The position numbers and the translations under genes are program-made. A stretch of DNA of 64,000 nucleotides from Octopus vulgaris (lineage: Eukaryota). The notes below the pieces were generated by a model. That model was given only the letters and a program-made list of their open reading frames with translations. It did not search any database and was not told the origin of the DNA. The stretch covers positions 38,564,001 to 38,628,000 of the forward strand of contig OX597840.1 in NCBI GenBank assembly GCA_951406725.2, in the 5' to 3' direction. This document shows positions 1-64,000 of the stretch, piece after piece (the first letter of the stretch is position 1; each line of letters starts with the position of its first letter).

Positions 1-364
1 GAGGTGGAGAAACACGACTACGATGATAACACTGTTTTGCACAAGGATAGAGATTTTGACGGATCTTGACAGAGATTTTGATTACGAAGAGTTCGGTCCT
101 GAATCCCAGCATTTAATTTTATCGCTCACATTTTGATGGAACGCAAAGTTGACCTATGCTGAGCATTTCATATACTCTAAAGCATTGTCGAGTGCAACTC
201 TGTTATTATATATGCTCGAAATGAGGAGTAGATAGGCAGCCGACAACTGGTGAAGGGTCCTTTTTTGTGTTAACTTGTCTTCCTGTTTTCCATGTCTTAT
301 TGTTGTTTACGTATTTCATGTTATTTGCACCGTTAGTGACGTCCTGTCCCCATGTATGCATGTG

Positions 365-580
<216 letters not shown>

Positions 581-584
581 GGTT

Positions 585-892
585 GGAGGCACAATGGCCC
601 AGTGGTTAGAGCAGCGGACTCCCGGTTGTAGGATCGTGGTTTTGATTCCCAGACCGGGTATTGTTAGTGTTTATTGAGCGAAAACACCTAAACCTCCGCG
701 AGGCTTCGGCAGGGTGTGGTGATCCCTGCTGTACTCTTTCACCACTCTTTCTCTCACTCCTTCTTCTGTTGGCCAGATCGCTTAGCCAGCGGGGTGGCGT
801 CATTTGAATGCTAAAAACAATGCGAAGCGCATTGTGACCAGCGATGTGTTGAAACATCTGATACCCTGGTCGGTCACGGTGATCACGATGAT
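585..892 (+). mobile_element. tRNA-derived SINE, family A head with tail type 1
   Basis: Head GGAGGCACAATGGCCCAGTGGTTAG (A box) ... GGTTTTGATTCCC (B box-like) is shared with copies at 6173, 22058, 29622, 43940 and 58500. Distinct tail AATGCGAAGCGCATTGTGACCAGCGATG. Confidence 0.85.
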
Positions 893-929
893 ATATATAC
901 ATGGAGGAATGTGTGTATGTAGTATGGTC

Positions 930-1295
930 GCTGGTGTGGATGTATGCTAAGACGTTTCCCAGACATATGGTTCCAAATTCAGAGGCACTGCGTGCCAAAT
1001 CTCTCAAGTGTCTAATTCTATTCTCTGCCAGCCAATGTCTTCTGAGTGGAATATGTAAATGGAAACGGAAACAAGAACGTCGTATATGTGTATGTATGTG
1101 TATGTCTTTCAAATGCACCAATGCTTGGCAAGTGGTGTTGGTGTGTTTACGTCCCCGTAACGTAGTGGTTCAGCTAAAGTACGATAAAATGATTATTATA
1201 TTAAAGTAAGCACTGGGATTGATTCGTTGGAATAAAATACATCAAAGCACTACCCCAGTATGGCCGCAGTACAATGACTGAAACCAGTAAGAGAT
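930..1295 (+). mobile_element. Old diverged SINE family B copy
   Basis: Retains GGTGTGTTTACGTCCCCGTAAC and TGGCCGCAGTACAATGACTGAAACCAGTAA, colinear with 8004-8405. Confidence 0.7.
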
Positions 1296-1418
1296 AATAG
1301 ATACATATATACACAAGCACATACGCGCTCGCACACACATATATATATATAAAATATATGTATATTTATACACATATATGCTCACACAGCATGTATATAT
1401 ATATTTGTGTGTGTGTGC

Positions 1419-1455
<37 letters not shown>

Positions 1456-2481
1456 AGTATATATATATTTATATATATACATTTCTGTATCTATATATAT
1501 ATATGTAATGAGAGAGTGAAAGAGGGAGAGAAAGAAAGAGAGAGGGAAGAATATAATTTTATCCGTTGCATATTGTTTGTTCTTCATTCCTTATATACAC
1601 ACAAATACACACCAAACAAGCATGCACAGGGCCATGCGCGCGTAAAACAACTACAAGAAAAACAAACACACGATGGCTGATATAAAAATTTAAATTTAAC
1701 GTTCATTTTCGAAAATTAATTTCGTTCCTTGGCAATTTAGAATTTCCCCTCAGCTTTACCAAAGGGAAACATTATAAAAGCGTCTAAAGTCATTTAAGTC
1801 TATAACTTTCTGTGATGGATCTCATTTTCCAAAATCTTCTTCATATTTTGTGGTTTATATAAAGCTATGAACACTATCTCAGAATGCGGAAAGAGTGCAT
1901 AGTTAAAATGACAATGGACGCTCATCAGGAAAGCATTAATATGTAAACTGCATACAAAAATGCTATTAAAAAATGCAGTTGATTATTCAGAAATCACCAT
2001 GGGTAATATAAAAACGATGTGAGCTAGATCTTTAGAAAAAGGCCATATAACATACAAAAAATGTATAATGTGTATACATCCACAAATAAGTTTATATATA
2101 ATATAAGCCTCAGAATTTTATTTACGTATATATGTAGAATATTGCGTATATTATAGCCACACAGTTTAGATTTTATATTCCATAATTTCTGAGATGCATA
2201 CACATATACATCAATGTATATGTACATACTTACATGCGGTTTATATAACCACATGCAAAAGACACACTAAAACTCAGGCACGCAGATACTCGTGTATACG
2301 TGTGTGTGTGTGTGTGTGTTTGTGTGTGCATATAAATATATATATATATAAACGTATATATATCCATGCATACGTATATACACACACATATGCTTGACTA
2401 TTTATATATAAGTATGTTTACATATTTGCATGTGTATATATATATATCAAAATACACATATGTATGTATATATCTGTGTGT

Positions 2482-2486
<5 letters not shown>

Positions 2487-2516
<30 letters not shown>

Positions 2517-2542
2517 CATATATATACACAGATACATATATA

Positions 2543-2607
<65 letters not shown>

Positions 2608-2617
2608 GTATATATAA

Positions 2618-2649
<32 letters not shown>

Positions 2650-2672
2650 GTATATATATATACATATATATA
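2487..2672. repeat. (TA)n microsatellite
   Basis: Direct inspection. Confidence 0.95.
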
Positions 2673-2894
2673 CCTGATAGTATTTCTGATAATATTATTT
2701 GCGTGCATGTGTAGGATGAAAAGACGATAGTTATTAATACGAAGTAATTTGAATATTAAATTGTATAACACCAAAGGCTGTATAAACATTGCAATAAAGA
2801 ACGACTAAAGCTACTTTATTATAAACCACAAGCACAAACAAAGACACACAAAAATCAACATACATACATATATATATTCATATATACACATATA

Positions 2895-2969
<75 letters not shown>

Positions 2970-4684
2970 GCTTGTTTGTGTGTGTGTGAGTGTTTGTATG
3001 TGTGTATACAGATTGAGAAATATGCATAGAATGTGAGAGATTATGTACATATATATACGCACACATAGGTATATTTATAAAAGCATGTATTTGTGTGAAG
3101 ACGTATAACATGAGAAACACACGAGAACAATAGCATAACACAAAGGTGTCTTAATATTTCTTGCGGTCTTTATATGATACTATATTATATTATATTATAT
3201 TATATTATATTATATTATATTATATTGCATTGTATTATTTGTATATTATATTATTTTATTTAGTCATTTATAGCCAAAGCGAGGAATCCTTTGTTTGAAA
3301 TTTCTTGTTTATTTTATCCCATGTTTTGATGAATAAAACAAACAAAAAAACTCGGTGATATCGCCATCATTATCGCCATCGACATCGTCGTCGTCGTCGT
3401 TTTCGTTGTCATCATCGTCATCTTAATCATCATCATAATCTGTTGAGTATATAGACGCCCATATGAATGCACATACATAGTTGAACGTACAATAAATACA
3501 TATACATGTTATACCAACAAACACACACAAATATACACAAATGTTCATACATAGATATCTCTCTTTCTCCCTCTCGCTCCACTATAGACACATAGATACA
3601 TGCATGCTGCTTATACACACACACACACACACACACATTTATATATATATATACATACATCCATACATATATATATGCATGTGTGTGTCGATGTACGCAA
3701 TGACATCCTCATAGATGTGTATCTATACTTGGCGGTTGCTGAATAAATCTGTATACATCCTCCGAGGTGTATGTCAGCAGCCATATACATTCTTTTGAAC
3801 CTCCTCTCAATTTGCTTTTGTTTTAATATAATTTTAACTATGAGCATAATTAAGTACCTTGGGTTCACACCTGTTCAAACAGGAGTAATTTCTACACGTG
3901 CTTTCGTGTAGACCAAGAAATGTATTCTCACATATACATGTGTTACTTTGTATATTTGTATGTAAGGGTATGGTGTTTGGGTGTAGTATTACAAGCACAC
4001 GTAAATACATACAAGTGGGTGGATAAACGAAAGAGAAAAGCCACTCAACGCATTTAGTAGACATTATTTGTATTATTAGTTAAAAACGGTTTGATTCCGA
4101 TCCGTGCGACTTAAATCTTCGCGGACCTTCAATAGTTACCCGTCTGTTTCAGGTTTAGACTCCCGAATATATATATATAATAAATGCACTGAAATACTGT
4201 TGAAACAATTTCTGTTCCTTCGGTGTCTTACAATAAATGTCACACAAATGCATGTTTAAGCAGTAGCAATTCTTTAAATCTTTGCATTCAATCTGCACAT
4301 TTCTAGATTCTATATAAGATGCCAAAGAAAGACTTAGGAAACGATCGAAATATTGTGCATGTCTCTAATTATGCGTAGTACAGTAATAAAAAAAAGATAT
4401 CGGCATTAGTATTGATAGAGTACGGTGTTAAATTTCACTCATTCTTCATTGGCGAATTGATATTTACAGTATTTAATAAAAAGTCTCTCCTGATCCCTGA
4501 TTTGTGATTCTCAATCTTGAAGATCGAGGAAGTACTTGAAATCGTAGGTATAGAAATTTACCGCGTTAATATCGATAAATTATACACACACATTTGCATA
4601 AAATGTATATATAAATGTATGTATAGCATAAGAATATAGATATAATTAAACTAATAATCATATATTAATTACAAAATTGGTCAT

Positions 4685-4766
4685 CATCTCCGACAGCTGT
4701 TTCAATTCAAGTCTTTAAAAATTAATTAATATAAAAGAATTTTATAGTTGAATCTCATCGGAGGTG
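4685..4766 (-). ncRNA. Degenerate type I hammerhead ribozyme (family H5)
   Basis: Minus strand CACCTCC-[CT missing]-GATGA-GATTCAA-(37-nt loop)-TTGAATT-GAAA-CAGCTG-TC-GGAGATG. Helices I-III pair but the core is damaged. Confidence 0.6.
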
Positions 4767-5501
4767 GAAAAATAAATATCAGTTACATTTTCATATTATC
4801 GTGTGTTGAATATTTGGAGCAAATCTACTAACTATAAATATTGTGTAGAAAGATCATGGTAGAAACCTTAGAAAAGGGAAGGGGTAGCATATTTATCGAA
4901 ATTATTATAAAAATGAAAATAAAAATATAGAATAAGATATGGTAATAAAACATATGTATCTCTAAATTATAATTAAGTATCAAATAAAAATAACTGTGAA
5001 TGTGGTTATAAAAATATAGGTAGTAATATATCACGGGTAGTTATCAATATTATGAAACTAGTAGTTGGTTAATTGAAGTTATCGTAAACCAATGAATGAC
5101 TATAGAAAAATTAGGATGAATACATATATAAATAGTTTGAAATTATTCAAGTAATTAAGGGGTGTATATGTAAATAAAATAAATATAAGAAGGTTAATAG
5201 GTGAAAATATGTTTTTGAGTGCATTATATATAAATGCAATTCATAATTTATATGTATAGTGATAGAATACAAGTGCAATAATCATAAAATAAAATAATAT
5301 GGAATAGATTAGCAAGCAGGCTATTGAAAATTTGTTATTACGCAAATGGAAATATAAGTTTACACGAATGTTTATATTAGATATAAATAATTAATTGTGG
5401 GCAAAAACATATTTAAAAAGTTGTGTGAAATTACTACATGTAGTATACAGTAACTTAAAACATATAATGACTTATGTGTATGCTAAAAATTAAGAATTAT
5501 A

Positions 5502-6067
5502 TAGGGTTGTCCGGAAAGTTCGTGCCTATATTTAACAGCTTACCTTTCGACTTATTTTAGAACATGGTCGAGTCTATAGAATAGGATTTGACTACACCTC
5601 CATTTAGAGCACAGTTTAAGATATCTTTATGTGGAAGAATGTTTATGTTCCTATAACCTGTGTTAATTCTATAACCCTTTAAAATGGAAGATCACACGAT
5701 TCATTTTCGGCACTTGATGCTTTGGGAAACAGACAAAAATTGCTGCATTTCGGCTGGGATGTGTTACCCCACCGTCCTTATTCACCAGATATTGCTCCTT
5801 CGGATTTCCACTTATTCAGGTCTCTGCAGAATAGTCTTAAAGGTAAAAATTTCAATTCTTCGGATGACGTAAAAAGATACTTTGATGAATACTTAGCCTT
5901 GAAATCACTGCAATTCTGGGAAGAGGGTATTTTCAAGTTAAAGGAAACATGGAGACGCATTGTGCAACAAAATGGTTCGTATTTGGTTAATTAAAAATGT
6001 AATGGCAAGTATTTATTGACCTTTTTCTTTCCTTTAAAAATCGGCGCAAACTTTCCGGACAGCCCAA
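5502..6067 (+). mobile_element. Internally deleted mariner DNA transposon
   Basis: Imperfect TIRs TAGGGTTGTCCGGAAAGTTCGTGCC / GGCGCAAACTTTCCGGACAGCCCAA flanked by TA. N-terminal MEDHTIHFRHLML is joined to C-terminal GWDVLPHRPYSPDIAPSDFHLFRSLQN...GIFKLKETW (YSPDLAPSD motif). Confidence 0.95.
5684..5994 (+). pseudogene. Mariner transposase remnant (N-terminus plus C-terminus, middle deleted)
   Basis: ORFs 5684..5872 and 5722..5994; YSPDIAPSDFHLF motif. Confidence 0.9.
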
Positions 6068-6172
6068 TATATTATATATAGTCAAGCGTAGAAGTATATT
6101 ACGTTCAATAGAGTTTATGGAGATAGAATCAAATACTAAACCATACGGTAATGAGTAAATAAATAAATAATT

Positions 6173-6400
6173 GTGGAGGCGCAATGGCCTAGTGGTTAGG
6201 GCAGCGGACTTGCGGTCGGAGGATCGCGGTTTCGATTCCCAGACCGGGCGTTGTGTGTGTTTATTGAGCGAAAACACCTAAAAGCTCCACGAGGCTCCGG
6301 CAGGAGGTGGTGATCCCTGCTGTACTCTTTCACCACTCTAAAAGGCGGTGCTCCAGCATGGCCGCAGTCAAAATGACTGAAACAAGTACAAAAAAAAAAA
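6173..6400 (+). mobile_element. Chimeric SINE: family A head with family B 3' tail
   Basis: A head runs to CACCACTCTA (about 6340), then AAAGGCGGTGCTCCAGCATGGCCGCAGTCAAAATGACTGAAACAAGTA and an A-run. Confidence 0.85.
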
Positions 6401-6424
6401 TTAATTAATTAGATAATGTTATTA

Positions 6425-6514
6425 ATATACTTACGTACTTGTAACATATGAGAGACCCTTAAAATTTATATTGAATTGATCAAATGAAAAATTAAAGCAT
6501 AAACAAAAATCCAT
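6425..6514 (+). pseudogene. Decayed GIY-YIG endonuclease-like fragment (Penelope-type)
   Basis: Manual translation IYLRTCNI*ETLKIYIELIK*KIKA*TKIH resembles the IY-x-I-x-C-xx-C...YIG-x-T-x-R-x-L-xx-R-xx-EH pattern, with three stops. Confidence 0.45.
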
Positions 6515-6585
6515 TGGTCAAACTTTTTAAATAACCACATTCTACGAAGTAAGCCTCGGTAACGGAAATAAAACAATCTAGTGTA

Positions 6586-6791
6586 GAGGGAAGTGACGAG
6601 GGGGTGATGAAGAAAAAATATTGTAGGTGAAAACTATAAAGTAGGGAGTACATCAAGGATTTCAAATAAAGGCATAAAAAGGGTCAATAATTGCAATTAT
6701 TAGTAAATTCTGACGTTGTGGCCCTCCCTCCTTATTTCATAATTTCCACCTAAATTATTTTCCTATTCATCTCTCTCTTGTCACTTCCCTC
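6586..6791. mobile_element. MITE-like imperfect inverted repeat
   Basis: GAGGGAAGTGACGAGGGGGTGATGAAG... versus ...TTCATCTCTCTCTTGTCACTTCCCTC; arms about 75-85 bp; no clear TSD. Confidence 0.55.
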
Positions 6792-7049
6792 CTTATATTA
6801 ATTAATTTCTCACGTATTGAATGGAAACACCTGTCAGAGATGATGTTCAATCTGTTGTAATTAATAAATAACTATGTATTTAATTATATCTATTTTCTTA
6901 AAATATATATATATAAATCCCGGTTTATCTAATTACCTTACTGTTGAATATTAATTGTAATGTTCAACGTTTCTTGTAATAGGTAATAAACCAGCATATT
7001 CATTGGATTTTATTATCCTTCAATGAGGTTTTTAACTTTTAATTGAACT

Positions 7050-7357
<308 letters not shown>

Positions 7358-7858
7358 ATTTCAACGTGGAATATGTTTGTAATCCATTCAAGAGAACACA
7401 AAACCCGTTTGTGTCATTTCAACATTTAATTTTCCTTTGTCTCGAAATATGTTTGTCGTTTTGAAACCGAAACCTGCTCTCTGACAAAGCTTGGCGCTGC
7501 ATTTGGGAGAGTAACAGTTAGTTAAAATATATATATATATGGATTTATGTATGTTTGCTTTGCATGCATGCATATACGTATGTAGATATGTACGTATGTA
7601 TGTATGGGAGCATGTCTGTAAGAATGTCCTAAATGCATTGCAAACATTATTCTTTGCGAAGTCTATGAAAATTGTCTCAAAAGACCTAGTTCAGATTTGA
7701 GTGATACTATTAAAGTTCATACAAGCACGTAGAGGCATACACACACTATCATCAAGCAAGTACGTTTATATTCAGTGGCACACACCAACGACAGACATAC
7801 GGACACACAATACGTATATGATCATAAGCACATTATATATTTATATACATACATATAT

Positions 7859-7895
<37 letters not shown>

Positions 7896-7939
7896 CATAC
7901 ATATATATATATGTATATCAATATATGTATCTATATCTA

Positions 7940-8003
<64 letters not shown>

Positions 8004-8007
<4 letters not shown>

Positions 8008-8405
8008 CGCAGGAGTGGCTGTGTGGTAAGTAGCTTGCTAGCCAGTCACATGGTTCCGGGTTCAGTCCCACTGCGTGGCATCTTGGCACGTATCTTCTGC
8101 TATAGCCTCGGGCCGACCAAAGCCTCGTGAGTGGATTTGGTAGACGGAAACTGAAAGAAGCTTGTCGTATATATGTATATGTATGTGCATGTATATGTTT
8201 GTGTATCTGTGTTTGTCCCTCCAACATCGCTTGACAACCGATGCTGGTGTGTTTACGTCCCCGTCACTTAGCGGTTCGATAAAAGAGACCGATAGAATAA
8301 GTACTTACAAAGAATAAGTCCCAGGATAGATTTGCTCGACTAAAGGCGGTGCTCTAGCATGGCCACAGTCAAAATGACTGAAACAAGTAAAAGAGTAAAA
8401 GAGTA
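8004..8405 (+). mobile_element. SINE family B, full length
   Basis: Head GGCGCAGGAGTGGCTGTGTGGTAAG...GGGTTCAGTCCC, a CORE-like block (GGCATCTTGGGCAAGTGTCTT in other copies), internal (TA/TG) tract and (GAGTAAAA)n tail; many copies in the window. Confidence 0.9.
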
Positions 8406-8423
8406 ATAGAGATATATGTATAT

Positions 8424-8459
<36 letters not shown>

Positions 8460-8771
8460 CTATCTATCTATGTATGCATGTATATATTTTCTTTTTCATA
8501 ATGAACCTGCGCACATGTTATAGCATGGCTTGCTTACAATGCACGCGCCACCTGTTGGCTTAGTTATATAGACTGTGATTCTCTTTCCAAAATCCAAAAG
8601 TCTCTGATCTTAGAGGAATATTCACAGAGGAAATCTCTTTCTATTTGTAAATAATAACGGACGCTTTAGAGCTTACCATGTGAACTCAGTCGGATGCAGA
8701 AGACGTAGTAAATGCTATACGCATGAGAATGGTCATGTGTGTGTGTGTGCGCGCGTATGTGTGTATGTGTC

Positions 8772-8812
<41 letters not shown>

Positions 8813-8905
8813 TGTATTCAATGTATCCTGACAGCTGCCCAAATACAGTTACTTTGATGGAAGCTTCATCACATTACCTAAATATATATATATATATATA
8901 TATAT

Positions 8906-8988
<83 letters not shown>

Positions 8989-9100
8989 ATATAAGTATAT
9001 ATATATATTTATATATATATGTATGTATATATATATGTATAGATATATACATCTATACATATATATATAATATACACATACATACACGTATATATATAAA

Positions 9101-9139
<39 letters not shown>

Positions 9140-9720
9140 ACCTACAGTAAAACTTCTATCTACTTAACTATTTATCTCTCACTGTGAATATATATATATA
9201 TCTATCTATATATCTATCTATATATATATATGTATATGAATATATAAATATATATATATATGTGCATATATGTATATGTATCTATATATTTATGTATGTA
9301 TGTATGCGCATGCGTGCATATACAGATTATGTCATGTCTGCCTTGCTTCCAATTCTCGAATTCTTTAGTTCACTTTTGGTTAAAAAAAAAAACACGTTTG
9401 TGAAAGATAAGAAAATACATTCGAATATTTTCCTCACTTTTTACACGTTTTTAATTAATTTTCTTGCAGTCGCTCTTTCTATATTGAAGCGCGACTATAC
9501 CTCACATCAAGTAGATGGTATAAGATAGCATCCACCTTACAATCACGTACTAGACGCACTTCCAATTGCAGTCTAATGTTTTTTGAATGTTTATTGAATT
9601 CAATTTTGTATCGCTATGATCATCTTCTTAACGACAGATCAAAATCGTTTTGAACGATCAGCTTTTGAACTAGATAGTTTTTAGATTCTTTTACTGAATA
9701 ATCGAGCAAGTGGTTGAGCA

Positions 9721-10141
9721 TACTCTTTACTCTTTACTCTTTTACTTGTTTCAGTCATTTGACTGCGTCCATGCTGGAGCACCGCCTTCAGTCGAGCAAA
9801 TCGACCCCGGGACTTATTCTTTGTAAGCCCAGTACTTATTCTATCAGTCGCTTTTGCCGAACCACTAAGTGACGGGGATGTAAACACACCAGCATCGGTT
9901 GTCAAGCGATGTTGGGGGGACAAACACAGACACACAAGCACCCACACACATACATATATATATATACACATATATACGACAGGCTTCTTTCAGTTTCCGT
10001 CTACCAAATCCACTCACGAGGCATTGGTCGGCCCGGGGCTATAGCAGAAGACACTTGCCCAAGATGCCACGCAGTGGGACTGAACCCGGAACCATGTGGT
10101 TGGTTAGCAAGCTACTTGCCACACAGCCACTTCTGCGCCTA
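9721..10141 (-). mobile_element. SINE family B, full length
   Basis: Reverse complement of the 8004-8405 sequence. Confidence 0.9.
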
Positions 10142-10192
10142 AAGATATATGTAAAATTCACGTTATCCTCAAATTAAATGCGTGTGACAATA

Positions 10193-10425
10193 TGTTTCTT
10201 TCTTACCCACAAGGGGCTAAACATAAAGATGGCAAACAAGGACAGACAAACGGATTAAGTCGAATATATCGACCCCAGTGTGTAACTGCTACTTATTTAA
10301 TCGATCCCTAAACGATGAAAGGCAAAGTCGACCTCGGCGGAATTTGAACTCAGAACTTAACGGCAGACGCATTACTGCTAAACATTTCGCCCGGCGTGCT
10401 AAAGTTTCTGCCAGCTCGCCACCTT
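10193..10425 (-). mobile_element. SINE family C
   Basis: Minus-strand head GGTGGCGAGCTGGCAGAAAC, B box GAGTTCAAATTCC and central GACTTTGCCTTTCATC; homologous to 25433, 37128, 38321 and 60121. Confidence 0.85.
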
Positions 10426-11179
10426 CTAATTCAAAATATTGTACAATGATATTCATGTTGGTACTCATGCATGTATGTGTCCATATACCTGTGTGTGTGT
10501 GTGTGTTTGTGTGTGTGCGTGTGTGTTGTTGTTAAGCAACAAGACGGGTAAGGGTGATTAGGTGATGGTCTAGGGCTTAGGGGTGGGAGACCCCAGACCT
10601 TGGAAAAAAACAACTTTGGTCGTCTTGTTGTGGTTGAGGTCTCTTCGTTGACGCACCACACCGCTGGTAGGTGGCCCTCAAAGTCGCTGGAAAAGGAGAT
10701 CTCCTGGTCCAAATTCTTGAACGGCTGTGTGTGTGTGTTTGTGTGTACATAACATTTTTCAGGATTAAACTGTTTATGCTGTCTTAATACCAGTGGAAGA
10801 GCGTTATTATCGGATTAGAACTCATCTGTTTTTCTTTCCGTTGTGACATTCGTAAAAAAAAATACAAAAAACACATACATACGCATCCCGTTCTGGATCG
10901 CATCGAACTCAAATTTACACACACAGCCTGTCAACATTCCATTGATGAGATTTATAGCACGTATGCGTTTCCATACTGTGAAATCAATAGACATCATATA
11001 TCCGTAACGTCTTTCTTTTAAATTCTATGAGACATAATCGAATTTTTCAATGCTTAATATTATTCACTACGTTTTCTGATGATAAGATAATATATTCTAA
11101 TGCAATATCAATGTTTTCCTCGTATTTTATTGTACCTTTACATTGTAGTTTTATTCCCATATAATTTAATATAATATTT

Positions 11180-11255
11180 AATAATAATAATAATAATAAT
11201 AAAGATAATAATAATAATAATAACAATAATAATAATAATAATAATAATAATGATG

Positions 11256-11293
<38 letters not shown>

Positions 11294-11356
11294 GATAATA
11301 ATAATAATAATAACAATAATAATAATAATGATAATAATAATGATGATGATAATAAC

Positions 11357-11408
<52 letters not shown>

Positions 11409-11512
11409 GTGATAATAATAATAATACTACTACTAAAAATAATAGTGATAATGATAATAATACTAGTAATAATAATAAGGAATATGGATGTAATAATATT
11501 AATAATAATAAT
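11180..11512. repeat. (AAT)n microsatellite
   Basis: Direct inspection. Confidence 0.95.
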
Positions 11513-11645
11513 GATGTGTAATTACCTCATTTCTTTTATCCATCTATTACTTTTTCTTTCGTTTTCATCTTTACTTTCTGGCAAATTCGGTCTCCATTAA
11601 ACGGTATGTATATAATTTCACTGAATGTTCCTGCTGAAGAATTAC

Positions 11646-11795
<150 letters not shown>

Positions 11796-12934
11796 TCGCC
11801 AATTTGACATCACCACCTTCTTCTTTTTGTTTTTTTTTGGTTTCCTTGGTGTCGTTGTAACATCTTCTCCTCCGTATCCCCAGTTTCCTCCTCCGCCTCC
11901 TTCTCATCCTCCCCCTCTCCCCTTCCTCCTCCTCCTCGTAATCATTCTCCTCTCCATCAGCATCATAACTGTCATCATTCTCCTCATTTTCATCGCTATC
12001 CTCACCACTAAAATCACGATTCTCCTCCTCTTACTCTTCCTCCTCTTACTCTTCTCACCATCTCTGCACCTCATTATCATCATCAACATCATCATCATTT
12101 TCGACGTCTTCATTATCATCTTGTTGATATTATTATTATCGCTTTGCGCAGTTGCGAAATTTTCACATCTTTTTCTGTTTTTGATGGATGGCATAGTTGA
12201 TTACCGTTTGTCAGGCGTGTCCTTTACTTCTTCCACAACTTTTGCTAATAGAGAGCAAAGCACGTGACGTGTAGAATGTCACCAAGCCCTCAGAGCGCTT
12301 TACCAGTCGTTGAAAGATGTAAGTGGTGAGGTTTCCATGTTGACATTCCATAGATGGTTACTGATGGGCAAAAATGACAACTTTCTTAGGAAAGCACTGG
12401 GTTTTGATGAAAATAAATCGGATGAGCCTCAGACCGGGGACCATCAATAATTAGGAGTAGTCTCTGACACTACAATGAAAGGAACGATATCGCTGGATCA
12501 TGAAATATTCCGAAGATATCGAAGAGGGGTCAACGAAGTTGATGTAACATACGTGTAGATCGACGAGACTCTTTTGTACACATTAGTCAAAGACTCTAAT
12601 TCAATTAACTAAAAAACAAACGAAAGCAAGGTTTATTTTGCGAAACTTTACTCCCATTTGAGTAGCAGCCACCTACATTTCCAATATTCATACCAATGCA
12701 CTGTGTGAAATAACAACAGAGCCTGTGAGAAAGGCGAGTAAAGGCATTAATGAGCAATCACATTCCAAACACAACCCCACCCACATTTGAGGGAAAATGA
12801 ATCCAGGATCATATATCTAATGGATTTCTTATGTACACGCACAGTTGCACAAGCATGAATAGAACTTGAAGAATGCTATCTTATCCATCTTAACATGCGT
12901 AATGTAACGCATCTGAATACAAGTTAGCTTGAAA

Positions 12935-12982
12935 GAGGGAGAGCTGGCAGAACCGTTAGCACGCTAGGCAAGACCCTTAGAT
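12935..12982 (+). mobile_element. SINE family C head fragment
   Basis: GAGCTGGCAGAACCGTTAGCACGCTAGGC. Confidence 0.6.
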
Positions 12983-12988
12983 TTGTAT

Positions 12989-13039
<51 letters not shown>

Positions 13040-13300
13040 TGGCCTGTTGAACCGCTTCCATTAAACTCCACGCTTTTGTTTTCCATCCATCTCGAGCCTT
13101 ATGCTATCCTTAAACCTTTTTTGTTGGGCTCAAATCGTTTTTGTGAACCCATGGAAAACGAACCTCTAAGAACTGTTCTGCCTATATGTCCGTCCACATC
13201 TTTCAATGCAATCTATGCCAGAAACATTGCAAATCTAACGGAGGCCCCCAAAAGACATTTTTAAGACATACGAAGATCAGAACATTTTAGCAGTTCTTGG
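13040..13300 (-). mobile_element. Possible decayed RTE-like LINE 3' end
   Basis: Frameshifted minus-strand translation RLQCFWH...GHIGRTVL...FKDSIR weakly resembles RTE C-termini (RLxWFGH...RGRP..RWxD). Confidence 0.3.
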
Positions 13301-13474
13301 TGGTCCAAATCTGAGGTGCAATCTATGGGTGTGTCGTTTCAAAACATTGTGCATTTAAAAAAATCCACATCAGATGTCATTATGATTCTAAGGTTCTAAG
13401 GTGTAGATAAAGAAAGCTGTCAACAGACTCTGAATAAGGAGTAGCCAACCACCATATATATATATATATATAAT

Positions 13475-13524
<50 letters not shown>

Positions 13525-14517
13525 TGTATGTATGTATGTATGTATGTATGTATGTATATAAGTTTGTGTTTATTAATTCTTCCTACGTAGATGTTCATAA
13601 AGTATGAATGGAATTTTCTGAGGGATTAGTATCGAATAACATATTTGTCACTAGAGAACTTGTGCCTAAAACTACAGGTAGATCAAACGCAGACACGTGC
13701 AGTGTCAAAATTTCTTGTCTCGCTTCAAGTAAAAGAAGCGGTATCTATCACTGAGAAGATGAAATTAAGACGAAACACCGTTTCTGAACGTCTGCTTCAT
13801 GTCATCTGGAGCTGATGCAAATATATGTTCCTAACAAAATCCTGAGATAATTACCATTCAGGTTCTGGTGTACATGAATGAGGTAAAATTTACACAGATA
13901 TTATTTGGGATCCGTGCTGCATCGCAGAGTTATAATGAATGTATATATCTATGTGCTTACCCACACACTCACATACATATACGCGCATACACACATACAT
14001 ATACGCGCATTCATTCATCTCTGATAATCATAGTGTAATTTGTCAGCGAGATTTTCGTTGTATCTATACCCGGTTAATCAACCACGAAGATACTCTTGCG
14101 ATATCGCAGTGTAAGTAGCAATAAAGCTTGAGAGAGATTTAATGGTTTTACCTTTCCTCCGCGTGTGTGTGGCTTTTGTCTGTTTTGGACATAATTGGTA
14201 TATATTACTTATGTACACGTGCAGCTAATAACGACGGCAAATATGTTTATCTAACACAATTATATTAAACAGGATAATAAAATAGACTTGAAAATAGAGA
14301 AAACTGTTTAGTTTGAAATACAGAAATTTACATATTCAAATAAGCCTCGCATTAAACAATCTTGAAATATTTGCGTTCAACAATATTGGAATATTTGTTT
14401 TAATGTTTACACGAATTGAGAATTTATCTATATATTTGCTATGTAAACAAAGATATAATTCTGTTAGGTCTTGAGTTACGTCCCTTTACTTGATACAAAC
14501 TATATAAACACTTAACA

Positions 14518-14906
14518 TCTCTCTATATATAAAGCTGAAGTTGTCAGTGTGTGGCAGGTTTGGTAGCCTTCAACTAACACTATCTCCTCCGAGACCCTGC
14601 GGCGCAAGTTGACCAAGATCGAGAGGATGATATAAGATAGCTTTCTCTTCATTCCGTAGAGAAAATTCAAATCGGACCATGTTAACACCAACAATTATTT
14701 ACATCAAAAAGGTGCTTTTTTTCTATGAAAATCCCTAATTGTTACGATTTTTTGACTGCCGTGTCGCCATTTTTCGGTGTATTTCAACCAGAAAAATGTT
14801 CACTTCAAGAGAATAACAAGCTACATAATGCAAAAGTTTTACTTTTTAAAAATTCCAATTCTAAATGGTCGAAAGAAACCCGAGCAGCATCGGGCGATAC
14901 CATTAG
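14518..14906 (+). mobile_element. Non-autonomous Helitron-like element
   Basis: Starts A|TC(TC)TATATATAAAG. Subterminal hairpin CCCGA-GCAGCA-TCGGG (14879-14894), ends TTAG|T (CTAG variant). No TSD; end shared with the 35963 element. Confidence 0.75.
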
Positions 14907-15255
14907 TTTACTATAAGAGTGATTGATGACGGTGAATGGCAAAATGGCTGAGTCACAACGTCTTTCATTCATTATTTTCAGTGTATTAATACTTATTTCA
15001 GTTTTCAGTGATGTAATCCTATTTTACTGTTCTGGAGTTAATAGAACCAAAGGATTCTGAAAATATTTCTTAAGAAACTTTGATACGTCTAACCGTATTA
15101 TAAATGTGATGTTTAAGCAATTATAATCGCATTAACTAGTTGCCTGATAATTCTCTTGCGAATTTACCGAGTTATATCTAATTAATACAGTATAATTCTC
15201 AACTGGAAATTTACATATGTGACCTGCTAGAAATTGCCGTCCCAAATCCCTAAAT

Positions 15256-15628
15256 CCAAGAGCACTCAGAGAGCATAAACCTCCGGCCAAGCAATACCAA
15301 TGTCCACTCAACGATTAGGCGGAGATGATTTTTAAAATAAGAATATCTGAAATAAATTCGACTGCTCTCACAAACGAGAATAGTAAAATTGTCCCCGACC
15401 GCTCTCAAAAATTAACTAAAAAAAAAAGAAAAGAAAAAATAATCGAGAATTGCTCTCCGGTACCGGTTCTATCCGAAAATCTAATCAGTTCCTGCCAGTT
15501 ACGAGGCCAAACATCTCTGAAAGTTACATGGGAATCAATCCAGCGATTCTTGAGATATATTGTCCACAGCAAACATACAAACGCGACTGAAAACAGTACA
15601 CCCGCCATCGATAAGACGGATGTAGTAA
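15256..15628 (+). mobile_element. Helentron-associated (HINE/DINE-like) element
   Basis: CAAGAGCACTCAGAGAGC...ACCTCCG start, AAAATCTAATCAGTTC core, short (CAAA)-type tract and 3' hairpin ACACCCGCC...GACGGATGT. Family assignment from recall. Confidence 0.6.
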
Positions 15629-15694
15629 TAACAGATTTCTGAATAAATGAACGACATTGTAATATCTATCTATATATATATATATATATCTGTA

Positions 15695-15731
<37 letters not shown>

Positions 15732-15739
15732 GTATAAAA

Positions 15740-15772
<33 letters not shown>

Positions 15773-15947
15773 TAAAAAGATGTGGAACACGAGTTGTGAT
15801 ATATAAAAAAGGAAATGAAGAAAATGCTGATAATATAATTTAAGTAATTTAAGTAATTTAATTAGGTGAAGTTCTTTTTACCGGCTGCGCATTTGTTATG
15901 CTTATCAAAAGATTAGAGTTCCTTCTGATAGATTTTTTCCTCTTATC

Positions 15948-15987
<40 letters not shown>

Positions 15988-16054
15988 TAGATAGATAGAT
16001 ATATATAGATAGAGATAGAGATAGATAGATTGCATTCAAATACATAAACATACA

Positions 16055-16092
<38 letters not shown>

Positions 16093-16173
16093 TGTGTGTG
16101 TGTGTAACATAAAGGAAACATATTCTATCATCACTAATAGTCTATATAATTGTAAGTACACACACACATACAC

Positions 16174-16195
<22 letters not shown>

Positions 16196-16205
<10 letters not shown>

Positions 16206-16401
16206 ATTGGTGAATTGAAGAAATGGAGCTGAACGCAGATTGAACAGAAATCGTTTTATTTCATTCTACACGTGTTTCGAAAGGCACAAATTACCAAAAT
16301 CCGATTGAATAATGGGACCATATTGTGTCTTTCTCTTCAGGAAGAAAAAAGGAAATCCGTTAGAGAAACAAAAACAGAGAAACAAAACAGAGAAACAAAA
16401 A
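16196..16401 (-). mobile_element. Hammerhead-bearing non-coding repeat (family H3), flanked by an approximately 82-bp direct duplication
   Basis: Near-identical to 51783-51892. Flanks 16097-16178 and 16402-16485 are direct repeats. Confidence 0.75.
16259..16347 (-). ncRNA. Type I hammerhead ribozyme (family H3)
   Basis: Minus strand TTTCTTC-CTGAAGA-GAAAGACACAA-(33-nt loop)-TTGTGCCTTTC-GAAA-CACGTG-TA/GAATGAAA. Intact core, helix II 10 of 11 bp, palindromic helix III ACACGTGT, GUA cleavage triplet. Confidence 0.85.
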
Positions 16402-16956
16402 TGTGTGTGTAACATAAAGGAAACATATTCTATCATCACTAATAGTATATATAAATGTAAGTACACACACACATACACACATATAGGGCTTCTGTGAGTA
16501 TTCATCTACCAAATCCAGTAACAAGGTCTTATTTCATCGGGAGTGGGGCATATTAAGAACTTTCTCCATTTGCTAAACAACAGGATTGGAGATAAAACAC
16601 ACTACTAGGAAACGAGTTTCTAAACCATGTGACGACGTTAGACGGAATTACCATTTGTCCAAGAAAATGCTGCTACTGAAAAATTATATGGAATTCAAAT
16701 TATTTTGTCATTTCATTAATAATGAATGTTGGCAAAAAAATGGCAGTGTTATCGGTGTGGGTGAGATGGTGTTGGTACGTTTTTTTTTTCAGTCTGAGAA
16801 CCGCTCTTCTCAGACGAGTTTAGTTTTGAAAAATGGGATGGAGCGCTTCTAATCATAGGTATGCTTCATCAGCGCTAACCTCACGCTGCTAACAACTGCT
16901 GCTTCTTCTCCTGCATACATACATACATACATACATACATACATACATACATACAT

Positions 16957-17006
<50 letters not shown>

Positions 17007-17221
17007 GTATATATTTATATATATATATATATGTATATATATATGTATATATATATGTATATATGTATGTATATATATATATATATATGTATGTATGTGT
17101 GTGTGTGTGTATTCGTATAAATAATTATATATACATATATGCATATGTATATAATATATACATGCACACAATTAAATTTATGTATTGATATATTTTTATA
17201 CCCTAACATACAAACACACAC

Positions 17222-17279
<58 letters not shown>

Positions 17280-17881
17280 TCATTTATATTGTATAGTCTT
17301 TTTTGTTCCTTAACATCGATTTCTATTTCGAATCTTTTGTATTATTTATGGCTGAAATTTTTATTTTTATGTTTTCCTTTTATTATTATTTACTAAATTC
17401 ATCGCTTCATGAAATAATGAAATAATGCGTTGCAAGTTTTATTTTAAAAGATTATCAAATTACGAGAACTAAAAAAAAAAAAATAAAATAAATATACATA
17501 CATATATATTTTAAAATTTTCTGACAATTCTATATTTCTCTTGAAAGAAAATAGTAAAATAAAAAGCACTAACGAAACAAACAACACGATCACACATTTA
17601 CGCGTAGGAAGAAGAACATTTTTTTCACACACATACGCAGATGCACGCATAATCTTCCAAACACACACCATTTATTATTATCCATCTATATATTTTTACT
17701 CACACATTGTATTAAACACGGAGGAGTATATGAAACTCGGTAGGAGAGAGAGCAGAGAGTGGTGTATGAAAAGGAATGTGTAATTTTGTTAAAAGTATGT
17801 TATTATTGAAAATACAGTTAAATACCTTACGCATAATTCTTTATTTTCTAAATCACGCACCTATATAAATATATATATATA

Positions 17882-17942
<61 letters not shown>

Positions 17943-18406
17943 ATATATATAATTGTGTGTATGTGTTTGTGTGAGTGTGTGTGTGTTTGTGTGTACGTAA
18001 ATGTGTTTAATATACTTGTATGTCGCCGCATGCTAACCGTTTGCGTCGATTTTGTATCGAAATATGTTAGCAAGTGTATAAATTTCATACTGATAAAGAT
18101 AAATAAAACACAACAGGCTCAGCATTTCTATAGAAAGATGGTAAGATAACGTAGTAATTTCTGATGTAATAAAGCTGAGACATAAAATATTGTATTACAA
18201 TGAAAGGCAATAAGAAACGAGAGCTATAATATATACATAGCACATTAACAGGTAGAAATAGTGTAGACAATAAGTTATAGAGTGGTGTATCTATTGATAG
18301 CAGGAGATGAGTACAATGGCAGCATAAATGTGGGCTTCTGTGAGTGTGTTTCGCTTAAAACTACATACGTATAGGGACGAACAAATAGTTACATAGAGAC
18401 AAATAC

Positions 18407-18990
<584 letters not shown>

Positions 18991-19268
18991 TTGACGTAAT
19001 TTCGGCAAGGCTTTCGTATGTGATGTATTAACTTCTGTTTCCTCTGCAGTTATTTGGTTTCCGAGTATCGATCTTACTTTAATGATCTTACGCTCATGGT
19101 GGACGATCTATTATATTTATCTCAAATAATATTCTAAGCAAAGTGAAATTATGTTGTGAATTGTGTAAGGTTGGTGAACCCGCAAATACTAACTATTTTG
19201 ATATTACTAACGTTATGAGTTTATACACCCCCCACACACACAAACATATATATATATATATATATATA

Positions 19269-19557
19269 TACTCTTTACTCTTTACTCTTTTACTTGTTTC
19301 AGTCATTTGACTGCGGCCATGCTGGAGCACCGCCTTTAGTCGAGCAAATCGACCCCGGGACGTAAACACACCAGCATCGGTTGTCAAGCAATGCTAGGGG
19401 GACAAACACAGACACATAAACATACACATATATATATATACACATATATACGACAGGCTTCTTTCAGTTTCCGTCTACCAAATCCACTCACAAGGCATTG
19501 GTCGGCCCGGGGCTATAGCAGAAGACACTTGCCCAAGATGCCACGCAGTGGGACTGA

Positions 19558-19558
<1 letters not shown>
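19269..19558 (-). mobile_element. SINE family B, 5'-truncated with internal deletion
   Basis: Matches 9721-10085 but lacks about 70 bp between two GGGAC-like motifs (junction near 19360). Confidence 0.9.
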
Positions 19559-19611
<53 letters not shown>

Positions 19612-19629
19612 TTGTATTCTTTTCGTCTT

Positions 19630-19830
19630 TTATTCTTTTACTTGTTACAGTCATTTTGCAGCATTTGTGGCCATGTTGCAGCCCTGCCTTTCACTCGGAG
19701 AATTCTTGCACTGGACTTTGTAAGCCTGCTACTTAGTTTATCGGTCAGTTTGTCCGAACTGCTATGCATCGGGGACGTAAAAAGCACCAACGTCGGTTGT
19801 CAAGGACTATCTGGAGACAGACATAAACAG
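19630..19830 (-). mobile_element. Old SINE family B 3' half
   Basis: TTTTACTTGTTACAGTCATTT...GGGGACGTAAA...GTCGGTTGTCAAG. Confidence 0.65.
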
Positions 19831-19908
19831 TCAAATGCACACTAACACACACACACACACACATACATATATATATATGTGTGTGTGTGTGTGTGTATGA
19901 TATGTGTA

Positions 19909-19958
<50 letters not shown>

Positions 19959-20868
19959 CATGTATATATATATATGCATATATATATGTATGTATATTAT
20001 ATATATGTGTGTATAATATGCGTATGTGTATACAATGTAGATAGAGTTAGCATCCAAGCCGTATGCTGTTGATGTATCTCTGCTTATTGCAGTAATACAA
20101 AGTCGTTGGTCGATATTATACTTGAGTAAGGCATGCATAAGTGTTAGATATTCAGGAATCTCTGCAAAAAATTATTTTCCCAGAACGTTCAACTCGAATG
20201 CATTCTTTACTTAACTATAACATTCACACACGATTTTGTATCATTCGATTAAACCGATTTTCTTCAAGCAGACTCGCCTTAAATATTAGCCCTATTTACA
20301 TAGCATCCTCCTTTTATATAATCAATTTCCTTATATTTCTCTCTTTCAGTGCTTCCTGCAGGTATTAGTTTTGTTACTTATTCTCTCTTCTAACTACATC
20401 GAGGATTACTGATTAATAAGTATATACAGGCAATGGAGATGGATTTATTCTAAGGAATTGCCTTTAGAATTTCTCTCTTTGTCTACCAAATGAAAGCATT
20501 CGATTGTCATTGGAAAATTTAAAGAGTTGCTTAATGTTCAAGAACTCTCAGTGTATGCGTATTAAAGTTTTGTTGAAGTTTTTAAGTCTGTATGACGTCA
20601 ATAACATAAAAATTCTCAGTGACAAGTAGGAGGTTTTTCAAATACAGAAAATCGACAAAATGATTTTATCCCTTTGTCTAACACATCTGATATCTGTAGA
20701 ATATGTTTTTTTTTTTTTGGCTATCAGTGCCAGCATTCTTCTTCCCTATTAAGAAGGTTTTGAAGCCTCTGAGATGCAATGTTCCAAATAGGATCTATTT
20801 AACGTTTTTTTTTTTTAAGTTTATTAATTTCGAGGCCAACAACTTGCATATGTGTGTATGTATGTATG

Positions 20869-20990
<122 letters not shown>

Positions 20991-21511
20991 CGTAAAAGTT
21001 GCTTTGACATATGAATGTATATAGGTACATTTTTTATTTTTAAAAGTGGCAGCTGGTACTCTAAATCGACATCTAATATTATCATACTAATTCTAAGTAC
21101 ATTTTCTCAAATTGTTGTTCACATGCCTACAAAGAATTTACATAAACTAACGTAAAATCTGTCAGCCAATGTTAGAGAGTGTTTGGTCAGGATTAGTGCA
21201 TATGGGATGCCATGGAATTCCGTAAAATAAGATTTCATCTACGAAAATAAAGAGGCGGTTTGTAAGCGTAAAGTTGAAGCTTACTCTTTTACTCTTTCTC
21301 GGCGCGACCGCAGCAGATAAATATCTAGGACCCTGTGAGCATTTCTCATTCGAGAAAAAAACCAATATAAAAATAATTTTAATTCTCCACCGAATCCCTA
21401 AAATGACAGATGCCTACCTTGCAGTCGCGCCTTCAACGGTTCTTCAAGCACGTCTTGACAGTGTTCACTCTCGTAAGTGACTGAGAAACTCACGCATGCG
21501 TAAGCGAAGGT

Positions 21512-21549
21512 AAGCAAGCTACTTACCACAAAGCCACTCCTACGCCTAT
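21512..21549 (-). mobile_element. SINE family B head fragment
   Basis: AAGCAAGCTACTTACCACAAAGCCACTCCTACGCCTAT, nearly identical to 53375-53412. Confidence 0.8.
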
Positions 21550-21850
21550 GGATTATTATGCATGGGGTGCGGTTAAGAAATACACCGACCGTTCTGCCTA
21601 CAACACCAAGGCCATGCAGCTGGCCAAGATCAAAGTGTTGTTCGAAGAAATTCTTAGGGCCACTGTGAAGAATGCATGCGCCTAGTCCCGGACTCACCTT
21701 GAGGACATGGCAGAAGCTGAAAGTACATACTCTCCCAGCCATTATTTAATCGGTATTTCTTTGATTTTTCTAAATTGCATTCAATAATTTTGTATGTACT
21801 TTCGTTTTCTTCTCATTTTAACCAGCGAGTGAAATTTAGCCGAACACCGT
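21545..21850 (+). mobile_element. Tc1/mariner-superfamily transposase C-terminal remnant
   Basis: Translation PMDYYAWGAVKKYTDRSAYNTKAMQLAKIKVLFEEILRATVKNACA*SRTHLEDMAEAE matches the (SPDLN)PxDYxxWG...C..F..RL...A.G pattern. Possible TIR remnant near 21826-21850. Confidence 0.75.
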
Positions 21851-21947
21851 CATAATAAATTGTTGTTGTTATTATTAAAATAAATTGTTATAATAATAAT
21901 GTATTATTATTATTATTATTATTATTAGTAGTAGTAGTAGTAGTAGC

Positions 21948-21978
<31 letters not shown>

Positions 21979-22057
21979 CTATCATCATCATCATTCTGAT
22001 TGCTGTTGTTATTATTATTATTATTATTATTACTATATAAAAGCTGTATTAGTTGAC

Positions 22058-22443
22058 GTGGAGGCGCAATGGCCCAGTGTTTAGGGCAGCGGACTCGCGG
22101 TCGTAGGATCGCGGTTTCGATTCCCAGACCGGACGATGTGAGTGTTTATTGAGCGAAAACACCTAAAGCTCCACGAGGCTCCGGCAGAGATGGTGGTGAT
22201 CCCTGCTGTACTCTTTCACCACAACTTTCTCTCACTCTTACTTCCTGTCTCTCTTGTACCTGTATTTCAAAGGGCCGGCCTTGTCACTCTCTGTGTCACG
22301 CTGAATATCCCCGAGAACTACGTTAAGGGTACACGTGTCTGTGTAGTGCTCAGCCACTTACACGTTAATTTCACGAGCAGGCTGTTCCGTTGATTCGGAT
22401 CAACCGGAACCCTCGTCGTCGTGACCGACGGAGTGCTTCCACC
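22058..22443 (+). mobile_element. SINE family A with tail type 2, full length
   Basis: tRNA-like head; tail ending CCGACGGAGTGCTTCC; TSD AGTTGAC at 22051-22057 and 22444-22450. Confidence 0.92.
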
Positions 22444-22988
22444 AGTTGACAGTTGATGTTAATGTGTTGGTTAGTCAAGACGAAATCAAGGTGGAATAAA
22501 CTAAGCTGCTTTCAAGCGCTGAGTTCATATCGAAAGAAAGTTCGGAGATTGTGGCAATACTTCGCATTTGTAGAATACGTACAGTCGGTGGTCCGTGTCG
22601 TCTCTATAAAAGGAGATTGTGATAGAAGCACCGCAGTCTGTAATTAAAAACTGTAGCATCATATACAATGAAGGTTTGTGAAAATGCTTTATCTTTTGAT
22701 GCTGTTGTTGATATTCATGTTTCAGTTGCTGCTGCTGCTGTTGTTATTGTTGTTGTTGTTGTTGCTGATGTTGTACTTGTTCTTCGTGTTCTTGCTGTAG
22801 CTATGCTCAAGCAAACGTGCAACACGTAGATTTGCGTTCGACGAACTTGGTTCGAGCCATAGATTTACGACTGTATTCGATGATCTATGTCACGTGTTCC
22901 CTGCACCGCTTTTAGACAATCGACACCATAATTAATAAAATTCTGGTCCTCGCTCATCAGTCCCCATGCATGCACAAGAAGATAAAAA

Positions 22989-23136
<148 letters not shown>

Positions 23137-23421
23137 AACTAGACGTGCATTTATGAAGCCCTTGAATAGACCCATTGACCCATAGGGGTCGATGTTGCCC
23201 AACTCGGAAACCCCTTTTAAAAACTCACTGTCAAAATCTTTGAAATTTAGAATCCCCCGTTCTTTCCGCTGCCGTTGGTTCCTTGACATTCAGGGAAACC
23301 TTCAACATCGCCATTGTAATCAATCATGGACTGTGGTGACAAATGCCACAAGCATCTTTCGCTATCTCTTCTCTGTAATCCATAACATAAAAATCAATAA
23401 CGCACCGAATGTAATACATAC

Positions 23422-23507
<86 letters not shown>

Positions 23508-23592
23508 TCTTAGGGTTGTAAGAATATTCATGGAAAAATTCTTAGTTACCAGTGGTTTAGAGAGAAAGAAAAACATAGTCAATAGACTGTAT

Positions 23593-23909
<317 letters not shown>

Positions 23910-24522
23910 ATATATAGATTCATATTTACAGAAATAGCGTCTTCTTAATATTGTTACTTTAGTGTAAGCTCCAACCTACCCCATACCTCACATAGTGTTC
24001 GTATCTTCAACATCCAAAACCAAAGAAAAGCAGCCTTTTCTGCATATTCATGATTTTAATGTTCTTCTCGTTGAAGTAACGTAAACAAGTTTGATCTCAA
24101 CGTATCATAGAAAGAAAAAAAAGAAATTCGTTCAGATTTTAAATTTACACTTGCTACAGCCTGAAGAAAGTTCTCTGCTAATATTATCCTAGCAACACAA
24201 CACATACCTTCACATCCTTTCCTCAAACTATGGAGAATGTCAACGTCCTTGAAATGGCCGACATTGACAAAACAATAAAATATGCAATTTTTTCTTCCCT
24301 TTCTGTCATACATTTTATTAATTTATATTTTTGTTTAACTCCAAGAAGGTAAATACCATTAGGAATGATTAAAATATTATAGAAGACACAATTCATACCA
24401 AAATGGTGCATATAATAATTATTTTAAATATTTATAATTACTATAAATGTTTCACTTTTTTCAGGCAGCTTACGTTATGTCTCTTGCTATTTCCTTTAGT
24501 ATTACATGGCACACTGTGCACA

Positions 24523-24597
<75 letters not shown>

Positions 24598-25432
24598 AAA
24601 CAAACACAGTCACACATATTTATATATATGTGCTAATAATCCTGCTCGTATTTCTGCATTGATTCCTATTCCACGCCATCTTCCTGAAGTCAAAATAGAA
24701 ATGCTGAGATCTTGGTTTTGAATTTCAGAAATATATGCAGAGTGTATGCTTTTTATGATAAACGTTGAGGAAATTGTAAACAGACGACGATTTAAAGTTT
24801 GTTGATTGTCGACCGGTTCCTTGTGGAAGTAAATGACTTGTGGTGCGAGCAGGTATATTTCACTAATTACAATGAAAATGTAGAGAAGAATTAATGCTGA
24901 AGTAAATGTCTAGCTATTATAAGCAATGATAATTGAGAATGGGATCCACTGTTAGCAGAGGTGCAGCCATTTTGCAGGAAACACAAATTCTATCTCTGAT
25001 CTATTTCGTTAGAATGTGAATTTTGGGTGATGTTCTAGAAAATACGATTATTATTGCAAATTACATTTTCACATTAAAACACAGATTTCACTTTAAAATA
25101 CTCGGTCTTTTAACATGTGTTACTCTTATAATATTATCTCAATATACGACATAATTTAATATTTCCCAATAAGTCACAAAGGCAAACGTACGACTGTCAG
25201 AATTTGAGTTAATAATTAATCTTGTTTGAAGTCTTAAGACATCTCTAATTGCCTAAATGAAGTAATATGCGGAAAAGGTAAGAAAATTACCTTTGCATGT
25301 GAGAACGATATTATTTAGTTTCCATACACAGTGATAGATGAATGTGTAACCGATAATATGTTTGATTTGAAGGTATGAAATTGTTATGCATATAATGATT
25401 TTTAACTAATGTTCTTCTAATCATATTTAGTA

Positions 25433-25665
25433 TATTTATTTACTACCCACAAGGGGCTATACACAGAGGGGACAAGCAAGGGGAGACAAGCGGATTAAGT
25501 CGATTATATCAACCTCAGTGCGAAACTGGTACTTATTTAATCGACCCCGAAATGATAAAAGGCAAAGTAGACCTCGGGGGAATTTGAACTCAGAAGGTAA
25601 CGGCAGAGGAAATACGGCTACGCATTTCGCCCGGCGTGCTAACGCTTCTGCCAGCTCGCTGCCTT
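25433..25665 (-). mobile_element. SINE family C
   Basis: Colinear with 10193-10425. Confidence 0.88.
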
Positions 25666-25973
25666 CATATTTAGTTGCCCTCGGTACGTTAGCAGTTGTT
25701 ATATGTTATCTATCTTTCTCCTTTGGGCTACCAACTTCGTAAAACACCTTTAAGGGAGAAGGATGTGGCGTTGCTTGAAACATATTCTGAGTCAGGGCAT
25801 GAAGGGTTACACTAAACTCGTGAAGATTGCCTATTTGAGAAGCGGTATTATACAAGATGTACCGATGATTCTCATATCACATTGAGGATCTTGTGATTTC
25901 TGTACTGAGGAAAAATATGGAATTATTTATTAATCAATTTTATTTAACTACTTGAATGCTATGTTGTAGATTT

Positions 25974-26158
25974 AAGGCGGAGCGCTGGCAGAATCGATAG
26001 CCCTCATTTCGTTAGTCTGTACGTTCTTAATTGAAATTGAAGTTTGCCTCATATCATTTTGGGGCCGATAGAATAATTACTAGTTCAGCAGTGAGGTGGA
26101 TGAAAAGGGATTACCTCGCTTCCAAGCCCATTGGCCTTGGACCAAAAACTCAAACTAT
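25974..26158 (+). mobile_element. Old SINE family C copy (tail C2)
   Basis: AAGGCGGAGCGCTGGCAGAATCGATAGC head, TTTGCCTCATATCATTTTGGGGCCGATA core. Confidence 0.55.
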
Positions 26159-26503
26159 TTCGTTCTGTATACTGAAAACAGTTAGAACTAAGTTTGTAGA
26201 TAACATGCGTTTGATGGAAGATCTGTAGAAGAGAGTAACCTTACTCTCTCTAAGAATTGATACATCATCACCCCTCATATCGCTTCATTGCCTTTAGAAG
26301 TTATAATCAGAGTCGAGGTTGTTGCAAGTGTTCAAAATTGATATGGATGTATATGTATATTCCAGTATATATAATTAATTATCTGTAACCTTATGTGTAT
26401 GTATATTTTTATATATTTAGTTATATATGTATATATATATATCCAAATGTATGTGTATTTTGTTTCATATTTATATTTACATTTTTATAATTGTACTTTA
26501 TAA

Positions 26504-26637
26504 TCTCTGACGAGGCCTTGAGATATATATATATATATATGTGTGTACCTCATTTATAACTGCATATTACCTCAATACAACTGACTAATATAAGCAGAAT
26601 GAGATACTTTTATATATAGGCTGAAACAGCTGTAAGG
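26504..26637 (+). ncRNA. Type I hammerhead-like motif (family H4) with 99-nt helix II loop
   Basis: TCT-CTGACGA-GGCCT-(26519-26617)-AGGCT-GAAA-CAGCTG-TA/AGG. Core intact, helix I only about 3 bp. Confidence 0.6.
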
Positions 26638-26811
26638 ACCATTTTATGTGTATTATTCTTATGGTATTATTATCTTACATATTGACGTATATTGTTTTGT
26701 TCGATTTGGATGTTCCTATTTATATAGTTAATAAATAACTATGAAATGGTAATATCTGTAAGTTGATGATTGAATTGAATTTGTTCCTCAATTTTCTTAT
26801 TTGTATATATA

Positions 26812-26851
<40 letters not shown>

Positions 26852-27603
26852 AAATATATAGACACACAGATATACACACCTTCGCATATAGTTTCGCAGC
26901 ACACATGCACTCTTAGAAGAAAAGCAGTCACATTATCATAAGACACTGCCCTACACTACCTGATTCCCAACACGTATCTAAATACCTGATAAATCAATTA
27001 GGTGTTATAAATCGTGACACCTGTCTTTTTTTTAATACCGTTTGGAATAAAGAAAGCTATCACCATTCACTCTATAGGATAACGCGTATCTCGTAAATAT
27101 AGTATATTGTCATATGAGTTTTTAGTTTTATTCCATTTTTCAGTTATATCTTGCTGAGTTCTCTCACACTCACTTACTATCTCTCCATCTCTCTCTCTCA
27201 CACACTCTCTCTGATTCTGTCATTCTCTCTCTCTTTCACTCTCCCCATCTCTCCTTCCTCTCCTTTGCTCTTTTCTATACATGCTTCACTAATATATTTT
27301 AAATTTGACTTGTTGTCATTTTCTGAAATGTTTACATAAAGTGTTATTCTATATTTCATGCTATAAACTCAACGAAAATGCAACACAAATAAATAAAAAA
27401 AAAAAACAACGGAGATTACGAAGAAGAGAAAGAAGAAAATAAGCAGAACGCCGACGACGCCGACCACAAAAATAATGGAGTTTCCCATAGGGCAGGAACA
27501 AACCATTTTCGAAAGGGATAATCGATTACATCTTACCTAACCCTTCAATGGATTTCATTTTATCATATGTGAAGTAAGGAAGTAATGAGCCGTAACATCA
27601 AAG

Positions 27604-28130
27604 AGGATGATTTTATTGATGATGAGGATGATGATGATGATGAGGAGGAGGAGGAGGAGGATGGGGATGATGAAGATGATGATGATGATGGTGAGGATGA
27701 TGAGGATGATGGTGATGATAATGTTGATGGTGATGATGATGATGATGATGAAGGGGATGGGGATGATGATGATGAGGATGTTGATGAGGATGATGAGGAT
27801 GAGGATGATGAGGATGAGGATGATGAGGATGTGATGGATGAGGAGGATGAGGATGTGGAGGATGAAGAGGAGGAGGAGGAGGATGTTGAGGATGAGGATG
27901 TGGAGGATGAAGAGGAGGAGGAGGAGGATGTTGAGGATGAGGAGGGTGAGGATGAGGAGAATGAGGATGTGGAGGATGAGGAGGATGAGGAGGATGAGGA
28001 GGGGGATGAGGAGGATGAGGATGAGGATGAGGATGAGGAGGAGGAGGAGGAGGATGAGGTTGATGATGATGAGGAGGAGGAGGGGAATGAGGATGATGAT
28101 CATGATGATGATGATAATAATAATAATAAC
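27604..28130. repeat. (GAT)/(GAG) low-complexity trinucleotide tract
   Basis: Direct inspection; includes an internal duplication of about 45 bp. Confidence 0.9.
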
Positions 28131-28448
28131 ACAAGACCAAATCTTGCTCACATAAAAACTACCAGGCTAACGTTCTTCAAAACGGTTCTGATCCTAAATT
28201 CTGATTCTGCGACACATTTGACGAAAGAATAAACCATCTCATCTCGGGATTTCCAGTGATGACAGCAAACGAATACAAAATTCGCCACGCGCTGTCCATC
28301 TTGATATGAGATCACCATGTTGCGCACACATTGTTATAATGCATGTGTCTGGTGTACCCTTATCAGACGGGTGGTCATGGTGGGTATACTGGGCTTCGTA
28401 TGTTTTATACCAGTGTCACTGCTCTCTCACTCAATATCAATAATGCTA

Positions 28449-28675
28449 TACTCTTTTACTCTCTTTTACTTGTTTCAGTCATTTGACTGCGGTCATGCTG
28501 CAGCACCGCCTTTTCATCGAGCAACTCGAACCCGGGACTTATTCTTTTGTAAGCCCAGTACTTATTCTATCGGTCTCTTTTGCCGAACCGCGAAGTAACG
28601 GGGACATAAACACACCAGCATCAGTTGTCAAGCAATGCTAGGGGAATAAACACAGACACACAAACACACACACGC

Positions 28676-28722
<47 letters not shown>

Positions 28723-28892
28723 CATATATACGACGGGCTTCTTTCAGTTTCCGTCTACCAAATCCACTCACAAGGCATTGGTCGGCCCGGGACTATAGCA
28801 GAAGACACTTGACCAAGGTGCCACGCAGTGGGACTGAACCTGGAACCATGTGGTTGGTAAACAAGCTACTTACCACACAGCCACTCCTGCGC
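28449..28892 (-). mobile_element. SINE family B, full length
   Basis: Colinear with 9721-10141; expanded internal (TA)n. Confidence 0.9.
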
Positions 28893-29621
28893 TATATTAC
28901 TATCTACTTAACAACTTATGTCTCATAACATGATCGAGGAAGTTGTAGGATGATAAAGAGAGGCTATTATGCAAAGATTAAAATGAAAGAAAAAAATACC
29001 CACGAAACAAAAGCATTCCAGGAACCACATTTGGACATCCAAGATAAAAGTAACGGTTGTTGAGCAGTAGCTCAATCCTCCATCTCACAGCTTTTTCCCA
29101 GTCTTCAGCCGTACTCTCTTTGCTGGCTCGTTTAATAGAATGATGCTGGCCATTCCTATCAATCTCTCAGATATTTATTGATAGGTAGCGCTTCAATTTC
29201 CACCTGCCTTTCTTTTTCCTGTCAAAAGTTTAAAGACATTGTGAGGCCTGCAACAAACATGATGGAGTCAGTCATTTTCCTTTCCAGCCTCCTCCTATGC
29301 AAACCAGATTTAACCAAGGTCATCGTAGAGCGCTGAAATATGGTATGATGATTATACCAGTGGACTCAGCTGATCGCTGCAGCCAATCTGCACGTGATGC
29401 ATAACGCCACGTCACAGCAATATCCAAACTTAGGATCAGTGTACCTAGAACATATCCGTTTCCCTGGATGCATCTAAGATATGCACAGACTTTTCATATC
29501 TGAAAACTTTATCACCAACCCCTAGGCTCTTTCGTAATACTTCCATGTTTGGATGATTGTATTTTTTCCCCTTCTGAATGCGTTATGTGGTTTATTGATA
29601 TAAATCGCTTGCACACTATAT

Positions 29622-30006
29622 GGGAAGCACTCCGTCGGTTGCGACGACGAGGGTTCCGGTTGATCCGATCTTCGGAACAGCCTGCTCGTGAAATTAACGT
29701 GTAAGTGGCTGAGCACTCCACAGACACGTGTACCCTTAACGTAGTTCTCGGGGATATTCAGCGTGACACAGAGAGTGACAAGGCCGGCCCTTTGAAATAC
29801 AGGTACAACAGAAACAGGAAGTAAGAGTGAGAGAAAGTTGTGGTGAAAGAGTACAGCAGGGATCACCACCACCCCTTGCCGGAGCCTTGTGGAGCTTTAG
29901 GTGTTTTTCGCTCAATAAACACTCACAACGCCCGGTCTGGGAATCGAAACCGCGATCCTATGACCGCGAGTCCGCTGCCCTAACCACTGGGCCATTGCGC
30001 CTCCAC
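29622..30006 (-). mobile_element. SINE family A with tail type 2, full length
   Basis: Reverse complement of 22058-22443; TSD TGCACACTATAT / TGTACACTATAT (29610-29621, 30007-30018). Confidence 0.92.
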
Positions 30007-30484
30007 TGTACACTATATACACACGCATAGAATAACTTATAGACACATTCCCGTATCTGACACGAATGCATTATCTCTCTTCTTCCCAACTTTTCAAATT
30101 CTGCATTAATGACATCTGCTCCTCAGAGATGCACAATACAATGGCAACTCAATCTGGTCCTCACGATAGACATTCGTCTTTCCACTTCCAATTACTCATT
30201 TCCCTTTCTATATATAATACTCCGCATTAAACATTGCGGCCAGTCATTCCGTCCTTCCTTCTCACCTATTATTTTCCTGCAGCTGTTTACAAGTATTTCA
30301 GAGAAGCATTAAAAGCATCATTTACACTGCTCTGGCAGAGCCAGCAGATTTCAGGAGCGATAATGTAACGTATGTGTCAACACACGCGTGCGCCTCTGCA
30401 CGATAGTTTCCGGTACAATTGTCTTAGAAGAGACAATGAATCGGAAATATATAGAAAACATCGTGATATATAATATTTGTATAC

Positions 30485-30608
30485 AGACCGATAGAATAAT
30501 TACTGGGCTTACAAAGAATAAGTCCCGGGGTCAATTTGCTCGACTAAAGGCGGTGCTCCAGCATGGCCGCAGTCAAATGACTGAAACAAGTAAAAGAGTA
30601 AAAGAGTA
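30485..30608 (+). mobile_element. SINE family B 3' fragment
   Basis: AGACCGATAGAATAA...GAAACAAGTAAAAGAGTAAAAGAGTA. Confidence 0.88.
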
Positions 30609-30657
30609 TACCTGCATACATACATTTATGATTATAAAAGATATTTTTTATATATAA

Positions 30658-30924
30658 CCTTGTGAGTGGATTTGGTACACGGAAACTGAAAGAAGCCTGT
30701 CGTATATGTATGTGTGTGTATGTGTGTGTGCATGTTTCTGTTTCTCCACCCAACATCACTTGACAACCGATGCTGGTGTCTTTACGTCCCCTAAACTTAG
30801 CGATTCGGCAATAGAGACCGATAGAATAAGTACTAGGCTTACAAAGAATAAGACCTCGACTAAAGGCGGTGCTCCAGCGTGGCCACAGTCAAATGACTGA
30901 AACAAGTAAAAGAGTAAAAGAGTA
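30658..30924 (+). mobile_element. SINE family B, 5'-truncated
   Basis: CCTTGTGAGTGGATTTGGTA to the (GAGTAAAA) tail; short internal deletion near 30855. Confidence 0.88.
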
Positions 30925-30967
30925 TATATATATATATATAAATATAAATATAAATTTATATATATAC

Positions 30968-31059
<92 letters not shown>

Positions 31060-31332
31060 TTTGTACTTTATATCGGTCTTCGTATATTTGTATAAATGGG
31101 GTTCGTCGTACTTTATACTAAAGTGGTCTTTTGAGTGTGTATTCCGGTTTAAAAACCAAAAAGCATAAACTTATTGCTTCAAGTATTTCGATGAAATTCT
31201 ATTGTTGAACATTTCCCAATATTTTGGTGTATATTTGGCGTATATTATATTTAGAGGACTATGTTTAGCCACACATACATTTATGAGTCTCCTACATAAG
31301 TATAAACATATCCAAATACACACACACAAACA

Positions 31333-31381
<49 letters not shown>

Positions 31382-31706
31382 ATTCATATACACACACTAA
31401 CTCCCACACACTCACCCACACACAAGTCTACATATATCGCTAAGGTGTTTCAAAAAGGAAAAATACAACTTAAATTATGAGTATAAGCATATTTTTATTA
31501 TTATTTATATATGTATATATTTGTGTGTTTGTAATATAATATGCTATATATAGATGTTTATACATTTATAATATAATATAATATAATATATATATGTATA
31601 TGCATATATAATATAATATATATATGTATATGCATATATATGTATATATGTATTATTTATATTATTATATGATTGAACGCCACGCATCCCTTTCGAAGTA
31701 AGATTT

Positions 31707-31742
<36 letters not shown>

Positions 31743-32001
31743 CAATTAAGAACAACTACTTAATAAGGAAAACTTAACAAGAAATTGTCAGGATAGCGTG
31801 AAAACCTCATAAGAGAATAAATTTCGAAAATAATTATTTCTTATTGAACATACTAATTTATATATAGAGGGCATTATACATACATGCCAGCGGGCATTAT
31901 ACATACATGCCACACGCTAAGAGGGACAATTAGTCATTTCTACCAAAAATATTACTAATCCCACCGAGTGCAATTTTTCAAAGTAAGACATTTAAAAATA
32001 T

Positions 32002-32049
32002 AGACCTGTATCACAGTGATTTCATACTTACGTACTCATCAGCAGGCCT
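32002..32049 (-). ncRNA. Type I hammerhead ribozyme H1, copy 1
   Basis: Reverse complement of AGGCCTG-CTGATGA-GTAC-GTAA-GTAT-GAAA-TCACTGTGA-TA/CAGGTCT. Confidence 0.88.
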
Positions 32050-32480
32050 GAATGTATCATACATAAACAAACGACCCTGCCCCGCTTAAGTCGATCAGCT
32101 AACTGATCAACATCAACGAAGCACATGGGTGAGTTTACATATATTACATCCTGTAAATGGCATACTTTTACGAATTGCATTTCGGGAGAGGAAAAGTTTT
32201 TTCGGAATAAAAATTTAGCAATTAAGGACAACTACTTAATAAGGAAAACTTAACAAGAAATTGTCAGGTAGATAGCGTGAAAACCTCATAAGAGAATAAA
32301 TTTCGAAAATAATTATTTCTTATTGAACATATTAATTTATATATAGAGGGCATTATACATACATGCCAGCGGGCATTATACATACATGCCACACGCTAAG
32401 AGGGACAATTAGTCATTTCTACCAAAAATATTACTAATCCCACCGAGTGCAATTTTTCAAAGTAAGACATTTAAAAATAT

Positions 32481-32528
32481 AGACCTGTATCACAGTGATT
32501 TCATACTTACGTACTCATCAGCAGGCCT
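32481..32528 (-). ncRNA. Type I hammerhead ribozyme H1, copy 2
   Basis: Identical motif 479 bp from copy 1. Confidence 0.88.
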
Positions 32529-32953
32529 GAATGTATCATACATAAACAAACGACCCTGCCCCGGTCGTGAAATGACTAATTGGTAGAAATGACTAATTGT
32601 CCCTCTTAGCGTGTGGCATGTATGTATAATGCCCGCTGGCATGTATGTATAATGCCCTCTATATATAAATTAATATGTTCAATAAGAAATAATTATTTTC
32701 GAAATTTATTCTCTTATGAGGTTTTCACGCTATCTACCTGACAATTTCTTGTTAAGTTTTCCTTATTAAGTAGTTGTCCTTAATTGCTAAATTTTTATTC
32801 CGAAAAACTTTTCCTCTCCCGAAATGCAATTCGTAAAAGTATGCCATTTACAGGATGTAATATATGTAAACTCACCCATGTGCTTCGTTGATGTTGATCA
32901 GTTAGCTGATCGACTTAAGCGGGCAGGGTCGTTTGTTTATGTATGATACATTC

Positions 32954-33001
32954 AGGCCTGCTGATGAGTACGTAAGTATGAAATCACTGTGATACAGGTC
33001 T
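32954..33001 (+). ncRNA. Type I hammerhead ribozyme H1, copy 3
   Basis: Helix I AGGCCTG/CAGGTCT (7 bp, one G-U), core CTGATGA, helix II GTAC/GTAT with GUAA tetraloop, GAAA, helix III ATCAC-T-GTGAT. Predicted cut after A32994. Confidence 0.9.
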
Positions 33002-33432
33002 ATATTTTTAAATGTCTTACTTTGAAAAATTGCACTCGGTGGGATTAGTAATATTTTTGGTAGAAATGACTAATTGTCCATCTTAGCGTGTGGCATGTAT
33101 GTATAATGCCCGCTGGCATGTATGTATAATGCCCTCTATATATAAATTAATATGTTCAATAAGAAATAATTATTTTCGAAATTTATTCTCTTATGAGGTT
33201 TTCACGCTATCTACCTGACAATTTCTTGTTAAGTTTTCCTTATTAATTAGTTGTCCTTAATTGCTAAATTTTTATTCCGAAAAAACTTTTCCTCTCCCGA
33301 AATGCAATTCGTAAAAGTATGCCATTTACAGGATGTTAAATATGTAAACTCACCCATGTGCTTCGTTGATGTTGATCAGTTAGCTGATCGACTTAAGCGG
33401 GGCAGGGTCGTTTGTTTATGTATGATACATTC

Positions 33433-33480
33433 AGGCCTGCTGATGAGTACGTAAGTATGAAATCACTGTGATACAGGTCT
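33433..33480 (+). ncRNA. Type I hammerhead ribozyme H1, copy 4
   Basis: Identical motif; predicted cut after A33473, 479 nt from copy 3. Confidence 0.9.
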
Positions 33481-33612
33481 ATATTTTTAAATGTCTTACT
33501 TTGAAAAATTGCACTCGGTGGGATTAGTAATATTTTTGGTAGAAATGACTAATTGTCCCTCTTAGCGTGTGGTATGTATGTATAATGCCCGCTGGCATGT
33601 ATGTATAATGCC

Positions 33613-33708
<96 letters not shown>

Positions 33709-33766
33709 TTTGTATATATAAAGATATAAATATATATATATCTACATACATACACATATGTATATG

Positions 33767-33862
<96 letters not shown>

Positions 33863-34527
33863 CATATATATACATTCCTGATTTATGTATTGAAGCTTAT
33901 ATAAACATACGTTTGATGTGTCGATGAATCGATGCGTCCGTTTCTCCTCTCCACAAACGTTTCTCTGTCAATGTATGTGTGTATGTGTGGTGAATGTTAG
34001 GACATTCGCTAAGATTCACATTCTCAGCTGTTATGAAAAAAAAAAAGTCGAATACAGCAGCCTCATAACCGGCACTTTGAGATATTTCCACCAATTTAGA
34101 ATTTCAGGTTTTCTTTTGAAAGTCTCGAAAGAGTCTTTCGTAATGTTCTATCTTTGATAGAAAAAGACTTCAGAAATAGCATTTTGGAAGAAACGACTAA
34201 TTATTCTATTCAATCTGCCAACAAATCACGATAAAGGAATTACAACAATAAATAGTTTTAGAAAATCATATTTAGCTTCAATAAAAAAAATGGAAGTTCT
34301 TTATTGGATTTAACACCGAAATATCTTCAATTTACTTATTATTTATCTTTATTTTATTTCATTTCCTCCTTGTGAATTAGGTGTAGCCACCGTCTAACTC
34401 CCCCAGTTTCTCCCTCTCCCCTTGTCTCTCTCTTACTCTCTCTCTCTCTCTGTCTGTATGTCAGTATGTCTATCTCTCTCTCTCTCTGTCTCTCTCTCTC
34501 TATATATATATATATACGCCTAAATTC

Positions 34528-34558
<31 letters not shown>

Positions 34559-34601
34559 AATATATATGTGTGTGTGTATGTGTGTTCGATGAATTTAGGC
34601 T

Positions 34602-34640
<39 letters not shown>

Positions 34641-34654
34641 GAGCCTAAATTCAT

Positions 34655-34709
<55 letters not shown>

Positions 34710-34805
34710 CATATATATACATATATGCTATTCATTATTATTATCATCTTCTCATCATATCCCTCTTATCCATCTTATTCTTATTATTCTTATTAACAAC
34801 ACCAT

Positions 34806-35008
34806 CAATAATAATGATAACAATAATAATAATAATAATAAGAAGAAGAATAATGATGATGATGATGAAAATGATAATAATAATAATAATAATGATAATA
34901 ATAATTGTAATAATAATAATAATAATATTAATAATAATAATAATAATGATAATAATAATTGTAATAATAATAATGATAATAATAATAATAATAATTATAA
35001 TAATAATA

Positions 35009-35039
<31 letters not shown>

Positions 35040-35073
35040 TAATAATGATGATGATAATATTAATAATAATAAT

Positions 35074-35156
<83 letters not shown>

Positions 35157-35210
35157 TGATGATGATGATGATTATAGCAATAATATTAATAATATTAATA
35201 TTAATAGTAA
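34806..35210. repeat. (AAT)n/(GAT)n microsatellite
   Basis: Direct inspection. Confidence 0.95.
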
Positions 35211-35669
35211 TCTGTTCACTGGGGTAAATATGGTGGATTGTCGAATTCCGTCGAGTGTCAAAGTAACTTGAACGGTATATAATTAGGTGTATTTACGCGT
35301 AGAGTACGAATCACCGTCAGTGGGTTTCGGGGGAAGTGGGAGACAGTGATCGATAACAGAATTTCCCTTGAATTGGAATAAAATATTTCTTTGATTAGAT
35401 CGATTTATTCGACAACAATTAAAAAAAAAATGTAGGTTGTAGGTAATTCAATTACTGGGAAAACCATTCAGTGGAATCCTATTTAGCCAGCGATAGTCTT
35501 TCCGTGAGAAAAAAATAAAACATCCTCACCTACATGCTTACCTACTTTTGTATACTCGCATGTACACACAGGTACATACAACGACACAGACACGCACTAG
35601 ACATACTACATACACATACAGACACATATATACACGTCTCTCTCTCTCTCTTTCTCTCTTTACATATAC

Positions 35670-35805
<136 letters not shown>

Positions 35806-35962
35806 TATAGCAATAATGAAGGGTTTAGCTACAAGTTACTTAACCACATACCGAAAAAAACTACTTGGTGAAATTTATTAATTAATTTTATAAATGTTTT
35901 ACCCTATATCTATAATGATTATATATATATATATATATATATATAATGATTATATATATATA

Positions 35963-36461
35963 CCAGCAGTATCGCCCGGCGTTGCTCGTGTTTGTAAGGG
36001 AAATAACTATATAAGCATTTTTAGAGAGTTACTTCCTTTATAGATGCCAATTCGGGCTTTCTTGGCCATTTCTGTTTTGGTGTCTTCAAGCCATGAAGTC
36101 GTTGTTCTAAAAGAACGCTGGTCTCCTTGACAACGCTTTACGACGTTGATTTCCTTACAATCCCTTCCCCACAGCTTCACGAGGGAGGGAAGAAGGGGGA
36201 GAAGCAAACACAGGTGCAGGTGTGACCATGGACGCCAACTCCGCCGCCATCGACACACGAAAAAGTATGCATTAAAATGGAATAAAAAATGATGTTAAAT
36301 TTTTTTTTAAATCGTAGACTCATCGTCGACGCGCGCTAATACCCAGAAGGGCTTGATATGAATCACGACTATAAGATACCCGAATTTGGTTAAACTGCAC
36401 CGCAAAATGTGGGAGTAGTTAGGAATCTAAATCGAAGGGGACAGACACTCACACAACTACA

Positions 36462-36475
<14 letters not shown>
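35963..36475 (-). mobile_element. Non-autonomous Helitron-like element
   Basis: Minus-strand 3' end CGAGCAACGCCGGGCGATACTG-CTGG|T (CTRR) resembles the 14518 element end. 5' end TATATAAAACTGTAGTTGTG lies inside (TA)n. Confidence 0.7.
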
Positions 36476-36503
<28 letters not shown>

Positions 36504-36517
36504 GATATAATATTATA

Positions 36518-36597
<80 letters not shown>

Positions 36598-37127
36598 TAT
36601 ATCTGTGTGTGTGTGTAGGCATATATGTCCGTATAAATTTATAACTATTGGCATAGATATTAGTATGTGTATGTGTATACCCAACACACACACACACACA
36701 CAATCTTATCCTTACTCTAAAGTATTTGCGTTTCTGATAATTCTAATAATTCCTTTGTCTCTTTTAGTACTACCGTTAACTGGGAAGCCTAATTTAGGCA
36801 GGGAACACCTGTCTTCACAATTCACATGTCATAATTTTTGTGTTTGTTGTTTTTGATTCCGTAATCGACGCGCTCAAGCAGTTGTGCAGCGGATGAGAAT
36901 ATTTGGTGGCGTATTTCGCAGATTTGTTTTGATTCTTCTTAGTATCCTTAGTATCGAAACAAAGCAGGTGAATTAATACGTAGCTCTGCCGGTGGCTTAT
37001 TAGTTATAATATACACGATGGAGATACTGTTACTCAGTGATCCGTAGTGGTCTACAACTTTCAGCCAATATTTAATGACTGTAGTTTCAATGACGTTCTC
37101 TTCGACTTTCAGTGTTTATAATGTTGA

Positions 37128-37530
37128 AAGGCGACGAGCTGGCAGAATCGATAGCACGCCGGGCAGAATGCTTGGCGGTATTTCGTCTGTCTTTACGTTC
37201 AGAGTTCAAATTCCGCCGACGTCGACTTTGCCTTTCATCCTTTCGGGGTCGATAAATTAAGCACCAGTTACGCACTGGTGTCGATGTAATCGACTTAATA
37301 CCTATGTTTGTCCTTGTTTGTCCACTCTATGTTTAGCACCTTGTGGGTAATAAAGAAATAGGTATTTCGTCTGTCTTTACGTTCTCAGTTCAAATTCCGC
37401 CAAGGTCGATTTTGCTTTTGATCCTTTTCGGGTCGAAAAATTAAGTACCAGTTGCGTACTGAGGTCGATCTATTCGACTGGCCCCTCTCGAAACATTTCG
37501 GGCCTTGTTCCTAGAGTAGAAAAGAATATT
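37128..37530 (+). mobile_element. SINE family C, tandem dimer (184-bp module repeated; tails C1 then C2)
   Basis: GGTATTTCGTCTGTCTTTACG recurs at 37177 and 37361. Confidence 0.88.
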
Positions 37531-37542
37531 TATAATTTCGAT

Positions 37543-37760
37543 GAGGTGGCGAGCTGGCAGAATCGTTAACAGGCCGGGCAAAACGCTTACCATCATTTAG
37601 TCTGTCTTTACGTTCTGAGTTCAAATTCCGCCGAAGTCGACTTGCATTTCTTCATTTCAGGGCCGATAAAAAAATAACCAGTCGAACTGCGGGGTTGATG
37701 TAATCGATTGTGCTCTTCTCATAAATCGCTCGCCTTCTGCCAAGATTAAAAATCGATATT
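37543..37760 (+). mobile_element. SINE family C, older copy with tail C2
   Basis: GGTGGCGAGCTGGCAGAATCGTTA head and GAGTTCAAATTCCGCC; a further fragment lies at 37805-37900. Confidence 0.8.
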
Positions 37761-38320
37761 TATGAAGTTGATATTTTGCCTAGGTCTATTTTTGCGATGA
37801 TAATTTTTGGGGTCGATAAAATAAATAGCAGTCGATAAAATAAATGGAGTCGATGTAATCGACTTAGCTCTTGCCGAAATTGCTGCCATTGTGCTTAAAA
37901 CTGATGATGTTGATCTCACGTGTCATAGTCAAGATCTCACAAACACATCTCATAGTGAACGCACGCAACTCTGTTTTCATCTTCTACGAGGAGTACAAGC
38001 CTCGCGCTACGTATAAATAGCGTAATGGCGAAATAACATGCATTCAGTTTAAATATTCCGTAAGCAGCCTGTAACACACGAACCTAATGATCAGCATACT
38101 TCTCAAAGTCACTTTGTACAGAGACGAGGCTTCCAACGTAGAAGAAAGGAAGTACATGTTCCAGGATACGTTAGGGTTAATAAATATGATATATACAAAC
38201 TCTGTACGCGGAGTGGGATATGAATCTAACTCTTCAGGTCGACTTTCAAGTCTGATACAAGTGTCTTAACTTATTTATAATTTATCTTTCCTAAAATGTA
38301 TGTTGTATCAAAGCATAAAA

Positions 38321-38740
38321 AGGTTGCGAGATGCCGGAAACGTTAGCACGCCGGACGAAATGCTTTGCGGTTTTTCGTTTGCCGCTACGTTCTGAGTTCA
38401 AATTCCGTCGATGTCGACTCTACCTTTCATTCTTTCGGGGTCTATTAAATAAGTACCAGTTACGCACTAGGGTCGATGTAATCGGCTTAATCCGTTTGTC
38501 TGTCCTTGTTTGTCCCCTCTATGTTTAGCCCCTTGTGGGTAGTAAAGAAATAGGGATTTCGTCTGCCGTTACGTTCTGAGTTCAAATTCCGCCGAGGTCG
38601 ACTTTGCCTTTCATCCTTTCGGGGTCGATTAAATAGGTACCAGTTACGCACTGAGGTCGATATAATCGGCTTAATCCGTTTATCTGTCCTTGTTTGTCCG
38701 CTCTGTGTTTAGCCCCTTGTGGGTAGTAAAGTAATAGGTA
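38321..38740 (+). mobile_element. SINE family C, tandem dimer
   Basis: Module starts at 38369 and 38553, with the beginning of a third (GGTA) at 38737; period 184. Confidence 0.88.
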
Positions 38741-39222
38741 TATTATAATAATATATATTGTAACTCTTTGCGAACCACTAAATTACGGGGAACTTAAATA
38801 AACCAATCGAGATTGTCAAGCGTTGGTAGGAAACAAATATATGCACAAAGCTACACGGGATTGGCTATGACATACGCCATGTCAATCATCTGGCTGGAAC
38901 CCACGTCAGAGCAAGAATATGTGGTTTTAATCTTGCTTAAACACGTATCTATAAACGCCAATCTATAAATGCCAATTTACCTCAATCCACACATCATGGC
39001 GACTTCTATTACAGCGATATATATTCAGCGGTAGCATGCCAAACGTCAACATTTCGCCCAATACACCGATTTAATTTGTTTCCCGATGAAGCAGTTAATG
39101 ACGTTATAAATAGGTACAAATTTTAGTCTATTTACTGGTGTTAGCTGTGAAACTATCAGAGATTTCAGAACAAACAGTTCATTAGTTTTACTAGTAATCC
39201 GTGACCCTATCACCATTAATAT

Positions 39223-40110
<888 letters not shown>

Positions 40111-40784
40111 ATTCTCATTGTCTCCAACACCGCCGCCACCGCCACCGCATCCGTCTTTATCATAATATCTTTCATTAATACTAATTAGGAACTCCATTGA
40201 TTTGTATTCGATACGCAACGTGTTAACACTTTGAACTAAAAGCATGCACGTCAGGTTTCCAATAGCACGCGATATGAGCCAATTAGGTAACTGCCAGTTG
40301 CTAGTTCGACCAGCCAGAAATAGTACCAAAATCTCAATAAAACCTAGAGATTCTGCATTATCGAATAACGGATTCATTCAACATTGTATTCCAAAATCGT
40401 TTCTATCGAGCAAAAAAAGTGTATGAACTGAATTGGAATATATTTGGTTCTAAATGTGTTCTTCCTTTCACGAAGAGATTCTGACGGAGATTTGACTACA
40501 GTTTTTAGAAAAATGAACCCATCTCACAAAAATTTTTTGCTAGCGCAAATGAAGTTTTTTTTTTCAATTCCGAATCATTCAAAGTGATTGTTCTTTTAAA
40601 GCTTACTTAATTTAATCCTTTGAGGATTCTCATCATCAAACTATGTGTCACCATTTTCGTATTCTACGTAACATCTCACTTTAGTATTTATTACAATGAA
40701 CACATAATGGATGCGGAATAGTTACATATTACCTATCTATCCATCTAACTCTCTATATCCCTGTTTGTCTGTCTGTCTATCTAT

Positions 40785-40827
<43 letters not shown>

Positions 40828-41389
40828 ATTATCATACTATCTATCTACAAACACACACACACACATGCACACATATATAAAATGTTGAATGGAAAGAGGT
40901 TGCTGTTTCATAGAAATGTATTTTAGACAAGCGTACACCGGTTTAGCTCCATACCTATTCATATACTATGAATTTCATTAATTTGTGTTAGTATTAGTGT
41001 TAACACTTATTCAGTTTCAGTTGTCGTTGTTGATGTTTTCATCCACGCAATATACAACGGAATTTTAATAACATAACATAAGGAAAAGGGAAAGTTTGAG
41101 CACATAAAAAATCAATTTACTTGTATAATAATCAATATCATATCGCCTACGTACGTTTCAATGTCTTTCCTTCATTCATATTTTGCAATCAAAATTGCAT
41201 TATGCAATTAAAAGGTAGAAGAAATCTCTTCAGGGCAAAAATTGGCAAATATTCGGTCACATCCTAATGGATGACGAGTTGCTTACAGACCGAGATAGCA
41301 GCATGGTTTTTGTGCTTGTCTGTGTGAGCATGTTTGTATATATATATATATATATGAGATAGATATATATATGTATGTATGTATGTACG

Positions 41390-41421
<32 letters not shown>

Positions 41422-41450
41422 TGTATGTATGTATGTATGTATGTATCTAA

Positions 41451-41506
<56 letters not shown>

Positions 41507-42697
41507 GTAATCTCGTATTTCAGGATGGTCGTTTTTTGCCAAATAAACACACGCAGTATATATTTTTTCTTCACTCATATATTACTGTTTGTATTATTTT
41601 ATGTCATGTCCATTGTCCGAAATCTTCCTAGCCTCAAGGGTGTCACAAAAGCCTTGGGTGGAGGTCCAAACTTCCAAATTTCACAGCTCTTAGAACACTG
41701 AATGATTGCTACAATAAGTGTATGAATCTAAGATGTCTATGTGTTAAATAAAAAATAATTCACTGATCCTCCTGTATTTTCTTTTAACCAAATTCTTGAA
41801 CATGGCCTCACCGTGTCGTTTATGTATATATATCTATGTGTGTGTATGTGTGTGTGCATGTACGTATGTGTTTGTGTATATTTGTGTATGTGTGCACCTA
41901 TGTGGGTTGTGCACTGAAGGCTTACATTTCTATACAACCAATGCTGTGGCATCGCATTTCAAACTGTATATTCTTAAATAAATTGCTTTCTTTTAAGAGG
42001 AAAAATTAATGCCATAATTGTGAATTTTAGAGTTAAAGAGGAAGGCGGAGATAGAGGGTTAGAGAGGGAGTGACAGAGAGAGAGAGAGAGAGAGAGAACC
42101 AGACAGAGAGATAAAGATAGACAGAGAACATTCTAGTGCAAAAAGAATGAAAATGGTATGTGTGTATCGCTAGAGAAATATATATTCGAAATTTAATACG
42201 AAGCGAAACTAGAGGTTTGGCAGTGCAATTATGATGTAAGAGCCATCTATATGAAGCATTCATAACCCAAGAATTTATAATGTAAAATGTTGCTGTCCGT
42301 CGTAAAGTTAAAGTGAGAAGTGTATATACAGACATAGGATGAAGAATTGGTGACGTAGAATATTCTGTAGAGAATTAAGAATATATCGAATCGACTGATA
42401 TGAATAAAATCAACCTTGTGTTTATTCATACACACACACTCATGCTCGCACACACACAAGCACACACACACACACAGACACACACACACACAGACACACA
42501 CATACACACAAACACACACACAAACACACACATATACACATACACACACAAACAAATACATACGCTCAAATTCATATAGGTGTAGAAGCACTTATGTATA
42601 GTATAATGCATGCATATATACAGAATATTATATGCATCTTACAAGCACCTAAATACACACACACATAGAGGCACATACACACATATGCATACATACG

Positions 42698-42737
<40 letters not shown>

Positions 42738-42936
42738 GTATATTGGTGCCTACATCAAATACTATACTAGTGAAACTCAAACTGAAAAGGTTAACAGATA
42801 ACCAAAACTAAAGAAGATATTTGAAAAAAAAAGTTAAATGAAAGAAGAGCGAATGGTTGGAATATAATCATGCAATGGTAAAGATGTTGGAATTGTATTC
42901 TAGCAGAAATAAAAAAAGCAGAAACGCAGAATAATG

Positions 42937-42980
<44 letters not shown>

Positions 42981-42981
42981 C

Positions 42982-43019
<38 letters not shown>

Positions 43020-43939
43020 TTACTGCAATGAAAATAACGAGCTATCTTAAGTCGGACTTAGTATGATGTAAGATTAGTAGAAAGTTGCATTTTTTTTTTT
43101 GTTATTTCTCTATGTATCATTTTTTTTTTCTTTTGAGAAATTTTAACCTAGTCTTCTGAAGTTAAGATCTATTTTCAAATTACTTATGTATGTATTTTGT
43201 TTTTAAGTATCATTTACTTAAATCGTCTTTTGATTAAAATCAGCGAAAGGAGTCGCTTTTATTCATTTTCTTTCTTTTCACTGACTTCTAGAATGTTATG
43301 CCACCAGTAATAAGAGATTTACCTCTGTGTATATGTGTATATAGATGCAGGTGTGTATATATTTTTATGTGTGATCGTGCGTGTTCTTTACATTCACCCC
43401 TGTCTGTAGTTATTCCTTTATAAACACACACATGTGCACACACAGTATTCACATGTAAGCACACACAGAAATACACACACATTTAATTTCCGTCTTTTCG
43501 TTGATTTTTTTCTTCTTCAATAATGTCCCTACATCAAAGCTAAGAGATAAATTTTTCTTCAAATGAAAGGTGTATGAGAAACATCGAGACGTGTCTACAC
43601 GGTGGATAACTTTGAACCAAATGGTTGTTGTCACACGTTCATCTGTTGGAGGCTTTTTTTCTGGAGACAGAGAGAGGCTGCAGGCGATCGCCTCCTCACC
43701 ACAGGAGATTAGCCAACGTTGCTTACTTAAAATTATTGCTACTAAAGTATGGATTTGTTCTAAAACGGCTCTCTATCTCAAAATATAATTACTTGCTGTA
43801 TTCTTATCACTTTGGAACTGGTTCCGGCTGTGACGACTCCGCAGATCACATGCTAAATTTTCGGTTTATGAATATTCTACGGTTACACAAAACAAAATGA
43901 AGTACGCACCGATGAGTCCTCCCTCTCCACCTGCATCAT

Positions 43940-44326
43940 GTGGAAGCACTCCGTCGGTTACGACGATGAGGGTTCCGGTTGATCCGAATCAACGGAACAG
44001 CCTGCTCGTGAAATTAACGTGTAAGTGACTGAGCCCTCCACAGACACGTGTACCCTTAACGTAGTTCTCGGAGATATTCAGCGTGACACAGAGAGTGACA
44101 AGGCCGGCTCCTTGAAATACAGGTACAACAGAAACAGGAAGTAAGAGTGAGAGAAAGTTGTGGTGAAAGAGTACAGCAGGGATCACCACTATCTCCTGCC
44201 GGAGCCTCGTGGAGCTTTTAGGTGTTTTCGCTCAATAAACACTCACAACGCCCGGTCTGGGAATCGAAACCGCGATCCTATGACCGCGAGTCCGCTGCCC
44301 TAACCATTGGGCCATTGCGCCTCCAC
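43940..44326 (-). mobile_element. SINE family A with tail type 2, full length
   Basis: Colinear with 29622-30006; degenerate TSD ACCTGCATCAT / ACTTGCTTCAT. Confidence 0.92.
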
Positions 44327-44769
44327 ACTTGCTTCATATTAATAAGCCAAAATAGATACACGAATAGCAAAATAGATACACGAACACTAATATGAAAATC
44401 CCTATAATATCTTCTGAGAAAAGATATTGTTTGAAATAGTTCTTAAAGAAGGAATTACCAATTAATAATCGAGACTTTTATCCGCAGGAATTTGAGAAAG
44501 TTTAATGAATTTGATATTGTGTTGTTGGATTGCAATAAGTCGTAAGATAAAGTCTTAACCTCGTGAATCGCCGAGAATCGCGAACCCCGAAAATGTTAGG
44601 GAACTATTACAAAAGACGATAAGACACACGAAAGTAATGGGCATATTGAGAAAGCGAAAAATTAACAGATAAATGAAGACTCTGTCTGCTGTTTGGTTTT
44701 TTGGCTTTTCATTTCAGTGATCTCTTGTTGATGTTAACGAGTAACTCAATTGAACGATATCGCCGGGAA

Positions 44770-45272
44770 AATAGACTATTTCTGAGTGATTTTCCAGTTT
44801 TGTGTTGCCACCTCTTCTGCCTTTGTTGACCCCAAACTTCGTATTTCCAACTTCAAGACGCAATTGTTGTTTCTTTTTCTTTCTTTCTGACTCTGTTGCC
44901 GCCGGAACATGTTACGTCGATTATCATGCATTCTTTTATTTCCTTTTTCATACACCACAACAATGTCCGCTTTTCGATGTCTGGTCAGGTGATCACACTG
45001 AATCATTATATCGCACAGGATTTTCCAATTTTCACTCTCGGTAATTTATTTCGTGTTTTGTTCCAACGACGTCCTTGCTCTTTGTAGGCCGTAATTTCCA
45101 CAGAGCTCCAAATGGACCATTCTTGCCACATTGTCAGGGTGACGATTGTGTTTGCGTGGTGCCAATTTCGTGCATTGGCTTAAAGTGTATCATACCTTTA
45201 CACACCCGCTCACCATACATTATGTATTTGTCGCTATCGGGAATGTTGTCGATTTTGCATTTCACATTGTCC
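44770..45272 (-). mobile_element. R4/Dong-clade non-LTR retrotransposon fragment (Zn-knuckle and restriction-like endonuclease region)
   Basis: Frameshifted translation KIDNIPDSDK...H-DNVARMVHLELCG...MIQCDHLTRHRKADIVVV, matching the RHDNV and H.RPDIV motifs. Abuts (TTC)/(ATT)n. Confidence 0.8.
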
Positions 45273-45279
45273 TTCACGC

Positions 45280-45354
45280 TTCTTCTTCTTCTTCTTCTTC
45301 TTCTTCTTCTTCTTCTTCTTCTTCTTCTTCTTCTTCTTCTTCTTCTTCTTCTTC

Positions 45355-45389
<35 letters not shown>

Positions 45390-45435
45390 CATCATCATTA
45401 CCATCATCATCTTCATAATAATAATAAATATAATA

Positions 45436-45493
<58 letters not shown>

Positions 45494-45507
45494 TAATAAT
45501 AATAATA

Positions 45508-45555
<48 letters not shown>

Positions 45556-45577
45556 TTTATTATTCCTACTATTATTA
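45280..45577. repeat. (TTC)n-(ATT)n-(AAT)n compound microsatellite
   Basis: Direct inspection. Confidence 0.95.
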
Positions 45578-46035
45578 ACATTGTAAGAGTTCTTTTGTGT
45601 CTATATCAGTATATTTCTACAACTTCCCAAACCACCAAGAATGAAGGATTTTGGAAAGTTGAGACTGTTGTTTGTGGAGACGAGAAATATATTCTGAAAG
45701 ATTCCAAATAGAACGGAGACATTGTGACAGACTTTACAAGGTGATGGCTTCTACGCTAACTCCCTACACACAGATGAGATGAGGAGATTAAATAACGATA
45801 AGTATGAACAGGAATTATTGTCGGTACATAAAACGATTTTGGATCAGAGAAGCACCGTATACACTTTGGTATTAGGTAATGCGTCTTTTGCAACTAAGCT
45901 GGGTGATGGAGTAAAATTGTCTTTTCTGAACTCTAAACAAGTATTAAGTTCTTCTGCACTAAATGTTAAAACAAAATAAAGAGAAATGGAAAGAATGTGT
46001 AAGTCCTGGTGGTTTTGTTATGTATTTTGTCTGAT

Positions 46036-46285
46036 AAAAAAAAATATTCAGAAAAATACGTAACAAAAACACCAGGACTTACAAATATATATAACATACA
46101 GAAAATTGCACAACTGGGCACTGCACACATCCTACGCAGAACACTCTCAATACAGTAACCATAAGAGCACCACAGCAAACCACAGCACATACCCAAGGCA
46201 CAGAGAACTGCGCTCGGTAGTGAAGTGAATGCACGCTATAAAAATAAAACTACTGAATCAATAAAAATAATAAAAATAATAATAA

Positions 46286-46290
<5 letters not shown>
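46036..46290 (+). mobile_element. R4/Dong-clade LINE 3' end
   Basis: KYSEKYVTKTPGLTNIYNIQKIAQLGTAHILRRTLSIQ* (LGTAHILR C-terminal motif), then 3' UTR and (TAA)n tail. Confidence 0.8.
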
Positions 46291-46333
<43 letters not shown>

Positions 46334-46362
46334 CAGCTGAGGCAGCAGCAGTAGTAGTAGTA

Positions 46363-46404
<42 letters not shown>

Positions 46405-47056
46405 TTAATAATAATAATAATAAATGCCCTGATGCAATACCAGACAGTGGCTCTCATGGCTTCCCATCTTAACTGATTGGAAGTGTTATCATGTACATTG
46501 TTTTGTCTTGGTATAAAAGATGGGTTACAGCAAAGTTTCTGCTCAATACCACAGATTTGCTTGTCAGTTGTTTGATCTTAACCAGTTGAGCATGTCCCTT
46601 ATTGACTGTACTGTATATATATTTTTTTTTTTTCATAATTTGTATATATTTGTTCTATTACATATGTAAACCAACACCGCGGAGGAATTAACGTAATCTT
46701 AAATAATAAACCGTGATAGTTGAACCACGATAGGTGAAACGCGAAATGACGACGGATTTCTGTGATTAACACAAACTGCTTGTACCCATGCTTGAATATT
46801 CTCATTCTGGTATGAATGCTCTGTATCCATTTGTGTAAGTGTCCTTCTCTCTAATTTCCTCATGTATCGGGAAGAGTATTTAAATAACGTAATCATTGCG
46901 TAGAATGAGACTTGTGTTTGATAAAACATATCTATACAAACGTACAAAGGTATTGGTACTGCTGCATGGTAAGCAGCTTGGTATCCGGTTCAGTCTCACT
47001 GTGTGAACATTTTAACGAGTGACATCTACTGTGGCCCCGAGCTGACAAAATAAGTA

Positions 47057-47459
47057 TAGGAGTGGCTGTGTGGTAAGTAGCTTGCTAACCAACCACATGG
47101 TACCGGGTTCAGTCCCACTGCGTGGCATCTTGGGCAAGTGTCTTCTGCTATAGCCCCGGGCCGACCAATGCCTTGTGAGTGGATTTGGTAGACAGAAACT
47201 GAAAGAAGCCTGTCGTATATATGTATATATATATGCATGTGTGTTTGTTTGTGTGTCTGTGTTTGTCCCCCTAGCATTGCTTGACAACCGATGCTGGTGT
47301 GTTTATGTCCCCGTTACTTAGCGGTTCGGCAAAAGAGACCGATAGAATAAGTACTGGGCTTACAAAAAGAATAAGTTCCGGGGTCGAGTTGCTCGATTAA
47401 AGGCGGTGCTCCAGCATGGCCGCAGTCAAACGACTGAAACAAGTAAAAGAGTAAAAGAG

Positions 47460-47461
<2 letters not shown>
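47057..47461 (+). mobile_element. SINE family B, near full length
   Basis: Colinear with 8004-8405. Confidence 0.9.
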
Positions 47462-47493
<32 letters not shown>

Positions 47494-47494
<1 letters not shown>

Positions 47495-48053
47495 TAGTAG
47501 CTAAGCCCGGCCTCACTCGGTTGGTTTGGCTGTTGTGGCTGTAAAACTTGGTCTGTGTAAGCATTCGAATTGTTTGGGCACGCTTACGTTAGAAAACAAT
47601 TATAGAATGTCTTTTTCTATCAGCTAAAAATAGCTGACCAACAAAAAAAAAACATGATTCAAACTAATCAAAAAATAAACCCAAATACTAAGCAAACAAA
47701 TTTGAACCATCCCACTTCCATCGCGTGCCCATACGCGCACGCACACGAAAGCACACACACACATTCACATACGCCGCTTTTACAAACACATATTCACACA
47801 GAGTTGAAACGCTCACCCCATCCTTCCTTATTCCTCTATCACCCCGTCGTTTCTCATTCATAAACATAAAAGTAAAGTGTATTATTATAGTATAATATCT
47901 CGGTAACCACAGGAGAGCTATGAACAAATACAAAGCCCAGCTTCGCAACCGGATCATTCTACACATCTGTGTAATTTTCTGCGCAATTCCACCCAACCCT
48001 TTGACAGTGTATCCGAAGTCAAGTATCGCCCATGTCAAATGTATATGTATAGA
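47494..48053 (-). mobile_element. Non-autonomous Helitron-like element
   Basis: Minus-strand 3' end CCGAGTGAGGCCGGGCTTAGCTA-CTAG|T; candidate 5' end A|TCTATACATATAC. Confidence 0.6.
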
Positions 48054-48099
48054 TAGATAGATTGAGAGAGAGAAAGAGAGAAAGAGGGAGATACTCAGG

Positions 48100-48152
<53 letters not shown>

Positions 48153-48206
48153 TGAAAAGATAGATAGATTTATAGATAGATAGATAGATAGATAAAAGAT
48201 AGATAA

Positions 48207-48271
<65 letters not shown>

Positions 48272-48310
48272 CAGACAGGTAGATAGATAGACAGGCAGAT
48301 ATATAGATAC

Positions 48311-48369
<59 letters not shown>

Positions 48370-48400
48370 CATAGATAGACAGACAGGAAGATAGATTGGC
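48050..48400. repeat. (GATA)n microsatellite
   Basis: Direct inspection. Confidence 0.95.
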
Positions 48401-48573
48401 TGATAGATATGTTTCTTTATTAGCCACACAGGGCTGCACACAGACAGGACAAATTACAAGGTAGAGCGTTTCTTTGGGGGATAAAAAAAGGGGCTTTGGT
48501 TTTCGATCAAAAGGGATCGTAAAAGGAAAGAAAGAGGACAAAAAAGGGGGGGGGGGATAAAGTTTAAAAAAAG

Positions 48574-48607
<34 letters not shown>

Positions 48608-49647
48608 CGATAGATTGATATATAAATAGATTGATTGATTGATTGGTTGATACATACACGGTGATATTTATCTATTTCTTTATTGAGTAGCACAAGTATG
48701 GAAGACGTAGATTTAGGACACTTAATCTCTATACCAAAAATTCAAGAGCATATGGAAATCGTAGTCTCAATGCTCGGAATTATCTCCCTTGTATACGAGA
48801 CAAATATTCGGATGAATTAATCATTGGCTAAGCTAATCATCTCGCAAGCGCGCAAACATTTCTCTTCAGCGTTCCTGATGCTATCTCCTTGAAATGCATT
48901 AATTTTAATTTAAATATTGCATGTAAATATGTTGGAATATTTATATTGAAACTCTTTGGGGAGTCACATGTTTTAGAACTTGTGATTCCATGTGTTGAAT
49001 AAGATATACTGGCCTTTTCATTTTATTTACTGCATGCATAATCTCCCGTTTATTCATATTCCATGTTATTTTTTCTAAATATTTAGTGAAGGCTTTAATA
49101 TTCAACAAAATCTTCTTAATATAGTAACTTATTGTGCGTGTGTATAAGCGAGATGAAATAAACATTTTCACATAATCTAAACGAAAAATATAAGTAAGTT
49201 CATGTTATCGAACGAAGTGTTTTTAAAGAATATATTAAAAATTTATATATTTTTGTTCTTTGTAAGACATGCTGATTCATGTGAAATATTTGATGTAGAG
49301 TTTCCAGTTATAATATTTCCCTTTGCGCAGTCGATTTATATAGTCACATCTTTATGCATTTTCGGGATTAATTTAACTTTTGAATGTTCGAAATAATGAA
49401 TATTTTTGCAAAAAAATATATGTATTTCATTCAGTTAACATAGTGATACATACATTTGTATATTCTTAAATTTGGCTGACGCTGAGATTTGTTTAACGTT
49501 TGAAGAAACAGATCCACGAATTTAGCTTATTACAGAATCTTTACCACTTTACCTTGTTTCGTATTACGAATTCCCAGACACGAAAATACAAATTAAAATT
49601 TCTCTCCACCATTCAGAATCAATAAAGAAGATGGCTCTACTTCAAGA

Positions 49648-49694
<47 letters not shown>

Positions 49695-49958
49695 AAATAT
49701 TAATATCTACGTATATGTATATATATATATATAAAATAAATATAAGAGAGTGGTCACTATATGGCTCACTCTAGCACCAGTTAATCCAAAAGGTTTCAAC
49801 CACAAAAATACATGTTTCCCATGAAAGTCAGTACGATTGTTAGCTCACACGGACAGGGCAAATAAAAAATAACAAAAATACAGATTATTTTGGGACAATT
49901 GTTTCGCTATTAATGAATTAAATGTAATTTTACTTATAAAAAAATCCACTTGAATTAA

Positions 49959-50016
<58 letters not shown>

Positions 50017-50206
50017 CAGAAACATATTAATATCTACGTATATGTATATATATATATAAAATAAATATAAGAGAGTGGTCACTATATGGCTCACTCTTGC
50101 ACCAGTTAATCCAAAAGGTTTCAACCACAAAAATACATGTTTCCCATGAAAGTCAGTACGATTGTTAGCTCACACGGACAGGGCAAATAAAAAATAACAA
50201 AAATAC

Positions 50207-50300
50207 AGATTATTTTGGGACAATTGTTTCGCTATTAATGAATTAAATGTAATTTTACTTACAAAAAAATCCACTTGTAGCTCCTCAGCCAAAACTATCT
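50207..50300 (-). ncRNA. Type I hammerhead ribozyme H2, copy 1
   Basis: Minus strand AGATAGTTTTGG-CTGAGGA-GCTA-(43-nt loop)-TAGC-GAAA-CAATTG-TC/CCAAAATAATCT. Palindromic helix III ACAATTGT, GUC triplet, cut between 50219 and 50218. Confidence 0.88.
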
Positions 50301-50741
50301 GGATGAAATCCACTCAATCACACGCCAGATTTTACCATAACGATAAATACGCGTGTGGTTCAATTGATTACATCCGACGTTATAATTCAAATGCCCCAAC
50401 TAACAGCGCGCCAAATTTTCACGGAAAACAAATACAGCATTTAGAAATAAATGCAGCATAATTATAATTAATTGATAAGGGTGAGAGAATTAGATACTAA
50501 TTTAATAGTATATCTATTCTACACCAAGTGGCCTAGTGCTCCGAGAAACCTGGATTATTATAATATTTTATAATATATTATAATATTTTTACAAAATAAA
50601 TATAAGAGAGTGGTCACTATATGGCTCACTCTAGCACCAGTTAATCCAAAAGGTTTCAACCACAAAAATACATGTTTCCCATGAAAGTCAGTACGATTGT
50701 TAGCTCACACGGACAGGGCAAATAAAAAATAGCAAAAATAC

Positions 50742-50835
50742 AGATTATTTTGGGACAATTGTTTCGCTATTAATGAATTAAATGTAATTTTACTTACAAA
50801 AAAATCCACTTGTAGCTCCTCAGCCAAAACTATCT
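50742..50835 (-). ncRNA. Type I hammerhead ribozyme H2, copy 2
   Basis: Same motif 535 bp away. Confidence 0.88.
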
Positions 50836-51175
50836 GGATGAAATCCACTCAATCACACGCCAGATTTTACCATAACGATAAATACGCGTGTGGTTCAATT
50901 GATTACATCCGACGTTATAATTCAAATGCCCCAACTAACAGCGCGCCAAATTTTCACGGAAAACAAATACAGCATTTAGAAATAAATGCAGCATAATTAT
51001 AATTAATTAATAAGGGTGAGAGAATTAGATACTAATTTAATAGTATATCTATTCTACATCAAGTGGCCTAATGCTCCGAGAAACCTGGATTATTATAATA
51101 TTTTATAATATATTATAATATTTTTACAAAATAAATATAAGAGAGTGGTCACTATATGGCTCACTCTAGCACCAG

Positions 51176-51236
<61 letters not shown>

Positions 51237-51293
51237 TATATATCTACACATATATATATATATAAACATATATATATATGTATGCATGTATGT

Positions 51294-51362
<69 letters not shown>

Positions 51363-51719
51363 GATAAGCTTTATAAATATGAATATATATGTACACACAC
51401 ACATTCATATATATATATATGTATATAATTTCTTTTTCAGAATGAAATACAAATCCAAAGCTATGACGATTACATAAACCTATTTATAAATGTTCTAAAA
51501 TCATCACGGTCTTGTTTTTTTAACCCATTCTGAATATATATATATATATATATACACGTGCTGATATATGACCTACGTTGGATTCCTTATTCGCATAATC
51601 ACAAAACCTGGAACTTAAATATGGTCTAACCATAGCACTTACTCCGAATTACCTGACACCTTTGTGTCTTACGGACACCATTAACTCTCATAACCTCTCT
51701 TTCTCACTCCCTCTCGCTA

Positions 51720-51782
<63 letters not shown>

Positions 51783-51786
<4 letters not shown>

Positions 51787-52150
51787 ATTATTGGTGAATT
51801 GAAGAAATGGAGCTGAACGCAGATTGAGCAGAAATCGTTTTATTTCATTCTACACGTGTTTCGAAAGGCACAAATTACCAAAATCCGATTGATAATTTGG
51901 TAATTTGTGCCTTTCGAAACACGTGTAGAATGAAATAAAACGATTTCTGTTCAATCTGCGTTCAGCTCCATTTCTTCAATTCACCAATAATGTTTTAATT
52001 TCAATTATCCGCACCAACGCACGGTTGCAACACCATATGGTTGTACCTCCAACCGTGCTGTTTACTGCTGTGATTTTTGCTACTAAGGTATCGGTTAAAC
52101 TTTTGATTAATCTACTACAAGATTATTCATCTTTCTATTTCACATAATAT
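51783..52150. mobile_element. Family H3 repeat as a 100-bp fold-back
   Basis: 51783-51882 versus 51896-51995 inverted (1 mismatch, 13-nt loop). Each arm has only the 3' half of the H3 hammerhead; the right arm probably continues to about 52150. Confidence 0.85.
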
Positions 52151-52326
52151 ATATATATATATATACATTTCCACAAATAAGTATATACATATTGTTATTT
52201 CCACAAATAGGTATATACATACAGAGATACATAGATAGATAGATTCTAGCAAAAACTGTCCGACGAACGGAAAAGTGAAACTCAGAGTAACAGGTTTTGT
52301 TGAATGTTCTGCTACTTTAAATAAAG

Positions 52327-52372
<46 letters not shown>

Positions 52373-52417
52373 CAGACAGACAGACAGGCAGACGCACAGA
52401 CAAACAGACAGACAGAC

Positions 52418-52471
<54 letters not shown>

Positions 52472-52503
52472 GTAGATAGAGAGAGAGAGAGATAGATAGA
52501 GAG

Positions 52504-52587
<84 letters not shown>
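52327..52587. repeat. (GATA)n/(GACA)n/(GA)n microsatellite
   Basis: Direct inspection. Confidence 0.95.
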
Positions 52588-52589
<2 letters not shown>

Positions 52590-52714
52590 ATACATACGCT
52601 TTTAACGGTTCCTGCTAAATCTCCGGTCATGCTGAGCACCACCGTTTTGCTACATTGGTATTATTGAGACTTTCTCCTGACACGTGACATTTGGTGAATT
52701 ACCGAGTTTGATGT

Positions 52715-52935
52715 CGCTGTCCATATTTGGGACTCTCGAATGGAGGAGATTCAGTTTTGTTTTGAAAACACCTACATCTACATTGTGTAAGTCCTTCAGG
52801 CGCTTTGTGAGAATATTAAAATGTTGGGGACTCTTGAAACTCAGGCTGTGGCAGTAACTAGTCCTGAGGTGCGACGGCATTGTTAGGATATGTAGCACTG
52901 TGCGGTGGCGAATCGTTCTGTCATTTGTGTAAGAA
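52715..52935 (-). mobile_element. CR1/L2-type LINE ORF2 C-terminal fragment
   Basis: SYTNDRTIRH...RTSYCHSLSFKSPQHFNILTKRLKDLHNVDVGVFKTKLNLL resembles the ...FN.LP..L......FK.KLD C-terminus. Confidence 0.7.
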
Positions 52936-52962
52936 TACATACATACATACAAAGATACATAC

Positions 52963-53576
<614 letters not shown>

Positions 53577-53949
53577 TAACCTGTTGAATAAATAGATAAA
53601 AGTAATGGCGGATGTGGTTTGACATACAGGATATATTTGGGAAGCGATCTGAAATATATATCAACTATTGAAAATGTCTGATGATTACTTGCGATGCACA
53701 CACCTATACTTGTATGATTTAAAAAGAAGTAAACTTATGACATATTTCAGCAAGTATTATTGCTCAAGGAATATCCACTCCGTTATTTGAAGCAGATTAA
53801 AATTTGCATAGTTTATTATTTATTGCATAAAATGGTGGAATTGAATCAAGCATCGTTATAACTAGATATCGCGGAAAGAACGATATTTTGCCACGAGAAG
53901 AAGAAGAAGCAAAACAACAGCAATAACAACAACGAAAATAAAAATAATG

Positions 53950-53950
<1 letters not shown>

Positions 53951-53981
<31 letters not shown>

Positions 53982-54004
53982 TTAATAACAACAATAATAA
54001 TAAC

Positions 54005-54048
<44 letters not shown>

Positions 54049-54253
54049 CAACAACAATAATAATAATAATAACAACAACAACAGCAACAACAACAACAAT
54101 AATAATAATAACAATAATAATAATAATAACAACAACAACAATAATAATAATAATAATAATAACAACAACAACAACAACAATAATAATAATAATAATAACA
54201 ATAATAATAATAACAATAATAATAATAATAATAATAACAACAACAACAACAAC

Positions 54254-54308
<55 letters not shown>

Positions 54309-54375
54309 TTACTACTAATAATAATAATATTAATAATAATGATAATAATAATAATAATAATAATAATGATAATAA
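53951..54375. repeat. (AAT)n/(AAC)n microsatellite
   Basis: Direct inspection. Confidence 0.95.
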
Positions 54376-55077
54376 GTGAAGAAATACATAATAACGATTG
54401 AAAAAAGGAAAATTCAATTTCACCAAAATTCTGAAGAGATATTAAATAATTCTAAAATATAACAAATATGATTAATATTGCGGCGAAATATTCATGGAGT
54501 TTGCTATTTAATGATATATAAAATTGTTACGTATATATATACATTCGAAATTCATGTTGAAATTAAAATGTACCACTAGAAAATTGCGGCCGACCATTAA
54601 AGAAAATCAACGAAGAATAATGTAAGGGTAAAGATAAATGGAAGACAAATAAAAGAAAAATATTTAAATGTATTGTTTCAAGAATCACACGGAGAAATAA
54701 AGAGAAAATAAGAGAGAAGGAATGGTCATTTATCTTTCGAATTATATATTTATACCTCTTTATCCGATCGCATGACAGCTTAGTGGACACACACATGCAA
54801 TCATACATACCTACGTACATACATGCAATATATACATGCATGTATGAATGTATGTATGTATGTATGTATGTATGTATGTATGTGTGTATGTATGTATGTA
54901 TATATATATATATATAATTATATATATATATATACAGAGAGAGAGGGGTAGAAAGAGAGAGATAGGTATATATATATTTTTAAATATTGATATATGTATG
55001 CAAACATACATACGTACGTACATACATGCAATATATACATGTATGTAAGTATGTATGTATGTATATATATATATATA

Positions 55078-55121
<44 letters not shown>

Positions 55122-55155
55122 AATATTGATATATGTATGTACATATACATACATT

Positions 55156-55189
<34 letters not shown>

Positions 55190-55873
55190 CACACACACAT
55201 ATATATACATATGTACATATGTTTATTTTGAAATTTATCTCCACATATTTTCTATAGAAAACTGTGTTCCTATATGTGTGTATGTGTATGTGTATGTATG
55301 TATGTATGTATGTACACCTAACTATGTAAATAGCGATGTATTTCCATATATGTGCATGTATATACAAATGTCTATATGTGCATGTGTGCCTGTGATCGTG
55401 TGTTTGTTCATAATTTTATATACGTGTATAGATTTTCCAATCGAGTTTCTGTGAATGTTTAGAGGTTTAAGAAAAAATGGGCGCACTTAAATGAAATAAT
55501 GAGAAATTTGTTGCAGGGGACTGAATAAATGTGCAGATCATTTATATGAAATCGGAGAAATATGAACTTACACGCGAGGCAAAAATTACATACAGTCACA
55601 CATACATACACACTCACATTTAAATACATACATATATATATGTATATATATATATATTATATATATATATTATCTATATATATATATATTTATTATCTAT
55701 ATATATGTATATATATATATATATATGCATAAATACATGTGTATATATATATCTGTAGCTATATCTATATGTATATATATATATATATATACGTAAATAT
55801 ATATATATATATATCTGTAAATATATGTATATGTATATCTGTATCTATATGTATATGTATATGTATATCTATA

Positions 55874-55924
<51 letters not shown>

Positions 55925-56397
55925 GTATCTATATATATATCTATCTATCTATATCTATATATATATATATATATACATATATCTTCATGCACTTTCATGT
56001 TATTCTCAATAAACGTTGTTCATTTTTGCTGTGGAGTGTTCTTACATTCTTGCGTATGCGCAGGTGTTGGGTTGCTGGGAAATTATATACTAAGATTCTG
56101 CATCAGGTGGAAAAAACTCATTTATATATTTATAAATATGCAATAGATAACGAGCTGTGGGTAGGGAGTAACCAATATCAAAACATTATGTTATATGTTA
56201 TTGGAAACTGAAGACTCATAAATTCACATCCCTTCTTTTACATTGATTCCATCCAGAGGATTATCCATTTGATTATCCATAACTATAATCCTATAATCTT
56301 TAACAATTGTCCGACCATCAGCGAAGTTGAGGTCAGAGTAACGAAGCGTGAGGTTTCATGTTGCGATAAAACTGATAAACGCACCCACCCATATACG

Positions 56398-56463
<66 letters not shown>

Positions 56464-56664
56464 CAAACATACAGATATATACATACATGCATACACACAT
56501 ATATACATATATACACACATACATATATTTTATATATAATCATATATATACATATATATACAATCATATCTATATATCTATATATATTTCTGTAGGAGTG
56601 TGAATGTACCAGTATGTTAGTGTGCGTGTTTATGTGAGAGTGTGAGTGTGTATGTGTACATGTA

Positions 56665-56859
56665 TTTGGGCATTCCATAAGTTCTGTCCGAATTTTGAAT
56701 AAAGAAATCAAGTGATCAAATGATATGTTTAATTGATATTTAATCATCAATATAATTTCCCTGATTATCTATGACTTCTTGCCATCTATTTAGAAGCTTT
56801 TTAATCCCATCAGTGTAAAACTCGTCTGGTTTCAACGCGAAGAACTGTGAAATGTCTGC
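56665..56859 (-). mobile_element. Mariner 3' end (transposase C-terminus plus one TIR)
   Basis: ADISQFFALKPDEFYTDGIKKLLNRWQEVIDNQGNYIDD* (56859-56740). TA followed by the TTTGGGCATTCCATAAGTTCTGTCCG terminus, similar in style to the 5502 TIR. Confidence 0.85.
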
Positions 56860-57145
56860 TTAGTGCAAGATTTTGATACACATTTCCTTGATTTGAGTGG
56901 AGTTTCGAAGGCGGAGTAACCTGAACAGTTTCCCATCTGTTCTGATGTGGATGTAAACCCTCTTGTGCATGTTGACTCTAATGATATCAAGTACAACTGT
57001 GAGGTAAAATATGACGATCCAGGAGCCAACACGCACATCCTCCTTCACACCATGGTTGACTGCAAATTCATAACTAAATTCTCCGCCAACTGAGACAAGT
57101 CATTTCATTCCTTTATGAAATTCCTTGATAATGTCAATACATAAT
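56854..57145 (-). mobile_element. RTE-clade LINE reverse transcriptase fragment
   Basis: IIKEFHKGMK*LVSVGGEFSYEFAVNHGVKE/CVLAP.../VYIHIRTDGKLFRLLRL...IKILH*AD matches RTE GVKQGCVLAP...YRTDGKLFNL...LLYAD. Confidence 0.85.
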
Positions 57146-57541
57146 ATCAAATAATAGCTACGAAATAAAATACACAATAAATATAGATTAATAGCTGTTT
57201 AATAATTGGCAGTTCAATAATTAGCAACATCAAATTAATCACGCGACGAGCAAAGTGATGGTTCCGTGTTGGTAGATATATATCATTGGTTATTTAATAA
57301 CGATTCAACTCCTAATATACCAAACATGGTAGCAGTAATTTTATAGCAAGGCTATAATGTAGTACGATGAAACTGGTTGTTTGTGGATGTTCGTTGTACG
57401 TTGGTTTGGTTTCCTTAGACTTGAGAGAATTTATGCTTTGGAGAAATTCATTTAGACTCAAACGTGTGTAAGTTTACAGTGAATATGTGTACTTATGCTT
57501 GTGAGTGTGTATCTGTGTGAGTACGCGTGTGTACTTGTGTT

Positions 57542-57544
<3 letters not shown>

Positions 57545-57613
<69 letters not shown>

Positions 57614-57745
57614 TATATATATATGTATATATATATATATGCATATATATATATATATACATATATACATATATATGTATATATGTACATATATATATAT
57701 GCATATATATGTGCATATATATATATATGTACCTATATATATATA
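57545..57745. repeat. (TA)n-rich microsatellite
   Basis: Direct inspection. Confidence 0.95.
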
Positions 57746-57856
57746 GAGAGAGAGATACATAAATATACATGTGTTTTTATGGGTGTGAACATGTGCGTAT
57801 GAATGTATATATATGTATACATATTTCTCTTTCTCTCTCACTCTTTCTCCCTTGTG

Positions 57857-57901
<45 letters not shown>

Positions 57902-58499
57902 GTGTATGGATATGTATGTGTGTGTAGAGAGAGCGAGAGATAGAGGAGGGGAAACAGTGAGAGAAAAGTAGAGAAATAGAGAGAACATAACAGAGAGAGA
58001 CGTATAGGCAGACACCTACAAATCGCTATATTATGATCTGTAAAAAAAAAAAGCTTTCTAGGAATCTGTATTGGTTCACTATACATTATTGCAATAAATT
58101 TATGCGAGAAAATATTTGCTTTATGTCGCAGAAACGTGACGAACCTACCAGATTTCACAATATATAGAGAAAGAAAAAAATCACTGATTGACAAAGAGCT
58201 GAAGAATGGATATTTATTTTCAGGAAGACATTCCAAATAAATGGTCTGTGTTTGTTCCAAAAATGTTTTGTGTTTTTCACTGTCCTTCGTATGACATAAA
58301 TAAAACCTGCCTCGAAATTTTCAATTGACATCTGTAACGTCTTAAAATAGCTGCTCTGAGGTCTCTGATAAATATATAAATCGTTCTATGAAACGAAATA
58401 CTTTTAGCATCATCATTTTTATATAAAACTGTGTTCTTTCGTATATACTGATTGTAAGTGCTGGTGCCAATTACGACTACCCAAATCTTCTTCATGCAG

Positions 58500-58808
58500 G
58501 AATAAGCGTCGCCCTTTTCAAGGCCAGCCAGGCTCATGGGTCTTGTTTCCCGGTTTCTGTGGCGTATGTGTTCTCCTCAGCTGGACACGGCGCCAGTCCA
58601 TCGCAATATTACTCAAGAAACAGGAAAAGAGTGAGAGAAAGCTGTGGCGAAAGAGTACAACAGAGGTCACCATCACCCCCTGTCGGAGCCTCGTGTAGCT
58701 TTTAGGTGTTTTTGCTTAATAAACACTCACAACGCCCGGTCTGGGAATCGAAACCGCGATCCTCCGACCGCGAATACGCTGCCCTAACTACTAGTCCATT
58801 TTGCCTCC
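58500..58808 (-). mobile_element. SINE family A with tail type 3
   Basis: Family A head, then TGCGATGGACTGGCGCCGTGTCCAGC...CAGAAACCGGGAAAC. Perfect 10-bp TSD CTTCATGCAG (58490-58499, 58809-58818). Confidence 0.9.
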
Positions 58809-58919
58809 CTTCATGCAGTAATACTTTCATTAATGTTGGCTCAAAATCTGAAATGTGTGAGAGGAAGGATTAAAATGTCGATATTATTTCCTCAGTATTT
58901 GAACGTTACTTTTACTCTT

Positions 58920-59048
58920 GACCCGGAGAACGTCACTGGCAAATTTGTTTTCAGCAGGATTTGAACTCAGAACGTAAAATGCTCGGAGAAATGCTCCAAT
59001 GATTTCTTCTGTCCAACGCTCAAATGAATCTTCTAATCCTTCGCACTC
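58920..59048 (-). mobile_element. Old SINE family C-like fragment
   Basis: GGATTTGAACTCAGAACGTAA. Confidence 0.45.
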
Positions 59049-59445
59049 GTGCTGCAACTTAAAGCACTTAAAATCATTATATTCCGGAGCATATTGATCA
59101 GCAACATATGTCTTGTGCAAAACATTAAAATAACCGTTATTTTTTTTCACTGACCAAGCAATTATTGATCTCCTAATGTCTAATATCGGACATAATTTCC
59201 CACCAGAACATTAGAGAAAAGAAAAAAAAAACTCATTTCTATTCCCAGAAATTAGATTTTATTAAAGCTGATTGAGAGGGAATAGAAACTACGTTTGAAA
59301 TAATGGCCTAGAGTAATTTCCAACAATTGTTCCTTGGAGACTCCTAAGATATACTGGAAACGGTCAAGGCCGGAGACTTGGCTCCACCTTCTTACTAAGA
59401 ATTAAAACAAAAGTATTACACTTGCTCCAGGTAAACCGTCATATG

Positions 59446-59564
<119 letters not shown>

Positions 59565-60120
59565 GAGTTTGTATGATTGTGTATAGAGGGATATATATTA
59601 TTCAAAGAAATTCCAACTGTTTTTTATTTTATATTTTATTTATATTCTTTATAATATTAATGTAGGATATAGAAGATATAATATTAATAATATATATATA
59701 GTAAAATGAAATGAAGTATTGATTGTCTTATTGAATAGATGAAATACTGAATATTAATTATTAAGGGGCTAGTATACTTTCTTGCATTAAAGCTGTCTTC
59801 AAGGTCCCAGGTTGTGACAGGAGTGTTTCAACTGTCTATATATCTATATAGTGACCTCAAATAATATTCAGCACATGCATGAATAAAATGATAAAATACA
59901 ACATTTTAACTTATGAATTATACAAGTTTTCAGGATGCAGTCTTATGATGATGAAGAATAAGAAATGAAACTCTTCTAGGAGGGGATAGAGTCAAGCGAA
60001 AGACGAGACAGAGAAATTCTTTCAAACACAAGTGAATATGGGAGAAACAGATATAATTCCTAAAACAAGGAAATTCGAGAGTGTATATTATGTTGAGCAA
60101 ATTTAGTCTCGATAAAAGCT

Positions 60121-60346
60121 TATTTCTTTGTTGCCCAGAAGGGGCTAAACAGAGGGGACAAACAATGACAGACAAAGGTATTATTTCATCGACCCCAGCG
60201 TGTAACTGGTACTTAATTTATCAACCCCGAATGGATGAAAGGCAAAGTCGACCTCGGCAGAATTTGAACCCAGAACGTAACGACAGACGAAATACAACTC
60301 AACATTTTGCCCGGCGCGCTAACGTTTCTGCCAGCTCGCCGCCTTT
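60121..60346 (-). mobile_element. SINE family C
   Basis: Colinear with 25433-25665. Confidence 0.88.
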
Positions 60347-61399
60347 AACTGAGCAGATATATGATATAGACTATTGTCGCAAGAATTCAATCTAAGACCA
60401 TAAATAAGAAACTTGGCATTTACCGATAATTAGTTCAATAGACAAGACATAAATTCCAACCAGACAAGACACCAGACGTGACCGGGATTGAATCTGTTGA
60501 ATAGAGTGTAAAATATTTATTCTTCTTATTTAAACATTCATAGGAGGTATTCTTTAACTTATATCTATAAGACGTCGAATGGGAGATGTATTTAGCATTT
60601 TGTACTTTTATCCATGAGTTTCGTCTACGGCCATTTTTATTCTCTGGTAGTTATGTGTCTTCTGCCTTCCCTTTTAATTGCTTAATCCTCTCTTATTTTC
60701 CGAATCGAACACAACAATATAACCACTTATGTTAAAATTTCTACAAAACCCGAAGAAATCTCTCTTCTTAGACGGACGACTCTTGGCATTTATCCGACGT
60801 GAATTCCTTTGAGAATTTCATCCATCTGTGAAGGATTCCTCCGTTAAATACATTCGTTAAATTCTCATGGTATATCTTACAGAGCCATCTGCGAGTGTTT
60901 TCAGAAATAAATCACTTTAGATTAAAAGTTTCCTTCCAATATGAATTTAATATGAAATGCAATAACAATCAATGTAGTTTTTATTTTGCTTCAGTCATCT
61001 TTATTAATATTTTGTCATCATTGGGTATTTGTTTTAGTGTTTTCTTCTCGATGATAGAAAAAAAACGAAAAATGCCTGAATGTCTTTGAATGACATATCG
61101 GCGAATAGGAGCAGTGTCCTATAGCACAAGAGATGCTTTAAACGAAAAATGCAAAGCATTAAATGGAACAGAATTTAATAACAGAATGCGTTACTTAACT
61201 AAGCAATAAGGGAAAAAAATAAAGCCTAGCCCTTGCTTATGATGGATACAAAATTCCTTAAACACACCAACAACCAACAACCGAGATACTTTCACAAAAA
61301 TCATCCAGACGATACCAGGTTGTTGAATAAACGTCTATAAAATCAAACTCTCAGGAAAGGTAACACAGTATGTTACACATGGCAGAAATGATATGTTGT

Positions 61400-61920
61400 G
61401 AAGTAAAATACAAAATAGTAATTATGGGTGAGAATGTTGCAGCAAGTGATATGAGCAGCAAACTTTGTCAGTCACACAGTACAATGAGGTGAAACTCTCA
61501 TGGAATATGCCAGTGTACGAAGGTAAGAAGCTGAAATCATAACCGCCCAGATATTGTCCTACGGAAAGAGTCCCAAGAATAGACCGCCGTCGACGTCACT
61601 GTATCGGCAGAGCAGAATATTGTGAAAGTGGTGAACGAGGAAGTTGACAAGTAGTAAGATCTAATATTAGATTGAAACGAACCCACAGGGCTTTTAAAGT
61701 GAATGTGGTACCTATTGTGACCAGTGCACTGGAAACCATCTCAAACACAGCAATGAATAGGCATAAAAATCTACAGATATCAGACTATATAGGAAGTACT
61801 CATTCGGCAGCAGACTTAGAATAACACTTGTAGGAAGAAAAGCGTTCTGTTTTTAAGATGCGGGAGGGAGCTGAGACGTGGCATAGATAACTCAGAAGAG
61901 GAGAGGATAACAACAATAAT
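61400..61920 (+). mobile_element. Decayed R4/Dong-clade LINE 3' region
   Basis: Frameshifted *YEQQTLSVTQYNEVKLSWNMPVYEGKKLK/HNRPDIVL...VDVTVSAEQNI...VNVVPIVTSALETIS, matching the RPDIV and VVPIVIGALGTI motifs. Confidence 0.8.
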
Positions 61921-62738
61921 TATTATCATAAAATTTCTCACCGACACGTAACCAGATTCTGACAATTTACTAAACGCACTTTAGATAATATATTGTACAA
62001 ACTTCAGTGTAAACAAGATGGTTGTTTTGGTAATTTCATATTATTAAAATGACAATAGAAATGGTTGAATCTTCGCGGGATTCCTTAGCTGCAGTTGCCT
62101 GCTGCTGTCTTTTGCTGCCGTTATTGCTGCAACTCTGGCTATAGCTGTTTCTACTGCTGCGATTATAAATATTTTGCAAACTGCTATCTCTGACAGTTCT
62201 GTGAGTAGAAATCAATAGAATTTATAATGAATGAAATCTGATTTTAAATTGCTTTGCATTTTACATTATTCTTACTTCTACTTAATCGACCAATAGTTGC
62301 GAACATCTCTATCGAAAATTGGTTACTTTCGGAAACCCTCAATGATATACCGAGAAGAACATGAGCTTCACACATCTTTAAATATCGGTTGCATATTTTT
62401 GCGTGATATGAATCTAAGTTCAAATAGAGTTATGTCTTTCGCCTCAGATTCTCGAGAATTCTCACCAGAAATTGCAATATCCGAGAAAACGACACGTCTA
62501 GGCTAAAACGGAAATAGCAGCAGAGTGATGCAGGAAATGAGCGAAGAGTCTGGTGAAATATACGTAAATTCCTTTTAGAGCTTTGCCTTATAAGATAACT
62601 ACAAAAGGTTCTTGTCTCTCATACACTATTAAAACAATATTTGTGGTTCAATCTTCGATAAACGATTCAGAGAGCGGGAAAACACATATTAGACTTGCCT
62701 TGAGATCTAAATCAGAGTTGTACCTTAAAATTCTGAAA

Positions 62739-63075
62739 TGGGAGAACCACTTCGGTCATGAATGACCATGGGATTGCACCTAGAAAGTTACTCTCCGAGG
62801 TACAAGTCCGAGCAAGGTTGTTTATGGAAGGCCAGCAGTCACCCAAACATACCATCCTCCCCTCTCCACACCACCAGTGTTATCCAATGGAAAGGCAAAG
62901 GGGCCGATACAGCTTGGCGCCAGTAATGTCGCAACTCAATTCTACAGCTGAGTTAACTGGAGCAACGTGAAATAAAGTGTCTTGCTCAAGAACAAAACAC
63001 GCAGCCCGGTGCGGGAATCTCACAACCTCACGATCGTAAACTTGACGCTCTAAGCACTGCGCCATGCGCCTTCAC
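62739..63075 (-). mobile_element. tRNA-derived CORE-like SINE, family D
   Basis: Head GAAGGCGCATGGCGCAGTGCTTAGAGCG, CORE-like TTCTTGAGCAAGACACTTT; TSD AATTCTGAAA (62729-62738, 63078-63087). Confidence 0.8.
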
Positions 63076-63424
63076 AGAATTCTGAAAACATTGTTACTAT
63101 TCTACCTATAGATAGATTCTTAAAACTAAAAGAAATCCGATGTTTTGTCCAACTGCCTCTAATATAAACTTTTATTTCTCAGACTGAAAACAAGGTCAGG
63201 TGGAAGAGTCTTTCATCAATTGCCAGATATTAAAACTACAATGACGAGGTCTCTTTTGTTTAAATATTCAGAATTTCATCGGCTGTAAAAGAAAACAAAA
63301 CCCATAAAATGGTACATTTTTTTTTTTTAATAATGAAAGGAAAAAAATGAATTAGATGACCGCTATGTAACTAGTTACATATTCACGAAGACACTCATTT
63401 TTGGATATCTTGTATATTACATAT

Positions 63425-63842
63425 TTTACCTTTTCCTTGTTTCAGTCGTTAGAGGCCATCCAAGGCCATGCTGGGGCACCACCTTGTATGATTTTAGTCG
63501 AATGAATCAACCCAAAACCTTTTATCATGGAAGCCTGGTACATATTCTGTCAGTCCCTTTCTTCGCTTTTTCCGAACCACTAAGTTACAGTGGTGTAAAC
63601 ACACCACCACCGGTTGTCAAGTGGTGAGTGGGAAAAAAACAGTAGACACAGAGAAACACACAGATATGTAAGTATATGATGGGCTTCTTTCAGCTTCCAT
63701 TTTCCGAATCCATTCACATGGCTATGGTCGGTCCGATGATAGAGTAGAACGTATCTTCCGAATCTGCCACGCAGAGGGACTGAACCCGAAAACATGTGTT
63801 TGAGAATAAAACGGCTAACCACACAGCCACATATCCACCTAT
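63425..63842 (-). mobile_element. Old diverged SINE family B copy
   Basis: TTGTTTCAGTC...GTAAACACACCACCACCGGTTGTCAAG...GGGACTGAACCCG...ACCACACAGCCAC. Confidence 0.8.
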
Positions 63843-64000
63843 TTTAGGTGTTATTATTACTATTTATTTTCGGAGTAATTAATGATTTGTGTCTTGCGTA
63901 AAATTGACAAGATATTTACAATTTCTATGGAGCACAAATATATTCATTTGAAATTTTAAAACTGTCATGATGCATGCTGAGAACGAAGAAATATTTCAAA

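Follow-up and report, generated by a model that had tools for sequence, protein, structure and literature searches.

The closest described systems are the animal non-LTR retrozymes and the hammerheads in the pseudo-LTRs of Penelope-like elements (PLEs). In the consulted parts of their accounts, the retrozymes are tandem arrays of non-coding units with less than 45% GC and one type I hammerhead per unit (PMC7229834; 10.64898/2026.07.22.740005). At least two consecutive motifs are complete (10.64898/2026.07.22.740005), helix III is weak with a palindromic tetraloop, and the monomer is self-paired (PMC7229834; PMC4209133). PLE hammerheads are also of type I, with a palindromic helix III and a tandem and partial-tandem layout (PMC4209133; PMC11167929; 10.1101/2021.04.23.441226); their insertions have an internal 3′ end downstream of the ribozyme, a microsatellite target and inverted joints. 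For PLE-type insertions, a preference for (TA)n, tails and inversions are described (10.1101/2021.04.23.441226). The parts of the animal retrozyme accounts consulted here cover no cephalopod (PMC7229834; 10.64898/2026.07.22.740005). Among the papers listed, literature searches returned no octopus hammerhead by title or start of abstract, and subscription papers may hold examples; "retrozyme" in the cephalopod literature gave none among the results listed, and retrozymes combined with editing gave nothing on point by title. Among the papers listed for hammerheads with a long helix II, the relevant one concerns an "extended Helix III", and the supplement of PMC7229834 may hold examples. A survey of octopus circRNAs, in the part consulted, sought back-splice circles and found low levels (PMC9699675).

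The window analysed here, a stretch of 64,000 nucleotides (64 kb), contains an array that matches the retrozyme description: a complete type I hammerhead is present in each of its two successive tandem units, and the monomer is non-coding, low in GC and predicted to be highly self-paired. The 535-nt unit is longer than the ~170-400 nt given in one account (PMC7229834) and lies within the 51-972 bp of another (10.64898/2026.07.22.740005). With PLE pseudo-LTRs the array shares the type I motif, the palindromic helix III, the layout, the internal 3′ end and the microsatellite target, and its relatives share the inverted joints. Unlike PLEs, which hold RT and GIY-YIG domains between their pseudo-LTRs, it has no attached ORF of either kind. 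Helix I is also longer here, with 12 bp compared to 4-5 bp in PLE hammerheads, and the extra nucleotide at A9/G10.1 is missing (PMC4209133). Plant LTR retrozymes, with type III hammerheads in LTRs, PBS and PPT and a 4-bp TSD, differ from the type I, head-to-tail units of the array. We consider it likely that the array is an animal non-LTR retrozyme that is cut to a 535-nt circle and copied into (TA)n by Penelope-like enzymes. The class is already known, and the novelty would lie in the long segmented helix II predicted on a natural type I hammerhead. The host is probably an octopus, judging by the microsatellite-rich texture of the window and a dispersed SINE-like repeat, and such a retrozyme would extend the class to cephalopods.

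Tandem units, hammerhead cores and flanks

The array consists of two near-identical units that differ at 4 of 535 sites, have 32% GC and contain no open frame longer than 48 aa (minus strand) or 87 aa (plus strand), in agreement with a first-pass annotation that had described two non-coding copies 535 bp apart. That annotation had placed the array at 50055..51177; the location was right, and the exact ends are 51178 and 50058. The features are as follows.

50058..51178, minus strand: whole insertion of 1121 nt, in which two 535-bp units are followed by 51 nt that repeat the beginning of the unit
50643..51177, minus strand: unit 1, with three private substitutions, one at 50732
50108..50642, minus strand: unit 2, with one private substitution, at 50474
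50058..50107, minus strand: terminal partial unit, with which the insertion ends on its 3′ side 161 nt past the second predicted cut
50741..50836, minus strand: type I hammerhead 1, core from C3 (50823) to C17 (50754), from descriptor scan, fold and Rfam
50206..50301, minus strand: type I hammerhead 2, predicted cut 50219^50218, from descriptor scan
50823-50817 and 50288-50282, minus strand: CUGAGGA (C3-A9) of copies 1 and 2, from sequence
50812-50770, minus strand: 43 nt enclosed by helix II GCUA/UAGC, from sequence
50765-50762, minus strand: GAAA, from sequence
50754 and 50219, minus strand: C17 of copies 1 and 2, predicted cuts 50754^50753 and 50219^50218
50836-50824/50753-50741, minus strand: helix I of hammerhead 1, from fold
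50766..50816 (likewise 50231-50281), minus strand: extended helix II, from predicted fold
50755..50762 (likewise 50220-50227), minus strand: 8-nt palindrome of helix III, 2 bp and a tetraloop alone, 8 bp between two copies
50219..50753, minus strand: predicted cut-to-cut monomer or circle of 535 nt, matched by a closed contig in sequencing run X14
51177..51228, no strand: 5′-junction tract (TA)26, with a TA microhomology of 2 nt
49963..50058 (50045-50058 and 49963-50012), no strand: (TA)n tracts at the 3′ junction
49733..49952, minus strand: third partial copy, in which only the hammerhead's 3′ half is present, with its C17 at 49894

The hammerhead that the first-pass annotation had read from the minus strand is present in two intact type I copies, and all core positions are canonical: C3U4G5A6N7G8A9, G12A13A14, A15.1-U16.1 and H17, with helices I-III and an open helix I. 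In our descriptor scan, no strict hit occurred in 200 dinucleotide-shuffled 64-kb windows and loose hits occurred at 0.025 per window, compared to seven hammerhead-like hits in the real window: two in the 535-bp array, four in a second array, H1, and one weak hit. The motif together with its tandem layout is far beyond chance. Pattern scans with the motif gave no matches in metagenome contigs, viral contigs and prokaryote genomes.

It had been suggested that standard models may miss this hammerhead, and for Rfam this proved correct. The 535-bp-array hammerhead is absent among the best 150 of 249 matches in the whole window and is not matched in a 1.5-kb scan; the matches listed for these two scans are microsatellite-driven miRNAs and chance-level hits, with no ribozyme among them. 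In a 181-nt slice, RF00163 Hammerhead_1 (Schistosoma-type) is matched with 28.5 bits and an E value of 2e-5, where the core, G10.1-C11.1 and 6 bp of helix I align and a 39-nt insert in loop 2 differs. It is this insert that keeps the score under the gathering threshold of 34. No other type of ribozyme was found in the array by Rfam in the 1.5-kb and 181-nt scans. This hammerhead with its long predicted helix II escapes routine Rfam scans, and ribozyme counts in such genomes may be too low.

H1, an array of 479-bp units at 31740-33617, had been judged dissimilar outside the core, which blastn confirms (best match 15 nt, E 0.14). It carries four type I hammerheads, two on the minus and two on the plus strand, in the inverted arrangement typical of Penelope elements. 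(TA)n lies at both of its outer ends, and its 3′ end is 144 nt past the cut, compared to 161 nt in the 535-bp array. The Rfam score of H1 is only 17.6 bits (HH9). The weak seventh hit, at 41148-41233 on the minus strand, combines a helix III formed by an 8-nt palindrome with a domain II of 67 nt; its other helices are weak (5 and 3 bp), and the minimum-energy structure contains no hammerhead. It represents either a third family in decay or a chance pattern, with 0.025 such hits expected per window.

Outside the span originally given lies a third copy, running from 49952 to 49733. It belongs to a 325-bp local tandem duplication (49651-50277) that comprises the element's 3′ end and the microsatellite flank, and since the flank is included, the third piece appears to be a local DNA duplication rather than a separate insertion. 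The half ribozyme left by this duplication has an intact palindrome and GUC site and could pair with a full copy.

With run X14 as reference, three of the four unit differences are assigned to unit 1 and one of the four to unit 2. They correspond to a divergence age of ~1 My (0.3-2.7) if the host is an octopus, at an octopus rate of JC 0.09 in 25 My taken from the consulted part of PMC13282606. With four private changes in 1070 bp, the insertion looks young. A TSD is not readable inside (TA)n.

Predicted ribozyme fold

The 43 nt enclosed by the GCUA/UAGC helix had been interpreted as a helix II loop, an interpretation that has to be abandoned. Most of these nucleotides are paired in the predicted fold, in which they extend helix II by 13 bp to an arm of 17 bp in three segments: 4 bp next to the core, 8 bp beyond a 2x2 internal loop and, past a 4x3 U-rich internal loop, 5 bp capped by a hexaloop. 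The arm has a z score of -4.2, and its two outer segments pair with probabilities of 0.76-1.0 in every context tried. By comparison, helix II has 4 bp in canonical hammerheads and 7-8 bp in the min-HHRs of PLEs (PMC4209133), and short stems II are stressed in the consulted part of PMC3088659. Covariation has no bearing on the pairs within the array, as two near-identical copies carry none.

Helix I had been described as extendable to about 12 bp, and the fold indeed contains 12 pairs: a run of 6 bp is followed by a G·U pair and a single A·A mismatch, beyond which another 5 bp form. A U follows the first 6 bp, as in the Rfam HH9 consensus, and presumably has a role in the contact between loops 1 and 2. 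At 4 bp, where the terminal loop 2 is absent, the 2x2 internal loop is predicted to sit instead, so that by the Rfam consensus the internal loop and the U of helix I are placed at the canonical loop 2/loop 1 contact positions. A conserved reverse Hoogsteen pair is mentioned for this contact in the part of PMC6155905 consulted. On this modelled geometry, the 2x2 internal loop may stand in for loop 2 in a tertiary contact with helix I. If cleavage is efficient, an internal loop can replace loop 2, and the site would mark where an insert is tolerated.

Helix III, present in the confirmed motif, is of the weak type known from animal retrozymes, with 2 bp plus a palindrome, and the original description had to be corrected on this point. 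The palindrome has an energy of +2.4 kcal/mol as a hairpin and of -6.4 kcal/mol as a duplex between copies; within one copy, helix III is never predicted (probability at most 0.01). An unstable helix III whose palindrome can pair between tandem copies is shared with the double hammerheads of newt satellite 2, axolotl and ASBVd (PMC6155905; PMC7229834, in the parts consulted). Unlike in those systems, the dimer fold is favoured here only for some transcript ends. For the transcript from 50860 to 50190, the unconstrained minimum-energy fold is a double hammerhead, 7.3 kcal/mol below two single motifs. Work by Forster from 1988 is reportedly cited for such double hammerheads. The double hammerhead is the minimum-energy fold at two of six transcript boundaries and costs 3.2-5.8 kcal/mol at the other four, where the single motif costs 2.7-4.2 kcal/mol; its share of the ensemble is 0.3 at one of seven boundaries and 0 at six of seven. 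An obligate double hammerhead was therefore rejected, as the fold is not upheld across transcript ends. Both single-motif and double-hammerhead cutting may be compatible with the array, and we keep both routes because most invertebrate retrozyme hammerheads cut efficiently as single motifs and amphibian ones need dimers (PMC7229834, in the part consulted).

The 535-nt circle folds far better than shuffled sequences (z -6.6, 69% paired; z -5.0 for the plus strand). The probability of helix I in the circle is 0.19 for unit 1 versus 0.99 for unit 2. Base 50732 of unit 1 favours pairing that competes with the ribozyme fold, while helices I and II of unit 2 fold freely, as reported for most animal retrozymes in the part of PMC7229834 consulted. 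The idea that the circle locks the ribozyme off as a family trait was rejected, since it depends on this private base of unit 1.

Relatives in public sequencing runs

The 535-bp repeat is held by 20 of the 24 runs listed, with 58-85% of the sampled words, in 10 studies and under 8 organism labels, which may be sibling species; the run with the best coverage may derive from the source sample itself. Four holders are of whole-genome size (2263-3828 million letters). Another four, presumed to be DNA, contain only 5-6 million letters, which suggests a genomic repeat with many copies. For comparison with four runs we permuted the unit as 50350-50884. No holder is catalogued as RNA; three of the runs discussed below, X10, X14 and X15, are only guessed to be so, and their contigs show neither ends nor strand.

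X14 contains the repeat, with five differences, as one contig of 565 nt (535+30) that joins up with itself into a 535-nt loop; a tandem DNA array would equally produce such a loop. X10 and X15 hold 104 and 71 contigs, respectively, with all 30 bins covered and a 535-nt go-back joint in both. Two further features of X15 are an opposite-strand joint and, at 50596, a loose end rich in TA; the latter lies 3 nt from the 3′ terminus of the array in the window and could be the same locus in another species. A diverged copy, differing at 10 positions over 66 nt, appears in contigs of X10 and X15 on 50474-50540; the record that contains it is longer and continues into a TA-rich flank at one end and into what looks like inverted element sequence at the other.

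No indel at the cut site is listed for the four runs compared. N7 (50819), the free position of the core, occurs as G, C or A; no other core position changes among the 40 of 62 variant rows listed, which include 5 of 5 changes in X14, 18 of 19 in X10 and 27 of 48 in X15. The comparison of core and flanks has low power, since less than one core change is expected by chance in X10. In the variants, four G·U pairs are converted to Watson-Crick pairs, one of them in the 8-bp segment of the helix II arm, which keeps the predicted pairs; two predicted pairs of high probability are broken (50520, 50679).

On the ribozyme strand, the changes in X15 comprise 25 A→G, 10 U→C, 2 C→U and 2 G→A. With sites linked within contigs, the strand bias has a p value of 7e-4 (by base count) and the direction one of 0.001 (35 of 39 transitions). 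X10 has 9 A→G, 4 U→C, 2 C→U and 1 G→A, and its p values of 0.053 and 0.19 are not significant. The neighbour preference of ADAR, a 5′ U or A, is seen at 12 of 13 sites and is likewise not significant (p 0.075). We infer that the A→G excess may stem from A-to-I editing of minus-strand RNA, with a contribution from diverged genomic copies. The array would offer a testable case for the question raised by mussel retrozymes, whether heterogeneity among circles arises from editing, RNA copying or genomic copies.

The raw genomic reads of X23, a run with the species label of the best holder, contain no true read in 1934 million letters. Its 25 partial matches cover an AT-rich patch only (4 of 30 bins), and ~6 reads would be expected from the single locus alone at 2.8 Gb. 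None of the sampled words were found in X21 and X22, which carry the same label. The blank in X23 does not suit a repeat of high copy number; it may mean that the individual truly lacks the element, that the label is coarse or that reads were filtered silently.

Proposed mechanism and alternative readings

In the retrozyme reading, a minus-strand transcript across the array would cleave itself after each GUC, and two copies could pair with each other to compensate for the weak helix III. The released 535 nt would be ligated into a circle by a host RNA ligase, as proposed for other retrozymes, whose monomers were closed by RtcB in vitro (PMC7229834, in the part consulted). A Penelope-like RT-endonuclease would then carry out target-primed reverse transcription at nicked (TA)n, starting inside the RNA. 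Synthesis that begins 161 nt past the cut and runs 2.1 times round would yield the two units and 51 nt. A single pass along a linear cut-to-cut monomer cannot yield 2.1 units with an internal 3′ end, which leaves an uncut multimer or a circle as the template. For an Anolis PLE, the consulted part of PMC11167929 demonstrates initiation within the RNA, on the downstream side of the hammerhead. Among Xenopus retrozymes, only one of nine predicted dimers was cleaved in vitro, according to the consulted part of 10.64898/2026.07.22.740005.

A PLE partner was sought in the 104 filtered ORFs of the window, in which Pfam finds no RT or GIY-YIG match; the single match of the whole set (Pik1) is below the cut-off, and the sensitivity of Pfam for short fragments is limited, as it also misses the mariner-like ORF at 5683-5991. 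This ORF fragment, on the plus strand, has no Pfam match and resembles what we take to be the C-terminal end of a mariner/Tc1 transposase. For the 108-aa ORF at 58887-59210 (minus strand), of ordinary composition, searches of Pfam, the Atlas and a protein database gave no match. According to the part of PMC13282606 consulted, 190 PLE families are present in O. vulgaris, 31 of them recently active; the repeat-annotation supplement of that paper, which comes without sequences, has no match to the motif. A scan with a bacterial promoter model gave a chance-level result (8 versus 7.6), and such a model is not relevant to an animal host.

The first-pass interpretation is supported in part. An independent retrozyme or pseudo-LTR family, as it proposed, fits all tests run on it: the tandem units are non-coding and have a type I hammerhead apiece, (TA)n flanks the array, the 3′ end is internal, one run contains a closed 535-nt loop, and homology to H1 is absent; the lack of reads in the genomic run X23 argues against it. 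The array could instead be debris of an autonomous Penelope-like element, with a pseudo-LTR duplicated at the DNA level or copied from an uncut multimer and with no circle of its own, a reading that we regard as rather unlikely. The consulted part of 10.64898/2026.07.22.740005 finds that Xenopus retrozymes are often homologous to PLE pseudo-LTRs, with 24 of 57 families matching TEs that were nearly all PLEs, and that of PMC11167929 describes PLE insertion in vitro without a need for cleavage. The opposite-strand joint in X15 is a PLE hallmark, and the local 325-bp duplication shows that duplication at the DNA level has taken place at this locus. Set against this are the strong folding of the whole monomer, the lack of an ORF remnant in the 535-bp unit and the contig of X14 that closes on itself in a single record. 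Moreover, none of the joints and loose ends listed (30 letters each) enters evidently coding sequence.

A viroid-like 535-nt circle that is copied at the RNA level and moves between individuals or species, with arrays as occasional reverse-transcribed footprints, is improbable. It would account for near-identical sequence under 8 organism labels, for the blanks in X23, X21 and X22 and for the 104 and 71 variant contigs in X10 and X15 with their dominant A→G and U→C changes; mussel retrozyme circles likewise mismatched database entries (PMC7229834, in the part consulted). However, symmetric rolling-circle viroid-like RNAs carry ribozymes on both strands, whereas the plus strand here has no hammerhead core with one mismatch allowed. 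The holders of whole-genome size and the small putative DNA holders suggest a multi-copy genomic repeat, editing together with diverged genomic copies accounts for the variants without replication, and the organism labels may be sibling species. In a version that we also hold to be a long shot, the circle would be edited by ADAR and spread as RNA across octopus individuals or sibling species, with arrays as sporadic reverse-transcribed footprints that fix A→G variants. If this were true, the circle would be an animal counterpart of a retroviroid, with its hammerhead loop 2 split to carry a 39-nt cargo hairpin.

Co-option of the ribozyme pair by the host, for instance to cleave a pre-mRNA or lncRNA transcribed across the locus, has very little in its favour. 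Read-through transcription would be a plausible source of RNA, as no internal promoter is established, but the window holds no identified host gene, and the insertion, located in a microsatellite, looks young. That the array is an inert minisatellite whose hammerhead-like pattern is dead or arose by chance is barely credible: no prediction for a single copy contains helix III, and Rfam scores the motif under its gathering threshold, but the core is canonical throughout, N7 is its only variation among the rows listed, and strict hits are absent from the shuffled windows.

Some further repeats were noted in the window. An inverted repeat that forms a MITE-like hairpin lies 600 bp from the array, at 51783-51995, with 100-nt arms that are 99% complementary and a 13-nt spacer. 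A dispersed SINE-like repeat, presumably an octopus SINE, is recognized by a shared 20-nt motif at 10313, 37221, 38597 and 60233, and a similar 184-bp unit occurs as a tandem pair at 38373-38738.
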